From an uncultured Hyphomicrobiales bacterium (GTDB taxonomy: Bacteria; Bacteroidota; Ignavibacteria; Kapaibacteriales; UBA2268): a stretch of DNA of 64,000 bases. The position numbers were made by a program, and so were the translations under genes. Of the stretch, positions 1 to 64,000 are shown in pieces; the stretch's first letter is position 1; each line of letters starts with the position of its first letter. The stretch lies in the NCBI GenBank assembly GCA_964581505.1, contig CAZOOR010000006.1:8781-72780 (forward strand), written 5' to 3'. The notes under the pieces are model-generated. The model had not been told where the DNA came from and did no database searches. It was given only the letters and a program-made list of their open reading frames with translations.

Positions 1-60
1 CTCGGGTGGGCTGTCAAAGATGCTAAGGATAATTTTGAATTAACTCAATTATAGGTAAAA

Positions 61-2325
61 ATGTTCCCGAGAAAACAAATTCTGATTTTGTTATTTTTCA
101 TTTTGTCATCTGCATTTATTGCGGCACAAACTAAAATCACAGTCAAGGACAGCATTGATACGGAATCAAGAGTTACTTCCTTGCTGTTCGGAAATTTCTT
201 TGAATTTTTATTTGGCTTTATTAACGGCGAATATGGATTTTGGTCGCAAGAACTCATAAGTCGCGGTTTCGATATGAAAGATTATATCGGCGAAGGAACA
301 TCTTATCCTTGGCGGGCATTTAATCTGCCGAATGACCGACACAATTATATACAATTATTGGAGGGCGGTTATAATGAGAACGGACTTACTTACCAAAAAT
401 TAATAAAAACAACAGAAGAAGGGATGTTCGGTATATCGCAAACGGTATATGTTTACGATACTGTCGGTGGGGATTTCTATGTCTATCTGCGAACGGAAAC
501 AAATACATCAACCGCATACTTGATGCTTTGTGATACTGCAAATGATAGAGTTCTCTATTCTGCCGAAATGAGCGGAATAAGCAATAAATGGAAAAAATTC
601 TCATTGAAAACACCCGGTTTCCTCGGTACAAACAAAGCAAAGCTGGTAATTTGTTTAGCCGATATTGGCACTCTTTCTATTGACGAGGCTTCATTTATGC
701 CGGAAAATAATGTAAATGGAGTAAGAAAAGAATTTTATGATATATTCAAAGAATGGCAACCGGGGATAATACGCTATCCGGGCGGCTGGTTTGCCGATTC
801 CAAAAGATGCTATTTGGAATATATGACCGGCGACATTGACAAAAGGAAATCACCAAATCTTATCAATCCTCTCGAACCGCAAAGAATAGATTTTGGTCTT
901 GATGAGTTTATGTTACTCTGCGACAGTGTGAATGCAGAAGCACATCTCGTTGTAAATATAGAGAATGCACAACCGGAGCGTTCGGCAAATTGGGTGGAAT
1001 ATTGCAATAGTCCTCCGAATACTGAATTCGGAGCAATGCGCGCCGCAAATGGTCATACCGAACCCTACAATGTTAAATATTGGGAAATCGGTAACGAACA
1101 ATGGGTTGCTCCGTTTGAAATGTCTAAAAAGTATTTGCTTCATTATAAAAAAATGAAAAAAATCGACCCGACAATCAAAACAATGATTGACGGAAATATT
1201 TGGGGTGGCGAAAAATATCTTGATACTTTGTTTTCCGTGATTAATAATCAGACCGAATATTACAGTTATCATTCCATCTATCCTGCAATGCCAACGGTGA
1301 GCGATTATAATGATACAAACAGGTATTTGATAGTAATGGGTATTTCCTATCTTCCTGAAGGGGAAGTAAATATTATGCGAAAATGGAAAAAGAAATGGGA
1401 TAAAAATGAGCAAGTAAAATTATCGCTTACGGAACTGTTTTTAGATTATCGAACTCCGAGAGATATACTCGACTCATTTGATATTAACTCAACACTCGAA
1501 ACCGGACTCTGGATGGCAGGTTACCTGAACGGGGCTTTACGTATTTCCAAATATCTTGACATTCTTGAAAAGACATTCGGCATTGCTCATATCAAAGCGG
1601 GATATAATAAGTTCGGCAAACGAATTATTTATCCTACACCATTCCAAACGGTTTTGACATTCTATCAAAATCATAGAGGCAAATATATAATGCCGGTAGA
1701 TGTGAAAACGGAAAAATATTCAACCACGCCTATTAAAGGTATGTTTACTCTCTATGATATTCCATATCTTGATGTAACTGCAACAATCAAAGACAGCACT
1801 ATATATTTATCAGTACTTAATAGACATATCACCGACACTTTGGAGACAGAGATAGTTCTCCCAAGAGAAATTTCCAAATACAAAGCAATAGTTTACGAAT
1901 TGAATGCGGATTCAATTTATGTTGCCAATACACCCGATACACCTGAACGAATTAAATATGTAAAGAAAAATGTCGAATTGTCCGAAAGTTATAGATTTCC
2001 TGCACATTCACATACGATTATTGAACTGACTCCCAAGAACAATACAATACCTATTGATACAATTATAACAAATAAAAATACTATCTTTAAAATCTACCCC
2101 AATCCGAGCGATAATATTATATATATTGAAATTCCAAAAACTTGTATTAGGGAATTAACAGCAAGGATATTTAATTTATCGGGAGAATTAATTAAAGCAA
2201 TTACTATACCGAAGACAAGTGAAAAGATTTCCATAAAGATTGGCGAGCTTCCTAAAGGGTATTACTATATCAATATAAATAACAAGCAAAGTCTTGTTTT
2301 TTCAGCAAGTTTTATTAAATTATAA
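61..2325 (+). CDS. Secreted glycoside hydrolase, GH51-like (alpha-L-arabinofuranosidase-like clan GH-A catalytic domain) with C-terminal T9SS sorting domain
   Basis: N-terminal signal peptide; IRYPGGWFADS and YWEIGNEQW motifs resemble the GH51/clan-A (beta/alpha)8 catalytic region, with NE as acid/base; C-terminal about 80 aa (IYPNPSDNIIYIEIP...YYYININN) looks like a Por/T9SS CTD. Confidence 0.5.
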   Translation: MFPRKQILILLFFILSSAFIAAQTKITVKDSIDTESRVTSLLFGNFFEFLFGFINGEYGFWSQELISRGFDMKDYIGEGTSYPWRAFNLPNDRHNYIQLLEGGYNENGLTYQKLIKTTEEGMFGISQTVYVYDTVGGDFYVYLRTETNTSTAYLMLCDTANDRVLYSAEMSGISNKWKKFSLKTPGFLGTNKAKLVICLADIGTLSIDEASFMPENNVNGVRKEFYDIFKEWQPGIIRYPGGWFADSKRCYLEYMTGDIDKRKSPNLINPLEPQRIDFGLDEFMLLCDSVNAEAHLVVNIENAQPERSANWVEYCNSPPNTEFGAMRAANGHTEPYNVKYWEIGNEQWVAPFEMSKKYLLHYKKMKKIDPTIKTMIDGNIWGGEKYLDTLFSVINNQTEYYSYHSIYPAMPTVSDYNDTNRYLIVMGISYLPEGEVNIMRKWKKKWDKNEQVKLSLTELFLDYRTPRDILDSFDINSTLETGLWMAGYLNGALRISKYLDILEKTFGIAHIKAGYNKFGKRIIYPTPFQTVLTFYQNHRGKYIMPVDVKTEKYSTTPIKGMFTLYDIPYLDVTATIKDSTIYLSVLNRHITDTLETEIVLPREISKYKAIVYELNADSIYVANTPDTPERIKYVKKNVELSESYRFPAHSHTIIELTPKNNTIPIDTIITNKNTIFKIYPNPSDNIIYIEIPKTCIRELTARIFNLSGELIKAITIPKTSEKISIKIGELPKGYYYININNKQSLVFSASFIKL

Positions 2326-2471
2326 GTTCGAATTGTAGAATTATTATTATCGATGTAACTCTTTGCTTCATATTTTGTTTAATATGAGTAAGTTTGTTTA
2401 ATAATTATAATAATGGAATGCAACTTTTTTTAATGTAATGGTACTTATGTTTAACCGAATGTTATAATATT

Positions 2472-3035
2472 TTGGAAAAAAAATTAAATACATATTCGGA
2501 TTCCGAGTTAATCGCAATAGTATGCGAGCAGAAAAGCGAGACAAATGCCGCTTTTTCGGAACTGTATGACAGACATTCGGCAAATGTTCGTAGCTTTATT
2601 CATTATATGATTCAAAGTGAAGAGCAGATAGAAGATATATTTCAGGAAACGTTTATTACGTTTTACAAAAGAATTGGCGAAGGCAAAGATATAAAAAATT
2701 CAAAAGCATATTTGCTTTCAATTGCTCGCAATCTTTGCCTGAAATATTATAGAGATAAGAAAACGACAGTGCCGTTTGAACCGGATAGTTTCTTTGTAGA
2801 TGAGAGAGGAAAATACGAAAGTGATGAATTGTTTTCAATCATTGTAAGAACACTACCATTACTTCAAGAAAAACAACGTGAAGCATTTATTTTGCGTGAG
2901 TTTGAGGGGTTGCCCTACGACGAGATAGCAAAAGTTTGCGATACAAGTCTCTCCAACGCAAAATCAAGGGTCTTTAGGGCGCATAAAAAATTAATCGAAA
3001 TTTTAGAACCGTATTTGAAGGATTTAGCGGATTAA
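2472..3035 (+). CDS. RNA polymerase sigma-70 factor, ECF subfamily
   Basis: Region 2 and region 4 signatures (FITFYKRIGEG...; LPLLQEKQREAFILREFEGLPYDEIAKVCDTSLSNAKSRVFRAHKKL). Confidence 0.8.
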   Translation: MEKKLNTYSDSELIAIVCEQKSETNAAFSELYDRHSANVRSFIHYMIQSEEQIEDIFQETFITFYKRIGEGKDIKNSKAYLLSIARNLCLKYYRDKKTTVPFEPDSFFVDERGKYESDELFSIIVRTLPLLQEKQREAFILREFEGLPYDEIAKVCDTSLSNAKSRVFRAHKKLIEILEPYLKDLAD

Positions 3036-4223
3036 ATGGAACATAGTGATAAAATAAATATGCTTTTTGAATTTGCAGACGGGACATTAGACCCGAGCAA
3101 GGAAGACCAATTATTCCTTATGCTGTCATCTGATGATGAACTTCGTCAGCAATTCAAATCACATATCGGTATCAAAAATTCCGTCCGTACAGGTACGGGC
3201 AATGTTCTTGTTCCCGGAGCATCAAAAGCCGCCGTGTTTGCCGGCTTGGGGCTTGATTTGCCACAGTCTGCTAATACGACCGAACCTCCTTCTAACAAAC
3301 TTTTCTATACAGCGGCGGGAGTTTCACTCCTTCTTACTGCTTTTCTTCTGTTATTCCAATATAACGGCAATAATGAAAAAAGACAATTGCATATTGCTAA
3401 ATTTGACATTATGAAAAATGTTACGCAAATTATTCCTACCGATATAAATCGGCTGAATATACCTTCGGTGTCCTCAAAAGAGATAAATACACAAAGGGCT
3501 GATGTGCATAATACTATCGGGATTAAGTATGCAAATATTAATGCCGAAGGCATTAATCTTAATAATGCTGACATCGAAGAAGGTGCAGAGGAGACAAGCA
3601 AGAATACTATTATTTTGGAGTTATCCGCCGCTGATTTTAACTCACCTGTGGCTTCAATAGTACCGGAATTACTACCCGCAAATAGTATATTGTCGAATAC
3701 AGATGAATACAAGTCCCTATTCAATACTCTTGCAGTCGATAATAACTATGGACTTTCCGTTGAATTTCGCAATAGTAGGTATAGTAGTATAAAGACAGCT
3801 ACTATTTCTCCTAAAGAATATTCTCCGGTGAACAATATGGCTATTGCTGTTTCCTATTCACTTAATAATAATTTCAGTATCGGCTTGGATATTCGTCAGG
3901 AAACTTTCTTTTTACAATACAGAGGGACGAAAGACAGCAAGCAATTCATCTACGAACAGCAACCGAATTTCACGACATTCACTAGCACGTTGAAATACAG
4001 TCTTAATGAAATAAATAATTGGCGTCCTTTCGCACAGGTTTCATTAGGTATAAATAATCTTGGGTTTGTATCAAGAGCTATGCTGGGTACTGAATATAGT
4101 GTGTTGGATAATTTCTCTCTCATTCTCGGTGTTGATTTTAATAATCTTACTTATTCATATCAAAAAAATTATTTTAATAGTTCAAAAATTGGTTTAAATT
4201 ACGGTCTGATATATTCGTTTTAA
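3036..4223 (+). CDS. Putative anti-sigma factor / membrane protein partnered with the ECF sigma
   Basis: Start codon overlaps the sigma gene stop (TAAATGG); N-terminal cytoplasmic segment, one TM helix (AAGVSLLLTAFLLLF), beta-rich C-terminal domain; classic sigma/anti-sigma gene order. Confidence 0.4.
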   Translation: MEHSDKINMLFEFADGTLDPSKEDQLFLMLSSDDELRQQFKSHIGIKNSVRTGTGNVLVPGASKAAVFAGLGLDLPQSANTTEPPSNKLFYTAAGVSLLLTAFLLLFQYNGNNEKRQLHIAKFDIMKNVTQIIPTDINRLNIPSVSSKEINTQRADVHNTIGIKYANINAEGINLNNADIEEGAEETSKNTIILELSAADFNSPVASIVPELLPANSILSNTDEYKSLFNTLAVDNNYGLSVEFRNSRYSSIKTATISPKEYSPVNNMAIAVSYSLNNNFSIGLDIRQETFFLQYRGTKDSKQFIYEQQPNFTTFTSTLKYSLNEINNWRPFAQVSLGINNLGFVSRAMLGTEYSVLDNFSLILGVDFNNLTYSYQKNYFNSSKIGLNYGLIYSF

Positions 4224-4442
4224 TAAAAAACGTTTGCGGACTGAACCATTAGAATAATTAAAAATCATATTGCGGCAATTACTATTCTTTATCCGATTAT
4301 TATAATATTCGGATTTTTACTCTATTCTTGTGCAGACCCATTCGAAATTGAAGAAAATATTAATATAATTCCCGTTAATCAAGACACCCTTAATATTAAT
4401 GGGATTAAACCGCTTTCCCCTGGTAATGCTTGGTTATACCAA

Positions 4443-4913
4443 GTGAAGAAATACGACTCCACAGGAAAAATGCTTGATAGCTTTGTATATACTGATTCCG
4501 TTGTTAAAGATACTGTAATTGAAAAGGCAAATTGGTTCAGAACATCGCATTATACAGATTATTGGCAAACAAATTCAAATGACGGGTTGCGTTTTAGGAA
4601 ATATCGAACAGGGCAATCTCTATTGGAATGGCTGGAAGCAAAATATAAGGGTGCAAAAGGCTTCTCTTGGCAATCGGGCGGCACGCAGAAAACAATTACA
4701 TCATTAGATACAAGTATCAGTGTAACTGCCGGTAAGTTTGTGTGTTATTATTATACCGGAATATCGTATAAAACAGCAACAGGTTGGGAGTATTCAAAAA
4801 TATTTTATTCTGCAAAAAACGGTTTAATCAAATCGGAAATATATCGGGAAAAATATAAAAAAATTCGTTGGCTTGCTATTTCGGTTGAATTGATAAGCTT
4901 TGACAAAAAATGA
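4443..4913 (+). CDS. Hypothetical protein
   Basis: ORF only; 4-nt overlap (ATGA) with the downstream adhesin gene suggests co-transcription. Confidence 0.25.
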   Translation: MKKYDSTGKMLDSFVYTDSVVKDTVIEKANWFRTSHYTDYWQTNSNDGLRFRKYRTGQSLLEWLEAKYKGAKGFSWQSGGTQKTITSLDTSISVTAGKFVCYYYTGISYKTATGWEYSKIFYSAKNGLIKSEIYREKYKKIRWLAISVELISFDKK

Positions 4914-7900
4914 AGAAATTATTAATCATATTGTTGTTATATATTTTTACTGTTAGTGCTTATTCACAGCGGGAAGCATATAATTGGTATTTTGGAAACG
5001 GAGCAGGATTATCATTTGCACCGTCTGGTTCTACCGTGCGAACAATTAATAATGGAGCATTAGCATCGCCTGAGGGTTGTGCCGCTATTTCCGATACAAT
5101 AGGCGGGTTGCTTTTCTATACCAACGGGACAACTATTTGGAACAAAAACCATACAGTTATGTTGAACGGTAGCGGCTTGAACGGCAATGGTGATGCCAGC
5201 CAATCTTCAATTATTATTCCCAATCCACAGCATAACGGATTGTATTATGTCTTTACTCTTAATTCCAATACACGTGCCTTTTCCTATTCCACTATTGATA
5301 TTAGACGAGCCGGCGGATTGGGCGCAGTTATTGAAAAAAATCGTGTGTTGATTAGACCTATTACGGAAAAACTAACGGCAACACTTGCGTCTGACGGAGT
5401 AAATTTTTTTGTTACTGTTCACGGTCTTGGAAATAACGTTTTTTATAGTTATTCTATTACAGCTTCGGGTGTTAATACAACTCCATATATTTCTATGACC
5501 GGAAGTTTGCATAACTCGACTACGGCAAATGCAAAGGGACAGATGAAAATTTCTCCTGACGGTAGAACCTTAGCAATCGTAATACCTGATGATGAAGTTT
5601 TTCAAATATTTGACTATAACGCCGGCAATGGAACGCTCACTAACCCATTGACAATTCCTATTGCCGGATATACACCTTACGGCATTGAATTTTCACCTGA
5701 CAGCAAAATACTATATGTATCAACAGGAAACATTCTGTTTCAATATACTATCGAAAGTAAAAATTCTACATATATAATAAACTCGCGTGAGGAAATTGCA
5801 CGAGCAAATGAACGGCTTGCGCAGCTACAACTTGCACCTGACGGCAAGATTTATATTGCTTCACTCGGACAGTATTTTATTGCAAGAATAAGCAAACCCA
5901 ATGAAAACGGAGCAAATGCGGGCTTTAGCCTATCCGCAATTAATTTGAACAGAAGAAGCTCGAACAAAGGACTACCGGCATTCGTACAGAGTTATATGAC
6001 TTATCTTTATACACCGAGCATCATCAATGCTTGCGAAAATGAAGATATTCAACTTCGTTGTACGATTTCCCGTGACGCTGATGCCGCTTCTTTTCGCTGG
6101 TCGGGACCTAAGGGATTTTCCTCGACTGAGCAAAATCCTATGCTTTTGGATTTGAAATTATCACAAAGCGGTTATTATAAGATAAGGGTAATTCTCGGTT
6201 CACTAAGTTTTGAAGATAGCATATTAGTTCATATTACACCGGCTCCGAAATCTAAAATTGTACCAAACGGTTCGACCGAACTATGCTATGGAGACACATT
6301 GAGATTATACGCACTGCCGGATAGTTCGCATTATTCTTATCGCTGGTCAACAGGCGAAAGCACACCAAGTATTCTAATCACTCGCGGCAAAAAATATTAT
6401 TTAACCGTGGAGGCAAATGCTTGTACGACACGTGATTCTATTGAAATAAAATCAGTTCCTGCTTTTACACCGCTTATTATTGTTCTCGGTGATAAAGAAA
6501 TTTGTGAAGGCGATACACTACTACTGCAAGCATATCCGCAAAATTCAGGAAATAAATATTATTGGTCAACAGGCGATACAACAGAAAAAATTCTTATTAC
6601 AAAAGGCGGCAAATATTCGGTTACAATTGAACGAGGAAGTTGCCGCCGTACTGCAAGTACGGAAATCATTAGCCTCGAAAAACCGGCAACACGAATTAAA
6701 GCATTAGGTCCAACCTCATTCTGTACGGGGGATAGTGTTGTTCTTGTAGCTGAACCACAAAAACCTAATTATCTGTATCATTGGTCAACCGGTGAAACTG
6801 CACCTCGTATTGTAGTTAAGCACACCGGGAGAATAACACTAACAACGATGGTTCGTAATGCCTGCAAAACGATTGATACGCTCAATATTACTGCCGGTGA
6901 TGACTTGAAAGTGAAAATCAAAACACCACCACCGCCATTTTGTGAAGGGCGTGAAATCGTTCTAATTGCCGAACCGATATCAAGTTCGTATGAATATCTA
7001 TGGTCAACAGGAGAGACGAACTATGTAATTCGAGTGAAGAAAAGTGGTGTCTATTCTGTTAGAGTGAAGGCTCCGGGAGGTTGCGAAGGTGTTGATACGC
7101 TTAATATAATATTTGCTTCGTTACCAAAAGCAATAATTGCACAGGGCGGTAGCGGTGAAATTTGCTCCGGCGACAGCCTATTGCTCGAAGCAACAAATAT
7201 CCGCCCGGACTATTCCTATTTTTGGTCAACCGGTGATACTACACATACTATTCAGGCTAAAGTTGCCGGTCTTTATTCGCTAATTGTTAGCAATAAAGCC
7301 GGTTGTACAGATACAGCAGTATTCGAGTTAAAGGTAAAACCCGCACCTAAAATCAAAATAATAAAAATACAAGCAGAGACTTTATGCAGGGGTGATTCGG
7401 CAATATTAATTGCGCGGACAAATATCGGAAATAGAATACTTTGGTCAACGGGTGAAACAAAAGACACTATTGTTGTCAAGAAAACCGCTCTCTATACAGT
7501 TAAAGTAACAAATGCCGCTTATTGCTCCGCCTTTGATAGTATATTGGTTATATTCAATCCATATAAGGAACCCGAAATAGAATCGGAAAGAGGTTTTGCC
7601 ATTTGCGAAGGCGAGGAAATAACTCTCAAATCCGTACATAAATATAAAAAATATCTATGGAGTACAGGCGATACAACTGCTTCAATTACAATCAATACAG
7701 CAGGCACATATTATTTAACAATAAGCGATACAAACGGTTGTACTGCAACAACATTAGCAGAAATTAAGAATAGGGAAAACTTAATTGAACATAGTTCCGA
7801 AATTGACTTTGCACAAGTGCTGATTAATACCAAGCAAAGTGATAATGTATTTATTCGCAATATCGGAGTGGATACTCTGATTATTTCGGACATCTTCATC

Positions 7901-8776
7901 TTAGGCGCTCCTACGGCTTATCATATATTGTCCCCGCCTACTTTTCCGCTCCGATTGGCAACGGGCGAATTATATCAAATAAATATTGAGTTTACGCCAA
8001 AAGTGTTGAAACATTTTGCTGATTCTTTGGTTATCGAAATCAACGCACCCTGCCAAGATGAGCAATATATCAGGATTGACGGTTACGGAAGTGGATTGGC
8101 GGAAGTTTCTATGCCCGATACAACCGGCATTATTGGCAAAAAGGATTTCCGTATTCCCTTACGTGCAAAAATTGAAGTACTAAACGAGGATATTATTAAC
8201 CTCACATATTCGGCAAAAATCAAATTCTATGCCGACATATTTCTGCCGAAACTACTAACAAATGGTATTATCAGGCATGATACGATTATTGCCGGTGAAC
8301 GAATTTTGACGATACAAGACAGCAACGTTATTCTAACTCGAGGCGAGAGCGTACTAACTGAATTATCGGGTATGGTGTTACTTGGTAGGCATACCACAAC
8401 CCCTTTTGATATTTATGACTTGAAGACGGATAATGATTTTATTGATATAAGCACACGGGACGGAAGCCTAAAAGCACAGGCTGTATGTATGCAAAATCTT
8501 AATATTATTAATACTTCCAAAGCGGCATTAATGATTATTAGCCCAAATCCGGCAAATGAGATTATTACAGTTCAATTTAATCATTTACCACAGGCGAATT
8601 ATAATCTGAGAATATATAGTACGGACGGCAGAACAATAGCAAACCGAAGTATAAATATTAGGAAAGGAAAAAATGAATTTGAGCTTGATTTGAGATATTT
8701 CGCCACCGGTACATATATAGTAAGATTATCGGGTGGGACTTATATCCTGAACGAGATATTAAACGTCATTAAATAA
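4910..8776 (+). CDS. Large T9SS-secreted cell-surface (adhesin-like) protein with 7 tandem Ig-like/PKD-like repeats
   Basis: Signal peptide; seven about 80-aa repeats, each with the pattern C.GD...L.A......Y.WSTGE(T/S)..I....G.Y...V....C...D...I; C-terminal ISPNPANEIITVQFN...GTYIVRLSGGTYI resembles a T9SS CTD. Confidence 0.6.
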   Translation: MKKLLIILLLYIFTVSAYSQREAYNWYFGNGAGLSFAPSGSTVRTINNGALASPEGCAAISDTIGGLLFYTNGTTIWNKNHTVMLNGSGLNGNGDASQSSIIIPNPQHNGLYYVFTLNSNTRAFSYSTIDIRRAGGLGAVIEKNRVLIRPITEKLTATLASDGVNFFVTVHGLGNNVFYSYSITASGVNTTPYISMTGSLHNSTTANAKGQMKISPDGRTLAIVIPDDEVFQIFDYNAGNGTLTNPLTIPIAGYTPYGIEFSPDSKILYVSTGNILFQYTIESKNSTYIINSREEIARANERLAQLQLAPDGKIYIASLGQYFIARISKPNENGANAGFSLSAINLNRRSSNKGLPAFVQSYMTYLYTPSIINACENEDIQLRCTISRDADAASFRWSGPKGFSSTEQNPMLLDLKLSQSGYYKIRVILGSLSFEDSILVHITPAPKSKIVPNGSTELCYGDTLRLYALPDSSHYSYRWSTGESTPSILITRGKKYYLTVEANACTTRDSIEIKSVPAFTPLIIVLGDKEICEGDTLLLQAYPQNSGNKYYWSTGDTTEKILITKGGKYSVTIERGSCRRTASTEIISLEKPATRIKALGPTSFCTGDSVVLVAEPQKPNYLYHWSTGETAPRIVVKHTGRITLTTMVRNACKTIDTLNITAGDDLKVKIKTPPPPFCEGREIVLIAEPISSSYEYLWSTGETNYVIRVKKSGVYSVRVKAPGGCEGVDTLNIIFASLPKAIIAQGGSGEICSGDSLLLEATNIRPDYSYFWSTGDTTHTIQAKVAGLYSLIVSNKAGCTDTAVFELKVKPAPKIKIIKIQAETLCRGDSAILIARTNIGNRILWSTGETKDTIVVKKTALYTVKVTNAAYCSAFDSILVIFNPYKEPEIESERGFAICEGEEITLKSVHKYKKYLWSTGDTTASITINTAGTYYLTISDTNGCTATTLAEIKNRENLIEHSSEIDFAQVLINTKQSDNVFIRNIGVDTLIISDIFILGAPTAYHILSPPTFPLRLATGELYQINIEFTPKVLKHFADSLVIEINAPCQDEQYIRIDGYGSGLAEVSMPDTTGIIGKKDFRIPLRAKIEVLNEDIINLTYSAKIKFYADIFLPKLLTNGIIRHDTIIAGERILTIQDSNVILTRGESVLTELSGMVLLGRHTTTPFDIYDLKTDNDFIDISTRDGSLKAQAVCMQNLNIINTSKAALMIISPNPANEIITVQFNHLPQANYNLRIYSTDGRTIANRSINIRKGKNEFELDLRYFATGTYIVRLSGGTYILNEILNVIK
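6236..7765 (+). repeat. Intragenic tandem DNA repeats (period about 240 bp, 7 units) encoding the Ig-like repeat array
   Basis: Recurring YxWSTGE(T/S)/Cys-containing modules in the translation; units are diverged, not identical. Confidence 0.6.
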
Positions 8777-8874
8777 ATAGAAAAAAATATTTTGTAAATT
8801 ATTGAAATTCTGCTTATTTTTGTAGTTCTTTAAAAAAAGAGTTTAATAATACATTATAATTTAAGAGAGGCAAA

Positions 8875-9477
8875 ATGAAGTACAACGGCCCAAAAGTGAA
8901 AATTTCGAGGAAATTGGGGCTGGAGCTAACTCCCAAAGCCAGAAAAGTTACACAAAAGAAAAATTACGGTCCCGGACAGCACGGTCCGTCAAGAAGACGT
9001 TCCAAGCAATCGGATTACGGTCGTCAATTGCTTGAAAAACAAAGATTAAGACTGCAATATAACATTTCCGAAAAGCAGATGTCCAATTATTACAAAAAGG
9101 CATCTAAGCTTGTCGGTAATACCGGTGATTTGTTGATTCAATTAATGGAATCACGTCTCGATGCTTTTGTTTATAGAGCAGGTTTTGCAACGACAATTTA
9201 TGCGGCAAGACAATATGTTTCGCACGGACACTTTAATGTCAATGGTCGCCGTGTGAATATTCCTTCTTATTCGCTTAAACCTAACGATTTAGTTGGCGTT
9301 CGCGAAAAAAGTAAAAAGCATATAGGTATTCAGGAATCTATCAGAAATGCCGGCGCTCCTACGTATATCGAACTCTCGAAGGCGGACTTTAACGCTCGCT
9401 ATTTGAATGTTCCCGAGCGTGAGGATATACCTGTTATTTGCGAAATTCCTCTCGTTGTAGAATATTATTCGAGATAA
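8875..9477 (+). CDS. rpsD: 30S ribosomal protein S4
   Basis: MKYNGPKVKISRKLG... N-terminus and S4 RNA-binding domain; 200 aa. Confidence 0.9.
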   Translation: MKYNGPKVKISRKLGLELTPKARKVTQKKNYGPGQHGPSRRRSKQSDYGRQLLEKQRLRLQYNISEKQMSNYYKKASKLVGNTGDLLIQLMESRLDAFVYRAGFATTIYAARQYVSHGHFNVNGRRVNIPSYSLKPNDLVGVREKSKKHIGIQESIRNAGAPTYIELSKADFNARYLNVPEREDIPVICEIPLVVEYYSR

Positions 9478-9498
9478 TTATTTCTTGCTTTTTTTATA

Positions 9499-9533
9499 AA
9501 ACCTTTCCCAATTTTGGCGAAAGGTTTTTTTTT
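9499..9533 (+). terminator. Rho-independent terminator after rpsD
   Basis: Hairpin AACCTTTC/GAAAGGTT followed by T9. Confidence 0.5.
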
Positions 9534-9592
9534 ACATATTTTTTTCCTATTTTAATTATGATTATTTAAGTAATGTTTAGGGAGTACTGATA

Positions 9593-10237
9593 ATGCGCAA
9601 GATTATTATTATTTTAATAATGCTATCTTCATTTTGTTTTTCAGAAGACGACTTTATGAATGACTCAAATCGATTCCTAGGTAGCGAGAGAATGAATATG
9701 GGATTAGGTGCTTTAACAGTATTATGCTATAAAACCGAAAACAGTATTTCCTCTTTTCTTGATTTCCCTCTATATTTTAATTACAGTTTTAGCCATTTTG
9801 ATAGATTGAGAATTTTTTCCAATCAGGGAATATATCAATCATCTTTAAATGACAAAGCCTTTTTTGCGGCATTGAGTGATTATGGATTGGAGTATGCTCA
9901 TTTTCTAACAAGAGATGGCGATAATAATATTGCTTTTAAATTGAGACAGAATTTTTTTAGACTGAACGCTCATCGACAATTTAATAGTATCACCAGCCTT
10001 CAATTCTTATTTGAACAACAATTATTCTATTCGGCAGACCCGAAAATAATTGGCGATTTGCGCATATTTACCATCATTGGTGTCTCCTATATGTATGAGA
10101 AAGATAAAGGATATTTTTCCTTACTCGCCGGTATCTCTCTGGCAAATAGTCTCCGACTCTCTTTTGATTTTGGTTCACTGATTTACAGAAGTAATTTCAT
10201 TAATATGATTTATCCATCTGTAGCAAATGGCTATTAA
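9593..10237 (+). CDS. Hypothetical secreted protein (possible small beta-barrel)
   Basis: Signal peptide; aromatic-rich alternating pattern; no recognisable motifs. Confidence 0.25.
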   Translation: MRKIIIILIMLSSFCFSEDDFMNDSNRFLGSERMNMGLGALTVLCYKTENSISSFLDFPLYFNYSFSHFDRLRIFSNQGIYQSSLNDKAFFAALSDYGLEYAHFLTRDGDNNIAFKLRQNFFRLNAHRQFNSITSLQFLFEQQLFYSADPKIIGDLRIFTIIGVSYMYEKDKGYFSLLAGISLANSLRLSFDFGSLIYRSNFINMIYPSVANGY

Positions 10238-10286
10238 TAATTTTTTATATTTTTTTTATTGCCTGCTTTATATTATTTTGAAACGA

Positions 10287-11171
10287 ATGATTATGAAAAG
10301 AAGAGAGTTTATCATAGGAATATCATCGCTTGCACTTGCTCTGCCGTTTGCAGCAAGGGCAGGTTCTCGCTTTCCTACTATGTCAAATAATTCCACTTTT
10401 ACTAAAATAATTGAAAAGGCAGTGGCAAAGCAGTGGAGTGATTTGCCGCTTAGTACGGTTATCGGCAATGTTGCAAGCGAACTGCTTGGGAAATCCTACA
10501 AGGGCGGCACTCTTGATATTTATTCAAAGGAAAAATGTATTATCAATTTAGATGAACTTGATTGTGTTACATTCTTTGAAAACTCTTTGGCTCTTGCACG
10601 GCTCATCAAGCAAGAAAAATATTCCTATAATGCACTTATTGAGCAAATTACATTATTGCGTTATCGTAAAGGTATTATTAACGACTATACTTCACGTCTG
10701 CATTACACAGCCGATTGGATTTATGACAATGTAAGGAAAGGAACTATTGCAGATATTTCAAAGCAAATTGGGGGCAAAACAATTAAATTCAATGTCTCTT
10801 TTATGTCCAAGCACCCACAATACTACAAACAGCTGAAGAATAATCCTGCATTTGTGAAAAGTATCAAATCATTCGAGACTGCAATTAATAAAAGAATTTA
10901 CTATTATATTCCTAAATTGCAAGTAAGCAAAATAGAATCAAAATTGCAGACAGGCGATATTATAGCAATAGTCAATACAAATAAAGGCTTAGATTATTCG
11001 CACACCGGATTGATATATCGCAAAGCAGGCAAAGCACATTTTATGCACGCTTCATCAATAAAGAAGAAAGTAATTATTGATAAAACCATTTCTCAATATT
11101 TAGCACATTCTAAGAAATCCAATAAAGGAATAAGCGTTTTACGTCCTTTGGAGCCGGAGAATGCCGAATAG
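10287..11171 (+). CDS. Tat-signal secreted NlpC/P60-like amidase-family protein (DUF1460-like), putative muropeptide amidase
   Basis: MIMKRREFIIGISSLALALPFAARA twin-arginine-like signal; candidate Cys (ELDCVTFFEN) and His (YSHTGLIY, HFMHASS) residues; sits directly upstream of an AmpG-like MFS gene. ORF track start 10227; internal Met chosen. Confidence 0.35.
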   Translation: MIMKRREFIIGISSLALALPFAARAGSRFPTMSNNSTFTKIIEKAVAKQWSDLPLSTVIGNVASELLGKSYKGGTLDIYSKEKCIINLDELDCVTFFENSLALARLIKQEKYSYNALIEQITLLRYRKGIINDYTSRLHYTADWIYDNVRKGTIADISKQIGGKTIKFNVSFMSKHPQYYKQLKNNPAFVKSIKSFETAINKRIYYYIPKLQVSKIESKLQTGDIIAIVNTNKGLDYSHTGLIYRKAGKAHFMHASSIKKKVIIDKTISQYLAHSKKSNKGISVLRPLEPENAE

Positions 11172-12591
11172 CAAAATGTACACTTCTCGGAACCAATCAA
11201 CATTTACAATAGTTCGTACATTGCCGTCAAAGTTTTGGTTATTGAACATTTTACAGATGTTGGAAAAACTTGCTTATTGGTCGGTGCTATTGCAAATGTC
11301 CGTATATATTGCACAGAAAGATGTAGCCGGCGGTCTCGCTTGGGAGCAATCGCTCAAAGGTATAATATTTTTTATTTGGGCAATGCTTCAAAATCTAACA
11401 CCATTCTTTTTAGGTGGCATACCTGACAAATTCGGCAGGAAAAGAATATTATTACTCTCACTTTTCCTTATTATTCTTTCATATATTGTACTTGCAACAC
11501 AGACGGCATTTGTTCCGTTTCTTGCAGGAATCCTTTTACTTGGTTTTGCTTCCGGCTTGTTCAAACCTGCATTGCAGGGCGCTCTGGCGGCTACACTGAA
11601 CGGGAAAAATACCTCTATCGCTTGGGGAATATATTTTATGTTGCTCAATCTTGCGCTGATAGCCGCACCGCCATTGTCCAAATACCTGAAGGAATTATCT
11701 TGGGCGGCAGTATTTTGGGGTTCTGCTCTTATTATACTAATTAATTATTTTATAGCTTTCTTTTGGAAAACGGACAACATTTCCGTAAAAAATGTGGATT
11801 TGTTTAGTCCTGTCAGAACTGCTATGAAATCATTTGCACGCCCCCAAGTTTATATGTTTATTTTGTCTATGTCCGGCTTTGCAATAATATATATGCAGTT
11901 CTACGAAACATTTCAAAATTTTATTATTGATTGGTCGAATACATCATCAATCGCCAAATCACTGCCGCAGTTTATGACAAGTGAAACACAAAGAGGAATA
12001 ATGATTTCATACGAGTGGCTATATTTTATTAATTCAATACTTATTACATTTTTCATTGTATATATTTCGAAACTTACAGGCAAAATACCAAAAATAAAAG
12101 CAATAATTCTTGGGGTACTACTCTCTACGGCAGGCATAGCGCTTGCAGGAACTACGATTAGCGGTAGTTTCCTTATTTTCGGTTTTGTTGTATATACATT
12201 CGGAGAGATGATAACAAACCCAAAATTTACCGATTATCTCTCATCAATTGCAGGAGCTAATGAAAAATCAATGTATCTCGGTTATCTCAATCTTTCAATG
12301 GCAATAGGTCTTGGTTCGGGGGCTTTACTCGGTGGTTTTCTATATGGGCATTTTGCAGAAAAATCAGCATTAGCTATGCGATATTTGTCGGAGCATGGCA
12401 TTAGCATCGCCGGAGTTAATGCCGGCAAAGCATTATTATACCTATCCAAGCAACTACACATTACCGAGCAACAAGCAACAGAGTTACTTTGGAACAGCTA
12501 CCACCCTTGGATTATGTGGATACCATTTTTAGCAATTTCAATATTCTCCGTAATTTGCTTATACCTATATTCAAAGAAATTTAAATCATAA
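11161..12591 (+). CDS. MFS transporter, AmpG-like (putative muropeptide permease)
   Basis: 12-14 predicted TM helices; MFS motif A GGIPDKFGRKR between TM2 and TM3; overlaps the upstream amidase-like gene. Confidence 0.5.
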   Translation: MPNSKMYTSRNQSTFTIVRTLPSKFWLLNILQMLEKLAYWSVLLQMSVYIAQKDVAGGLAWEQSLKGIIFFIWAMLQNLTPFFLGGIPDKFGRKRILLLSLFLIILSYIVLATQTAFVPFLAGILLLGFASGLFKPALQGALAATLNGKNTSIAWGIYFMLLNLALIAAPPLSKYLKELSWAAVFWGSALIILINYFIAFFWKTDNISVKNVDLFSPVRTAMKSFARPQVYMFILSMSGFAIIYMQFYETFQNFIIDWSNTSSIAKSLPQFMTSETQRGIMISYEWLYFINSILITFFIVYISKLTGKIPKIKAIILGVLLSTAGIALAGTTISGSFLIFGFVVYTFGEMITNPKFTDYLSSIAGANEKSMYLGYLNLSMAIGLGSGALLGGFLYGHFAEKSALAMRYLSEHGISIAGVNAGKALLYLSKQLHITEQQATELLWNSYHPWIMWIPFLAISIFSVICLYLYSKKFKS

Positions 12592-12673
12592 TTATTGGAT
12601 ATATGCTAATCTGTCGAGCTCATATTTCTATAATCTTGATAGACAAATTGCAGGTTTTGACAAGCAGATGTCG

Positions 12674-13768
12674 TTATTTTATTTTTTTGAATAAATCAAT
12701 AATATTCCCATCTAAATCATAGACGGTGAACGTTAATGTATTTCCGTTTAGTTCACAAATAGCATAGTGATGTTTGCGTGATGATTTTTTTGTATATTTC
12801 TTCTTTTTCGGCGAATAAAGCGGGGCGCCACCACCGGCTACCGTCAAATGTTCCACTCCGTCAACGAAATTCCTTTGATAGAAATGCGAATGCCCCGAAA
12901 TCGCAAGTGTTACATTATATTTTTTGAATAATTTGCGTGCAACATTCTTCATTGGTAGATACTCACCATGACCACCGGCAACATAAGCCGATTTGTGGAA
13001 TAAAACTATTTTCCAAGTTTTTTCCGAATTTTTTAGGACTTTTTCCAGAAATTTATACTGTTGCGAACCCTTGTTAATTTTCATTTCATTATTGAGTACT
13101 ACAAAAAGGGCATTTCCGATTTCAAAACTAAAATATTCCTGTTTCTCCGATGGGGAAGCAGGAGCCTGAATAAATGCTTTTGTATTAATATCCCAACCCT
13201 CGTGATTACCGGTAGCATTATAAAATGCAGTGGACTTTGCAAATCTCAATAATGCCGGAACAAAAAATTCTTTTTTCCAAGCAGAGTACGCGGGAGTATT
13301 CGCTATGTCGCCCGTAAGCAATAAAATATCCGTTTTTTTTGAGGAAAGCGAATCAAGCACTCTTGCCCATAAATCAGGATTAGAACGACAATCTCCTGCA
13401 ATGCCGATTTTCAAATGTCCGTCATCAAGCGGTGTGGTAAACGTTTCGAGCTGTGTGTCAATACCGTCCTGTAATACACGATAATAATACTTTGTTCCGG
13501 GTTTTAGATTATCAAGTTCAATCCTATGAACATAGGTAGGTGTCTTCGATGTCGTTTTAAGAAAATAATTCGTATTGTGATAAAGACTTGTGTTTTCATC
13601 ATCACCGTATAGTACACGTACTTCACTTTTTGAATCTGATTCAACAAGCAAATAGACACTAGTTGGTGTCAATGCCTGTAAGTATGGTTTCAGAATAATT
13701 TCCGCTTTCATTGGCAAAATGAAAACAAATACAGATATGACAATAATTAATAATTTCTTTAGATTCAT
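12674..13768 (-). CDS. Calcineurin-like metallophosphoesterase (purple acid phosphatase-like)
   Basis: GDCRSN / LLTGDIAN / GNHE / GHSH metallophosphoesterase motifs after an N-terminal beta-sandwich; signal peptide. Confidence 0.6.
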   Translation of the reverse strand: MNLKKLLIIVISVFVFILPMKAEIILKPYLQALTPTSVYLLVESDSKSEVRVLYGDDENTSLYHNTNYFLKTTSKTPTYVHRIELDNLKPGTKYYYRVLQDGIDTQLETFTTPLDDGHLKIGIAGDCRSNPDLWARVLDSLSSKKTDILLLTGDIANTPAYSAWKKEFFVPALLRFAKSTAFYNATGNHEGWDINTKAFIQAPASPSEKQEYFSFEIGNALFVVLNNEMKINKGSQQYKFLEKVLKNSEKTWKIVLFHKSAYVAGGHGEYLPMKNVARKLFKKYNVTLAISGHSHFYQRNFVDGVEHLTVAGGGAPLYSPKKKKYTKKSSRKHHYAICELNGNTLTFTVYDLDGNIIDLFKKIK

Positions 13769-13774
13769 AATTTC

Positions 13775-15619
13775 CTATTCTCCTTCAATTGTAACTAAAG
13801 CCTCGTCGGCAATATAATCCTTTGTTTTAATAGTCCTCACCCATTTTCTGACAGAACTTATTATTATTACGAATACACTTGATAAAATTGCAACGGTCAG
13901 AATTAAATTCAACAATCCGGGAACAAATTTACCAGCAATGCTCAACATCGGTATATACATTAAAAAGATATTTGAAAAACCGGCATAAATTGTAATAGAA
14001 CCCACAAACACAAGCGGTACTATTGTTACCCAGGCATATTTGAACTTGCCCCGATTAATAATAAACGTAGTTCCTACCGTTAGGGCAATGGTAGCCAAGA
14101 GTTGATTGGCAACACCAAACATAGGCCAAATAGTAGCCACACTTCCTGAATAAATAAAATACGCCCAGATAAATACAACGAATGCACTTGTGATAATTGT
14201 TCCCGGCACCCAATTAGTCTCACCGAGTTTTGAATGGAATTTGCCAAGGACTTCCTGCAAAATAAAGCGTGCTATTCGTGTGCCGGCATCAATCACCGTA
14301 AGAATAAACAAAGCCTCGAACATAATAGCAAAATGATACCAATATGACATTAATCCCGAAAGCCCGGGAATTGATGAAAATATTTGTGCCATACCGACAG
14401 CCAAAGAGACTGCGCCACCCGTTCTGCCGGCAAGTTGCTCACCTACCTCTCTACTTAGCATCTCGAAGTTTGTCTGAGTAAATCCCATAGCTTTCAATTG
14501 CGGAATAAGTTCGGTGAACTTATCAACAGGTACATTAATTTGGAAATAATCAAGCGGGAACATTGAAGTTGCCGCAATCAAAGCAAGAATACTGACCAAA
14601 CCCTCGACCAACATAGCTCCGAAACCTACAAATTTAATATGAGATTCCTTGTCAAGCATCTTTGGCGATGTACCGGAACTGACTACCGAGTGCCAGCCCG
14701 AAATAGCCCCACATGCTATTGTTATAAACAAATACGGGAAAAGCGGTCCTTTGATTATCGGTCCTCCGCCGTGAATAAAATCCGTGAAAGCCGGCATATG
14801 CAAATCCGGTGCAACTACAATCACCCCTATTGCCAATAAAAAAATCACCCCGATTTTCATAATCGAACTTAAATAATCACGTGGCGACAACAATATCCAA
14901 ACGGGTAATACAGATGCAAAGAAACCGTAAACAGCAAGAGCAATTGTTAATGTTTCCCTTGATAACAGGAAATATGGTTCTAGAAATGAACCCGGTACAT
15001 CTTTGCCGAAAATTACTGCGAGCGTAAGCATAATTACACCCATAACGGTTGCTTCAACCGTTTTTCCCGGACGGAACTTGAACATCCACCAACCCATAAA
15101 GAAAGCAATCGGTATAGTGCAAAAAATAGTAAATGCCCCCCAAGAACTCTCGGCAAGTGCATTAACTACAACAATACCGAGACCTGCCAAAGCAACCACC
15201 ATAATAATAAATATGGCAATTGATGCAGTATAGCCGGCTGTCTTGCCTATTTCCTTTGAAGCAATTTCTGCTAAAGACTTACCTTCGTGTCTGATTGAGG
15301 CTACAAAAATCACATAATCATGAACGGCGCCTGCCATTACCGAACCCAGCACCATCCACACAAATCCGGGGAAATAGCCGAACTGTGCCGCTAATACAGG
15401 TCCCACAAGTGGTCCGGCTCCGGCAATAGCCGCAAAATGATGACCGAACAATACCCATTTATTCATTGGATAATAATTGTGCCTGTCATAAAATTTATGT
15501 GCGGGGGTCTGGATTAAATCGTTGAGTACGACAACTTTTGTAGCAATAAAAGCGTAATAATATCTGTAAGCCAAAGCAAATATGGCAACAGCAATAATAA
15601 GAAGAGGCATTGCATTCAT
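13775..15619 (-). CDS. cstA: Carbon starvation protein CstA (peptide/pyruvate transporter family)
   Basis: Polytopic membrane protein with a CstA N-terminal signature ([43 protein letters not shown]). Confidence 0.85.
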
Positions 15620-15745
15620 CTTTAACTCCTCAAAGCAAATTCCTAAATATTACCTTAAACAAACTTTTTTATAAAATAATTTGCAAACTCACACATTACA
15701 TTGTAAATTTAAGTTTACATTAAATAACAAATTAAGGAAAAAATA

Positions 15746-17401
15746 ATGAAAAATTTAAGACTGATTGCAATTTTTTTATTTGCATTCGCATTATTTTCTT
15801 GCAATAAGAAAGAAACAAGCCCACAAAACAAAACTGAAACGGAAAAATCTATGCTAAATGAACGATTAGAAGCTTTTTCGCCGGTTACTATTACGACCGA
15901 TATTTCTTGGCTGACTGACAACCAAAAGAAAGTTGTTGAGTTATTATCAAAAGCCGGTAAAATTGCAGATGAATTATTTTGGAGACAAAATACTTATGAC
16001 GGAATCGCTTTGCGTGATTCGCTTGCTAAAATTGATGCACCCGAAGCAAATGAATTGCTTAGATATATAAAAATTTGGTACGGACCTTATGACGCAATGT
16101 TCGGCGAAAAAAGATTTGTCGGTAATGGTCCTGATGTAAGACCTGCACAAGGCAATCTATATCCCCAAGATTTAACAAAAGAAGAATTTGAGGAATATAT
16201 CAAAAATAATCCCGATGAAAAAAAAGATTTAGAATCACAATATACAGTAGTTGTCCGTGATGGTGATAAATTAAAAACAATTCCATATCACGAAGCATAC
16301 CCCGAAATGCTACAAATGGCTGACTTGCTGGACGAAGCCGCTAAGTATGCCGACAATCCGACTTTGAAAAATTATTTAACATTACGCGCCAAAGCTTTTA
16401 GAACCGATGAATATTACGAGAGCGATATGGCTTGGATGGATATTAAAGATAATGACATTGATGTTGTTATTGGTCCAATTGAAAACTATACCGATGCTAT
16501 GTTCAACTATAAAACTGCATTCGAAGGTGTGGTAATGATTAAGGACAAAGAAGCATCAAAACTGCTGGATATGTACAAAGATAATATTGATTATTTCGAG
16601 CATCACTTACCCTATGATAAGAAGTATATCCGTAAGTCCGCCGGTGGCGGTAATATCTTGCAGGTCGTCAATGTGTATTATTTCGGTGGCGATTGCAATG
16701 GTGGTACTAAAACAATTGCCGCATCTCTGCCGAATGACCCGCGCGTTCACGCAACAAAAGGTGGAAAGAAATCTATGTATAAAAATATTATGGAAGCCAA
16801 ATTTGACAAGATTGTTATGCCAATTGCCAAAGCAGTTATGGCTGAGGATTTAATTCCATATTGCTCCAAGAATTCATTTACAAGTTTCGTTACTCTGCAC
16901 GAGGTAAGCCATACACTCGGCAGGGGCTATGTTTACGGTAAAAAAGACTTAGCTGTACGCAAAGCATTCAAGGAAAGATTTTCGGCAATAGAAGAATTAA
17001 AAGCGGACATTCTCGGTATGTACAATCACAAGCATTTGCTCGAAAAAGGATTGATTGACGAAGAGGAAATGAAGAGAACTATTGCTACGTATATTCCCGG
17101 GCTTTATCGTTCGATTAGATTCGGTGCCGAAGAAGCACACGGCAAGGCTAATGTAATTCAATTGAACTTCCTAATGGAAAAGGGAGCAATTATATTAGAC
17201 GATAATGGCAAACTCACCTATAATCCTGATATTTTTATGGACAAAGTGGCTGAATTAGCCGGAATGGTTCTGACTATGCAGGCAGAAGGCAATTATGAAG
17301 CCGGTGGCGAACTTTTGGAAAAATACGGACAGGTGAGTGATATTACTAAGAAAATCATCGAATCACTTTCTAATATTCCTCGCGATTTGGATAATCAATA
17401 A
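15746..17401 (+). CDS. Lipoprotein, dipeptidyl-peptidase III-like zinc hydrolase (M49-like with pentapeptide HEXXH motif)
   Basis: Lipobox LFSC; HEVSH zinc motif plus downstream EELKAD second motif, the same arrangement reported for the unusual HEXXH-type DPP III of Calditrichota; about 550 aa. Confidence 0.5.
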   Translation: MKNLRLIAIFLFAFALFSCNKKETSPQNKTETEKSMLNERLEAFSPVTITTDISWLTDNQKKVVELLSKAGKIADELFWRQNTYDGIALRDSLAKIDAPEANELLRYIKIWYGPYDAMFGEKRFVGNGPDVRPAQGNLYPQDLTKEEFEEYIKNNPDEKKDLESQYTVVVRDGDKLKTIPYHEAYPEMLQMADLLDEAAKYADNPTLKNYLTLRAKAFRTDEYYESDMAWMDIKDNDIDVVIGPIENYTDAMFNYKTAFEGVVMIKDKEASKLLDMYKDNIDYFEHHLPYDKKYIRKSAGGGNILQVVNVYYFGGDCNGGTKTIAASLPNDPRVHATKGGKKSMYKNIMEAKFDKIVMPIAKAVMAEDLIPYCSKNSFTSFVTLHEVSHTLGRGYVYGKKDLAVRKAFKERFSAIEELKADILGMYNHKHLLEKGLIDEEEMKRTIATYIPGLYRSIRFGAEEAHGKANVIQLNFLMEKGAIILDDNGKLTYNPDIFMDKVAELAGMVLTMQAEGNYEAGGELLEKYGQVSDITKKIIESLSNIPRDLDNQ

Positions 17402-17472
17402 TTTCACTATGTAATTCGTTTAGATAGTACTGATGTTAAAGCTAAATAATTGAATAAAACAAAGGAAAGAAG

Positions 17473-18546
17473 ATGAGCGATATTAAAATACGCAAGATAG
17501 ATAAAACAAAAATTAACGATATTGATTGGAGTAATCTCGGTTTCGGAAAATACTTTTCCGACTATATGTTCATTGCCAATTTTAAAAACGGAACTTGGGA
17601 CAATGGTGAAATTATGCCTTATGCTCCTCTTGAAATTGAACCCGGAATGTGTACACTGCACTATGGTCAAACAATATTCGAGGGATTGAAGGCATATCGT
17701 GATATTAATGGCGGTGCTAATTTATTCAGACCCGATATGAATGCGAAGCGTCTGAACAGGTCGGCTAAACAATTATGTATTCCCCAATATGACGTTCAGA
17801 AATTGATTGATGCTATGACGGAACTTGTGAAGATTGACAAAAATTGGATACCGAAGGAACGCGGGCATTCATTATATTTGCGTCCCGTTATGTTTGGTTC
17901 CAGTAATTTCTTGGGTGTGCATCCATCAGATGATTATATGTTAATTGTAATGACTTCCCCCGTTGCTTCATATTATCCCGAAGGTTTAAATCCAGTTAAA
18001 ATATTAGTAATGGATAAATTTGTCCGTGCAGTACGCGGAGGATTGGGCAGTGCTAAAACAGCCGCTAACTATGCCGCATCACTCTATGGCGGCAAGGTTG
18101 CCAAGGAACAAGGCTTTTCGCAAGTTCTTTGGCTTGACGGCATCAATCACGAATATATTGATGAGGTCGGCGCAATGAATATTATGTTTGTTATCGATGG
18201 TGAAATTTACACACCTTCACTCGAACAAGGCTCTATACTTGCCGGCGTAACACGCGATTCCGTAATCACACTTGCAAAGGAATGGGGTATTAAAGTCAAT
18301 GAAAGACCCATCAAAATTGCCGAAGTTTTCGAGGCACATCAAGCCGGCAAATTGCAGGAAGCATTTGGAACAGGTACAGCCGCAGTTATTTCACCGGTCG
18401 GTATGTTCAAATATAATGACAATGAAATTGTTGTCAATAATATGGAAATAGGTTCACTTGCTCAGAAGTTCTACGATACAATTACCGGTATTCAATACGG
18501 CGAAATCGAAGACAAGCATGGCTGGAATGTGCATATTGATTTGTAA
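17473..18546 (+). CDS. ilvE: Branched-chain amino acid aminotransferase
   Basis: PLP fold IV signatures (LHYGQTIFEGLKAYR, ...YLRP..., GTGTAAVISPVG). Confidence 0.85.
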   Translation: MSDIKIRKIDKTKINDIDWSNLGFGKYFSDYMFIANFKNGTWDNGEIMPYAPLEIEPGMCTLHYGQTIFEGLKAYRDINGGANLFRPDMNAKRLNRSAKQLCIPQYDVQKLIDAMTELVKIDKNWIPKERGHSLYLRPVMFGSSNFLGVHPSDDYMLIVMTSPVASYYPEGLNPVKILVMDKFVRAVRGGLGSAKTAANYAASLYGGKVAKEQGFSQVLWLDGINHEYIDEVGAMNIMFVIDGEIYTPSLEQGSILAGVTRDSVITLAKEWGIKVNERPIKIAEVFEAHQAGKLQEAFGTGTAAVISPVGMFKYNDNEIVVNNMEIGSLAQKFYDTITGIQYGEIEDKHGWNVHIDL

Positions 18547-18572
18547 TTAATAAAATACAACATCAACTATAC

Positions 18573-18608
18573 CGAGACCGGCATATTTGTCGGTCTCTTT
18601 TTTTTATT
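18573..18608 (+). terminator. Rho-independent terminator after ilvE
   Basis: GAGACCGGCATATTTGTCGGTCTC hairpin followed by T8. Confidence 0.55.
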
Positions 18609-18924
18609 TGCTAACCGGATTTTATTTAAAAAGAACAAGTCCGGTCATTAAAGATAACAACCGGACAAGTTATTGGGGATTTTATATTCTGATACAAACA
18701 TATAATCGAAGATTCATCATTTTTATTTTAATAATATTTATAATTTATAAATATTTCTCTTATGATACTATTCTAATACTTTATGCATTCCAAATAATTC
18801 AAAAATCAAAAAAAATGAACAGGCATTGCAATAAATCAACATTTTAATATTTCCTAGAAATTAAATAAAATAATTGGAAAATACAGGAATTTAGCGTATT
18901 TTTGTAATCCTTTTTATTAGGGGA

Positions 18925-18998
18925 CGGCGTGTAGCGCAGCCCGGTAGCGCACTACTTTGGGGTAGTAGGGGTCGTGGGTTCAAATCCCGCCACGCCGA
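18925..18998 (+). tRNA. tRNA-Pro (anticodon GGG)
   Basis: Hand-folded cloverleaf: acceptor CGGCGTG/CACGCCG with the C1:G72 pair typical of tRNA-Pro, D arm GCGC-AGCCCGGTA-GCGC, anticodon arm CTACT-TTGGGGT-AGTAG, T arm GTGGG-TTCAAAT-CCCGC, discriminator A; 74 nt. Confidence 0.85.
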
Positions 18999-19040
18999 CA
19001 AGATAAGCTAATTATTCCCATATAGTTAGCATTGCTCTTA

Positions 19041-19085
19041 AAAGCATTATTTTGCAGTCATCAGCAAAATAATGCTTTTATTTTC
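19041..19085 (+). terminator. Strong hairpin terminator downstream of tRNA-Pro
   Basis: Perfect 15-bp stem AAAGCATTATTTTGC/GCAAAATAATGCTTT with 8-nt loop, followed by a T-rich run. Confidence 0.55.
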
Positions 19086-19150
19086 TGAATACATCAATAT
19101 CCAATCACCACATGCTTTAAGCAAGTCGGAGAAAATAGTTATAATAAAAT

Positions 19151-19233
19151 AACCGCATCCTTCAGGGTGCGGTTTTGTCTTTCGGCTGTTTCTCCCTCGC
19201 CCATTTGTAGAGGGCTGGGGTGAGAGTGCTGTT
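19151..19233 (+). repeat. Dispersed intergenic repeat, copy A (hairpin AACCGCATCC-TTCA-GGGTGCGGTT + about 50-nt core)
   Basis: Near-identical hairpin and related core (..CTCGCCC.TTTG.AGAGGGCTGGGGTGAG..GCTGTT) recur at 19390, 41494, 61518 (core inverted) and 61722 (inverted). Confidence 0.6.
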
Positions 19234-19389
19234 CCATTTAAAATAATTTTAAAACCGTTTTCTTGTCGCCACATCTCAATTCCATTAAATTGCAAACGAG
19301 TGTTCGCTCACTCCACGTTCTTTGAAAAGTAATAGGTATATGTAGAAGAAATGTAGAAAGTGTAGAAAAGTGTAGAAAAAATTACTACA

Positions 19390-19476
19390 AAACCGCATCC
19401 TTCAGGGTGCGGTTTTGTGTTCTTGCTGTTCGCTCACTCGCTCTTTGGAAAAGGGCTGGGGTGAGTCGGCTGTTTG
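19390..19476 (+). repeat. Dispersed intergenic repeat, copy B
   Basis: Same hairpin (AACCGCATCCTTCAGGGTGCGGTT) followed by CGCTCACTCGCTCTTTGGAAAAGGGCTGGGGTGAGTCGGCTGTT. Confidence 0.6.
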
Positions 19477-19509
19477 GAAATTGCCACGCCGCCGAGCAAG
19501 AACAATAAA

Positions 19510-20502
19510 TCAGAGTTTGGATAATTCGTATTCGTAAGCGTTTTCTACATTTGTTGCTTGTTGCAAAGTGCTGACATACTGTCCGCAGTTCGAGCCTATT
19601 TTATTTTCTTCCCATTCGCCTATGCTCAAAATAACACCGTAACCTGCGGCTTCGGCGGCTTTTACTATTTCATTATGGTTGTTCTTTTCGGTTATAAGCG
19701 ATTTGATATTGTTTTTCTCTGCTTTATATGTAGGGTTAATGGGGGTAATCTTCAAAAGAAATATTTCGGGAGCGAAATACTTCAACAGTTGCTTAGGTTC
19801 GAAGAGTGAATCCTGCGAAAGAGCAAAGTTTAGAGTAATTTTCTTTCCTCCTTTATCATAAAAGCGTTCGGAATATTTCGCAATTTTCTCAAAGCTCCAT
19901 TTCTTGACGGGCAGTAATTCATCTCTCTGCTTTGTATCTGACGAATGCAATGAAAATTGCAATTGGAATGTATTACGATAGAGTTCTTTTTTCAATTGCA
20001 AAAGTTCCTCGAAGAAATTATCTGTACCTGCCGGTGCTATTGTAGAAAGGGAAGGTAGAAACAAGCGATAATCATACAAAGCGGGTATGTTGCGAAGCAA
20101 TTCCAATACCGCCGGATTGAACGAAGGTTCACCCATTCTGGCAAATTGAATTTTGAATTTATTGCTATCAATATAACCGGACGGAAAGCGGATGTTAATC
20201 AAATAATCAATCTGAAATTTTAATTCTTCATAAGACAATTTGCCTTCATATCTGCCGCCGGCATCGCAGAAAGTGCATTCGACAGGACAACCGAAAAGAG
20301 TAGAAATGATTAATACCCATTTGTCGCGTCTCGTTAGCGGCGGCTGAGTGGATTCGACGAACTCAAACATTTTTCCTGTTTCGTTCTCCGCCACAAAGAC
20401 CGTTGCTATGTCGTTATCCTTTGTTCTTGCGATTACTTTCATTTTCTTTTTCGATGCTTTGAACAATTTCCATTGCGGCACGCAGACCGTCTCCTGCCGC
20501 AA
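19510..20502 (-). CDS. Radical SAM domain protein (function unknown)
   Basis: CxxxCxxC motif GCPVECTFCDAGG near the N-terminus; about 300-330 aa depending on start (internal Met candidates MKVIAR / MFEFVE); last gene of a three-gene overlapping minus-strand operon. Confidence 0.55.
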   Translation of the reverse strand: MRQETVCVPQWKLFKASKKKMKVIARTKDNDIATVFVAENETGKMFEFVESTQPPLTRRDKWVLIISTLFGCPVECTFCDAGGRYEGKLSYEELKFQIDYLINIRFPSGYIDSNKFKIQFARMGEPSFNPAVLELLRNIPALYDYRLFLPSLSTIAPAGTDNFFEELLQLKKELYRNTFQLQFSLHSSDTKQRDELLPVKKWSFEKIAKYSERFYDKGGKKITLNFALSQDSLFEPKQLLKYFAPEIFLLKITPINPTYKAEKNNIKSLITEKNNHNEIVKAAEAAGYGVILSIGEWEENKIGSNCGQYVSTLQQATNVENAYEYELSKL

Positions 20503-21322
20503 TTGCCACCTGACGGTATCGGGAATTATTAATATCTCCCGTTAGAAATAATTTACTCTTTTCCTGTAAAGCCGACAATTGCCTCCGTAAATGTTCGGAA
20601 AAAAAATCATCGGTTGGACGTCTGCCAATTGCAATAAAGATACAGTCGCTTTTGACGGATAACTCCCGTTTTTTATGTATTATTTTTGTGTTAATTATAT
20701 TTGTACCACTTATTTCTTTGAGCTTCATATTTGTTTGTATTGAAATATTTTGGTCTGCGGCAACTCGCCGGATAAGTAGAGGCAATGCTTTCGGCAACTC
20801 GCCGCGTATATATATAGTAGAGGAAATACCGTGTGCAGATAGATTTAGAGCATAATCAAAAGCGGCATCGCCGCCGCCGATAATTGCCGCCAATTTGACA
20901 TTGTCAAGTCCGGCTTCGGCTATCTCATAGAAAACTTTTGGCTGTGCTTCCGGTTTAATCAATATTGATTTGTCTTGCAAAGGCATAGTACCTGTGGCGA
21001 TAATCAGATAATCAGCAAGATAAGTTTCCTTATTAGTTGTAATAGTAAATATGTTGTTATTAAAATCGGCGGCTTTAACCTCAGAATACATAGGTGTAAT
21101 ATCTAAATTTGCAAAATGTCTTTCGAGCATAAGTACAAACTTATTGCCCGAAATACCCTTTGGAAAACCAGGGTAATTCTCAATAAAATTTGCATTAGCC
21201 GCCAATCCGCCGATTCTGTGTCGCTCGAAAACTATAAAATCAATGTCATTACGTTTCAGCTGCACTGCGGCGGCAACACCGGCTGGTCCGGCACCGATTA
21301 TCACTACTTTGGTCCTAATCAT
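20414..21322 (-). CDS. FAD/NAD(P)-binding oxidoreductase, thioredoxin-reductase-like (YpdA-like)
   Basis: N-terminal VVIIGAGPAGVAAA dinucleotide fold, second GGGDAAFDYA fold, LIIATG motif; 302 aa. Confidence 0.6.
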   Translation of the reverse strand: MIRTKVVIIGAGPAGVAAAVQLKRNDIDFIVFERHRIGGLAANANFIENYPGFPKGISGNKFVLMLERHFANLDITPMYSEVKAADFNNNIFTITTNKETYLADYLIIATGTMPLQDKSILIKPEAQPKVFYEIAEAGLDNVKLAAIIGGGDAAFDYALNLSAHGISSTIYIRGELPKALPLLIRRVAADQNISIQTNMKLKEISGTNIINTKIIHKKRELSVKSDCIFIAIGRRPTDDFFSEHLRRQLSALQEKSKLFLTGDINNSRYRQVAIAAGDGLRAAMEIVQSIEKENESNRKNKG

Positions 21323-21980
21323 TTTTGTTCACTTCTTTTATTATATCTTTTGTAAGAGTAATATGAGAAAAACCGAAAGCAAGATTTAAAGCCGTTGCAC
21401 GGTGGTAATTATAATTATACGCCGCAGTGGCATCGAGCGGCAAAACAGTTGAATAACCATGTACAAAAGACGAGCGTACAGTCGTTTCTACACATAAATT
21501 AGTCATTACACCACAAATAATAAGAGTGTCAATGTCTTTGGCTTTCAATTTATCATTGAGAGCAGTGTTATGAAAAGCATCATATTGCGACTTTTGAAAT
21601 ATAATACTTCCGTTTGGGATAGTCAATAAGTCCGACAGATTAGATAATTCGTTCTTATTGCTAATTAGTTTATTCCACCATTTGCCCATCATTCCGGCAT
21701 TTTCATTGGAATTAATATGTTGCGAAAAGAAAATAGGTAGTTTCTTATGTTCAAACAATTCAATTAGCGAATTAATCTTCGGAATAACAGCCGGTGCGGA
21801 CGGAACAAAAGCATTGGAGTTTTGACGCAAAAAATAATCCTGCATATCAAGCACAAGAAGAGCATACCCATCTTTATTTAGTGTTAGCTCAGAATCTTTG
21901 CCGGCATAAGATTTTGCTTCGTCAAGCAGTTTGCCGGCAAGTGTATCAATATTAATATTTGTAAAATACTTCTCTTTCAT
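21315..21980 (-). CDS. Isochorismatase-family (cysteine hydrolase) protein
   Basis: LLVLDMQDYF... and ICGVMTNLCVETTVR catalytic Cys region. Confidence 0.6.
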   Translation of the reverse strand: MKEKYFTNINIDTLAGKLLDEAKSYAGKDSELTLNKDGYALLVLDMQDYFLRQNSNAFVPSAPAVIPKINSLIELFEHKKLPIFFSQHINSNENAGMMGKWWNKLISNKNELSNLSDLLTIPNGSIIFQKSQYDAFHNTALNDKLKAKDIDTLIICGVMTNLCVETTVRSSFVHGYSTVLPLDATAAYNYNYHRATALNLAFGFSHITLTKDIIKEVNKND

Positions 21981-22099
21981 ATCGCAAGATAAATAAAAAT
22001 ATCTTTTTTGCCGCCGTTTTGCTCTTTATGCAAATTTATGCCATATCATTTTTTATATTGCAGGATAGCATTTTGAAAAAATAAAAAAGAGTATATGAA

Positions 22100-23461
22100 A
22101 TGGATATTGTAGCAATACTTCTGATTATCATAATTATTATTGCGATAATAAATTTGATTGTTATTTTTATTAAACGAGTCGAAGTAGATATAAAGCCACA
22201 ATTGAAAGATGTGGAAGATTCCGTTCAGCAGTTCAAGGCAACTTTAGAACTTATCGGAAAGAATATCAATGAGGAATTTAAGGCAAACAGAGAAGAAACA
22301 AATAAAACATCAAAAGATAATAGAGAAGAGCTTACTCAATCGCTCAAATCCTTCGAGGGGAAATTTACAGAAAATATCAACCAACTGAACGACCTGCTAC
22401 GTCAGCAGTTCGAGGATTTGAACAAACATCAGAAAGATATTAACGAACAGCTTACAACGAATATTAAAGATGTACGGAGTACTATTGACGCACAACTTCA
22501 GAATATACGCAAGGATAACAATAAACAATTGGACGAGATGCGGCATACTGTTGATGAAAAATTGCAGAAAACTTTAAATGCACGCCTTAGCCAATCATTT
22601 GAAACAGTAGGAAAGCAATTGCAAGCCGTGCAGGAAGGTCTTGGCGAAATGAAGAATTTGGCAAACGATGTCGGCGGACTGAAAAAAGTTCTCGGCAACG
22701 TAAAACTACGCGGCGGCTTTGGCGAAGTGCAATTGGGTATGTTGCTTGAGCAACTTCTCGCACCAGAGCAATACGACAAAGATGTAAAAACAAAAGAAGG
22801 TAGTCGAGACAATGTAGAGTTTGCAATAAAATTGCCGGGGAAAGATAACAGGAAAGATTATGTTTGGTTACCAATTGATGCAAAATTCCCCAAAGATGTA
22901 TATCAGCATTTACAAGAAGCTTATGATGATGGTGTTCCTGAAAAAATTACAGATGCACGTAAAACTTTGGATAGAACAATAAAGAATATGGCAAAGGATA
23001 TTAGCGAGAAATATATTGAGCCACCCAATACTACGGACTTTGCAATTATGTTTTTGCCATTCGAGGGGATATATGCCGAAGTAGTGCGAAATGCCTCACT
23101 TCTCGAAGAGCTTCGTAATAAATTTAAAGTAGCGGTTACAGGTCCATCTACATTAGCGGCATTTTTGAACAGTCTGCAAATGGGGTTCAAGACTTTGGCT
23201 ATTGAGCAGAGGAGTAGCGAAGTTTGGAAAATTCTCGGTGCTGTAAAGAATGAATTTGAAAAATTCGGCGGGCTAATCGAAAAAGCGGAGAAAAATATTC
23301 GCACGGGTTTAAAGCAGCTTGAAGATGTGAAAGGGACACGTACGCGTGCAATTGAGAGAAAATTAAGAGATGTAGAATCCCTGACAGATGGGGATACCGG
23401 AAAGATTTTCCCAGAATTGAAAAGGGCAGAACAGAAAACATTATCAGAAGATAATGAATAG
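22100..23461 (+). CDS. rmuC: DNA recombination protein RmuC
   Basis: N-terminal TM helix, long coiled-coil, C-terminal RmuC nuclease-like region (FAIMFLPFEGIYAEVVR...). Confidence 0.65.
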   Translation: MDIVAILLIIIIIIAIINLIVIFIKRVEVDIKPQLKDVEDSVQQFKATLELIGKNINEEFKANREETNKTSKDNREELTQSLKSFEGKFTENINQLNDLLRQQFEDLNKHQKDINEQLTTNIKDVRSTIDAQLQNIRKDNNKQLDEMRHTVDEKLQKTLNARLSQSFETVGKQLQAVQEGLGEMKNLANDVGGLKKVLGNVKLRGGFGEVQLGMLLEQLLAPEQYDKDVKTKEGSRDNVEFAIKLPGKDNRKDYVWLPIDAKFPKDVYQHLQEAYDDGVPEKITDARKTLDRTIKNMAKDISEKYIEPPNTTDFAIMFLPFEGIYAEVVRNASLLEELRNKFKVAVTGPSTLAAFLNSLQMGFKTLAIEQRSSEVWKILGAVKNEFEKFGGLIEKAEKNIRTGLKQLEDVKGTRTRAIERKLRDVESLTDGDTGKIFPELKRAEQKTLSEDNE

Positions 23462-23551
23462 TATGTTTTCTTTTACAAACAATAAGAGTTTAAGAGATTA
23501 TTTGTTATTATTTTGTAAATTGTTATTTGGAAAAAATTAAACGGAATATTT

Positions 23552-24190
23552 ATGAATATACCGTCACCAATATTCCTTTATCGAATTATCCATATAAATA
23601 ATTTGGAGAAGATATTGTATGAGGGAAAGCTCATTTGTCCTGCCGGTATTGAAAAAGATAATAACTATATTTCAATCGGTGATAATACATTAATAAAAAG
23701 CAGAAGAAATAAAACAATAGATATATCACCTTTTGGGGATTTTTCCGATTATATTTCTTTTTATTTTGGGTATAGGTCGCCGATGCTGTATAATATTCAA
23801 AATGGATATAATAATGTAACAAAAAGAAAACCTGAAGAAATTATTTATCTTGTTACATCATTTGATGAAATAAAGAGAAGAAATACAAAATATGTATTTA
23901 CAGATGGACATGGTTATCATCATTTATCACAATTTTTTAATGTTGAAAACGATTTAAATAATGTAGATTGGAAGGTTGCGAAATCAAACTTTTGGTTTGA
24001 TAATGAAGATGACCCTGACAGAAAAAGAAGGAAGCAAGCGGAATTTTTAGTTCATAAAGAATTGGATTTATCGGCTATTAAACAAATTGCTGCATTTAAT
24101 AAGAAAGCCGTTGATAAAGTTACCGAATTACTACAAAAAAATAATATTAACATTAAAATATCAATCAAATCGGAATGGTATTATGATTAA
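23552..24190 (+). CDS. darT: DarT-like DNA ADP-ribosyltransferase toxin (DUF4433)
   Basis: 212 aa; N-terminal IFLYRIIHINNLEKILYEG (DUF4433 hallmark), central FYFGYRSPMLY, C-terminal KQAEFLVH with candidate catalytic Glu; immediately followed, with overlapping start, by a macrodomain gene. Confidence 0.7.
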   Translation: MNIPSPIFLYRIIHINNLEKILYEGKLICPAGIEKDNNYISIGDNTLIKSRRNKTIDISPFGDFSDYISFYFGYRSPMLYNIQNGYNNVTKRKPEEIIYLVTSFDEIKRRNTKYVFTDGHGYHHLSQFFNVENDLNNVDWKVAKSNFWFDNEDDPDRKRRKQAEFLVHKELDLSAIKQIAAFNKKAVDKVTELLQKNNINIKISIKSEWYYD

Positions 24191-25217
24191 GTATAAAAAA
24201 GGAAATATCATTAATGAACCCGTTGAGGCGCTTGTAAATACCGTTAATACTGTTGGGATTATGGGCAAAGGTATTGCCCTTGCTTTCAAGAAAGCATTTC
24301 CCGATAATTACAAAATTTATAAGAATATTTGTGATAAAAATGAATTCGATATCGGTGATATTCTGATAACCGAAACAGGTTCACTTTTGCCAAAATACAT
24401 TATTAATTTCCCGACCAAAAGGCATTGGCGGAATCGTTCAGAAATGGAATATATTGAAAAAGGTATGAAAGAACTTATCAAGAAGATAAATGAATATGGT
24501 ATTCAATCAATTGCAATACCGCCCTTGGGTTGTGGCAACGGTGGGTTAAAATGGAATGACGTAATACAAATTATTCTTGATGAACTTGCTACCCTCAATG
24601 ATGATATTGATATTGTCATTTTTGAACCGGGGTTTAATGAACAAACCATGCCGACCAAAAAACATATCGAACTCACTCCCGCAAGAGCTATGTTTTTATC
24701 TGCTTTGAATAAGTATCGAATTTTGGGTTATTCGGTTAATTTGCTTGTTGCTCAAAAAATTGCTTATTTTTTGCAGCAGCTGAACGAACCGCTCAATCTC
24801 GATTTTGAGAAAGGTTTTTACGGTCCTTATTCAAACAGATTACAACATCTACTTAAATATCTAAACGGCTATTATTTGGTTTTCGATAATGAATCTACCA
24901 AACCCGATAGTATAATTACATTGAAACGTCAGGAAGAAGTTTCTCATTTTGTAAAATCCTCTTTATCCGATGAACAAAAATCCAGATTAGAAGTATTACA
25001 ACAATTAATTGAGGGCTTTGAATCACCATACGGTTTGGAATTGCTTGCAACTGTTGATTTCATTATCCAACATAACAAAATATCCGATATAAACGATATT
25101 GAAAATATTATTGCCGATTGGACAAAAAGAAAAAGAGAAATAATGAAACCATATCATATTGAGAAAGCATATCGGCGTTTACAAGAATTATATAACAGTA
25201 ATACTTTGCTTGTTTGA
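24183..25217 (+). CDS. darG: DarG-like macrodomain antitoxin (ADP-ribosyl-DNA hydrolase + C-terminal DarT-binding domain)
   Basis: Internal in-frame ATG at 24183 overlaps the darT stop (TTATGATTAA). N-terminal macro domain (NTVNTVGIMGKGIALAFKKAFP..., IAIPPLGCGNGGL), about 345 aa. ORF track start 24087 is inside darT. Confidence 0.7.
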   Translation: MIKYKKGNIINEPVEALVNTVNTVGIMGKGIALAFKKAFPDNYKIYKNICDKNEFDIGDILITETGSLLPKYIINFPTKRHWRNRSEMEYIEKGMKELIKKINEYGIQSIAIPPLGCGNGGLKWNDVIQIILDELATLNDDIDIVIFEPGFNEQTMPTKKHIELTPARAMFLSALNKYRILGYSVNLLVAQKIAYFLQQLNEPLNLDFEKGFYGPYSNRLQHLLKYLNGYYLVFDNESTKPDSIITLKRQEEVSHFVKSSLSDEQKSRLEVLQQLIEGFESPYGLELLATVDFIIQHNKISDINDIENIIADWTKRKREIMKPYHIEKAYRRLQELYNSNTLLV

Positions 25218-25255
25218 AATTTTATTATCCTTAACAATAAATTACGGAAATATTT

Positions 25256-26827
25256 ATGAAATTAATTACTTCTCTATTTTTATCAATGATACTTATTGCT
25301 ACTGTTACGTATTCGCAGCATAAGAATGTTACAGTTTTCCCTCAGAGTACTCGTCCGAACGAGCCGGCGATTGCAATAGATATAAATAACCCTCAGCTTA
25401 TGGTGGCGGGTTCTAATTTAAATTTGGTGGCATATTCACGTAATGCAGGGAAAACATGGAAATATAAGAGGCTCACATCAAGTTATGGGGTTTGGGGAGA
25501 CCCAATGCTCCTCGTTGATACAAATTCCAATTTCTATTTCTTCCATCTATCGCAATACCCCGGTCCCAAGTGGCTGGACAGAATTGTTTGTCAAAAATCT
25601 TTGGATATGGGCAAAACTTGGAATGACGGCTCGTTCACTGAATTAGACGGCAAGATGCATGATAAGGAATGGGCGGTAGTTGATAGGAGAACTAATATAA
25701 TCTATATGACTTGGACGGTTTTCGATAAATATCAAGGCGGTGCAAAGGACAGTTCAAATATTTTATTTACCAAATCTACGGATAATGGCACTACTTGGTC
25801 GAAACCGATGAGAATAAATGACCGTGGCGGAGATTGTAAAGATGACGATAACACGGTCGAAGGTGCTGTACCTGCTATTGGACCGAACGGCGAAATATAT
25901 GTCGTTTGGTCGGGACATAATAATCTTTACTTTGATAAATCAACAGATGGTGGTAATACTTGGTTAAAAAACGATATGATTATTGCAAAGCAATATGGTG
26001 GCTGGAAATATGATATTCCCGGATTAGACCGTTGTAACGGGCTTCCGATTATTGATTGCGATTTGAGTAAGGGTGAGCATAACGGTACTTTGTATATTAA
26101 TTATTCCGACCAAAAATTTGGTCTTAATGATACTGATGTTTGGTTGCTCAAATCTACTGACGGCGGCGAAACATGGTCTAAGAGAATTCGTGTAAATGAC
26201 GATAAAGCAGGGAAACAACAGTTTTTAAATTGGTTCACTATTGACCAAACAAACGGTTACTTGTATTTCGTTTTTTATGACAGACGCAATCATCCCGATA
26301 AAATGACAGATGTATATATGGCTGTCTCCAAAGATGGTGGTAAAACATTCGATAATTTCAAAATCAGCGAGGAAGCATTTGCTCCAACTAAATCGGCGTT
26401 TTTTGGAGATTATACAAATATCGCCGCTACCAATGGTACGATACGACCAATATGGTCGCGAATGGACACAGGCAGAACGACAATACTAACGGCATTGATT
26501 ATTCCTGATTCCATTGGAGTTTCAGTCGAAGAAGAATCGCCAATATATACGGACTTCGACCCTGTGCTTTACCAGAACTATCCCAATCCGTTTTCGGGAC
26601 GCACTTATGTGTCTTTCAAATTACGCGAATCCTCACTTGTCAGTTTGTTCTTGTATAACTCGCGCGGACAGGAAGTCGCATCAATTCTTAATAACAAACA
26701 ATACCCGGCAGGAAAATTTGTTGAAACTATAAATGGAAGGAAACTTAATCTGAAAAGCGGCGTATATTATTATGTATTGTGTACCAATAGCAGTACAATT
26801 ACAAGAAAGATGATAATTATGGAATAA
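25256..26827 (+). CDS. BNR/Asp-box repeat protein (sialidase/glycosidase-like beta-propeller) with T9SS C-terminal domain
   Basis: Five SxDxGxTW Asp-boxes (SLDMGKTW, STDNGTTW, STDGGNTW, STDGGETW, SKDGGKTF); signal peptide; C-terminal YQNYPNPFSGRTYVSFKL... CTD. Confidence 0.55.
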   Translation: MKLITSLFLSMILIATVTYSQHKNVTVFPQSTRPNEPAIAIDINNPQLMVAGSNLNLVAYSRNAGKTWKYKRLTSSYGVWGDPMLLVDTNSNFYFFHLSQYPGPKWLDRIVCQKSLDMGKTWNDGSFTELDGKMHDKEWAVVDRRTNIIYMTWTVFDKYQGGAKDSSNILFTKSTDNGTTWSKPMRINDRGGDCKDDDNTVEGAVPAIGPNGEIYVVWSGHNNLYFDKSTDGGNTWLKNDMIIAKQYGGWKYDIPGLDRCNGLPIIDCDLSKGEHNGTLYINYSDQKFGLNDTDVWLLKSTDGGETWSKRIRVNDDKAGKQQFLNWFTIDQTNGYLYFVFYDRRNHPDKMTDVYMAVSKDGGKTFDNFKISEEAFAPTKSAFFGDYTNIAATNGTIRPIWSRMDTGRTTILTALIIPDSIGVSVEEESPIYTDFDPVLYQNYPNPFSGRTYVSFKLRESSLVSLFLYNSRGQEVASILNNKQYPAGKFVETINGRKLNLKSGVYYYVLCTNSSTITRKMIIME

Positions 26828-26832
26828 TCATT

Positions 26833-29235
26833 ATGTTACGACTGCTTTCAGTTATTATGTTTTTCGCTATTTTCGCTAATATCGAATGTTGGGCTAATAA
26901 TAGCATTATCACAGGCTTTATCTTTAATAAAAAGACCGGCAAAGCATTGCCCGGGGCTACAATTCGCGTGCTTAATAAAAATATTGGAACTTATTCTTCA
27001 ACAAGTGGCTTTTTTAGATTGCAAGTACCGAAAGATACAAAAGACCTAAAAGTATCTTCAATTGGACATAAAAGCAAAATTGTAAATCTGCATAGCGGCG
27101 AGGATACTATTTTCGTTTATTTGAAGGAAATTGCTGTAAAGAATAAGGGAGTTACCGTAACCGGAAATATTGAACCTATGGAAATAATTCGTAGAGCAAT
27201 AGCCAAGAAGCAGGAAAATGTTGAAAAATTAAAAACGTTCAAAGGGCGACTGTATTCCAAAATTGTTTTTGAACTTGACGGGACATTATTTGCAAACAGC
27301 CAAGGTGGGAAAAATCTATATGTAGGCACTAAAAATGAAAACTCAGAAGACCCTGAAAAATATCGCGCATTTCTATTTGAAACATTTTCCGATGTTTATA
27401 TTGATTTTATAAAGAATGTATCAAGTACTTATATTATTCAGAGGCGGCAAACAGCAAATCTAAAGCCGAGCCAAAATCTAATGGCGATTTCCAAGTTTAT
27501 TAATTTATATGATGATGAAGTACGTTTTGGAGATGTGAGCATTCAAACACCACTAAGCAAAGATGCTTTTTCATATTATAAATATAAAATTATTGATAAA
27601 CAGATATATGATGATAAATATGTCTATGTGATTGATGTTATTCCGGCAACCAAACTTTTCCCTGCATTTAAAGGTATTCTCAAAATATTTGAAGATAATT
27701 ATGCTATTGTCGAAGCTGATTTACAGCCATCGAATAATACGGTCATTGCCTTTATTGACTCGCTAAGGATTAAGCAAAAATATAATAAATCCATAGAGAA
27801 TATTTGGTATCCCGCTTTTTTTGAAATTACCGGCAAAGCAAGATTTGAAGTCGTAAAAGGTCTGTTGGACTTGAAAGCGGATTTGAAGGGAACAAGTATT
27901 TATTCCGATGTGGTATTAAACAAACCGTTACCCGATAGTATCTATCATCAGGAAAAAATAAAAAATATTTCAGTTGCCGAAGATGCGGATTCCACAAAAG
28001 CAAATTTTTGGGAGAACAACTCTTTGCGGGAAGTAACACGGAAGGAAAGAGATATTTATCATAGAATTGATAGCCTCGTAGCAAACGATTCACTAAGCAA
28101 GAAATCTAATAATTCTAATGACTCCGCATTAAAATATACTATATTCCCTTACATTGATTACAATCGCGTCAATGCTTGCTCTTGCGGTTTATCTACTTAT
28201 TTATCATTTAAAAATTTTACAATAGGTGGCTTAGCTTCTTATTCGCTTGGTCTGAAACGAGTCTTTTGGGAAGGAACGCTATCTCGTAAATTTAATATGA
28301 AAGACAATAAATCAATTAATCTCGGTATTTCTGCGTTTTCAAAAGTAGCACGGCTAAGCTTAGATAGAAGTTATGCAAATATCCTGAATACTTTTTTTGC
28401 CGGTTTTTTCCATTTTGATTATTACGACTATATGCGTCAAGACGGGCTATCGCTTTCCGGTGAATATAAATCATCTTTATTTAATTTGGAATCAGGAATT
28501 AATGTATCCGAGCAAACATCATTACGGAAAATGACTAATAGTTCGTTATTTTCAAAAGCGGTATGGCGCGAAAACCCGAATATTACCGAGGGGAAATATA
28601 TAGTCGGTTTTCTGAAAGGACAAACCGGTGATGTGAATTTAATCAAGACAAGCGAAAATTTTGAGAATGAACTTGAATTTAGTACTATATTTGGAACGAA
28701 AACAGAGAGCAAAAAATCTTTCTATTCACTTGTCGCCAGATATAAGGTTTCCATTCCTCTTATATACACAGGATACAGACCAATTAAATTATATCTCTCA
28801 TTGGAGGGTGCTTATAGCTCGGCAAATATACCTATGCAATATATGCCAAAGATGCAAAGTTCAATGTTGTTCATTACAAAATTCGGACAATTCCTGACGG
28901 CACCTCCGTCAAAATACGGCGGAAGAGAGTACTACGCCACACATGCCGCTCTTAATTTGGGTGATTTATGGTGGCGGGCATTAGGTTTGCCATTGTACGA
29001 AGGGAGAGGACTGAACCTAATACTAAGCGGTGCATATTCTCGCTTTTTTGCAAAAGGAAATTCAATATACTGCGATACAGGCAATGAGCATTATTCTGAA
29101 ATAGGTTTCGGCTTATCCCGAATACCTACATTTATTAGCAATGTTTTCTACTTATCATTCGATGTTCGTTGGGGCATCGGACCTGTGGCTTCGGGACGGT
29201 TCGGCTGGGCTTTGTCAATATCACTTCCGTTTTAA
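26833..29235 (+). CDS. Outer-membrane protein with N-terminal carboxypeptidase-regulatory-like domain (DUF5686-like architecture)
   Basis: Signal peptide; N-terminal ITGFIFNKKTGKALPGATIRVLN...GFFRLQV (CarbopepD_reg-like beta-sandwich) followed by about 650 aa beta-rich region ending in an aromatic residue. Confidence 0.4.
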   Translation: MLRLLSVIMFFAIFANIECWANNSIITGFIFNKKTGKALPGATIRVLNKNIGTYSSTSGFFRLQVPKDTKDLKVSSIGHKSKIVNLHSGEDTIFVYLKEIAVKNKGVTVTGNIEPMEIIRRAIAKKQENVEKLKTFKGRLYSKIVFELDGTLFANSQGGKNLYVGTKNENSEDPEKYRAFLFETFSDVYIDFIKNVSSTYIIQRRQTANLKPSQNLMAISKFINLYDDEVRFGDVSIQTPLSKDAFSYYKYKIIDKQIYDDKYVYVIDVIPATKLFPAFKGILKIFEDNYAIVEADLQPSNNTVIAFIDSLRIKQKYNKSIENIWYPAFFEITGKARFEVVKGLLDLKADLKGTSIYSDVVLNKPLPDSIYHQEKIKNISVAEDADSTKANFWENNSLREVTRKERDIYHRIDSLVANDSLSKKSNNSNDSALKYTIFPYIDYNRVNACSCGLSTYLSFKNFTIGGLASYSLGLKRVFWEGTLSRKFNMKDNKSINLGISAFSKVARLSLDRSYANILNTFFAGFFHFDYYDYMRQDGLSLSGEYKSSLFNLESGINVSEQTSLRKMTNSSLFSKAVWRENPNITEGKYIVGFLKGQTGDVNLIKTSENFENELEFSTIFGTKTESKKSFYSLVARYKVSIPLIYTGYRPIKLYLSLEGAYSSANIPMQYMPKMQSSMLFITKFGQFLTAPPSKYGGREYYATHAALNLGDLWWRALGLPLYEGRGLNLILSGAYSRFFAKGNSIYCDTGNEHYSEIGFGLSRIPTFISNVFYLSFDVRWGIGPVASGRFGWALSISLPF

Positions 29236-29264
29236 CTTATGGAAAGAATAACAAATCAATAGAT

Positions 29265-30158
29265 TTATGAATTCTTATTTGTGCTGTGATTTATGTCGTT
29301 ATTATTTTTAACTTGGTTATTGAAAAAAGTTTCCAATCTATGTTGTCCATATTTGGGAGCAATCCCATCAACAGATAATACCGTTAAGAAAAATTCTATC
29401 GGACCATAAATTTTAGATGAAGTAAAAGTCCTGAAAAACCATATAGTAAATTTTCTAATCCAATCAGGCAGATGTACAATTTTCACATCTTTTGAGTATG
29501 CATTTAGAGCCAAAGTTGCAATCTCATTTTGAGTTAAAATATCAGGTCCGCCAATACTTATTTCCGTTTCGGAAGTATTAATAGCCTGTACACAGATTTT
29601 AGCTAAGTCTTCACCATCTATCGGATTCATTTTGTACTGTCCATTCCCAAATAAATATACCTTACCTTTCTTAGCCATATTGAGAAAATCACTCATATCG
29701 GAATAAAATCCTGTTGGTCTTATTATAGTATATTCAAGAACGGAACTTTTCAATAAATCAACAAAGCGTTCTTTGGCTTCCATTATTTTTAATTCACGCA
29801 GTTTGTCCCCGTGAAGAACGGAAATATAAATAAACTTCCTTACTCCTGATTGTAGAGCCTCATTCAACAAATTGACATTTGCCTGATAATCAACGTCCAT
29901 ATATGTTAATCCGTCTTTTTGTCTTGTTATGCCAACTGTCGAGATAACAACATCAACATCTTCACAGCAGTTAATTAATGTATTTGCTTGTGTTACTTCG
30001 GCTGTTATTATATCCACGAAACTATTCTGTTGTATTGAAGACGGAATTTTTTTCGGATTGCGTACAATTGTTTTAACCGGATATTTTTGGCGTATAAGTT
30101 CTTTTAGAATATAAGCACCCAAGTATCCGGTAGAGCCTGCTATTAGTATTTTTTTCAT
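29265..30158 (-). CDS. NAD(P)-binding NmrA-like / SDR-family epimerase-dehydratase-like protein
   Basis: N-terminal KILIAGSTGYLGAYILKEL Rossmann motif. Confidence 0.55.
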   Translation of the reverse strand: MKKILIAGSTGYLGAYILKELIRQKYPVKTIVRNPKKIPSSIQQNSFVDIITAEVTQANTLINCCEDVDVVISTVGITRQKDGLTYMDVDYQANVNLLNEALQSGVRKFIYISVLHGDKLRELKIMEAKERFVDLLKSSVLEYTIIRPTGFYSDMSDFLNMAKKGKVYLFGNGQYKMNPIDGEDLAKICVQAINTSETEISIGGPDILTQNEIATLALNAYSKDVKIVHLPDWIRKFTIWFFRTFTSSKIYGPIEFFLTVLSVDGIAPKYGQHRLETFFNNQVKNNNDINHSTNKNS

Positions 30159-30282
30159 AATGTAATCTCCATATTATTTATAATCAATATAGTACATTAG
30201 CCCTGTAGCTTGTTGTTTAGATATTTACAAAAAAGGGTTACCCGTATTATCAAGTAACCCTAATAATTAAAATTGACAATGC

Positions 30283-32199
30283 TTATTTTGGCGTAATAAC
30301 ATGAATCTGAACAGTACGGGAAAGTTGTCTGCCTATTGCTTTATCATTATTAAAGATAGGTACACTTTCGCCAACACCATAAACATCTAACTTGACATCT
30401 TTCTTCTTTTTCTTAATATAATCCCTGACGGCTTCGGCACGGCGGCGAGCAAGTTTTTGATTATATTTATCATCACCTATCCTATCCGTGTAACCGTAAA
30501 TTTTAATAGTAGAGTTATATTTAACAGCCGGAATAATATATTCGTCAATAATCTTTTGGTCGGCTTGCGAGATTTCCGATTTATCAAAATCGAAAAGAAT
30601 AAGACTGAACTTAGAAACAATTCTATCCGGCAAATCTTCCGTTTTCTTTCTGTTCGTTGAGTAGTATTCAATAGGAATTGAACCGGTAACTGTTTTCTCA
30701 ACGCCATTAACGGTTGTAGCTGTTAGTTTATAATCAATAGGTACTTGCTTGTTTGTCAGTTCGTTCGGGCGGATAGTCCACTGCATTGGCGGGGGCAGAC
30801 CCAAGCCTTTGTTTCGGCGTAGTAATCTATCCGATTGAGTTATTTCCATTGTCCAAGTGATAATGGAATCTTCGGATAGTGCATAAGGAACAAATTCAAT
30901 AAGAGAAGGCTCGGCAAGTCTTTGGTTCTCACTCTGTATCAATATAGGTTTGAATAAGTCCGGTGTATTACTATAGAATTCAATTCTTCTATTTTCCGAA
31001 ATGCCGTCCGGGTCGCGCAATGATGAAGGCTTTTGCGGCAATCCACCACCCTTAACAGTAATTTTTTTCGGGTCAATATCGAAATTCTCTACGAGATAAT
31101 CCTTTGCGTAAACTGCACGCATAAGAGCAAGGTCTTTGCTGTTTTTTTCGCTTGCTCCATCAATAGTGCCGACAATAGTTAGGTCGGCATTTGGTCTTGT
31201 CTCCATTCTTTTTCCGACAACATCAAGCGTACTCATATTGATTTTCATAGCATCGGGTTCTAATCTCTGTATCGAGAATTCACCGCTTTCGGTTTTACCA
31301 ATCATTACTTGTGCATCTTCCTGCGGTTCAATAGTATTCTTGTCAAGGAATATATAAGGAATGAATGGATAAAGCTCCGAATACTGAACATCTTCTACTT
31401 TAACCGATTGAACCGGGGCAGTCGTACCGTCAGGATTGTAATATCTGACTTCCTTGAAACCAAGGTCAATACCTGCCGCAGGTTGCGGTTCGGGTTTTGA
31501 ATCGCTTTCGAGTGAATATGTAAGATTAACACCCAGCCTCAATTGCGATGCTTTCCAAGTAGTTAAGTTTGTAGCCGCCGATACTCTCGTTATCGGAAAC
31601 CTGAACGATAGTTCCGGTGTTACATAAAACTTATCGCTTATTTGGAACATATAACCAACACCAATTGCCAATGCCGCACGGATATTTGTCGATGGAATAT
31701 TATTGCTGTCAATTCCGTCTCCGTTCTCTGTTAATCTATAATCATTATCAATTGGAAAACCGAACTCTAAACCGGCAAGGAAATAAAGCGGTTTAACCGG
31801 CAATAGGTTATGAAACTGCATAATCGGTGATACTTCCAAATAGCCGAGACCAAAATCATATTTTCGATTTCGATATGAAATATTTTTCGAAAAAAGTTCT
31901 ACGCTCATCGGATTATATCCGATTCTACCTGTCATTACAAATATATCGTCAATCGGGAACAGACCGATAAGTCCGAGATTTCCTGTGTACGATGTATTAT
32001 TCTCATTGAAAAACGGATTGTCCGGTGATAAGCCGTCCGGAAATGCCGGTTGGTGCATATTTACATTCAATCCCCCATATATGCCCAATGACAGCGGAAC
32101 TTTGAAATTGTCCGCTTTTTTTCCCGTGGCGTTCTGTGCTAATGTCGCTACGCTAAACGTAACGAATATGAACAAAAATAAGATTGTTAACTTCCTCAT
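30283..32199 (-). CDS. OmpA-family outer membrane protein (N-terminal beta-barrel, C-terminal peptidoglycan-binding OmpA domain)
   Basis: Signal peptide; C-terminal FDFDKSEISQADQKIIDEYIIPAV...YGYTDRIGDDKYNQKLARRRAEAVRDYI OmpA_C motif. Confidence 0.65.
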   Translation of the reverse strand: MRKLTILFLFIFVTFSVATLAQNATGKKADNFKVPLSLGIYGGLNVNMHQPAFPDGLSPDNPFFNENNTSYTGNLGLIGLFPIDDIFVMTGRIGYNPMSVELFSKNISYRNRKYDFGLGYLEVSPIMQFHNLLPVKPLYFLAGLEFGFPIDNDYRLTENGDGIDSNNIPSTNIRAALAIGVGYMFQISDKFYVTPELSFRFPITRVSAATNLTTWKASQLRLGVNLTYSLESDSKPEPQPAAGIDLGFKEVRYYNPDGTTAPVQSVKVEDVQYSELYPFIPYIFLDKNTIEPQEDAQVMIGKTESGEFSIQRLEPDAMKINMSTLDVVGKRMETRPNADLTIVGTIDGASEKNSKDLALMRAVYAKDYLVENFDIDPKKITVKGGGLPQKPSSLRDPDGISENRRIEFYSNTPDLFKPILIQSENQRLAEPSLIEFVPYALSEDSIITWTMEITQSDRLLRRNKGLGLPPPMQWTIRPNELTNKQVPIDYKLTATTVNGVEKTVTGSIPIEYYSTNRKKTEDLPDRIVSKFSLILFDFDKSEISQADQKIIDEYIIPAVKYNSTIKIYGYTDRIGDDKYNQKLARRRAEAVRDYIKKKKKDVKLDVYGVGESVPIFNNDKAIGRQLSRTVQIHVITPK

Positions 32200-32267
32200 T
32201 GCTGCAACTCTTCTTTTTGTGAAAAATAATATTTATTCTTTTTTATACTTACAAATTTAAGAAAAAA

Positions 32268-32900
32268 TTAATTGCTTCGCATTGTAAAAAGCAAAACGAC
32301 CGTAATCACTGCGGCACTTACAACAGCAACCGGTTGCACAATGTCTTTCCAGAATGAAGACGGTGGTTCGGGAATTTTCGCTTTTGCAAATTTATAAGTA
32401 CTTTCATTGTACAGTACGGCATCTTCACGTGAAATTTTATCTATATTTGTTTCTATATCGAAATTGAGGGGGAGTATTCTATTGTCCTTGAGTAGTAGAG
32501 TAGCTGATAAATCACAATCAATATATCTTAGCAATGAATCATTGTCGTTCTCATCATTAGCGTATTTCACAAGAATTGAATTGCTAAAATCAAGATAAGG
32601 TTTTTTGCTTGTTCCATTATCGCTGACAAAGAGAGCGATATTGGCATTTGCGGCGCGAGAGAGCAATAATGAATTAAAAAATCGTTCAGCTTCTATTGTT
32701 TTAATGTTAGAATATACGGTATCGCAGTTATTATGTATTAATTGAGTAATAATGCTGTCAGCCATTGCGACAAGATCCTGTTTAATAACTTTAATATTTG
32801 TCAAAGCCTCTCTCTGCTCAGCCACAGAAAAAGATGAAGTAAAAGACAATAACAAGAAAGAAAAAAATAAAAGCAAACTATTTTTCGGAAGATATTTCAT
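32268..32900 (-). CDS. Hypothetical secreted protein with C-terminal membrane anchor
   Basis: Signal peptide and C-terminal hydrophobic helix only. Confidence 0.25.
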   Translation of the reverse strand: MKYLPKNSLLLFFSFLLLSFTSSFSVAEQREALTNIKVIKQDLVAMADSIITQLIHNNCDTVYSNIKTIEAERFFNSLLLSRAANANIALFVSDNGTSKKPYLDFSNSILVKYANDENDNDSLLRYIDCDLSATLLLKDNRILPLNFDIETNIDKISREDAVLYNESTYKFAKAKIPEPPSSFWKDIVQPVAVVSAAVITVVLLFTMRSN

Positions 32901-32903
32901 TGG

Positions 32904-33395
32904 CTACCTGTGTGAAATATTCCGTTTCAGCTTGATAAAAGCAGATGTAAGTTCCCTTTCGCTCCAATATGAAGAAGGTCTGATAATTAGCGGACGTTTG
33001 CGAATTTTTAATTTGATTTTAATTATCCTGAATTTACCGGTGTACTTGGCATATTCTCTGCCAATAAATATTCTTGCAATATCTTCCTTAGTAAAAGTCC
33101 GCTTCCTAAATCTATTACTGAAAATAACAAAATCCTCACCGATAATAATTTCCTTTTTCTTCGATGTTTCGACAAAAAGCCCGACAGCAGTAAGAACAAT
33201 AAATACAGCCAATAGTATGACGACAGGGTCAAGTAGAGTGAACGTCAGTGTACGGTCTGCCAAACTGCCCTTAATAAGAGCATATAAGATAATGGCAATT
33301 GCATAGACAGCAATATACTTCCAATAAAAATCCAATCTACGTGTGAAGGATTTTCCGTTTTCAATTTTTTCTGTATTGATGTCCGTCTTGTTCAT
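32904..33395 (-). CDS. Hypothetical membrane protein (2 TM)
   Basis: Two hydrophobic helices, basic C-terminal tail; 4-nt spacing to the downstream ORF. Confidence 0.25.
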   Translation of the reverse strand: MNKTDINTEKIENGKSFTRRLDFYWKYIAVYAIAIILYALIKGSLADRTLTFTLLDPVVILLAVFIVLTAVGLFVETSKKKEIIIGEDFVIFSNRFRKRTFTKEDIARIFIGREYAKYTGKFRIIKIKLKIRKRPLIIRPSSYWSERELTSAFIKLKRNISHR

Positions 33396-33468
33396 TTCAA
33401 TTATTTAATAACAAAAACAATATACACAAAGTTAATATTTTTAGAACAAAATACAATAAATAATTATG

Positions 33469-34563
33469 CTAAGAGGCAAAAAGTTTCAAAATAAATTTAG
33501 CCGCATCTTTTGCGGCATTGGGTTTTGCAAGTGATTTTGCCGATACCGACATTTCGTTAATCTTTGATTCATTGTAGAGTAACTCAGGAATAACGTATTC
33601 GATTTTATCCCACAATTGATTATCGCGGAGCATATAGCCGGCGCCCTTTTCTTCAAAAATCTTAGCATTATATGTCTGATGGTCATTTGCCGCATTAGGA
33701 TATGGAACGAGCAATGCCGGTTTGGCAACAATGGCAAGTTCCGCTATCGTAGTAGCGCCGGAACGAGCTAGTACAATATCTGCGGCTGAATATGCCGAAG
33801 CCATATCATCAATAAACGGGAAAATCTTAATATTATCGGTTGCGGATATATTCGGTTTGAATGTATTGCCCGTCTGCCAAATAATTTGCAAATCATCTGC
33901 TTTCCCAGATTTGATAAATTTTTCTACCGCTTGATTAATTGTTCTTGCTCCGAGGCTACCACCAAAAACAAGAACTGTTTTTTTATCAGTTTGCAAACCG
34001 AACTTATTCAAAGCCGTTTCGCTTGCGGGTAAATCAAGTAAATCTTGTCGGACAGGATTACCTATGTTAATTATCCTTGTTTTTGCACCTTGTTTCAAAT
34101 ATTTCAAACTTTCCTCGAAAGCAGTGAAAATAAGCGAACTGCGTGATGCAAGTGCTTTGATAGATTTTCCCGGATAGACATTGGACTCCATCAATACCAA
34201 TGGTTTGCGTTTCATTGTTGCGGCAATTCCGGCAGGGTAGCTCAAATAAGCACCGGCACATAGTACGGCGTTTATTTCATATTTATCAATTAAATTCTGA
34301 CAAATATTCATAGAACTCAAGGTTTTGAATGGAATAAGAAAATTAGCCGGTGAAAATTTACCCTTGAAGCCACGCATAGGAATATTATAAAAAGGATAGC
34401 CCGCTTCGGGTACTTTCTTCCCTTCTATTCTGTGAGCGTTACCAACAAATACGGCGTTAAAATCATCGCCGAGTTCATTTTGTAATTCTTCGACTACGGA
34501 AATTGCAGGGAACAGATGCCCCCCTGTCCCTCCGGCGGCAACAAGCAGATTAAATTTCGACAT
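33469..34563 (-). CDS. murG: Undecaprenyldiphospho-muramoylpentapeptide beta-N-acetylglucosaminyltransferase
   Basis: LVAAGGTGGHLFPAISV N-terminus; GT28 C-terminal domain. Confidence 0.85.
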   Translation of the reverse strand: MSKFNLLVAAGGTGGHLFPAISVVEELQNELGDDFNAVFVGNAHRIEGKKVPEAGYPFYNIPMRGFKGKFSPANFLIPFKTLSSMNICQNLIDKYEINAVLCAGAYLSYPAGIAATMKRKPLVLMESNVYPGKSIKALASRSSLIFTAFEESLKYLKQGAKTRIINIGNPVRQDLLDLPASETALNKFGLQTDKKTVLVFGGSLGARTINQAVEKFIKSGKADDLQIIWQTGNTFKPNISATDNIKIFPFIDDMASAYSAADIVLARSGATTIAELAIVAKPALLVPYPNAANDHQTYNAKIFEEKGAGYMLRDNQLWDKIEYVIPELLYNESKINEMSVSAKSLAKPNAAKDAAKFILKLFAS

Positions 34564-34579
34564 AGTTATTCATTATTAC

Positions 34580-35443
34580 TTATAATTTTTCAAATTCAAT
34601 ATGTATATCGGCGGCTTTGACGCTATGTGTCAGCGCTCCTATTGATATTGCATTAATTCCGGTATCTAAATATTCTCTAAAATTAGAGTAATTAATCCCA
34701 CCGGACGACTCAATGAAAACGTCATTCCCGCCGGAATATGAGCGAATTAGTCTTACAGCCGAAATTGTTTGCTCACGATTCATATTGTCAAGCAAGAAAC
34801 CGTCCACACCGGCTTGCATAGCCTCTTTGATTTGCTCTTCGTTCTCTACTTCGATTTCAAGCGGCAGAGTATAATGCTTTCCTTTGAGCATTGCGATAGC
34901 TTCGCTCACGCTTCCTGCGGCTTCTATATGATTATCCTTAATCAATATGCCCGAAGATAAATCCATTCTGTGATTATAACCGCCACCCATACTGACGGAA
35001 TATTTCTCGAATAGCCGCAATCCGGGTGTTGTCTTTCGAGTATCAAGAATTTTCACATTATAAGGGCGGGCTATGGTGGCAAACTTAGCCGCCATAGTGG
35101 CTATGCCGGACATTCTTTGAATTAGGTTGAGATACACCCTTTCCTTTTTCAAAATGTCGGCGGCATCACCGCTCAAAATTGCAATAACAGTGCCGTCCGA
35201 AACAGATTCGCGGTCATTATGCAAAATTTCGACTTCCTGAGCCGAAAAAATATGCTTAGTCAGATTAATCCCTGCAAGCACAATGTCCTCTTCTGCTTGA
35301 ATAATAGCACGTACCGGATTGTCATCTCTATAAATACCGTCAGTAGTTTTATCCCCATCGGGTAAATCTTCGCGAAGGAACTCGTCTATTTTACGAGAAA
35401 TATATTCTGCCGGCAGTTCTGTCAGTTGCGGATATTCAATCAA
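34580..35443 (-). CDS. nadC: Nicotinate-nucleotide pyrophosphorylase (carboxylating), quinolinate phosphoribosyltransferase
   Basis: QPRTase signatures; adjacent to nadA. Confidence 0.85.
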   Translation of the reverse strand: MIEYPQLTELPAEYISRKIDEFLREDLPDGDKTTDGIYRDDNPVRAIIQAEEDIVLAGINLTKHIFSAQEVEILHNDRESVSDGTVIAILSGDAADILKKERVYLNLIQRMSGIATMAAKFATIARPYNVKILDTRKTTPGLRLFEKYSVSMGGGYNHRMDLSSGILIKDNHIEAAGSVSEAIAMLKGKHYTLPLEIEVENEEQIKEAMQAGVDGFLLDNMNREQTISAVRLIRSYSGGNDVFIESSGGINYSNFREYLDTGINAISIGALTHSVKAADIHIEFEKL

Positions 35444-35454
35444 TTTTCTTTCCT

Positions 35455-36375
35455 TTAACTTAGTTCGAGCATACGTTCGAGCGGCTTTAAAGCACGCAAT
35501 CTTATTTCTTCGTCCATTATGATTTCCGGTTCGAGCGTTTCGAGTGCCGCAATCATTTTATCAATTGTGTTTAATTTCATATATGGACAATTATTACAAT
35601 CACACCCATCAATATTCGGTACCGAGTAATACTTTTTATCGGGCGCTTTCAATTCAATTTGATGAATGATACCCGGTTCGGTCAGAATAATAAATTCCTT
35701 CTTATTGCTATTTGTAGCATAGTTCAAAATACCTGTAGTCGAGCCGACAAAATCGGCATAATCCAATAGAGTTTGTGGGCATTCCGGATGTGCCAATACA
35801 TCGGCTTCGGGGTATTTGCTCATCAAGTTCAGCAATTCTATTTCGGAAAACTGTTCGTGAACTTCGCAACTTCCGTCCCAAAGCACCATATCCCTACCGG
35901 TCTGTTTCATAACGTAAGAACCGAGATATTTATCGGGGGCAAAACATATTTTTTCGTTCGATGGCAGGGAATTAACTATCTTGACAGAATTGGAAGAAGT
36001 AACAATAATATCCGACATTGCTTTGACATCAGCTGTACAATTGATATACGAAAGAATGGTATGGTCTGAATGCGCTTCCACCCATTCCTTGAATTTAGCC
36101 GGTGGCGCCGAATCGGCGAGCGAGCAACCGGCTTCCATATCGGGTATTAGAACCGTTTTTGTCGGATTTAATATTTTGGCAGTTTCTGCCATAAAATGTA
36201 CACCGCAGAACAATATTACATCTGCATCGGTTTCCTTAGCCGCCTGTGCCAAAGCCAGCGAATCGCCGAGGAAATCGGCTATATCCTGTATCTCCGCTTC
36301 CTGATAATAATGAGCGAGAATTATTGCGTTACGCTCTTTTCTCAGACGGTTAAGTTTTTCTATTTTTGTTTCCAT
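35455..36375 (-). CDS. nadA: Quinolinate synthase A
   Basis: ILAHYYQ..., conserved Cys residues, about 306 aa. Confidence 0.85.
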   Translation of the reverse strand: METKIEKLNRLRKERNAIILAHYYQEAEIQDIADFLGDSLALAQAAKETDADVILFCGVHFMAETAKILNPTKTVLIPDMEAGCSLADSAPPAKFKEWVEAHSDHTILSYINCTADVKAMSDIIVTSSNSVKIVNSLPSNEKICFAPDKYLGSYVMKQTGRDMVLWDGSCEVHEQFSEIELLNLMSKYPEADVLAHPECPQTLLDYADFVGSTTGILNYATNSNKKEFIILTEPGIIHQIELKAPDKKYYSVPNIDGCDCNNCPYMKLNTIDKMIAALETLEPEIIMDEEIRLRALKPLERMLELS

Positions 36376-36416
36376 TGCTTACTTTCATCTTTTATTGTTT
36401 GAAACGAATTGTTTCC

Positions 36417-37103
36417 CTATTTGTTTTTATTCTTTTTAACGGCAATAATACGCTCGAAAGGTATATTCTCTTTTATGCAAAATGTTTCTTTGTTTGTAGG
36501 GGGCAAATCCCAACTGTCTGTCTTCGGTATTATTTGATAATCAAATAAACCGATTGCTTCGAGCATTTTGAGATGATGATGATGTACTTCGGGGACATCG
36601 CTTGCAAGAAACAATTTGCCACCGGGAATAAGTACCCGATGAAATTCCGATAGAACGGACTTGTTAAAAGCACGCCGTTTTTGATGTTTCTTTTTGGGCC
36701 ACGGGTCAGGGAATAAATATAGTATCCTTTCGATACTTTCGCTTTCAATGAAATTCAGACCGTTTACAACACTATACCAGAGTAAGGAAACATTAGGAAT
36801 AGATTCACCACTTATAACGCCGCCGAGCCAGTCGGTAACAATTTTCCTTACTTCAATCCCAAGGAAATTTTTCTTCGGTTCGCTTTCTGCCAAATCAAGA
36901 AGTAATTTTCCTTTACCGCAACCTACATCAAGAACTCCCGGTGGCAACCCGTCTGCAAAGTGTGCCGTCCAATCTATTTGCTCAATCAGTGGTGGATAAT
37001 AACGCGGTCTTTTCTTCAGCTCTGCTAGCGGAAAATACAAATTAGCCGCTGTATGATGGCGCAGCTTCTTCGGTTGCGGATATTTATTAAAGTCTATCTT
37101 CAT
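36417..37103 (-). CDS. trmB: tRNA (guanine46-N7)-methyltransferase
   Basis: LDVGCGKGKLLLDLA SAM motif; LFPDPWPKKKHQKRR motif. Confidence 0.8.
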   Translation of the reverse strand: MKIDFNKYPQPKKLRHHTAANLYFPLAELKKRPRYYPPLIEQIDWTAHFADGLPPGVLDVGCGKGKLLLDLAESEPKKNFLGIEVRKIVTDWLGGVISGESIPNVSLLWYSVVNGLNFIESESIERILYLFPDPWPKKKHQKRRAFNKSVLSEFHRVLIPGGKLFLASDVPEVHHHHLKMLEAIGLFDYQIIPKTDSWDLPPTNKETFCIKENIPFERIIAVKKNKNK

Positions 37104-37186
37104 AACATTGCAAAATACTTAATTCATTTCCGGTTTGCAAATATCAACAAACCAAAATCTGATAATATAGTTGAATATTTTTTCAA

Positions 37187-37921
37187 TTATTCAATTACAG
37201 TTATTGTTAAATTATCAAAATAAGAAACGGCATCTGCTTTAGTCCAGAGTCCTGCTTTGCCCGCATTGCCAAATGTAGTATCCCGCACTTGGAATAATTG
37301 CTTGCCGTTCAGATAGACGGTAAATAAATCATTTGCCACTACGAGTTTCAAATCATTCCAACCGGAGCCGAGCGGTGCAACATCTGTACCATAAGTTCTC
37401 CCTTTTCCTATAAGTGGCAGGTCGGTTCTGACACCGCCTTTTACTCTGTAGAGAACAACATTGTCCTCCAAAGGATTGGCACGTACAACATAGTAATTGT
37501 CGGCATCTTTAAAACGCCATACAAAACCTCCACCTTGGTCCATTCTACCCCTAACACCTTTCATTTTTACTTCCATGGTTAGATTTTTTGCAGTCAGACT
37601 GTCGAAAACAATTACGTTAAAATGATAATTGGGGTTATCCGAGGAAAGCTGAGCAAGTACTTTGTTCCCCTTATCATCGACAATTTTCCAATCTGTTCCG
37701 CTACCCCTGCCCGTAAAATATTGCGACCAATCACTCGGAATTGTACCGGTTTCGTAATCCTCAAATGTAAAAGTAGTAGTAGCAACATTATTGCTTTTAA
37801 TAGTTTGCATGGTCTTTGCCGGTTCGGTTTTCTTTTCGGGAATATTATTTTTTTCGCTTTCGGCTTTGCCGCAACCGTAAACTAAAAATATGCCAAGTAA
37901 AAGTGTAAGAAATCCTTTCAT
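37187..37921 (-). CDS. Secreted lipoprotein, DUF1080-like (ConA/LamG-like fold; 3-keto-disaccharide hydrolase family)
   Basis: Lipobox LVYGC; beta-sandwich-like pattern ending GW...L....FDNL. Confidence 0.3.
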   Translation of the reverse strand: MKGFLTLLLGIFLVYGCGKAESEKNNIPEKKTEPAKTMQTIKSNNVATTTFTFEDYETGTIPSDWSQYFTGRGSGTDWKIVDDKGNKVLAQLSSDNPNYHFNVIVFDSLTAKNLTMEVKMKGVRGRMDQGGGFVWRFKDADNYYVVRANPLEDNVVLYRVKGGVRTDLPLIGKGRTYGTDVAPLGSGWNDLKLVVANDLFTVYLNGKQLFQVRDTTFGNAGKAGLWTKADAVSYFDNLTITVIE

Positions 37922-37958
37922 AATTTTATCCTTCCATAATTCTTTGAAAATATAAATA

Positions 37959-38705
37959 TTAGTATTCTAAAAAATATTTGACGTATTCATTGTTTGAATT
38001 TTTAATTTGCTGAACAGTTCCCTTGTCTTCTATGATTCCGTTATTGATTACAACAATTTCATCAGCAATAGCAAAGGCTTCACGGTGGTCGTGTGTTACA
38101 TAGATAATAGTCAAGTTTAATTTGCTATTGAGCATTTTTATATAATCCAAGATTTTCCGTTTCAATTTGACATCAAGATTAGCAAGCGGTTCGTCCATAA
38201 GTAAAATTTTAGGTTCAAGTACCAAAGCGCGGGCGATAGCAGTAAGCTGTTGCTGTCCGCCGGATAATTGATGTGGGTATTTATTACCATACTCTTGTAT
38301 CCCAAAGAATTTTAAAATATCAGAGACTTTCTCTTGAATATTTGATGTTTTTCTCTCAATTAATCCAAAGGCAATATTTTTATAAACCGTATAATGTGGC
38401 CAAAGTGCTAAATCCTGAAAAACAAATCCTATGTCCCGTTTATGTGCGGGTATTAATATTTCTCCACTATTTGACACAGTTCTATTATCAATTGAAATTG
38501 TACCGCTATCCGGAATTTCCAAACCGGCAATGAGACGTAATATTGTAGTTTTGCCACTACCGGAGCCACCGAGCAAGCATGTCAATTGATTTTTTTGTAT
38601 AAGTAAATCTAAACCGTTAAGCACCGATTTGTCTTTATACCTATGTTGTATATTATATAATTTAATCATAATAGTAGCTATATTTATTTTGATATATCTT
38701 GACAA
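37959..38705 (-). CDS. ABC transporter ATP-binding protein (iron(III)/thiamine-type importer)
   Basis: Walker A LLGGSGSGKTT, signature LSGGQQQ, Walker B LLMDEP. Confidence 0.8.
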   Translation of the reverse strand: MSRYIKINIATIMIKLYNIQHRYKDKSVLNGLDLLIQKNQLTCLLGGSGSGKTTILRLIAGLEIPDSGTISIDNRTVSNSGEILIPAHKRDIGFVFQDLALWPHYTVYKNIAFGLIERKTSNIQEKVSDILKFFGIQEYGNKYPHQLSGGQQQLTAIARALVLEPKILLMDEPLANLDVKLKRKILDYIKMLNSKLNLTIIYVTHDHREAFAIADEIVVINNGIIEDKGTVQQIKNSNNEYVKYFLEY

Positions 38706-40281
38706 TCAAAAAGAAAAATGAAATAATTACCAAAGTAATAGCAAAAACTACCAAAGACATAGAACTTGTAAGCGATTGCGGAGCGTTAGCCATAATTGTA
38801 AATACTTTAATCGGCATTATCTCTGTTCCGGGTGGATATAACATAATGCTTGTTCCAAGTTCACTAAGACAAAAAATAAAGCTAAGAACTATTGCCGCAA
38901 ACAATGTAGGCAAAATTAACGGTAGTAATATCTTAGTAATTTGTCTGTATGGTTTACTTCCCTGTATTTGCGCCGCTTCGAATAAGGAATTTGGAATTTG
39001 CTTAATTGCGTTTGCTATTAGTTTGGAAGAAATGAATGAAAATTTACCTGCATAGCCAATTATGATAATGGCATATCCCGAATATATAAAATCAAAGATT
39101 GCGTGATTGTAAAATTTAATTAGGCTTATTCCAAAAACAGTAGATGGTATTGCAAAAATAAAGAGCAATAGCCAAGTAAATAGTTTTCCGGTTGTTTGGG
39201 AGCCATTAATAGTTAATAAATATGCGGACGCAAAACCGATAAGCACAATGACAAATGCCCCGATAACTGCTAATCCTATTGAGCTTCCGAGAGTAGGAAA
39301 CAATAAGCTGAATGCTTTAATAAATTGAACGGAACCACCTTTAAAAGATTGATAAAACAATATGATAAACGGTAGAATTATAAAGATAAAAAATAATATA
39401 AAAATCAAGGAGAAGCTTACATATTTCCATTGATATAATTCATATAATCTATTGTTTCTTCCTTTGCCTCCGAGTGATAGAAACTGTGCATCAGCAAGAT
39501 GCCTCCTCTCAATAAATAGCAGTACTATGCAAATTGAAATCAATAGTGTGGATTGCAAAATAGCAAATGAATGATTGTAGAATGCTGAAAATTGAGTAAA
39601 AATTTCGGTCGTAAGAACTTCTACTCCGAAAAATGCCGGCACAGTAAATTCGGAAATACTCAATATAAATATTAGTACAAAAGAAGTTATAATAGCAGGT
39701 TTAATCATTGGTAAAGTAATTTTTAGTATTATCCTTCTTAATCGAACAATTGTCAAAGCGGATTCTTCCAAATGAGTAGAAATATTGGTCAAAGCACTAC
39801 CAATAATAAGCATTGACAAAGGTGTGTAAATTGTTGTTAATACAAAAATCACTCCGATATATGTGGATATAATGCTACTACTACCGATAGAAAAATAAAA
39901 AAAATCTTTCCAAGCAACAGCCAAAATATATGGAGAAACAAATAATGGAATCAAAAATCCAATCTTAAAAAAGCCACGATATTTTATATTTGTCTTATAG
40001 AGTAAATAAGCTATAATTGCTCCCAATATAGTAGAAAGAAAGGCAATGGAAAAAGCGAGCATACTACTTTTTAAGAGAAGAAATAGGCTACTATTATCTA
40101 ATAATGAAAGGTTATTTTGTAATGAGCCGTCAAATATCAGTGTTGTCCCAATTGTATAAAAAACAGGAACAACAATTAATAAAAGAAATACTATGAAAAC
40201 AAATGTAGCTAATATAGTATTTGCTTTAACCCTGAATAAAGCTCTTTTCATAAGCAACAGTTTTAAATTTATTTCGCCCAT
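38662..40281 (-). CDS. ABC transporter permease, fused double-domain (FbpB/ThiP-like)
   Basis: About 12 TM helices, two EAA-like loops; sits between the SBP and ATPase genes. Confidence 0.7.
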   Translation of the reverse strand: MGEINLKLLLMKRALFRVKANTILATFVFIVFLLLIVVPVFYTIGTTLIFDGSLQNNLSLLDNSSLFLLLKSSMLAFSIAFLSTILGAIIAYLLYKTNIKYRGFFKIGFLIPLFVSPYILAVAWKDFFYFSIGSSSIISTYIGVIFVLTTIYTPLSMLIIGSALTNISTHLEESALTIVRLRRIILKITLPMIKPAIITSFVLIFILSISEFTVPAFFGVEVLTTEIFTQFSAFYNHSFAILQSTLLISICIVLLFIERRHLADAQFLSLGGKGRNNRLYELYQWKYVSFSLIFILFFIFIILPFIILFYQSFKGGSVQFIKAFSLLFPTLGSSIGLAVIGAFVIVLIGFASAYLLTINGSQTTGKLFTWLLLFIFAIPSTVFGISLIKFYNHAIFDFIYSGYAIIIIGYAGKFSFISSKLIANAIKQIPNSLFEAAQIQGSKPYRQITKILLPLILPTLFAAIVLSFIFCLSELGTSIMLYPPGTEIMPIKVFTIMANAPQSLTSSMSLVVFAITLVIISFFFLIVKIYQNKYSYYYD

Positions 40282-41273
40282 TCTTTAAGAAAATTCTGAA
40301 TTTCTACAAGTTTCTGCGAAGTTCTATCATAATCAATTTCCATAGGTTTGATATTATCAAGCGAAGGAATAGATTTTGTTGTCTTCACTCCTTTATGTAG
40401 AGGCATTTGGGCGCAAGATTTCGCCAATTTTGCTTCGCTCTCTTTGCTAAGAAGATAATCAAGTAATTTTTTCCCATTTTCGCTATGTGGTGAATTCTTA
40501 ATCAAGCAAACAGTATTGGGCATAATTAAGGTGCCTATGCCGGCTTGGTCTAAAAATACATAATCAACATCAGTACTTTCCTTCATTGCTTCGAAAGCAT
40601 CGTCTGTATCCGTAAGCCCACAGGCAATTTCGCCAATCATAACGCGTTTTTTAACGTCGCCGTTACTTGAAGCAATTACCACTCCATTTTTTTTCAAGTC
40701 AGCAAGAAACGCTTTTGCCGCAGTATCGCCAAGTGCGGTAAATAGAGCCGCAATATGAAACGTAGTAGTTCCGAAAAGAGGATTGGCAATGGCGACATTA
40801 TTTGCGTATTTAGGCTTTGCCAAATCGAATATTGAATTTGGGACATCATCTTTTGACAACATTTTTTTATTATATATAAGCACCCTGGAGCGTGCAGAAA
40901 ATCCTGTCCATTGATTTCCTTTATCTTTATATAGTAGTGGAATATCGGCAGAGTTCGGTGAAACATATCTTTGTGTTATTCCTTTGTGTTTTAAGACATT
41001 TGTTCGGACGGGGTCGCCACTCCAAAAAACATCACAATGCGGATTATCCCTTTCTGCAATAAGTCTGTTTAATACACCTGTCGATTTTGTTTCTTCCGTG
41101 TCATAAATAACCTTAACATTTATACCTGTATTTTCCTCGAAGTCCTTCAAAATAGGTTCGGAAAATACTTGGTCAACACTTGTATAAACAACAACATTAT
41201 CCTGTTTGTCAGCACAAGAGAGCATAAATAACAGTAGGAATGCTGTACAAACAGCTAAATTTTTCTTCTTCAT
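40269..41273 (-). CDS. ABC transporter periplasmic substrate-binding lipoprotein (iron(III)/thiamine family)
   Basis: Lipobox MLSCADK; VVVYTSVDQVFSEPILKDFEE...DVFWSGDP pattern typical of FbpA/TbpA-family SBPs. Confidence 0.6.
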   Translation of the reverse strand: MKKKNLAVCTAFLLLFMLSCADKQDNVVVYTSVDQVFSEPILKDFEENTGINVKVIYDTEETKSTGVLNRLIAERDNPHCDVFWSGDPVRTNVLKHKGITQRYVSPNSADIPLLYKDKGNQWTGFSARSRVLIYNKKMLSKDDVPNSIFDLAKPKYANNVAIANPLFGTTTFHIAALFTALGDTAAKAFLADLKKNGVVIASSNGDVKKRVMIGEIACGLTDTDDAFEAMKESTDVDYVFLDQAGIGTLIMPNTVCLIKNSPHSENGKKLLDYLLSKESEAKLAKSCAQMPLHKGVKTTKSIPSLDNIKPMEIDYDRTSQKLVEIQNFLKEWAK

Positions 41274-41399
41274 ACAATTGCAATTTGTTTATTAAACATA
41301 TATTCTGCAAAGATAAGAAATATTAAGATATTTCAGTCCTTTTTCTTTATATTTTTTGTAACTATAATTAGGAGTCAATGTAGTAGAAATACATAAAAG

Positions 41400-41640
41400 G
41401 TAATGTTCTAATTCAAATCGCACCCTGAAGGCTCCGGTTAATTTATATCCCTATCCTAACCGTATTCTTTAGGTTACGGTGATGTACATCGCGATTGTTC
41501 TCATTCTCGCCCTTTGGGAGATGGCTGGGGTGTGGGTGCGGCTGTTTGCTTTTCTTTTCCCTCTTTGCTTTGATGAGGGGTGGATTGACGCGCAGCGTCA
41601 GAACGGGGTGGTGTGTCTTTAACTTTCTTTGATTTTGCTG
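41400..41640. repeat. GC-rich structured intergenic block containing dispersed-repeat copy C (possibly two degenerate cores) plus extra palindromes
   Basis: CTCGCCCTTTGGGAGATGGCTGGGGTGTGGGTGCGGCTGTT matches the core of copies A/B; GACGCGCAGCGTC palindrome; ACCGTA..TACGGT hairpin. Confidence 0.5.
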
Positions 41641-41772
41641 GAATGACAATAATAAATCGCGAAAAGAATTATTAATGAGATTTATATTTTTATCAAATAA
41701 GCATAAATATTTGGTCAAAAGCTAATCATTATTTATTTTGAAATGATATTCCTCTCAAATATTTGAGGTAAA

Positions 41773-42657
41773 ATGAAAAAGATTGCACTATTTGAAAATG
41801 CAGACAAGCCGGCGGCTATTAAATATGCCGAAAAAGCGGCTGAATTATTAGTCAAAATGGATGCCGAGGTTTATGCTCAGCAAAGACTGGTAGATAATGT
41901 TTCACCCGAAATTGCAGATAAAATTAAGGCTATTCCTCTTGATGAGTTCGAGCGCTATGCCGATGCGGTTATCTCATTCGGCGGGGACGGGACAATGCTT
42001 TCGGCGGCAAGAACATTGATTAATTCCAATATTCCGATTATCGGATTCAATGTCGGTAAACTCGGCTTTCTCGCAGAATATTCTATTGATAATATCGAAC
42101 AGGGGCTGAAGGATTTAATTGACGGCAACTATCGAGTTGTAGATAGATTTGTGATTGAAACCGAAATTGACGGTGAAAAACTCTATGCCCTTAATGACTT
42201 TGTCATTGAAAAAAGAAACTCTTCGCGTATGATTACGGTGAAGGCTTATGCTAATGACCATCATATTGCAGACTATCGAGCGGACGGTTTAATTATAACA
42301 ACACCGACCGGTTCGACCGCCTATTCGCTTTCTTGCAATGGTCCTGTTATTGCTCCGGCAACACAGGTATTATGCCTGACACCCGTCTCGCCACATTCAT
42401 TGAACTTGCGTCCGGTAGTTATTCCCGATACGAATGACGTCAAATGCAAAGTATTATCTAATACGGGTGAAGCGAATTTTGTGGTTGACGGACAAATTAT
42501 TAAAATACTTAAAGACAAAGCGGAGGTAAATATCAAACGCTCCGAAGCAATCATTAAATTAATAAAACCGCTGGAAAGTTCATACTATGACTTATTGCGA
42601 AAAAAATTCTTGTGGGCGGCAAATCCTATTGACAGCAATCGTTCCGAGGAGAAATAA
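41773..42657 (+). CDS. nadK: NAD(+) kinase
   Basis: GGDGTML and NDGLIITTPTGSTAYSLSCNGPV motifs. Confidence 0.85.
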   Translation: MKKIALFENADKPAAIKYAEKAAELLVKMDAEVYAQQRLVDNVSPEIADKIKAIPLDEFERYADAVISFGGDGTMLSAARTLINSNIPIIGFNVGKLGFLAEYSIDNIEQGLKDLIDGNYRVVDRFVIETEIDGEKLYALNDFVIEKRNSSRMITVKAYANDHHIADYRADGLIITTPTGSTAYSLSCNGPVIAPATQVLCLTPVSPHSLNLRPVVIPDTNDVKCKVLSNTGEANFVVDGQIIKILKDKAEVNIKRSEAIIKLIKPLESSYYDLLRKKFLWAANPIDSNRSEEK

Positions 42658-42659
42658 AT

Positions 42660-43448
42660 ATGGATTTTATCGGATATATTAGTTGGGATATTTCACCGGA
42701 AATTTTTCGGCTTGGTCCTGTTGCTGTTCGTTGGTACGGATTGCTCTTTGCACTTGGCTTTGTTCTCGGCTATAATATAATGACAAAATTTTTCATTAAA
42801 GAAAAACGACCGTTAAAAGACTTGGAAGCCCTAACAATTACGATGATTATAGGAACAATTATCGGAGCGAGACTGGGGCATTGTCTTTTCTATGACCCAA
42901 TGTACTATTTGTCAAATCCCATTAAAATTCTAAAAATATGGGAGGGTGGTCTGGCAAGTCATGGGGCGGCGATTGGTATTCTCATTGCCTTGTTATTTTA
43001 TATTAAAAAATATCCGAAATATACGATGCTATGGATACTTGACAGGGTGGTCATCGTAGTAGCACTGGCTGGTTTTCTTATTAGACTCGGTAATTTTTTC
43101 AATTCAGAAATTCTCGGGAGTGTGTCATCGTCCCCTTGGGCAGTTGTTTTTGCAAGAATAGACAGCTTGCCGCGACACCCTGCACAGCTCTATGAAGCAT
43201 TTGCTTACCTACTTATTTTTGTTTATTTATTTCGTTCCTACTTCAAGTTTGACGGAAAAATTCCTACCGGTCGTTTTTTTGGTATTTTCCTAATCCTTGT
43301 TTTTGGAGCAAGGTTTATAATTGAATTTTTCAAGGAAGTTCAATCGGCGTTCGAACATAGTTTGCCGCTTGATATGGGGCAGTTGCTCAGTATTCCTTTT
43401 GTCATTGCCGGAATATACTTTCTCATAAAATCCAATAAAAAGGAATAA
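42660..43448 (+). CDS. lgt: Phosphatidylglycerol--prolipoprotein diacylglyceryl transferase
   Basis: Lgt signature (YGLLFALGFVLGY, HGAAIG, multi-TM); 262 aa. Confidence 0.8.
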   Translation: MDFIGYISWDISPEIFRLGPVAVRWYGLLFALGFVLGYNIMTKFFIKEKRPLKDLEALTITMIIGTIIGARLGHCLFYDPMYYLSNPIKILKIWEGGLASHGAAIGILIALLFYIKKYPKYTMLWILDRVVIVVALAGFLIRLGNFFNSEILGSVSSSPWAVVFARIDSLPRHPAQLYEAFAYLLIFVYLFRSYFKFDGKIPTGRFFGIFLILVFGARFIIEFFKEVQSAFEHSLPLDMGQLLSIPFVIAGIYFLIKSNKKE

Positions 43449-43510
43449 TGGAAAACGATAGAAAATATTCAAAAGGCTGTCCCTATACAAATGAGACAGT
43501 CTTTTTTTTA

Positions 43511-43690
43511 CTAATATTTATTCAGCATATATCCTGAACTATGATACATTTATGGTATTATATAGGATATATCCTTAATATGTTATTAAATTTCTTTTAT
43601 TATCCACAAAAAAATATTAATTTAGCATATATCCTGAACTATTATACGTATATAGTATTGTTTAGGATATACCCTTAACGTTTATTAATG
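43511..43690 (+). repeat. Two about 65-nt direct repeats (each with internal 9-bp inverted repeat ATATATCCT...AGGATATAT) upstream of the DUF4143 ATPase gene
   Basis: TTAGCATATATCCTGAACTAT(G/T)ATAC...TAGGATATA(T/C)CCTTAA appears at about 43520 and about 43621. Confidence 0.55.
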
Positions 43691-43700
43691 AGAGTTTATT

Positions 43701-44915
43701 ATGATAGTTAAACGACAAATATATTATGATAGAATAAAAACCTTTATTGACAAACCGATAATTAAGATAATTACCGGTATGCGAAGAGTTGGCAAAAGTT
43801 ATTTCTTAAAACAAATAATTTCCGAGTTAATAAGCTCGGAAATAGATAAGTCGCAAATAATATTCATAGATAAAGAAGACATAAGATTTGATTCCATTCA
43901 GAATTATAAGCAGTTGAATGAATATATTGAGTCAAATTATTCTTCAATAAATGGAAAAAAGTATTTATTCATTGATGAAGTTCAAGAGATAGAACAATGG
44001 GAAAAATTAATAGTTTCGTTAAATAAAAGTGAGAAATATGATATATATCTCAGTGGTAGTAATGCTCAATTATTATCATCAGAGCTTGCTACTTTGATTG
44101 CAGGTCGATATATTGAAATCAATATTTATCCACTTTCTTTTTCAGAATTTATAGAATTTCAAGGAGAAAATTTTGTTTCTTATCAAAATTCATTTGAATT
44201 ATACATCAGATATGGCGGACTACCAGGAATATTTCATTTAGAACAGACAGACGAGACCGTTTTCCAATATCTTAACGGTATATACAGTAGTATTTTGGTG
44301 AAAGATATTATTGCAAGATATAGGATTAGGAATGTTTCGCTATTAGAAAAAATCCTTAATTTTATTCTTGATAATATTGGTAATCTATTAACGGCAAATA
44401 ATATTGCTAAATATTTGAAGTCGCAAAAGAATGTCATTTATTCCGATACTATTCAGAATTATTTAAATTATTTTCTAAAAACTTATATCGTACATAAGGT
44501 TCAGAGATATGATATAAAAGGTAAAAAACTTTTAGAAATCAATGAAAAATACTATGTCAATGACCTGGGATTGCGTCATAGTATTTTGCAGTTTCGCAAT
44601 GACGATATTGCTCAAATATTAGAAAACATTGTCTATATGGAATTATTGGTTCGAGGTTATAAAGTAAATGTTGGCAATCATGCAGGCAAAGAAATTGATT
44701 TTATTGCTACAAAACAAAATGAAAAAATTTACATTCAAGTATCATATTTATTAGCCTCCGAAAAAACTATAGAGCGAGAATTTACGCCATTATTAAAAAT
44801 TGAAGATAATTATCCAAAATTTGTTTTAAGTATGGATACAAATATTATAGCTAATGATAATAAAGGAATAAAACGAATAAATATTATAGATTTCTTGATA
44901 GATTCTGTTAGATAG
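43701..44915 (+). CDS. AAA-family ATPase, DUF4143-type (ATP-binding protein)
   Basis: P-loop IITGMRRVGKSY, Walker B LFIDEVQ, C-terminal DUF4143-like region. Confidence 0.6.
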   Translation: MIVKRQIYYDRIKTFIDKPIIKIITGMRRVGKSYFLKQIISELISSEIDKSQIIFIDKEDIRFDSIQNYKQLNEYIESNYSSINGKKYLFIDEVQEIEQWEKLIVSLNKSEKYDIYLSGSNAQLLSSELATLIAGRYIEINIYPLSFSEFIEFQGENFVSYQNSFELYIRYGGLPGIFHLEQTDETVFQYLNGIYSSILVKDIIARYRIRNVSLLEKILNFILDNIGNLLTANNIAKYLKSQKNVIYSDTIQNYLNYFLKTYIVHKVQRYDIKGKKLLEINEKYYVNDLGLRHSILQFRNDDIAQILENIVYMELLVRGYKVNVGNHAGKEIDFIATKQNEKIYIQVSYLLASEKTIEREFTPLLKIEDNYPKFVLSMDTNIIANDNKGIKRINIIDFLIDSVR

Positions 44916-45017
44916 ATAATACTTTTGCGATACTGTCTGTCTTTAAGTTTCTATCTTCGGAGGGGATACAGGTTTTTCCTCGTGTTGAAATACAGGGCTA
45001 TTGATTTGATATAAAAA

Positions 45018-45046
45018 AACCGCACCCAGATGGATGCGGTTTTTTT
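45018..45046. terminator. Bidirectional hairpin terminator between the convergent DUF4143 ATPase and glyA genes
   Basis: A7-ACCGCACC-CAGATGG-ATGCGGT-T7; the stem is related to the AACCGCA/TGCGGTT hairpins of the dispersed repeats. Confidence 0.55.
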
Positions 45047-45071
45047 ATTATTTTCTTATTCCGATGAAGGT

Positions 45072-46364
45072 TTAATAGGCAAAAAGCTTGAATTGCGAAG
45101 TAAATTCTTTTACTTGTGCTTTTACTTCGTTTAGAACATCTTCATTTTCATAATTCGTAATTACTTTGTCAATCAAATCAACGATGAAACGCATATCATC
45201 TTCCTTCATACCGCGAGTAGTAACAGCAGGTGTGCCGAGACGAATACCCGAAGTAACAAGCGGCGATTGAGTTTCATTAGGAACGGTGTTTTTGTTGCAG
45301 GTGATGCCTGCTTTATCAAGAGCATTTTCTGCCTGCTTTCCTGTTAGATTCTTATTACGCAAATCAACAAGCATAAGGTGGTTGTCCGTACCGCGGCTGA
45401 CCAAATTGTAATCTTTATCATTCAGAGCTTGTGCCATTGCCTTTGCATTTTTCATTACTTGAATGATATAGTCATTAAATTCATCGGTAAGAGCTTCGCC
45501 GAATGCAACACCTTTTGCCGCTATAACGTGCATAAGAGGACCGCCCTGTATCCCTGGCATAACCCAAGAATCAATCAGTTCGCCCATACGCTTGACACGA
45601 CCGGATTTCGGAGCAACAACACCAAATGGATTTTCAAAATCATTTCCCATCATAATAATACCGCCGCGTGGTCCTCGTAATGTCTTGTGTGTTGTGCTTG
45701 CGACAACATGAACATGGGGCAGAGGATTAGTCAGATGTCCCTTGGCGATTAACCCTGCCGGGTGTGCTATATCGGCAAAGACAAATGCACCCACCTTGTC
45801 TGCAATTTCGCGAAAAGCTTTAAAATCAATATCACGCGGATAGGCGGAAGCACCTACCGTTATCATTTTTGGTTTGTTTTTCAAAGCAAGTGTTTCGACC
45901 ATATCATAATCAATTGTTCCGGTTTCGGAATTAAGTTCGTAGGGAACAAAATTGAAAAACTTTCCGGAAAAATTAACGTGCGAGCCGTGCGTAAGATGTC
46001 CGCCGTGGGCTAGATTTAGTCCCATTACAGTATCGCCGTATTTCAGAAATGAGAAATAAACAGCCATATTAGCACTGCTGCCGCTGTGCGGTTGTACGTT
46101 TACATACTCTGCACCGAATAATTTTTTCAATCTGTCGCGGGCTATATCTTCGGCAACGTCCACCCATTCACAACCGCCATAGTAGCGGCGTCCCGGATAG
46201 CCTTCCGCATATTTATTTGTAAGGACGGAGCCTTGTGTTTGCATTACTGCATCGGACACAAAATTTTCACTTGCAATCAGTTCGATTTTTTCCGTTTGGC
46301 GTTTGGATTCATTAGTAATTGCGTCGAACATTTCCGCATCTTTGTTTTTCAAAATATCATACAT
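45072..46364 (-). CDS. glyA: Serine hydroxymethyltransferase
   Basis: Full-length SHMT with PLP-Lys region ([17 protein letters not shown]). Confidence 0.9.
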
Positions 46365-46458
46365 AGTCTTTCCTCAAAAAGTTCATTTTCATTAACTAAA
46401 ATTTAACTTATAAAAATAAGCAAACTTACGCAGTTAGTCAAATATTCGTTTGCTGTTT

Positions 46459-47580
46459 TTATTTAAATATGTGTGCGTAGAGCTGATGTCCGTTGCGGGC
46501 AAAAGCATCGAAATAACCCGTAAACCATTGATTGAGCGATATTCCCGCCGCTTCGGATAGTTTAATATCCTCGTAGTTTTCTATACCACCGGTTCTAATT
46601 ATATTGAACTCTTGTGTCGGGTTGATATTTGTAAGCGATTTCACGGCAATCGAAGCAAGTGCAAACGAACGTGTTTTCAACACTCTACCACTCAATCCGC
46701 CGCCAATATTTCCGGTAAAATAATTATATAAATCGCTTTCGCTTTTATCTATGTTTTTTTGTAGAACCGAGTAATCGGTTGATGTATTACCGAAATTCAC
46801 TCCATCAAAACCGAGTGTTGTAAGAATATCAATAATTGCAGGCACAAGTTCCGGTGCAGTATCATTTGAAAACTTAACAATGATGGGAAGGAATTTATCG
46901 CGTGTTTGTATATAATGTTGCGTGATATATTCCAGACGTTCGACAAGTGATTTGTCCAGACCGTTTATTGTTTCAGCGGAATGCTCGTGTTCGACATTCG
47001 GGCAACTTTCGTTGAGTTCAATAAAATCAACATCTGCTCGGGCATAAAGTTTGAAACCGTCAATAATTCCGTTAAGTGCTTCAATGTCTTCCTGCTCTGG
47101 GTCGGAACCAACACTTGCACCAATGGGACAGCCCTCGATTTTGTCAATACGGCTTAATCGTTTGGCAACGATTTCGTGTCCTTCGTTGGGTAGTCCCATC
47201 CAATTGATAGCCATTGCCGAACGAGGGAATGCCGCCGCAGGGTGTTTTATACCTGAAAAAATATTTCCTTTTCGTTCAAGTTTTGTTGTTGTTCCCGCAA
47301 GATAAGCGCCGGCGCCTTGTTTCGCAACAGTATAATATCCCTCGCCGCGTTTGAACATACCGGCAGCATTAAATAGGGGAGAATTAAATTTAATACTCCA
47401 TAATACTTTTGTTTCTTTGTTTGGAATAATAATCCGCTCATTTGGTCTGTCATTTGCAAGCATAGAAATAAATAATTTTCTACCTGTTGAAAATAGTGCG
47501 GTTGCAGATTTTGGCGGCAATTTGATAATAAACGGGCGGAGCCTGTGTTCAATATTTGCGAGTAGTTCGACTATTGTCAA
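46459..47580 (-). CDS. pyrD: Dihydroorotate dehydrogenase (quinone), class 2-like
   Basis: FNSPLFNAAGMFKRGEGY..., C-terminal GLSGR...RTGGIENYEDIKLSEAAG pattern parallels PyrD type 2; N-terminal membrane-association extension. Confidence 0.55.
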   Translation of the reverse strand: MTIVELLANIEHRLRPFIIKLPPKSATALFSTGRKLFISMLANDRPNERIIIPNKETKVLWSIKFNSPLFNAAGMFKRGEGYYTVAKQGAGAYLAGTTTKLERKGNIFSGIKHPAAAFPRSAMAINWMGLPNEGHEIVAKRLSRIDKIEGCPIGASVGSDPEQEDIEALNGIIDGFKLYARADVDFIELNESCPNVEHEHSAETINGLDKSLVERLEYITQHYIQTRDKFLPIIVKFSNDTAPELVPAIIDILTTLGFDGVNFGNTSTDYSVLQKNIDKSESDLYNYFTGNIGGGLSGRVLKTRSFALASIAVKSLTNINPTQEFNIIRTGGIENYEDIKLSEAAGISLNQWFTGYFDAFARNGHQLYAHIFK

Positions 47581-47590
47581 GTTCTAATCC

Positions 47591-49225
47591 TCATAATTCT
47601 TTTCTTAATCTTGCTACAGGAATTTTCAATTGCTCCCGATATTTTGCAACTGTACGCCGAGCAACTTTATAACCGCTTTTTTTCAATTCACCGACTAATT
47701 TTTGGTCGGAATATGGTTTGTCTTTAGGTTCGGCATCAATAATATCTTTCAACACTTGTTTAATCACGGAAGTAGCAACTTCTTCGCCATCTTCGTTCGG
47801 TAGGGCTTCGGAGAAAAATGATTTTAACTCGAATGTGCCAAATTCCGTCTGTGCATATTTTCCGTTTACAATGCGGCAGACAGTAGAAATATCAAGACCG
47901 GTTGCTTCCGAAACATCTTTGTAAATAAGCGGCTTCAAACCCGAAGGACCTAAATCGAAAAAGTCCCGTTGCAAAGCGGTAATTGCCGTCATTACTTTAA
48001 GCATAGTATTCTTTCTTTGCTTGATTGCCTGAATTAGGAATTTAGCATCTTCATATTTATTCCTAATCCATTCTTTTGTTTCCTTGTTGAACAGCTTAAA
48101 TTTTGCTTCTTTTTTAATTTTTTTATACGCTTCCGAAAGCCTGATAACAGGCAAACTACTATCATTTACAGTTATCAATAGTTCGTTTGTACCGGATTCT
48201 TTTTCGATAATGAAATCAGGAATAACAGTTTGAGACACATTGTCGGAAATAGCATTACCCGGCTTAGGGTTTAGATGACGAATTAAATCAAAAATACGCC
48301 GTACATCATCATCGCCAATATCTAAGCGTTTTTTTATTATATGGAAATGTTTTTTTGTAAATGCATCATAAGTATCTTCGAGAACGGCAAGGGCTAAATC
48401 TCTGCCTTCACGTTCGGGCGAAAGCGCCTTGCACTGGGCAATAAGGCATTCCTGCAATGTACGAGATGCTATTCCGGGCGGTTCGAGATTTTGAATTAGA
48501 GATAATATTTTTTCAGCCTGCTCAATGCTAACTTCTTTAAGATTGTCATTATCATCATCTATTTTTTCAACTTCCGCTATGCCGCCATTATGTCTGTTCA
48601 ATATTTTTAGCGCTTCTTCCGAAACTTGATAATTCCTTGCGGGGTTGAAGTTTTTAGAACGCGCTTCTCGTTCAATTTTTTCAGCCTTTGTTCTTTTATT
48701 AAGATTTAACTCTGCTATTAATACATTTGTTTCTTCTACAATTTCCGGCAAATCACGGCGGAGATAGCCGTCTTCGCTCACATTGCCGACAATCTGTTCG
48801 CCGAGTATATACTCCTCATCTGTAAGTGGCAAAAAGCGAAGTTGTTGAATTAAATCATCATAAAATGTTACGCTGTCTTTAATTTGATATGGGGCGCCGG
48901 AATCCTCATCACCATAAGCGGAATAATCTTTTGCTTTCGGTGTATCTTCCTGAGCAATCATTTTATAGAATTCAAACGGCTCCGGTTCATCGTCAATAAA
49001 TTTATCCGGCTTGTTCGATGAATCTTCATCAGGAATTAATAAGTCTTCGTTCGCCGGCTGGGCGGTATTATCATCAATTTCTTCGAGCATAGGATTTTGT
49101 TCAAGCTCTTGTATGACATACTGCTCAAGCTGTATCTGCGGCAGTTGTAACAGTTTTAAATACTGTATCTGCTGTGGTGTCAGCGTTTGCGACAAGCCTG
49201 TTTTTATGTCAAGAGATAATTTCAT
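47591..49225 (-). CDS. rpoN: RNA polymerase sigma-54 factor
   Basis: Gln-rich N-terminus, acidic linker, C-terminal RpoN box ARRTVAKYREQLKIPVARLRK. Confidence 0.85.
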   Translation of the reverse strand: MKLSLDIKTGLSQTLTPQQIQYLKLLQLPQIQLEQYVIQELEQNPMLEEIDDNTAQPANEDLLIPDEDSSNKPDKFIDDEPEPFEFYKMIAQEDTPKAKDYSAYGDEDSGAPYQIKDSVTFYDDLIQQLRFLPLTDEEYILGEQIVGNVSEDGYLRRDLPEIVEETNVLIAELNLNKRTKAEKIEREARSKNFNPARNYQVSEEALKILNRHNGGIAEVEKIDDDNDNLKEVSIEQAEKILSLIQNLEPPGIASRTLQECLIAQCKALSPEREGRDLALAVLEDTYDAFTKKHFHIIKKRLDIGDDDVRRIFDLIRHLNPKPGNAISDNVSQTVIPDFIIEKESGTNELLITVNDSSLPVIRLSEAYKKIKKEAKFKLFNKETKEWIRNKYEDAKFLIQAIKQRKNTMLKVMTAITALQRDFFDLGPSGLKPLIYKDVSEATGLDISTVCRIVNGKYAQTEFGTFELKSFFSEALPNEDGEEVATSVIKQVLKDIIDAEPKDKPYSDQKLVGELKKSGYKVARRTVAKYREQLKIPVARLRKEL

Positions 49226-49228
49226 ACT

Positions 49229-49792
49229 CTAATCTTTTTGATTTTTTGAATATTCATTCAACAAATTGTACCATTTGGTTCCGTAAGCCCTGATTAATGC
49301 GTCTTTCACATTTTCAAAAATATATGTATTTTTTGCCTCTCCGTGTATCAATGCCGTTTTACACTCGGTGAACTCATCGTAATATAAGTAATCTCCACCA
49401 AAATCCGAAATCCTAATTGGAAATAAATGACAGGAGAGCGGTTTTCTAAATTTAATTTTTCCGTCAAAATACGCTCTTTCGAGTGCGCACTTTGCAATAT
49501 CACTATCATAATAAACAAAAACACAATCCTTTTTGTCAATGCACGCCGTAGAAAAATCCCCTTTGCTCCCTTCTATAAATCCTTTTTCCTTGATAATTGC
49601 AATTGATTTTTGCGGTAAATATTCAAAAGCCACACTCAGACAATCCTCGATAATTGCTACTTCTTCGTCAAGAACGGGGGCGCCATATTCACCGGGGAAA
49701 GTACAGCAAGCACCTTTGCATTCGGACAATTCACAACTGAATTTCGTTGTAAATATTTCGTCACTTACAAGTATATTATCTATTAAAATCAT
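49229..49792 (-). CDS. Cys-rich hypothetical protein (YkgJ/DUF3109-like putative metal-chelating domain)
   Basis: CELSECKGACC cysteine cluster near the N-terminus; additional conserved Cys residues. Confidence 0.3.
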   Translation of the reverse strand: MILIDNILVSDEIFTTKFSCELSECKGACCTFPGEYGAPVLDEEVAIIEDCLSVAFEYLPQKSIAIIKEKGFIEGSKGDFSTACIDKKDCVFVYYDSDIAKCALERAYFDGKIKFRKPLSCHLFPIRISDFGGDYLYYDEFTECKTALIHGEAKNTYIFENVKDALIRAYGTKWYNLLNEYSKNQKD

Positions 49793-49922
49793 TTTTAGTT
49801 ACACTGCAATAAATGTGTAATGCTAAAATAAACATTTATCGTTTTAAAAAGAAATAGTAAAAATACTATTTACAATTTATCGTTTGTAGCAATGCATTGA
49901 ATTTTGATAAGAGGTTTGATAA

Positions 49923-50306
49923 ATGGGACAAATTTTTAATAGAATAAAAAATATTGTGAAATCCAAACAAGTAGATGAACTTGTTTTTGATGATTTTTCC
50001 AATACTAATTTAATAGATGATGACGATGAATTGAAAAGGGCTATTGACGAGGCGGCAAGTAATATAAATGATAGTACTGAGAATGTGGGGCATACGGCTC
50101 TAAATATTAATAGTGCATTAAAAATTCTCGGGCTTGGAAACAGCACCGGAATTACGGAAATCAAAACCGCTTACAAAATTAAAATAAAAGAATACCACCC
50201 GGATAAGGTAGATACTCTCGGTGAAGAGATTAAATCGCTTGCAAAAAAGCGAACTCAGGAAATAAACAAAGCCTATGAATTATTACTTAGAGAGTTTGGC
50301 GATTAA
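49923..50306 (+). CDS. J-domain (DnaJ-like) protein
   Basis: C-terminal J domain with HPD motif (KILGLGNSTGITEIKTAYKIKIKEYHPDKV...EINKAYELL). Confidence 0.5.
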   Translation: MGQIFNRIKNIVKSKQVDELVFDDFSNTNLIDDDDELKRAIDEAASNINDSTENVGHTALNINSALKILGLGNSTGITEIKTAYKIKIKEYHPDKVDTLGEEIKSLAKKRTQEINKAYELLLREFGD

Positions 50307-50575
50307 ACCGTTTCTTCTTCGGGTTCACTCTGTCCTTTGTTAATATCATCAATTATTTTGCGTGCATCTTCATAGTATTCATCGGGTACGAAAATTTTCA
50401 CGAGAGCAAAATCCCCGACAGTGAGCATTCTTGACGAATCAAATTGGGAAAGAATTTGGACAGGAATATCAGCACCTTCGAGATTGGCTCTATAATGCTC
50501 TGCATCAATATCCATATTTGTTGTATATACTAATTTCCAGTTTTCAAATTTACCTTTTTTAGGAAAGAAACCCAT
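50303..50575 (-). CDS. Small hypothetical protein (DUF2007-like)
   Basis: 90 aa, beta-alpha-beta-like pattern; weak. Confidence 0.2.
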   Translation of the reverse strand: MGFFPKKGKFENWKLVYTTNMDIDAEHYRANLEGADIPVQILSQFDSSRMLTVGDFALVKIFVPDEYYEDARKIIDDINKGQSEPEEETV

Positions 50576-50591
50576 TATTCACCTAATTAAT

Positions 50592-51713
50592 TTATTGAGA
50601 CTTACCCCTACCTTTTATCTCGTATTGCATAATGACTTTATTGTTTTCAATAAGATAGGCGGAGTCAAAAAGATTCATAACAACGCATGCATGATTCGGA
50701 ATAATTCTGATTTTTTCGCCTATTGAAAACGTTTCCCCGCTATGAGTAATAATACCGTGTTCTTCATTCAATCTTTCTATTACACATTCCTTGCCGATTA
50801 CAAAGCCATGCCCCTGTGGTGCTAATGTTTTCGAGGCGCCTTTGTCCTTTGAAAGTGCCTTTGCACCTGCATCAATAATAATGCGTTCGCTATCGGGTAT
50901 GCTGATGACTGTTGCCAAGACAGACAAAGCACATTCCTCTATTGTACAAACACCTAATTTTGTTTGAATTATGTCGTGGAAAATATAATTGCCGGGTCTG
51001 ATTTCGGTTACACCTTCTACTTTCGAACTGTAAGGAGCAGTAGGAGTCGAACCAACGCTTATTTTTGGAATAAAAATTCTTTCTTGCATCAATCTTTCGG
51101 ACAGTTCGACAAGGAACTCGCCCTCTTTTTCACCTATATTTTTTATTTCGTCTTGCGAATCGGCGGCGTAAGCCTGACCGGCATGCGTAAAAAGCCCGAT
51201 TAAATTAATACCAAGCAAGTCTTGTATTGTTTTTGCGAGCTGATAAATATCCTTGTATTCATTCAATCCACTGCGATTATGTCCGCTATTAATCTCGATG
51301 AATACATCAAGCCAGCAGTTCTCTTTTTCAAATATTTCAGAAATTGCAATTGCCGCTTCGACAGAATCAACATTACAAGAAAGTGATTTTACACGCTTTT
51401 TCAAATTGAGCAGACGCTTGATTTTCTTTGAACCGACAATAATATTAGCAATTTGAATATCGTCAATACCGGCATCAGCCATAATTTCCGCTTCGGAAAG
51501 TTTTGCAACAGCAATACCCGAAGCCCCGCTTTCAATCTGCAATTTAGCAATTTCCGGTATTTTGTGCGTCTTTGTATGCGGGCGAAGTTTAACCCCGCTT
51601 GCGTCTGCAATATGTTGCATTTTTTTGATATTGCCGAGCATTGTTTGCTTTTCGATTAACAGTGCCGGTGTATCTAATTCCAAATAATTCATTTCTCTCT
51701 TTTCCATTTTCAA
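50592..51713 (-). CDS. PLP-dependent alanine-racemase-fold enzyme, DSD1 family (D-serine deaminase / D-threonine aldolase-like)
   Basis: N-terminal TIM-barrel with PLP-Lys region (KLRPHTKTHKIPEIA), C-terminal beta domain; 373 aa. Confidence 0.5.
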   Translation of the reverse strand: MKMEKREMNYLELDTPALLIEKQTMLGNIKKMQHIADASGVKLRPHTKTHKIPEIAKLQIESGASGIAVAKLSEAEIMADAGIDDIQIANIIVGSKKIKRLLNLKKRVKSLSCNVDSVEAAIAISEIFEKENCWLDVFIEINSGHNRSGLNEYKDIYQLAKTIQDLLGINLIGLFTHAGQAYAADSQDEIKNIGEKEGEFLVELSERLMQERIFIPKISVGSTPTAPYSSKVEGVTEIRPGNYIFHDIIQTKLGVCTIEECALSVLATVISIPDSERIIIDAGAKALSKDKGASKTLAPQGHGFVIGKECVIERLNEEHGIITHSGETFSIGEKIRIIPNHACVVMNLFDSAYLIENNKVIMQYEIKGRGKSQ

Positions 51714-51819
51714 TAGTATTCAAAATTAAGAAATTATTATTCAATTACGACATTCGTTCGATATTTACTAAGTATTTTGTAAATTTGAAGTTTGAATAGA
51801 CATTATTATAAAAAAAGTT

Positions 51820-54372
51820 ATGGCATCGTACCCTTTTAAAGATATTGAAAATAAATGGCAGAAGTTTTGGAAAGAAAAAAACATATACAAAACTGATGAC
51901 AACAGAACAAAACCCAAGTATTATATTCTGGATATGTTCCCCTATCCGAGTGGCCAGGGCTTACATATCGGACACCCCGAGGGATATACTGCTACCGATA
52001 TTATTGCTCGTTACAAAAGAATGAAAGGGTTCAATGTCCTGCATCCTATGGGCTTCGATGCTTTCGGTTTGCCAACCGAGCGATACTGTATGACAAAGGG
52101 TATTCATCCTGTCGAAGCAACAGAAACCAATATTGCCGTCTTTAAGAAACAACTTGATATGCTCGGTTTGGGGTATGATTGGGACAGGGAAATAAATACT
52201 ACTTCCCCCGGTTATTACAAATGGACGCAAATGATGTTCCTGAAAATATACAATTCTTGGTTCGACGAGAAATTGCAGAAAGCCAGACCAATTGAAGAAT
52301 TGCCTATCCCGGAGAATCTGACAAATGAAAAAGTAATTAATGAATATATTGATAGTCGCCGGCTTGCATATATCGCAATGATACCGGTCAATTGGTGCGA
52401 GGCACTTGGAACAGTACTTGCCAATGAAGAAGTGGACGAGTGGCGTGGTAAGGGATATACCGTAGAACGTCGCCCTATGCGCCAATGGATGATAAGAATT
52501 ACGGCTTATGCACAAAGGCTTCTTGATGATTTGAAATTAGTCGAATGGCCTGCTTCTACCTTGGAAATGCAGAAGCATTGGATTGGGCGAAGTGAGGGCG
52601 CCGAGATTAAGTTCAAAATTGCTAATTCCGATAAAGAAATTGAAGTCTTTACTACACGCCCGGATACTATTTTCGGTGCAAGCTATATGGTACTTGCCCC
52701 CGAACATCAATTAGTTGGTGAAATCACAAGTACCGAGTTTAGTAAAGAAGTTGAGGAATATACTCAAAAAGCGGCATTGAAGAGTGATTTGGAAAGAACC
52801 GAATTGAGTAAAGAGAAGTCGGGCGTTTTTACAGGTGCTTATGCAGTCAATCCGGCAACCGGTAAAGAAATTCCCGTATGGATTGCAGACTACGTTCTGG
52901 CTCATTATGGAACCGGTGCTATTATGGCGGTACCCGGGCATGATGAACGCGACCACGAATTTGCTACTGCTTTCGATTTGCCGATTATTCAGGTTGTTGC
53001 TCCTGCTGACGGAAAAGAAATTGATATTCAAAAAGAAGCATTGACACAACAAGGTGTCGGTGTTAATTCCGCAAATGAGGAGTTTACTATAAACGGATTG
53101 ACGACTGATGAAGCAATGAAAACGACTATTGATTGGTTGGAAAATAAGGGAATAGGCAAAGGACGTGTACAATTCAAATTGCGTGATTGGCTGTTTTCAC
53201 GTCAGCGATATTGGGGCGAACCAATTCCGATTATGTTCTTTGAGGACGGTAGCCGCCGTAATTTGGATTTCGAGGAATTACCTCTGGAATTGCCTTCCGA
53301 TGTAGTGGATTTTCAACCGGCAGGCACGGGTGAGTCTCCATTGGCAAAAATTGATGAATGGGTAAACTTTACCGACCCGAAGACCAAGCAAAAGGCAAGA
53401 TTTGAAACAAATACAATGCCGCAGTGGGCGGGTTCCTGTTGGTATTATTTGAGGTATATAGACCCGCATAATGATGATTTTTTCTGCGAACCGGATAAAG
53501 AGAAGTATTGGATGGATAATGGTGGAGTCGATTTATATGTCGGTGGTGCCGAACATGCCGTTTTGCATTTGCTCTATGCAAGGTTTTGGCACAAAGTGCT
53601 GTATGATTATTCTTATGTTTCCACACCGGAACCGTTTAAAAAACTTTTTCATCAGGGCTTGATAATGGGTGAAGACGGAAGAAAAATGTCGAAATCACTC
53701 GGAAATGTGATTAATCCCGATGATGTTGTTGCCGAGTTCGGTGCCGATTCTCTCCGCTTATTCGAGATGTTTATGGGTCCTTTGCAAGATTCTAAACCTT
53801 GGAAAAAGACAGGTATTGAGGGAGTTCACAGATTTCTAAACAAAGTGTGGCGAATGATTGTTAATGAAGACGGCAGTTTGTCGCAATCTATAGGCAATGT
53901 GCCGCTAAATCCTGAGCAGGAATTTGTTTTGCATAGCACAATAAAGAAAATCGATGAAGATATTGAGCATTTGCATTTCAATACATCGGTATCCCAGATG
54001 ATGATTTTCATCAACGAGTTTTCCAAGTATGAAATCAAACCAAAAGAAGCTATTGAGAAATTCGTTTTATGTTTGTCTCCTTTTGCTCCACATCTTGGCG
54101 AGGAATTGTGGCGTATTTTGGGGCATAACGATTCGATTGTTTTGCAAGAATTTCCGAATTATGACGAATCTAAAATCGTAAAAAAAGAGATTGAAGTTGT
54201 AGTTCAAGTGCGTAGCAAAATACGCGCGAAGCTTTCGCTTGCGGCAGGAGCGAGCCAAGACGAAGTACAGAAAGCCGCTCTTAGTGATGAAAATGTGCAG
54301 AGACACATTGGCGACAAACAAATTAGAAAAATTATTTTTGTTCAAGATAAATTAATTAATTTCATTGTATAA
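51820..54372 (+). CDS. leuS: Leucine--tRNA ligase
   Basis: HIGH (HIGHPEGY) and KMSKS motifs; 850 aa. Confidence 0.9.
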   Translation: MASYPFKDIENKWQKFWKEKNIYKTDDNRTKPKYYILDMFPYPSGQGLHIGHPEGYTATDIIARYKRMKGFNVLHPMGFDAFGLPTERYCMTKGIHPVEATETNIAVFKKQLDMLGLGYDWDREINTTSPGYYKWTQMMFLKIYNSWFDEKLQKARPIEELPIPENLTNEKVINEYIDSRRLAYIAMIPVNWCEALGTVLANEEVDEWRGKGYTVERRPMRQWMIRITAYAQRLLDDLKLVEWPASTLEMQKHWIGRSEGAEIKFKIANSDKEIEVFTTRPDTIFGASYMVLAPEHQLVGEITSTEFSKEVEEYTQKAALKSDLERTELSKEKSGVFTGAYAVNPATGKEIPVWIADYVLAHYGTGAIMAVPGHDERDHEFATAFDLPIIQVVAPADGKEIDIQKEALTQQGVGVNSANEEFTINGLTTDEAMKTTIDWLENKGIGKGRVQFKLRDWLFSRQRYWGEPIPIMFFEDGSRRNLDFEELPLELPSDVVDFQPAGTGESPLAKIDEWVNFTDPKTKQKARFETNTMPQWAGSCWYYLRYIDPHNDDFFCEPDKEKYWMDNGGVDLYVGGAEHAVLHLLYARFWHKVLYDYSYVSTPEPFKKLFHQGLIMGEDGRKMSKSLGNVINPDDVVAEFGADSLRLFEMFMGPLQDSKPWKKTGIEGVHRFLNKVWRMIVNEDGSLSQSIGNVPLNPEQEFVLHSTIKKIDEDIEHLHFNTSVSQMMIFINEFSKYEIKPKEAIEKFVLCLSPFAPHLGEELWRILGHNDSIVLQEFPNYDESKIVKKEIEVVVQVRSKIRAKLSLAAGASQDEVQKAALSDENVQRHIGDKQIRKIIFVQDKLINFIV

Positions 54373-55468
54373 ATTGTCTGATAAAAATAAAATAGAAAAA
54401 GACTGCATTAAGAATTTATCTCTCGTAGATTTGCAAACCCTGATGGAAAAATGGGGCGAACCCAAGTATCGTGCCGAGCAAATTTTCAGAGAACTTTATG
54501 CACAGAGGGCTGAGACTTTTACAGCGTTCAAGCTAATTCCGAAAAAGCTCAAGACTCGTCTGAAAAAAGAATTTATTATTAATTCGATAAAGGATTTCAT
54601 TACCCGAAAGTCTTCGGACGGCACAGTTAAGTATTTGTTCAATCTTGTCGGTGGAAATTCTATTGAATCGGTCTTAATTCCAAGCTATGACAATAATGAA
54701 GATGACGAAACCATAAAGCGTCTGACACTCTGTGTTTCTTCCCAAGTCGGCTGCGGTATTAATTGTATGTTCTGTGCTACCGGTAAACTGAAATTAACTC
54801 GCAACTTAACTGCGGCGGAAATTGTTGACCAAGTGCTGAATGTGGAAGCTGACACCGGATTGAAAGTTACAAATGTGGTATTTATGGGTATGGGCGAACC
54901 TCTGCAAAACTTTGATAATGTTGTAAAAGCAATTGAGATACTAACAAATGATATTAATCCAATTGTCAGTAGCAAGAAAATCACTGTTTCTACTGCCGGT
55001 ATAGTACCTAAAATCAAAATACTTCTGGAGCATCTGCCAAAGCCCGTGAAACTTGCTATCTCATTGCATTCTACAACTAATGGTTTGCGGGATAAATTAA
55101 TACCCGTTAATACTAAATGGAATATCGAATCCCTGCGTCAAGTTATTGAGGATTATTATCGTAAAACAAAATTACCCATTACTTATGAATATATCTTATT
55201 CAAGGGTTTGAACGATAGTGATGATGATATGAAACGTCTTGCTAAATTTGTTCGCAGTATCCCGTCCAAAATAAATATTATTCCTTATCACGATATTAGT
55301 TTTATCGAGACTGATGTGTCGGGCTTGAAAGCCGCCACAATAAGTGAAATTGAGGATTTTGTCCGCCGACTGCGCAATGAAGGTGCTAATGCTTTTGTTC
55401 GTACTTCAAGCGGTTTTGATATTGATGCGGCGTGCGGACAGTTGGCATTTTCAGAGCGTAAACCATAA
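54365..55468 (+). CDS. rlmN: 23S rRNA (adenine2503-C2)/tRNA methyltransferase, radical SAM
   Basis: CVSSQVGCGINCMFCATG radical SAM/RlmN motif; overlaps the leuS stop. Confidence 0.85.
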   Translation: MYKLSDKNKIEKDCIKNLSLVDLQTLMEKWGEPKYRAEQIFRELYAQRAETFTAFKLIPKKLKTRLKKEFIINSIKDFITRKSSDGTVKYLFNLVGGNSIESVLIPSYDNNEDDETIKRLTLCVSSQVGCGINCMFCATGKLKLTRNLTAAEIVDQVLNVEADTGLKVTNVVFMGMGEPLQNFDNVVKAIEILTNDINPIVSSKKITVSTAGIVPKIKILLEHLPKPVKLAISLHSTTNGLRDKLIPVNTKWNIESLRQVIEDYYRKTKLPITYEYILFKGLNDSDDDMKRLAKFVRSIPSKINIIPYHDISFIETDVSGLKAATISEIEDFVRRLRNEGANAFVRTSSGFDIDAACGQLAFSERKP

Positions 55469-55477
55469 TTTTTTCGT

Positions 55478-56401
55478 GTGATTTTTATGAGAAACAGAAG
55501 ATATATATTTGTATTATTACTCTTTCTACTTATTACGCAGATAGCAAGTGCAGTATATGATTTAAAGGATTTCGAAGCAGATGAACAAACTGTTTATTCG
55601 GTGAAATTAAATAACGGCGATATGATAACAGGCGTTATTACAAAAATATTCACCGAGGAAGGTAGCAGAGGAATAAAAATTAAAACGGAAATTGGTAATG
55701 CCGTTATTTATGATGACCAGATATTTGATATTTTACTAAAAGTCAAAGAATACAAGCATGCCAACCGAATATTCCTAATGCCGACTGCCGAACCAATATC
55801 TTCCAATCATTATCTCGGCTCCTTTGAAGTTCTATTTTTTCAAATGGGTCTTGGTATTAGCGATTATTTCTCGCTCACTGCCGGAAGGACAATGCTTCCT
55901 ACTATTGCATCAAGCCAACAAATATCAAATATTGATGCCAAGATTTCTCTTTACAAAATGGCATTTACTAAGAATGCTCGTTCACTTTCTTTCGCACTTG
56001 GCTCTAATCTTGCATTCATCAATCATAATAATAAGCTCTGGCATTTATATTTCAATACAACAGTTGATTTCGGGCGAACACTTATTACAACAAATGTAAT
56101 TTATAAAGCAGGCGCTTTGAATTACTACGATATTCATTTTAATCAATACGACTACCAACTTACTTATCCCAATGGGGCTTTCGGTCTGGGCTTGGGCTTC
56201 GACAGCAAATTTCCGAATAGGAACGACCTGCATGTAATTGGTGAAATATGGAATATTGATGTTACACATTCTGCGAATACCCTGATAATGCTCGGACTTC
56301 GTATGTGCAACACAAGCTTTGCCGCCGATTTCGGATTTGCGTTTTTCACTCAGCCGTTTATCACTCCATTTGCAAGTTTTGTATGGACGCCTTTTAGGTA
56401 G
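55478..56401 (+). CDS. Hypothetical outer-membrane/secreted protein
   Basis: Signal peptide, beta-rich, C-terminal aromatic residues. Confidence 0.3.
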   Translation: MIFMRNRRYIFVLLLFLLITQIASAVYDLKDFEADEQTVYSVKLNNGDMITGVITKIFTEEGSRGIKIKTEIGNAVIYDDQIFDILLKVKEYKHANRIFLMPTAEPISSNHYLGSFEVLFFQMGLGISDYFSLTAGRTMLPTIASSQQISNIDAKISLYKMAFTKNARSLSFALGSNLAFINHNNKLWHLYFNTTVDFGRTLITTNVIYKAGALNYYDIHFNQYDYQLTYPNGAFGLGLGFDSKFPNRNDLHVIGEIWNIDVTHSANTLIMLGLRMCNTSFAADFGFAFFTQPFITPFASFVWTPFR

Positions 56402-56405
56402 CAAT

Positions 56406-57167
56406 ATGATAGGAAAATCAGCAATAGGTATAATCCCTGCCAGATATGACTCAACACGTCTCCCCGGTAAGCCTTTGGCTGATATAAACGGCAAACCGCT
56501 TATTTACTACGTCTGGAAAGCCGCTTCCGCCTCGCAATTGTTGGAAAGAGTTATCATTGCTACTGATGATGATAGAATTGAATATGCCTGCAAGGAGTTC
56601 GGTGCAGAGTGTATTATGACACCGAAGAATATTAATAGTGGTTCCGATAGAATTATTTATGCCTTAAATTCCCTAAACGAACATTATGACTATATTGTTA
56701 ATATTCAAGGGGACGAACCGTTTATCACAGGAAAACTAATTGATGAACTTCTTCGCAAAACAATTGAATCCGATGCTGATGTAGGAACTGTAATTAGTGA
56801 GATTGATAATATTGATGAATTGGTAGATGTTTCGACCGTTAAAGTAGTCCTCCGAAATGATGATAGTGCATTGTATTTTTCTCGTTCCTTGCTTCCCTAC
56901 CCGAGAGATGCAAGACCTGAGGACAGGCTTTCCATCGGGCAGTTTTGGAAACATATTGGTATATATTGTTACGCCCATCAAGCATTATTACGTTTTGGCG
57001 AATTGCCGCAATCGGAATTGGAGATTATGGAAAAGCTCGAACAGCTTCGGCTCTTACAGAACGGTGCTAAATATATTTGTATGAAAACGGAAATCCCACT
57101 CTTTGGCGTTGATACAAAGAATGACTTGGAAAAAGTGCGTCAAATAATGAATAAAAAATTACCTTAA
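56406..57167 (+). CDS. kdsB: 3-deoxy-manno-octulosonate cytidylyltransferase (CMP-KDO synthetase)
   Basis: AIGIIPARYDSTRLPGKPLADINGKPLI N-terminus; internal Met 56406 chosen (ORF track start 56319 lies in the upstream gene). Confidence 0.8.
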   Translation: MIGKSAIGIIPARYDSTRLPGKPLADINGKPLIYYVWKAASASQLLERVIIATDDDRIEYACKEFGAECIMTPKNINSGSDRIIYALNSLNEHYDYIVNIQGDEPFITGKLIDELLRKTIESDADVGTVISEIDNIDELVDVSTVKVVLRNDDSALYFSRSLLPYPRDARPEDRLSIGQFWKHIGIYCYAHQALLRFGELPQSELEIMEKLEQLRLLQNGAKYICMKTEIPLFGVDTKNDLEKVRQIMNKKLP

Positions 57168-57755
57168 ATCTATTACTTCCGTACCTTTAGGAATTTTAAA
57201 TTTAAATGTTCTTTTCTTTATCTTCGGATTTAATACTAATTTATGAATTTCCCAAGTTTGCATTGAATATGCTGACTTCATTTGAATAGCTTTAATAGAT
57301 AATGTTTTTTTATCAATATTTAATACGAGTGTATCAATAGTAGTGTTCATTTTCTTACTAAATGCTAGTTTCAGGACATAATTACCTTTATTTGTTTGTA
57401 ATGAAACAGGCTCAAAATCCGTCAAAAAAGAAAAGAAAATATAATCAAGACTTTGATTTGAATCATAAGAATCCACACTACTGATAATCACTTTTTTGTC
57501 AGCTACCTTGTAATTCCATATTGTTTTACCGTCCGAAACCAATCTGAGATTTTTTGTCTCGATTTTATATTTATTTCCCCTTTGGGCAATCATACCGGCT
57601 TTGACTTTATCAGCCTTATTATATATCATTGCCGATACGGATTTCAGAGAGCCGTATTTGTCCTTCATGGCATCGAACAACGAGAATTTGTCATAGTCGG
57701 CGTAAAGCCTTAAAAAACTAAATAGAACAACTATTATAATAAGATATTTTTTCAT
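57159..57755 (-). CDS. LolA-like outer-membrane lipoprotein carrier/sorting protein (tentative)
   Basis: Signal peptide, about 200 aa beta-rich; weak resemblance only. Confidence 0.3.
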   Translation of the reverse strand: MKKYLIIIVVLFSFLRLYADYDKFSLFDAMKDKYGSLKSVSAMIYNKADKVKAGMIAQRGNKYKIETKNLRLVSDGKTIWNYKVADKKVIISSVDSYDSNQSLDYIFFSFLTDFEPVSLQTNKGNYVLKLAFSKKMNTTIDTLVLNIDKKTLSIKAIQMKSAYSMQTWEIHKLVLNPKIKKRTFKFKIPKGTEVIDLR

Positions 57756-57774
57756 ACTTCATTCCAATTATATA

Positions 57775-58614
57775 TTATTTAAGTTTGGCTTTTAATGTAC
57801 CTTTAATCCCACTGTAATGTGTTAGCTGCGCAGATACTTCTCCGATTAGAATTTTTGTAGCAACTTTGACGGGCATTTTTACCTCATCATCAGTTAAATA
57901 AATATAAATATTTCCGATATTGCGGAATAGACCGCCCTGCATATCTACCGGCTCGACAACGATACATCTGAATTTGCCCGATGGAACTTCAACAATTTTT
58001 CTCTTATGTATTCTGACACTTAATGTATATGTAGAGTCTTTCCAGAAATTTTTAAGATGAATCAAATGTCCGGGTTTCATTGACGCCAAGTCAAGTGTGC
58101 GAACATAATAGAAAGCGGAAAGAACATCATTGACATATTCCGGAACTTTGTATTTCTTTTTGTTTGCATAAGCCTTATGCCCCAGTTGGTCAAAGAAAGC
58201 CTTGAAATAATGCCTATATCCACCTTCCCGAATTTTCTGCTCGAATATCCACGGGAAAATACCTTTGACGTCAATGGCAGACCTATATCTATCCCTAACA
58301 TGGTAGAACAAATCAAGACTTGCGGCTGACTTCACCGAAAATCTAAGGTCATAAGCCTGTCTGCCCTTAATATTCAGCGGCTTCTTCATTATTTGCATTG
58401 TACCTTCGCCGGCTTTGATAAAACCATACTGTACGTCATAAACTAATTTTTCTCCGAAACCGAAAGCCTTATTCCTGACTTGTCTGAATTTTGCATTCTT
58501 ATACAAGTCATCGGAGCCGGCTTGGCTATCGGCAAAAAAAATAAATGCAAAAAATGCGACAAAACCTGCCACTGCATATAGTTTATATTTATCTGTTTTT
58601 ATCTGCATTTTCAA
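57775..58614 (-). CDS. Hypothetical secreted protein (DUF3108-like)
   Basis: Signal/anchor helix; no motifs recognised. Confidence 0.2.
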   Translation of the reverse strand: MKMQIKTDKYKLYAVAGFVAFFAFIFFADSQAGSDDLYKNAKFRQVRNKAFGFGEKLVYDVQYGFIKAGEGTMQIMKKPLNIKGRQAYDLRFSVKSAASLDLFYHVRDRYRSAIDVKGIFPWIFEQKIREGGYRHYFKAFFDQLGHKAYANKKKYKVPEYVNDVLSAFYYVRTLDLASMKPGHLIHLKNFWKDSTYTLSVRIHKRKIVEVPSGKFRCIVVEPVDMQGGLFRNIGNIYIYLTDDEVKMPVKVATKILIGEVSAQLTHYSGIKGTLKAKLK

Positions 58615-58811
58615 ATATTAATTTAATCTATATTATTAACGTTTCTAATTATTAAAATTGTTTGTGTTCCAAAGAGCATACTGTGAAAAAATAAACAATC
58701 CGCTTAATAATAATACGAAAGTGAACTATCAATTTTCGGATTAATATATTTTTATTATTAGTAAAAAATAGATAAATTTGCTGTTCATTAATAATTGCCG
58801 TATTAAGTTAG

Positions 58812-59459
58812 TTGATGAAAATATTCTCCATAGAGGCTGGACCCGTTCAAACCATGGCTTATATCGTCTATGATGAGTTAAGTGCAGATGCCATTATTAT
58901 TGATGTACCACTCGAAAGCGCCACTACTATTAGTAGTAAAATTAAGGAACTAAAATTAAACGCGAAAGCAATAATACTTACTCATTCCCACTGGGACCAT
59001 TCAGCCGAGGCGCCGTCTCTTGCCGAAAATATTCATTCCCCGATATTTATTCATAAGGCAGACGAGTATCGTCTGCTCGAACCGAATAAATATACCGTTT
59101 GGAAATTACCTATTATGCTCGAAGCATTTAAGGCATCTCAATATTTGGAAGACGGGGAAAATTTGGATTTCGGCACATTACATTGCGAAATTATACATAC
59201 ACCCGGACATACCGAGGGAGGTATTTGCATCTATTTCCCATCTGAGAATATTGTCTTCACAGGTGATACTCTTTTCAATATGAGTGTAGGTAGGGTAGAT
59301 TTGCCGGGTGGTAATTGGGATTTGCTCAATCATTCCATTAGAAATAAATTGCTGGTATTGCCTGCTCAAACCGATGTCTATTGTGGTCATGGCGAACCAA
59401 CTACAATTGGATTTGAGCGAAATAATAACCCGTTTTTAAATAAAAATACAATATATTAA
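58812..59459 (+). CDS. MBL-fold metallo-hydrolase (glyoxalase II-like)
   Basis: THSHWDHSAEA (HxHxDH), downstream His/Asp ligands. Confidence 0.7.
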   Translation: MMKIFSIEAGPVQTMAYIVYDELSADAIIIDVPLESATTISSKIKELKLNAKAIILTHSHWDHSAEAPSLAENIHSPIFIHKADEYRLLEPNKYTVWKLPIMLEAFKASQYLEDGENLDFGTLHCEIIHTPGHTEGGICIYFPSENIVFTGDTLFNMSVGRVDLPGGNWDLLNHSIRNKLLVLPAQTDVYCGHGEPTTIGFERNNNPFLNKNTIY

Positions 59460-59467
59460 GGTGAAAA

Positions 59468-59992
59468 ATGAAAAACAATTCATCAATTAATAATATTATA
59501 TCTAAAATTCTTTTTCTAATTTATATAGTCATACTGATGCAATTGGCAGGATGTTATTCATTTACGGGTAGTTCTGTACCTGAGCATTTGAAAACATTGC
59601 AAATTGCGGCTGTGAGTGATAACAGCGGGTATGGCAATCCGAAATATAAAGACAAATTGTCTATGTTGCTCTTTGATAAATTTAAGAATGATAATTCCTT
59701 TGCATTAGTGGAACGAAGGGGTAATGCGCGGCTTAATGTTGTCATTGCTTCGATACGTGATGAAGCGACTGTGATTAGTCCGGGCGAGTTGGAAAAAGAA
59801 AGAAAGATGACTTTATCTTGTAGCGTGGAATATTATGATGCGGTTAAGAAAAAGTCTATTTGGAAGAAATCATTCTCGAATTACGGGGTTTACGAAATCA
59901 GCAATGCAGTTGCCGGACGCGAAGAAGCCGTTTCCTCTGCACTGGAAAAAATATCCGATGATATTTTATTAGCTGTCGTTTCGGGTTGGTAA
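59468..59992 (+). CDS. Lipoprotein, LptE-like (tentative)
   Basis: Lipobox LAGCYS; about 170 aa; size and context (near kdsB/LPS genes) only. Confidence 0.25.
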   Translation: MKNNSSINNIISKILFLIYIVILMQLAGCYSFTGSSVPEHLKTLQIAAVSDNSGYGNPKYKDKLSMLLFDKFKNDNSFALVERRGNARLNVVIASIRDEATVISPGELEKERKMTLSCSVEYYDAVKKKSIWKKSFSNYGVYEISNAVAGREEAVSSALEKISDDILLAVVSGW

Positions 59993-60033
59993 ATTTGAAA
60001 ATATTATTTAATTAAGGGGTAGTATTCGAATAA

Positions 60034-61485
60034 ATGGAAGATTTTTTACTTATTATTTACTTTGTATCGCTTACAATTTTATTCTCGTTTGGTATTCACG
60101 GTCTGGTGATGCTCTACTATTATCGCAAGACCCAGCATATCAAAACACCTGATTTGAAAATTGAGGGTGAGTATCCTATGGTTACGATTCAATTACCTAT
60201 GTACAATGAAATGTACGTCATTGAACGCCTAATCAAAGCTGTTTGCAATATTGAATATCCAAAGGATAAATTGCAAATCCAAGTGCTGGACGATTCGACC
60301 GATGAATCGACAATCATTGCTTCCAAACTTGTTGATGAGTACAAGGCTAAGGGATACGATATTGATTATATTCATCGGACAAATAGAGATGGATATAAGG
60401 CTGGTGCTTTGAAGGAAGGACTTGAAAGAGCCAAAGGTGAATTTGTCGGTATATTCGATGCGGATTTTGTACCTAACAGCGATTTCCTAATAAAGACCAT
60501 ACCATATTTTATAAACAAAAAAATCGGTATGGTGCAAACTCGCTGGGAACATCTGAATGAAGAATACTCATTTATTACGCGTGCCGCCGCTCTGGCACTC
60601 GACGGACATTTCGTAATTGAGCAACAGGTACGCAATAAAGCAGGTTTCTTTATCAACTTCAACGGTACTGCCGGTGTGTGGCGTAAGGAAACTATTATTG
60701 ATGCAGGCAATTGGCATGCAGATACTTTAACAGAGGATTTAGACCTTAGCTATAGGGCGCAACTAAAGGGGTGGAAGTTTGTCTTTCTTAATGATGTTAC
60801 TTCGCCGGCTGAATTACCGGCAGACATCAATGCTTTGAAATCTCAGCAATTCAGATGGACAAAAGGCGCTGTGGAAACAGCCAAAAAGATTTTACCAATG
60901 GTATTTCGCTCGAAATTGCCATTGAAGATAAAACTCGAAAGCTTTATTCATCTTACAAGCAATATAGTATTTCCGTTTATTATTCTCGTTGCAGTTCTTA
61001 ATATTCCGCTTGTTGTCATTAAGAACACTATCGGCGGCTATGATAATTATTATACTTTAATGTCGGTATTTGTTTTAGCTTCGATTTCTACTTTTATGTT
61101 CTATATGTTTGCACAGAGAGCCATACATTTGGATTGGCGAAAGCGATTGCTTTTATTTCCGGTTTTTCTTGCCGGTAGTATGGGCTTTGCAGTGAATAAC
61201 AGCAAAGCGGTTTTCGAAGCATTAATAAACAAGAAAACAGGATTTACAAGAACTCCGAAATACAACATTGAAAATGAAAAGGACAAGTGGACGAATAAAA
61301 AATATGTTCAAAAGAAACTCAGTTGGACTGTATTTGTCGAATTGTTCTTAGCTTTTTATTATGTTGTGGGGATAGCTATTTCCGTTTATTATCTGGAAAT
61401 TGCCGCTATACCGTTCCAACTTTTATTCTTGCTCGGCTTCGGTACAGTCGGTTATATGTCCTTGAAACATTCTCTTGCTCATTAA
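60034..61485 (+). CDS. Family 2 glycosyltransferase, processive type (cellulose-synthase/NodC-like) with C-terminal TM segments
   Basis: DDSTDES, DAD (FDADF), QQFRW (QxxRW) motifs; N- and C-terminal TM helices. Confidence 0.7.
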   Translation: MEDFLLIIYFVSLTILFSFGIHGLVMLYYYRKTQHIKTPDLKIEGEYPMVTIQLPMYNEMYVIERLIKAVCNIEYPKDKLQIQVLDDSTDESTIIASKLVDEYKAKGYDIDYIHRTNRDGYKAGALKEGLERAKGEFVGIFDADFVPNSDFLIKTIPYFINKKIGMVQTRWEHLNEEYSFITRAAALALDGHFVIEQQVRNKAGFFINFNGTAGVWRKETIIDAGNWHADTLTEDLDLSYRAQLKGWKFVFLNDVTSPAELPADINALKSQQFRWTKGAVETAKKILPMVFRSKLPLKIKLESFIHLTSNIVFPFIILVAVLNIPLVVIKNTIGGYDNYYTLMSVFVLASISTFMFYMFAQRAIHLDWRKRLLLFPVFLAGSMGFAVNNSKAVFEALINKKTGFTRTPKYNIENEKDKWTNKKYVQKKLSWTVFVELFLAFYYVVGIAISVYYLEIAAIPFQLLFLLGFGTVGYMSLKHSLAH

Positions 61486-61517
61486 TTCTAAGAATTAATA
61501 GATAGCATATATATTTC

Positions 61518-61623
61518 AACCGCATCTTTTAAGGTGCGGTTTGAAATAGCCGAGATACGCTCAAAAGACAAACAGCCGACACACACCACAGCCCTCTCCC
61601 AAAGGACGAGGGTGGAACAGCCG
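61518..61623. repeat. Dispersed intergenic repeat, copy D (hairpin AACCGCATC-TTTTAA-GGTGCGGTT; core in inverted orientation)
   Basis: Reverse complement GGCTGTTCCACCCTCGTCCTTTGGGAGAGGGCTGTGGTGTGTGTCGGCTGTT matches copies A/B. Confidence 0.55.
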
Positions 61624-61721
61624 AATACCCCGCCGCTCACAGATTGTCGAACGTGTTATTATTATTCCTGCTGCCGCAGGAATGACAGTAGTGCGAGAAA
61701 AAAAGACAAAAGGTAGAATAA

Positions 61722-61775
61722 CCAGCCCTTTCCCAAAGGGCAAGTGGGCGTATAGGTGAGCGGTGCATGACCAAA
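61722..61775. repeat. Dispersed intergenic repeat, copy E (inverted core)
   Basis: Reverse complement CGCTCACCTATACGCCCACTTGCCCTTTGGGAAAGGGCTGG matches the core. Confidence 0.45.
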
Positions 61776-61928
61776 CAGATATTAAAAAATCATTTAATAA
61801 CTTCATTTTTGTTAGATATACTCAATTACATATATATATCTTATTTGCAATACAAACATAGTTGGATAAACTGATATATGTAAATTATATGCGAAAAATT
61901 TATTATATTGCGTTTATACAGGTGTTAG

Positions 61929-62762
61929 GTGTTATATGAGAGAAGCAATATGAAAGTAACATTATTAAATAAAACACTATGGAAACAGTATTTTACTGTT
62001 TTAGGAATAATTGGAGTTATAACAAGTTTTGTTACAATATTTGTTACAATTGATGATAAGTATAAATTATGTTCTGGGATAATTTTTTTAATATTTTTAA
62101 TTCTTGTTTTTCTTTACTTGCTATATATGGCAAACCATTTAGATCGAATTAAATTAAAAATTAATGGCTTACTCATAAACATTTTCTATGGAGACATATT
62201 TGAAGCACAAGGTCTTAAAGTAATTCCTTTTAATGAATATTTCGACACTGTTGTTGATAATAAAATTATTGCAGAGAAAACATTGAATGGTAAATTTATT
62301 AAAAAGTATTATTCTAATGTTAATGAACTTGATACTCAAATAGAAACAGCGTTATCTGATAAGCCATTTACAACTAATAATGCAAGAGCATTAGGGAAAA
62401 AGAAAAAATATGAATTAGGAACAACGATTGAAATTGAGAATGAATATCTTTTAACAGCATTCACTCACTTTGATTCTAAAAATAAAGCATACCTTTCAAA
62501 AATCGAATATTTACTATGTTTAGACAAATTATGGAAAGAGTTGAATAAAATATACGCTCAACGAGATATTAATATTCCATTACTTGGTTCTGGAATTTCT
62601 AGAATTGGAAACAACTTGAAACTTCAAGATTATTTAAATATTATTCTCACTTCAATAAAACTATCAGATTTAGATAATGCTTATAATACAGCAATAAATA
62701 TAATATTACACGAAAGTGTAAAAAATGAAATTAATTTATTTGAAATAAAATCAAAATTTTAA
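61929..62762 (+). CDS. Two-TM + Macro-domain protein, type II Thoeris ThsA-like effector
   Basis: Two hydrophobic helices (YFTVLGIIGVITSFVTIFVTI; LCSGIIFLIFLILVFLYLLYMA) then a Macro-like domain: INIFYGDIFEAQGLKVIPFNEYFDT, LLTAFTHFDSK, INIPLLGSGISRIGN (compare DarG IAIPPLGCGNGGL). Alternative start at Met 61950. Very AT-rich. Confidence 0.5.
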   Translation: MLYERSNMKVTLLNKTLWKQYFTVLGIIGVITSFVTIFVTIDDKYKLCSGIIFLIFLILVFLYLLYMANHLDRIKLKINGLLINIFYGDIFEAQGLKVIPFNEYFDTVVDNKIIAEKTLNGKFIKKYYSNVNELDTQIETALSDKPFTTNNARALGKKKKYELGTTIEIENEYLLTAFTHFDSKNKAYLSKIEYLLCLDKLWKELNKIYAQRDINIPLLGSGISRIGNNLKLQDYLNIILTSIKLSDLDNAYNTAINIILHESVKNEINLFEIKSKF

Positions 62763-62773
62763 AGGAGACTATT

Positions 62774-63343
62774 ATGGCAAACAGAACGGGAAATTACAGT
62801 ACTTTCTATGTAAAAGAACCTTTTAAAGAAACAAATTTAGGAGCTAACATAGCAAAGGATTTTGTGTATTATAACACATTGAGAATGTGGAAAGGCAAAG
62901 ATTCGTCCTTCCCATTTATTGACTCTCATATGAAAAATTATAATGTTAGAGATGGAAGTGATTGGGAAACTACTTTAAAACCAAGATTAAGAGCAAGATT
63001 AAGTGCATCAAAAAATATTATCTTGTTTTTAAGTTCGATAACTAAAAGTTCAAGAGCATTAAGGGAAGAAATAGATTATGGGATTAATATAAAAGGACTT
63101 CCTGTTATTGTTATTTACCCTGAATACAATAGTATAAGTAATATTATAAATTGTTCATCTGGAACAATTAAGAAAAAAATAAAAGATCTTTGGGATAAGT
63201 TGCCAATATTTAGAAACTCTATGGATAGTGTGCCTACTCTTCATATTCCAATGAAAAAAGAAATAATCACAAAAGCATTAAAAGAGCCTAAATTTAAAGT
63301 TGCAACAAAGGGAGAAGCAGGAATATATTATTACCCTTGTTAA
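62774..63343 (+). CDS. TIR-like protein, ThsB-type (DUF1863/MTH538-like)
   Basis: 189 aa; aligns by eye to the Bacillus cereus ThsB pattern: YSTFYV versus VFFSFHY; FIDSHM...LKPRL...NIILFLSSITKSSRALREEIDYGINIKGLPVIVIY versus VFDASLW...LKRLI...VTCVLIGSQTFNRRWVRYEIMKSIEKGNKIIGIHI. Confidence 0.45.
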   Translation: MANRTGNYSTFYVKEPFKETNLGANIAKDFVYYNTLRMWKGKDSSFPFIDSHMKNYNVRDGSDWETTLKPRLRARLSASKNIILFLSSITKSSRALREEIDYGINIKGLPVIVIYPEYNSISNIINCSSGTIKKKIKDLWDKLPIFRNSMDSVPTLHIPMKKEIITKALKEPKFKVATKGEAGIYYYPC

Positions 63344-63546
63344 CCTTTTAAAATGAAACCAATATAAACAGAAAATACAACACCTAACATTGTGTATAAG
63401 CAATGGCGGGCAAAGTGCTAAAAATGAACAAATATGAATAAAATAAACAACAGTGAAATAATAAAAGTTAGTGCGGAAAAACCCGCCACTGCTCATACAC
63501 TTGGCCGTTAGCGGGCATATGAATTAAAAACCAAATAGGAAAAAAA

Positions 63547-64000
63547 TGGATATTTTAACAAAATCAGAACTATTAAGTTATAGTAAGGCAAAGAAAACTT
63601 ACACAAGAATAACTGAAAGTCTTAAAACTTTCAGTAGAGAAAGCAAGTATAATAAAGTTACCATATTTCTATCCCACAAGCACACTGAAACTGATGAATT
63701 AGAAGCGGCTATTAGTTTTTTAAAACAATTTGGTGTTGATGTGTATGTTGATTGGATGGATGAAGAAATGCCAAAATATACGAGTGGTAAAACTGCTGCT
63801 AGAATAAAAAGCAAAATTGAAGAGAATGATAAATTCATTCTTTTAGCAACTGACGGTGCAATAGCATCAAAATGGTGTAATTGGGAGTTAGGCTTGGGAG
63901 ATGCTCATAAATATATTGATAAAATTGCTGTTTTACCTGTAAAAAAAGATTATGGACAATATAATGGTTCAGAATATTTGCAGATATACCCATACATTGA
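63547..64000 (+). CDS. TIR-domain protein (TIR_2-type), second ThsB-like gene; 3' end beyond the window
   Basis: Translation from ATG 63547: VTIFLSHKHTETDELEAAISFLKQFGVDVYVDWMDEE...IKSKIEENDKFILLATDGAIASKWCNWELGLGDA is a canonical bacterial TIR signature; no stop before position 64000, so absent from the ORF track. Confidence 0.6.

Follow-up and report, generated by a model that had tools for sequence, protein, structure and literature searches.

Does the AT-rich gene pair between rmuC and a gene for a BNR protein encode a complete DarT/DarG toxin-antitoxin module, and if it does, of which type is it, how did it come to lie there, and what might it do? The pair occupies part of a 64,000-nucleotide stretch of DNA from an uncultured bacterium (the whole of which is called the window here). 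An earlier reading, made from the sequence alone, had described a DNA ADP-ribosyltransferase toxin followed by an overlapping macrodomain antitoxin. The answer reached here, in which confidence is high, is that the darTG pair at 23552..25217 makes up a canonical DarTG2 toxin-antitoxin module with both genes intact, which was probably acquired by horizontal transfer and stands alone between housekeeping genes. The earlier interpretation is thereby upheld, with small corrections to the type of gene overlap and to the length of DarG. The features on which the argument draws are collected in Table 1.

Table 1. Positions of the darTG genes, their predicted domains and other features of the window.
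Feature	Position	Strand	Description
AT-rich spacer	23462..23551	+	90 nt, GC 17.8%; between rmuC stop and darT start
Direct repeat, left copy, ACGGAATATTTATGAA	23541..23556	+	ends in darT start codon
darT	23552..24190	+	212 aa; predicted DNA ADP-ribosyltransferase toxin, DarT2 (thymidine) type
Codon of predicted catalytic Glu, E164	24041-24043	+	by alignment to Thermus E160
8-nt overlap ATGATTAA	24183..24190	+	darG start 24183-24185, darT stop TAA 24188-24190; read from sequence
darG	24183..25217	+	344 aa antitoxin; stop 25215-25217
darG N-terminal predicted macrodomain ADP-ribosylglycohydrolase	24183-24638	+	residues 1-152; matches solved macrodomains
Codon of darG catalytic Lys, K79	24417-24419	+	equivalent to Taq K80
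darG C-terminal predicted DarT-binding domain	24735-25166	+	residues 185-328; matches Mtb domain
Direct repeat, right copy, ACGGAAATATTTATGAA	25244..25260	+	ends in start codon (25256) of BNR/T9SS gene
PDC-S01 candidate ATPase	43701..44915		AT-rich islet
Thoeris pair	61929..63343		AT-rich islet

Gene structure and family membership

Both genes are intact and lie on the plus strand with darT directly upstream of darG, which is the operon order of DarTG modules. The 212-aa open reading frame first proposed as the toxin exists as described, and its protein contains all three of the motifs that had been quoted for it: YRIIHINNLEKIL at residues 10-22, FYFGYRSPMLY at residues 70-80, and QAEFLVH at residues 162-168. 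DarT matches Pfam PF14487 over the whole model (positions 1-201 of 201; E=3.6e-58; 197 bits against a cut-off of 22.5), the NCBIfam equivalog NF048013 toxin_DarT over the whole model (positions 1-204 of 204; 220 bits, cut-off 150), and the PADLOC DarT model (E=4.1e-62). DarG matches the PADLOC DarG model (positions 1-327 of 329; E=1.2e-119), the NCBIfam equivalog NF048014 antitoxin_DarG (positions 1-338 of 338; 392 bits, cut-off 250), and Pfam Macro (E=4.3e-29). The DUF4433/DarT and Macro matches are thus far beyond chance, and the identity given to the module is borne out by the scores of both proteins above curated equivalog cut-offs. What the analysis shows of this copy is how its genes are built, to which families the proteins belong, which residues are conserved and what fold is predicted; the last two points are taken up in the sections that follow.

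Neither protein is new. The exact DarT and DarG proteins are already deposited in NCBI, JGI, ENA, and Logan, and at least 1861 homologues are found at E<=1e-10, the closest with 64% identity. Both proteins also pass the equivalog models that are used for automatic naming.

Catalytic residues and predicted fold of the toxin

In DarT from Thermus, catalytic roles have been assigned to R51, Y71, M78, H119, and E160 (PMC9967889, PMC11543638). The window DarT aligns with Thermus sp. 2.9 DarT (PDB 7omv) at 31% identity (E=1.2e-29) and with Mycobacterium tuberculosis (Mtb) DarT (7yk3_A) at E=1.9e-13. The numbering of the 7omv chain was taken as native plus one, as deduced from the positions of H13, Y71, M78, H119, and E160A. 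Thermus Y71 and M78 then align exactly with Y71 and M78 of the window protein, H119 with H120, and E160 with E164; E164 thus falls at the site of the E160A substitution in the crystallised Thermus sp. 2.9 construct, which agrees with the earlier placement of the catalytic glutamate in QAEFLVH. Thermus R51 corresponds to either R51 or R52, both of which are Arg in the window protein: phmmer pairs it with R52, while R51 is favoured by conservation within the family and by aligning the sequences without gaps from the DYxxFYF anchor. R51, Y71, M78, H120, and E164 are invariant across 20 members of the DarT family. Three residues that contact NAD in Thermus DarT are changed in the window protein, H13 to R11, T15 to I13, and H65 to S65. 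R11 is invariant within the clade to which the window DarT belongs, and Mtb DarT likewise has Ser at the position of Thermus H65.

The AlphaFold model of DarT (pLDDT 89, pTM 0.88) was compared with solved structures using Foldseek. It superposes on Thermus DarT (7omy, 7omv) with TM 0.90-0.92, rmsd 1.6-2.0 A, and E of about 1e-23, and on Mtb DarT with TM 0.85 and rmsd 2.4 A. As modelled, therefore, the protein has the ADP-ribosyltransferase fold of solved DarT.

The antitoxin and its junction with the toxin gene

The reading frame ending at 25217 that had been assigned to the macrodomain protein is present. Its product had been given as 345 aa and is one residue shorter, 345 being the count of codons with the stop included. 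A longer call of 376 aa, starting from TTG at 24087, had been judged probably wrong in favour of the start at 24183, and that judgement is upheld. With both the PADLOC and the NCBIfam DarG model the match starts at residue 1-2 of the 344-aa protein, six DarG relatives share this start and open with M-[IF]-[KRH], and public gene calls contain exactly the 344-aa protein.

The fold of DarG is settled by the match of residues 1-152 to the solved DarG macrodomain of T. aquaticus (PDB 5m31), at E=5.9e-51; the same residues match the Mtb macrodomain (5m3i) at E=1.9e-43. In the segment PTKRHW, K79 is equivalent to the catalytic Lys K80 and W82 to the stacking Trp W83 of the T. aquaticus (Taq) protein, for which these roles have been described (PMC9967889, PMC11543638). 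Both are invariant in seven DarG sequences, and mapping of the macrodomain residues, as the sequence-only reading had proposed, finds the catalytic Lys retained. Residues 185-328 match the Mtb DarG C-terminal domain that was crystallised with DarT (7yk3_B; E=2.3e-17). This predicted DarT-binding region is strongly conserved among six aligned partner proteins, for example in EGFESPYGLELLATVD.

As had been reported, the macrodomain protein has an in-frame ATG at 24183 that overlaps the end of darT, but the junction is not the 4-nt ATGA type. The darT frame reads TAT GAT TAA and the darG frame ATG ATT AAG, and the overlap is therefore 8 nt (ATGATTAA); darT stops at TAA, and the internal TGA is out of the darT frame. 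In relatives the junction is TAT TAT TAA A ATG ATA AAA with a 1-nt gap, and others have a small overlap or a longer spacer. By comparison with three relatives, the junction in the window (TAT T-ATG-ATT AAG) looks like the product of a loss of 6 nt, which would give both the 8-nt overlap and the additional C-terminal Asp of DarT (212 versus 211 aa). The overlap of the reading frames suggests that translation of darT and darG is coupled.

Type of the module

DarT1 and DarT2 differ in the residue that holds the base, which is Asn in the former and His in the latter, and in the antitoxin, which is NADAR for DarT1 and a macrodomain protein for DarT2 (PMC11543638). Judged by sequence, the module is a thymidine-type DarTG2 because the residue that holds the base is His and the partner is a macrodomain protein rather than NADAR. 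H120, at the position of Thermus H119, is invariant in 20 relatives. It is extremely improbable that the toxin is instead of the guanine-specific DarT1 type. The DarT fold is common to both types, and Foldseek does retrieve DarT1 of E. coli C7 (8baq) with E=5.6e-07, but the superposition on it is poor (TM 0.61, rmsd 6.1 A) beside that on DarT2 (TM 0.90, rmsd 2.0 A). A sequence search recovers zero DarT1 chains even at E up to 10, the base-holding residue is that of DarT2, and the partner is a macrodomain DarG with no match to NADAR. DarTG1, as defined by a NADAR/YbiA-like antitoxin with a DarT1-like toxin, was considered as a class for the module and rejected; the partner matches Macro and DarG.

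Neighbourhood and the position beside rmuC

The immediate neighbours of darTG are housekeeping genes and do not form a defence island. Upstream are rmuC (Pfam RmuC, 1e-72), a gene for an isochorismatase-family protein, and one for a pyridine-nucleotide oxidoreductase, with tRNA-Pro, an aminotransferase, and CstA further upstream. Downstream are genes for the BNR protein, which has a type IX secretion sorting domain, a CarboxypepD_reg/DUF5686 protein, an epimerase, and an OmpA-family protein. The host had been placed in the FCB group, with which the type IX secretion sorting domains encoded by neighbouring genes are consistent, and the nearest relatives of both RmuC and DarT are found in Bacteroidota genomes and metagenome-assembled genomes. 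An Rfam search over the window returned tRNA-Pro only, with nothing near the module, and the locus shows no integrase, no tRNA junction and no convincing target-site duplication as the mark of an insertion.

The position next to rmuC had been singled out as unexpected. It shows no sign of meaning, and the adjacency recurs neither among rmuC loci nor among DarTG relatives. In a scan for RmuC across species-representative genomes, which gave 74 rmuC loci in other genomes (best identity 66%), none has darT or darG within 8 kb, and none of the seven DarTG relatives examined has rmuC beside it; linkage to rmuC as a recurrent context was ruled out on these counts. rmuC and darT are nevertheless on the same strand with only the 90-nt spacer between them. 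A scan for promoters and terminators found nothing above shuffled expectation and no terminator after rmuC, and leaves room for co-transcription of darTG with rmuC. The spacer contains a sigma-70-like match at 23472-23501 (9 of 12 positions, a consensus match only), and by its sequence it probably holds a promoter belonging to the module itself.

The shared strand, the short gap and the lack of a predicted terminator could also be read as signs that RmuC and DarTG work together as a unit, in which RmuC might, for instance, process DNA that is ADP-ribosylated or stalled. That is very improbable, since rmuC has a host-like GC content (38%) against 27% for darT, the adjacency is absent from every other locus examined, and RmuC has only weak, coiled-coil-type matches to defence models. 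Just as little weight is given to a real coupling behind the placement after rmuC, whether RmuC would resolve DNA carrying DarT adducts or a domesticated DarTG would regulate replication or recombination, as beside dnaB in M. tuberculosis.

Base composition and origin

The sequence-only reading described both genes as AT-rich compared with their flanks, and the GC values confirm it: 27.4% for darT (GC3 20.7%) and 32.9% for darG, against 38.1% for rmuC, 39.0% for the BNR gene, and 36.5% for the window. The module falls within the lowest 4.5% of equal-sized windows by GC, and the only other stretches of the 64 kb that are equally AT-rich are the defence-type islets of Thoeris and PDC-S01. The contrast is repeated in relatives (for example, 32% versus 48% in L078). 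DarT homologues occur on 79 plasmid records from many genera, and a phage collection yielded a single distant DarT-like match, at 31%, in Thermus phage phiMa. The module was probably acquired horizontally. A search for an empty site or conserved synteny found that none of the 74 rmuC loci shares the flanking genes or carries darTG, and an empty site could not be located in a close relative because the closest RmuC relatives available are only 66% identical and lack synteny.

A low-GC toxin-antitoxin pair with no partner genes, from a family that is common on plasmids, might be a selfish addiction module, or one heading for decay, that persists because its loss kills the cell and not because the host benefits. 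This reading is improbable: both reading frames are intact, DarT and DarG retain all of the residues that are invariant in the family, and defence activity of the DarTG family has been shown experimentally in other species.

Two further features of the boundaries were considered in relation to insertion and regulation. A direct repeat, ACGGAA(A)TATTTATGAA, frames the cassette precisely, with one copy at the start of darT and the other at the start of the next gene. The form CGGAA(A)TATTTATG occurs only twice in the 64 kb, at these same two starts. Although the pair ranks in the top 4 of 741 pairs of gene starts, it is equalled by a match at another place, and one 11-mer from it is found again ahead of a different gene. 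A target-site duplication was rejected as an explanation, the repeat not being statistically exceptional; the repeat could mark an insertion junction or have arisen by chance. Relatives lack the motif upstream of darT, and it therefore looks like sequence of the host rather than of the cassette. The second feature is a hairpin enclosing the darT start codon, in which GGAAUAUU pairs with AAUAUUCC (-12.4 kcal/mol, z = -2.2). Six relatives have nothing equivalent, and the hairpin is therefore no conserved regulatory feature.

Proposed mechanism and role

By analogy with characterised DarTG systems, enzymatic activity, a target base and motif, toxicity, neutralisation and a role in defence would be expected of this copy. 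DarT would use NAD+ to place one ADP-ribose on N3 of thymidine within a short single-stranded DNA motif. H120 would hold the thymine, R51 and Y71 would polarise NAD+, and M78 would stabilise the oxocarbenium intermediate, with R51 and E164 together completing catalysis. The resulting thymidine-ADP-ribose adduct would block replication. DarG, translated from the overlapping reading frame, would counter the toxin in two ways: its macrodomain, through K79, would hydrolyse the bond between thymidine and ADP-ribose, and its C-terminal domain would bind DarT directly and inhibit it. A phage that disturbs the balance of DarG and DarT would release DarT to modify viral and host DNA, and phage replication would stop. 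Defence against phage by DarTG has been documented (PMC11543638, PMC10760071, PMC11825919), and abortive-infection defence is the likely role of the copy in the window.

The surroundings of related modules bear on this role. The order darT then darG and a DarG of 339-344 aa are found in all seven relatives examined, several of them in the company of defence or mobile genes. ZorA, AbiEii, and TOTE lie near one relative, an OLD-family nuclease and an integrase near another, and a reverse transcriptase and HigB near a third; BrnT, pYEATS, and HTH-rich, mobile-looking DNA are found beside others. The Polaribacter relative, a single case, has polA upstream and mutS two genes downstream.

That last arrangement, together with the solitary position of the window copy among housekeeping genes and beside the DNA-recombination gene rmuC, raises the question of whether a chromosomal DarTG might regulate growth or replication instead of acting against phage. 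There is a precedent in M. tuberculosis, in which DarT marks single-stranded DNA at the origin and slows replication (PMC12170906). A regulator of this kind is nonetheless unlikely here, given that darTG and rmuC do not recur as neighbours (0 of 74 rmuC loci, 0 of 7 DarTG relatives), most DarTG relatives accompany defence, toxin-antitoxin or mobile genes, and the low GC suggests recent acquisition over an integrated regulator.

The copy described here is an ordinary example of a system that is well described and already known to protect bacteria from viruses, and it does not challenge current understanding. As one more intact DarTG2 module, from an uncultured, AT-rich bacterium of the FCB group, it has little value beyond annotation. 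Together, the DarTG, Thoeris, and PDC-S01 islets within 64 kb show a genome whose defence cassettes are small, AT-rich and scattered, and not gathered in a single large island. With about 31% identity to a structurally characterised enzyme, the DarT could be a helpful additional sequence in surveys of DarT2 motif specificity or in the search for tools for editing by DNA ADP-ribosylation.

Comparison with known systems

The DarTG2 module of Thermus aquaticus and Thermus sp. 2.9 (7omv-7on0 for DarT; 5m31 and 5m3e for the DarG macrodomain) has the same gene order and domain layout. DarT can be aligned with its Thermus counterpart over the full length (E=1.2e-29, 31% identity, TM 0.90-0.92) with R51, Y71, M78, H119, and E160 all present, and the DarG macrodomain (E=5.9e-51) keeps the catalytic Lys and the Trp. 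The window module differs in the replacement of H13 by R, T15 by I, and H65 by S, in a 3-residue insertion before the catalytic Glu, in its 8-nt gene overlap, and in its mesophile-like, AT-rich host from the FCB group.

Resemblance to the M. tuberculosis module (Rv0059/Rv0060; 7yk3, 5m3i) extends to the fold of DarT (TM 0.85), the Ser at the position of Thermus H65, the DarG macrodomain (E=1.9e-43), and the C-terminal DarT-binding domain (E=2.3e-17), although DarT identity is only 23%. The Mtb module lies with dnaB, regulates replication and growth, and has an essential antitoxin. DarTG1 of E. coli C7 (DarT1 with NADAR; 8baq) shares a distant ADP-ribosyltransferase fold and the logic of a toxin and antitoxin acting on DNA bases, but its toxin is specific for guanine, holds the base with Asn, is paired with a NADAR antitoxin, and resembles the window toxin with a TM of only 0.61 and no detectable sequence match.

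A further comparison is with uncharacterised DarTG pairs from Bacteroidota and Balneolaceae, such as that of Polaribacter sp. M15, whose DarT is annotated as such by NCBI. Identity to these is 50-64% for DarT and 54-65% for DarG, the gene order is the same, and the proteins are of similar size (211-215 aa for DarT, 339-344 aa for DarG). Many of these pairs are found in defence islands, while the module in the window stands alone between rmuC and the gene for a T9SS-secreted BNR protein.

Start codons and junction of darT and darG

A short direct repeat flanks the darTG module, with its copies placed exactly at two start codons, that of the toxin gene darT and that of the BNR/T9SS gene which follows the antitoxin gene darG. 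Within the whole 64 kb there are just two instances of the form CGGAA(A)TATTTATG, and the two copies might represent an insertion junction; however, a comparably good match to the repeat is also found 5' of the gene at 32268..32900.

The start codon of darT is also surrounded by an inverted repeat. As RNA, it has a computed hairpin of -12.4 kcal/mol (z = -2.2), and this predicted structure would bury both the darT AUG and the GGAA 5' of it. An equivalent hairpin was sought in six relatives and was not found. In the related loci L076 (about 1695-1734) and L077 (about 6617-6656), the junction between the two genes reads TATTAT TAA A ATG. Compared with this sequence, 6 nt appear to have been lost from the junction in the window (24179-24195), a loss that would join the final Tyr codon to the ATG of darG, leaving DarT with one additional Asp at its C-terminus.

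Features of the window outside and at the darTG module
Feature	Position in window	Strand	Basis
AT-rich stretch, ~960 nt, without long ORFs	18546-19510		
8-bp inverted repeat GGAATATT / AATATTCC around darT start codon	23543-23576	+	
Direct repeat ACGGAA(A)TATTTATGAA	23541-23556 and 25244-25260		Sequence comparison within window
AAA_14 + DUF4143 ATPase, 404 aa	43701-44915	+	PADLOC PDC-S01 match
Thoeris-like pair (ThsA + ThsB)	61929-63343	+	Pfam and PADLOC profile matches
Example genes with Shine-Dalgarno-like motif	12674..13768, 13775..15619, 59468..59992, 62774..63343		

Other AT-rich stretches

The Thoeris-like pair lies where the window is richest in AT (GC 0.24-0.28). Its ThsA is a 277-aa protein that carries a domain of Macro type (Pfam ThsA_Macro, 1e-56; PADLOC ThsA1, 1.2e-89), and its ThsB is a 189-aa TIR protein (Pfam, 9.8e-25; PADLOC ThsB1, 3.5e-72). 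A second AT-rich islet, with GC of about 0.26-0.28, holds the ATPase, which in PADLOC hits PDC-S01, a candidate defence family (E=7.5e-154). The sole tRNA of the window, tRNA-Pro(GGG) at 18925-18999, lies in the AT-rich stretch that lacks long ORFs. The called start (TTG) of the adjoining ORF, 19510..20502, is probably too far upstream, because this ORF shares 89 nt with the next gene.

Host lineage and gene neighborhood

Throughout the window, Shine-Dalgarno-like motifs of the GGAG/AGGA type precede the ATG of many genes, at a distance of 6-10 nt. Classical Bacteroidia are not known for such motifs before their genes.

The host may come from a different lineage of the FCB group than classical Bacteroidia, and the closest relatives of its RmuC, encoded 5' of darT, are just 66% identical. 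Among the relatives examined, the sole other case with DNA-metabolism genes beside darTG is L077, from Polaribacter sp. M15 (contig JBTLRD010000012.1, 3057-11515), where polA is followed directly by darTG and mutS lies two genes after.

Follow-up and report, generated by a model that had tools for sequence, protein, structure and literature searches.

The final two kilobases of the window, by which we mean the whole 64,000-nucleotide stretch of DNA analyzed here, contain three genes in a single orientation (61929-64000). These are thsA, a first TIR gene (thsBa) and the 5' part of a second TIR gene (thsBb) that runs off the window edge (Table 1). The block comprising positions 61924-64000 has a GC content of 0.278, compared with 0.367 for positions 1-61485, and constitutes the lowest-GC 2-kb stretch of the window, 3.3 standard deviations below the mean. 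Its genes show GC3 values of 0.14-0.20 vs 0.37 in the GT2 gene. An earlier reading of the window from its sequence alone had described the block as markedly lower in GC than the flanking GT2 gene; these values bear it out, and its proposal that the block was acquired horizontally is supported.

Two copies of a dispersed repeat described in that reading as preceding the locus were confirmed (cores at 61589-61610 and 61723-61744), and two further copies occur at 19440 and 41509, the chance expectation being 0. The window also encodes the DarTG module reported previously (23552-25217; DarT 4e-62, DarG 1.7e-119). Rfam returned 0 matches across 61300-64000. A scan for sigma-70 promoters found 18 vs 14.6 expected, no different from shuffled sequences, and promoter and terminator scans together did not separate transcription units.

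A contig that is 100% identical to window positions 61789-64000 (L001/L094) extends the locus. Past position 64000, where the sequence-only reading had allowed for further genes, lie the remainder of thsBb, a gene encoding a 143-aa membrane protein (thsF), a gene encoding a 222-aa ThsB (thsBc) and a YhcG gene.

Table 1. Genes and putative recombination sites of the locus, in window coordinates or, where marked, in coordinates of the extending contig L094.
Feature	Position	Strand	Description
GTTAGGT core-site-like motif (GTTRRRY)	61924..61930	+	left border of the thsA-thsBa cassette
thsA	61950..62762	+	270 aa from ATG 61950; 277 aa from GTG 61929
thsB (ThsBa), type II	62774..63343	+	189 aa; 11 nt past thsA
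attC-like site	63376..63518	-	~135 nt; would close the type II and open the type V cassette
thsB-b (ThsBb), 5' part	63546..64000	+	TIR_2-type ThsB; 151 of 179 codons
thsF	L094 2310-2741		143 aa
thsB-c (ThsBc)	L094 2754-3422		222 aa
Putative type V cassette	L094 1758-3569		ends at about window-equivalent 65350
attC-like sites of the array	L094 1588-1730, 3425-3569, 4662-4804		only the first lies within the window

The thsA-thsBa pair

The product of thsA, a gene called ThsC in the 2025 nomenclature, matches the Pfam family ThsA_Macro (PF20016) over residues 83-261 with an E value of 1e-56 and 192 bits, the cut-off for this family being 25 bits. It also matches the PADLOC TM-Macro model for ThsA (PDLC00413, 1.2e-89) over residues 8-275. 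Two hydrophobic segments, at approximately residues 22-42 and 48-67, reach maximal Kyte-Doolittle values, averaged over 19 residues, of 2.33 and 3.01. Searches against the PDB recovered the Macro domain of Escherichia coli CFT073 ThsA (8V6Q, 8.6e-46) and that of Bacillus amyloliquefaciens with histidine-ADP-ribose (His-ADPR; 8R66, 3.1e-36). These matches confirm the two TM helices and Macro domain first recognized by eye in the 277-aa translation. The true start codon is probably ATG 61950, because the PADLOC model begins at residue 8, JGI/Logan gene calls give a protein of 270 aa, and GTG 61929 falls within the GTTAGGT core site.

Residues surrounding the ligand pocket were compared with those of the type II references. 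The Asp of the GDI motif, the Asn of LNG and the Arg of GSGI(S/T)R are common to the references and the locus ThsA (D89, N120 and R225, corresponding to D100, N133 and R240 in B. amyloliquefaciens). Of the six residues that contact His-ADPR, three are not those of ThsA from B. amyloliquefaciens Y2, whose signal is His-ADPR, with T179 replacing S194, K122 replacing Q135 and H261 replacing Y277. In the Macro domain of E. coli CFT073, for which binding of ADPR and IAD was reported (PMC11204291), the tyrosine position is likewise occupied by a histidine, and the glutamine position by a leucine.

The adjoining thsBa possesses an AGGAG Shine-Dalgarno sequence. Its 189-aa product, previously aligned by eye with ThsB-type TIR proteins, proves to be one, matching ThsB_TIR (PF08937, 9.8e-25) and the PADLOC ThsB model PDLC00421 (3.5e-72), and it recovers PDB entries 3HYN (5.5e-78) and 9UV0 (2.6e-76). 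It shares 64% identity over 165 aa with the type II ThsB TIR of B. amyloliquefaciens Y2 (Table S1 of a 2025 preprint). The HMM matches, the PDB matches and this identity support thsA and thsBa as a bona fide type II Thoeris system, as the sequence-only reading had supposed.

Judged by its sequence, this first putative cassette is a complete, ordinary type II Thoeris of two genes. It shares with the systems of B. amyloliquefaciens Y2 and E. coli CFT073 the two-gene thsA-thsB operon and a ThsA composed of two TM helices and a ThsA-type Macro domain. The E. coli system possesses two ThsBs (EcThsB1 and EcThsB2) and the locus module a single one; unlike the reference systems, the module has attC-like sites at its borders and resides in an uncultured FCB-group bacterium. 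All seven ThsA loci on viral contigs carry a single, tightly coupled downstream thsB; none of the seven carries a ThsBb-, ThsBc- or ThsF-type gene, and in one an additional ThsBa-like ORF lies upstream. On plasmids, two loci likewise pair one Macro gene with one adjoining TIR gene.

A TIR-ThsF-TIR trio across the window edge

The third ORF had been described as a TIR_2 gene that starts at 63547 and runs off the window. Its TIR_2 signature is confirmed (2.2e-8), as is the lack of an in-window stop codon. The given start is wrong; that frame contains 10 stop codons, and the gene starts at 63546. ThsBb matches the PADLOC ThsB model PDLC00423 (5e-60) and shares 57% identity with one of the TIRs that Table S1 labels 'DUF2270 - Type V'. 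On the extending contig, the gene order is thsBb (179 aa), thsF (143 aa, three TM segments) and thsBc (222 aa), with gaps of 12 nt. ThsBc matches PADLOC model PDLC00428 (3.3e-82), and identities of ThsBb and ThsBc to the TIRs bearing this type V label range from 52% to 59%. The gene after the trio encodes a YhcG/DUF1016 PD-(D/E)xK nuclease (PADLOC candidate PDC-S02) and would represent a third cassette.

The continuation of the contig does not support the view that the TIR_2 gene encodes a second ThsB of the type II system, and it presents the very outcome that the sequence-only reading had named as counting against its own proposal. Instead, the gene heads the TIR-ThsF-TIR trio and belongs to another system, and a variant type II architecture combining a DUF1863 and a TIR_2 protein is not supported.

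The 143-aa protein is 43% identical over 116 aa (BLASTP, E 6e-29; hhalign probability 99.85%) to the 141-aa product of the gene directly following P0121. P0121 itself matches the validated Bacillus thuringiensis type V ThsB (IMG 2624526259) at 100% identity. The type V effector is the next IMG gene, 2624526260, and the B. thuringiensis gene following P0121 is taken to be ThsF. The two proteins are of about equal length, both match the PADLOC family PDC-M50A, and each contains three hydrophobic segments; an AlphaFold2 model of the 143-aa protein consists of three long helices (mean pLDDT 78). Assignments of this protein to the SLATT-type (type VII) effectors and to the '3TM' category were considered and rejected in favor of ThsF on the basis of the TIR clusters and direct homology. 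A Pfam search of the 143-aa protein and its relatives returned no SLATT match, only sub-threshold DUF4395 noise. No mention of PDC-M50 turned up in a full-text search of the literature.

The type V system of B. thuringiensis DAR 81934 comprises a ThsB and the three-TM effector ThsF, published as 'DUF2270', with 3'cADPR as its signal. The published PF10028 label was not reproduced for the locus protein. Pfam-A hmmscan at E <= 10 gave no PF10028 (DUF2270) match in the 143-aa protein, in 21 relatives or in three plasmid homologues, and the precomputed Pfam record of B. thuringiensis ThsF is empty. Because neither ThsF nor its relatives match PF10028, the DUF2270 label fails to discriminate ThsF members under HMMER.

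Both trio TIRs fall in TIR clusters labelled type V by Yirmiya et al. (bioRxiv 10.64898/2025.12.03.692087), who found type V to be enriched in Bacteroidota, and the relatives found here are mostly Bacteroidota. Two features set the locus apart from the B. thuringiensis system. First, the latter has one upstream ThsB, whereas thsF of the locus is flanked by two unrelated ThsBs. Second, the B. thuringiensis ThsB belongs to subfamily PDLC00430, and neither trio TIR does. TIRs of the ThsBb cluster also accompany type I and type IV effectors, so membership in this cluster leaves the partner effector unfixed.

An adjacent, co-oriented TIR gene is present at at least 48 of the 79 ThsF-homologue loci that could be scored for this neighbor, out of 80. 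TIR-ThsF pairs occur on Klebsiella, Priestia and Campylobacter plasmids; ThsF is absent from the B. cereus and Priestia plasmid loci L086 and L087.

Independent occurrence of the two modules

The window end very probably holds a type II and a type V Thoeris system in tandem, the latter mostly past the window edge, because the trio occurs without a Macro ThsA and the thsA-thsBa pair occurs without the trio. The closest relatives of the trio lie on three contigs in two contexts that lack a Macro ThsA; their ThsF proteins are 87-92% identical to that of the locus, and their neighbors are restriction-modification genes, not thsA. Conversely, a further contig (L102) carries thsA-thsBa at 93% nucleotide identity in another context, without the TIR-ThsF-TIR trio. 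Macro ThsA and ThsBa homologues are both absent from all 80 genome loci that encode a ThsF homologue.

A single type II operon could be envisaged instead, in which one TM-Macro effector is served by ThsBa, ThsBb and perhaps ThsBc, with the 143-aa protein as an accessory. All the genes are co-oriented within one low-GC block, ThsBb-type TIRs vary in their partner effector, which leaves room for cross-talk with ThsA, and Thoeris loci with several thsB genes are reportedly common. Moreover, E. coli CFT073 provides an example of a type II system with two ThsBs and a TM-Macro ThsA (PMC11204291). Nevertheless, this arrangement is highly unlikely. A 202-nt spacer holding a recombination-site-like element separates thsBa from thsBb, as opposed to 11-12 nt between genes within the modules, and homology to the loci that carry the trio or the pair by itself breaks at this spacer; the lack of a Macro ThsA at all 80 ThsF loci argues in the same direction. 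Furthermore, ThsA Macro domains bound neither 2'cADPR nor 3'cADPR (PMC11204291), and 3'cADPR is the product of those type V ThsBs that have been validated, including one from the TIR cluster of ThsBb.

Two systems in tandem being the preferred reading, we next consider how each would act. In the type II system, ThsBa would sense phage infection through its TIR domain and, by homology to the B. amyloliquefaciens enzyme, may convert NAD+ to His-ADPR. The membrane protein ThsA would bind this signal through its Macro domain, and the ensuing ThsA oligomerization would cluster the TM helices, leading to membrane damage or growth arrest, as in the published type II mechanism (bioRxiv 10.1101/2024.01.03.573942; PMC11204291). 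In the type V system, two unrelated TIR sensors, ThsBb and ThsBc, would flank a three-TM effector of the ThsF family that, by analogy with the validated B. thuringiensis system, may be triggered by 3'cADPR and form a membrane channel. We infer both the signal molecules and the killing mechanisms from these relationships.

The trio TIRs might alternatively be NAD+-depleting effectors, with the 143-aa protein as their sensor or anchor, in an abortive-infection module that is not Thoeris-like. This proposal is very improbable given that the homologous B. thuringiensis pair was shown to act by signaling: its TIR makes 3'cADPR upon infection, added 3'cADPR is toxic only together with the B. thuringiensis effector, and the system no longer defends in the presence of the Tad1 sponge (Yirmiya et al., bioRxiv 10.64898/2025.12.03.692087). 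Oligomeric models of ThsF with inter-protomer pockets (bioRxiv 10.64898/2025.12.03.692087) likewise favor a signaling role.

attC-like sites at the module borders

The element between thsBa and thsBb reads, on the plus strand, CCTAAC, a spacer, a 19-nt arm, a 71-nt AT-rich loop, a second 19-nt arm, a spacer and GTTAGCG (63507-63513), the inverted repeat occupying 63392-63410 and 63482-63500. The minus strand is predicted to form an uninterrupted 19-bp stem containing G-T pairs at positions of A-C mismatches on the plus strand. Fold z-scores are -3.3 for the minus strand vs -2.4 for the plus strand, and -2.3 vs -1.1 for a second copy located after thsBc. Arm changes in this second copy are compensatory, with 6 of 27 pairs covarying, and a covariance model of the element scores 165 bits at 63376..63518. 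The ends are CCTAAC...GTTAGCG at 63383-63513 and GCTAAC...GTTAGCA at L094 3433-3564, with R' positions 6-7 deviating from the RRY consensus. No bulge interrupts the predicted stem, canonical extrahelical bases are not apparent, and the R/L spacer is the only asymmetric part (5 vs 2 nt). A third site (L094 4662-4804) is degenerate and lacks the fold. On L094 the sites constitute an array, defined as at least two sites less than 4 kb apart and co-oriented with the ORFs.

The positions at which homology to other contigs begins or ends coincide with these motifs. The 93%-identical match to L102 starts precisely at 61924, the L091/L092 contigs become homologous precisely from the G of GTTAGCG (63507) onward, and homology with L090 ends at L094 3560, a GTT. 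Upstream of thsA the covariance model, run with filters off, found no further copy, so the left side of the array is marked by GTTAGGT alone. No match to a tyrosine recombinase was obtained in the window, L094, L004 or L102 by phmmer with a single query, which is a weak test, and no attI was identified.

On this sequence evidence, both Thoeris modules appear to be separate integron-style gene cassettes. The first would span 61924-63513 and the second would begin at 63514, with the first 151 codons of its first gene inside the window. CALINs are attC arrays without an integrase, and the array is at best CALIN-like. We infer that an integron integrase would be the mover of the cassettes.

The 135-nt elements could instead be a REP/MITE-type repeat, a terminator or an insulator between modules. 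Consistent with this, no integrase was found nearby, the stem shows no obvious extrahelical bases, 135 nt is at the top end of attC sizes, and the host has another dispersed intergenic repeat. We consider such an origin unlikely on four grounds. First, the elements end in CTAAC...GTTAG with an asymmetric spacer between the R and L boxes. Second, A-C mismatches of the top strand correspond to G-T pairs in the bottom strand. Third, homology breaks between G and TT in three independent contexts. Finally, the covariance model built from the elements recovers five classical 77-nt attC-like sites in an ORF-by-ORF array of a Lewinellaceae MAG.

Taking the elements as attC-like sites, the locus resembles integron defence cassettes (BRiCs; Kieffer et al., bioRxiv 10.1101/2024.07.02.601719) and CALINs in its co-oriented, promoter-poor modules, in the imperfect palindrome ending in GTTRRRY after each module, and in borders that fall between G and TT. 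BRiCs also provide a precedent for the defence cargo, including two-gene cassettes with ThsB homologues (bioRxiv 10.1101/2024.07.02.601719). The locus differs from integron cassettes in having no identified integrase or attI, in its long (~135 nt) and mutually near-identical sites without clear extrahelical bases, and in one cassette of three genes; its recombination is putative.

Discussion

The locus is probably a low-GC array of about 4.7 kb made up of three integron-type cassettes, which carry a type II Thoeris system, a type V Thoeris system and a YhcG nuclease. The array would have been inserted between genes for a GT2 glycosyltransferase and an aldehyde dehydrogenase in an uncultured bacterium of the Ignavibacteria/Chlorobi type, as assigned from TsaD relatives only. 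Both Thoeris systems belong to kinds that are already known. Together they form a compact natural case of two adjoining TIR-signaling systems whose effectors both target the membrane and whose signals, His-ADPR and 3'cADPR, are presumably orthogonal.

The locus also bears on annotation. A TIR gene found at a contig edge beside a Thoeris system should not be assigned to that system by default; the edge TIR gene described here belongs to another type of Thoeris, for which a different signal is predicted.

From the junctions, it appears that each system travels as a separate cassette through site-specific recombination. It is quite possible, although we would stop short of calling it probable, that FCB-group bacteria stockpile and exchange whole Thoeris systems, both two-gene type II and three-gene type V, as integron-type cassettes. 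If so, such exchange would provide a mechanism for the mixing and matching of ThsB sensors and effectors across Thoeris types, and the long, near-identical sites of ~135 nt would represent the attC family used by a sedentary array, in a lineage whose integrons are little studied. If cassette movement is confirmed, the concept of integrons as defence biobanks would reach past Vibrio and the mobile integrons of the clinic to genomes of the Ignavibacteria and Bacteroidota type, and would help to explain the reshuffling of Thoeris sensors and effectors.

A predicted type II Thoeris pair in an AT-rich block

The final 2.1 kb of the window carries three co-oriented ORFs and is its most AT-rich stretch, with a GC content of 0.278 over 61924-64000 versus 0.367 for the rest of the window (3.3 sd under the mean of 2-kb windows) and a GC3 of 0.14-0.20 in the three-ORF block versus 0.37 in the upstream GT2 gene. 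These values confirm the low-GC block of three co-oriented genes described in the sequence-only reading. That reading had also recognized a TM + Macro ThsA-like gene followed by a ThsB-type TIR gene, and profile searches bear out both: the first ORF encodes two strongly hydrophobic N-terminal segments ahead of a ThsA Macro domain, and the second, preceded by the ribosome-binding site AGGAG, encodes a ThsB-type TIR protein, here called ThsBa (Table). The third ORF does carry the reported TIR_2 signature and is open at the window end, but the start assigned to it, 63547, is out of frame, the correct position being 63546. The true start of thsA is probably the ATG at 61950, because the PADLOC ThsA model match begins at residue 8, some public gene calls are 270 aa long, and the GTG at 61929 sits within a GTTAGGT motif.

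For the Macro domain, matches to solved structures include the ThsA Macro domains of E. coli CFT073 (8V6Q, 8.6e-46) and of B. amyloliquefaciens Y2 (8R66, 3.1e-36). The published His-ADPR pocket comprises D100, N133, Q135, S194, R240, and Y277, with the arginine contacting the histidine carboxylate (bioRxiv 10.1101/2024.01.03.573942). With 8R66 chain numbering anchored on these six residues, the window ThsA retains three of them, as D89, N120, and R225 (the histidine-carboxylate Arg), but differs from the B. amyloliquefaciens pocket in having T at S194, K at Q135, and H at Y277, the last of these as in E. coli CFT073 ThsA. ThsBa shares 64% identity with the type II ThsB of B. amyloliquefaciens and matches PDB entries 3HYN and 9UV0 (~1e-77).

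In relatives of this ThsA elsewhere, one Macro gene likewise has one TIR gene as its neighbour. On viral contigs, each of the seven ThsA loci has just one thsB tightly coupled downstream (one locus has an extra upstream ThsBa-like ORF), and none of the seven contains a ThsBb-, ThsBc-, or ThsF-type gene; in two plasmid loci a single Macro gene adjoins a single TIR gene, with order and orientation differing between loci. Judged by homology, thsA and thsBa together form a canonical type II Thoeris system, and the earlier type II assignment holds. Under the published type II mechanism, adopted here by homology (bioRxiv 10.1101/2024.01.03.573942; PMC11204291), ThsBa would produce His-ADPR upon infection, the Macro domain of ThsA would bind it and then oligomerise, and clustering of the TM helices would compromise the membrane or arrest growth.

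Elsewhere in the window, the DarTG pair noted previously is present at 23552-25217 (DarT, 212 aa, PADLOC 4.1e-62; DarG, 376-aa ORF, 1.7e-119). A second low-GC patch (0.28-0.31) contains a 404-aa ORF at 43701-44915, for which PADLOC gives the single-gene defence candidate PDC-S01 (7.5e-154). The two repeat copies reported upstream of the Thoeris locus are real, and belong to a dispersed repeat with core AAACAGCCG...CAGCCCTYTCCCAAAGGRCGAG and a short hairpin, found in four copies where chance alone would give none. That public contig L001 begins at 61789, immediately past the last copy, is consistent with an assembly break at the repeat.

Coordinates of the Thoeris locus, attC-like sites, and dispersed repeat
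Feature	Position	Size	Context and matches
thsA	61929-62762		Pfam ThsA_Macro 1e-56; full-length PADLOC TM-Macro ThsA model 1.2e-89
thsBa	62774-63343		11 nt past thsA; ThsB_TIR 9.8e-25; PADLOC 3.5e-72
thsBb	from 63546, no stop codon in window		TIR_2/ThsB-type; TIR_2 2.2e-8; PADLOC 5e-60
thsF	L001/L094 2310-2741	143 aa	12 nt after thsBb; PADLOC candidate PDC-M50A 2.4e-42
thsBc	L094, 12 nt after thsF	222 aa	ThsB; PADLOC PDLC00428 3.3e-82
yhcG	L094 3662-4726 (window-equivalent ~65450-66514)		240 nt after thsBc; YhcG/DUF1016 PD-(D/E)xK nuclease; PADLOC PDC-S02 4.4e-129
attC-like site 1	window 63376-63518	~135 nt	thsBa-thsBb gap
attC-like site 2	L094 3425-3569		after thsBc; second copy, compensatory arm changes
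attC-like site 3	L094 4662-4804		after yhcG; degenerate third copy
L004 attC-like sites	7445-7524, 8613-8688, 9325-9401, 10149-10226, 12214-12290		xxxAAC...GTTRRRY
Dispersed repeat	19440-19456 (-), 41509-41525 (-), 61591-61607 (+), 61725-61741 (+)	~50 nt	intergenic

A predicted type V Thoeris trio across the window edge

An exact-protein look-up led to the ENA metagenome contig L001/L094, which matches window positions 61789-64000 at 100% identity and runs ~10 kb further. On this contig thsBb is complete at 179 aa and is followed by thsF, thsBc, and yhcG, past which GC returns to ~0.40 with genes for aldehyde dehydrogenase, TsaD, and CinA. This TsaD is 65-69% identical to proteins with source names starting 'Ign', 'Chl', and 'Can', interpreted as MAGs of Ignavibacteria, Chlorobi, and Candidatus type; with only moderate confidence, the host is probably an uncultured FCB-group bacterium. 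In L029, L039, L042, L044, and L059, too, a YhcG-like gene lies close to a ThsF homologue.

Thoeris types V-XI were defined in a 2025 preprint. In type V, the partner of ThsB is ThsF, a small effector with three TM segments that the preprint labels DUF2270; the type is enriched in Bacteroidota, and the B. thuringiensis ThsF is activated by 3'cADPR (Yirmiya et al., bioRxiv 10.64898/2025.12.03.692087). ThsBb and ThsBc are 52-59% identical to TIRs labelled 'DUF2270 - Type V' in Table S1 of that preprint. The validated B. thuringiensis DAR 81934 ThsB (our P0121, which matches its Table S1 entry at 100% identity) is encoded directly 5' of a gene for a 141-aa protein, and in Table S2 the effector is the IMG gene that follows this ThsB (bioRxiv 10.64898/2025.12.03.692087). 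The 143-aa and 141-aa proteins are 43% identical (E 6e-29; hhalign 99.85%) and share PADLOC family PDC-M50A and three hydrophobic segments. By Pfam-A hmmscan, no member tested matches PF10028 (DUF2270), including the product of L001 2310-2741, which matches no Pfam family; PF10028 is absent from the precomputed Pfam record of the B. thuringiensis protein (L088 3773-4198) as well. Because the PF10028 label was not reproduced, ThsF membership was rested on direct homology. PADLOC-DB v2 (2023) already contained the ThsF family as candidate PDC-M50A.

Homologues of the 143-aa protein were gathered from 80 genome loci, spread over many phyla but mostly Bacteroidota, and none of the 80 contains a Macro ThsA or ThsBa-type gene. 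A co-oriented TIR gene directly adjoins the ThsF homologue in at least 48 of the 79 scorable loci; ThsF loci often have a ThsBb-type gene upstream and a ThsBc-type gene downstream, the same trio as at the window locus. TIR + ThsF-like pairs are found on Klebsiella, Priestia, and Campylobacter plasmids, and the nearest trio relatives (ThsF 87-92% identical) adjoin restriction-modification genes. The thsA-thsBa pair, for its part, occurs at 93% nucleotide identity and without the trio on contig L102, which also encodes a T9SS sorting domain. By its homologies, the third gene is part of a different Thoeris system, type V. The proposed 'two-ThsB variant' of type II is not supported, as the edge TIR heads a TIR-ThsF-TIR trio matching type V relatives.

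A plausible cassette context

The 202-nt thsBa-thsBb gap contains a 135-nt element, CCTAAC-ATT-GTGTATAAGCAATGGCGGG-(71 nt)-CCCGCCACTGCTCATACAC-TTGGCC-GTTAGCG, whose arm mismatches read as A-C on the coding strand but as G-T on its complement, the latter forming an uninterrupted 19-bp stem. Such strand asymmetry is expected of integron attC sites. Homology to L102 begins exactly at 61924, the GTT of GTTAGGT, and that to L091/L092 exactly at 63507, the GTT of GTTAGCG; homology to L090 stops at the GTT of GTTAGCA (about L094 3558-3560). A covariance model trained on five copies of the element also finds five classical ~77-nt attC-like sites in a Lewinellaceae MAG (L004), each following a successive ORF downstream of a ThsF homologue; this region of L004 is a cassette array. 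A weak test, with one tyrosine recombinase as phmmer query, found no integrase in the window, L094, L004, or L102.

The GTTRRRY breakpoints and the bracketing sites of ~135 nt suggest an array of integron-type cassettes that lacks a nearby integrase, plausibly best described as a CALIN-like array of three cassettes with yhcG as the third. Published examples of defence systems in integron cassettes include two-gene cassettes that contain ThsB homologues (bioRxiv 10.1101/2024.07.02.601719). A further attC-like copy at L094 10333-10473 (+, inverted orientation; 36.5 bits, E ~1e-7) adjoins a second low-GC block (0.23-0.25) with minus-strand genes for a 223-aa protein matching no Pfam family and a 624-aa Ser/Thr kinase; this block may be another cassette region.

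Partners of ThsF and relation of the two modules

At L004 6006-6980, L007 3549-4529, L009 3255-4223, and L010 2612-3586, a ~324-aa protein is encoded upstream of, and 17-38 nt from, a ThsF homologue of 63-70% identity. None of the four was recognized as a TIR by phmmer, and searches of the L004 protein against Pfam and PADLOC gave no match. This upstream partner of ThsF may be a diverged TIR or a protein of another kind. Large proteins directly precede several ThsF homologues (loci L003-L082), where Pfam counts over the whole set of 38 unlabelled upstream neighbours, not per locus, are Roc/COR-A 7, LRR 4, TIR_2 9, and ParA-like AAA_31 6. The ThsF family thus seems to pair with a wider range of sensors than small ThsB proteins.

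At this locus, two Thoeris systems of known kinds lie in tandem, each a newly found example of its type. The E. coli ThsA Macro domain bound neither 2'cADPR nor 3'cADPR (PMC11204291); we therefore infer that neither module's predicted signal should activate the other.
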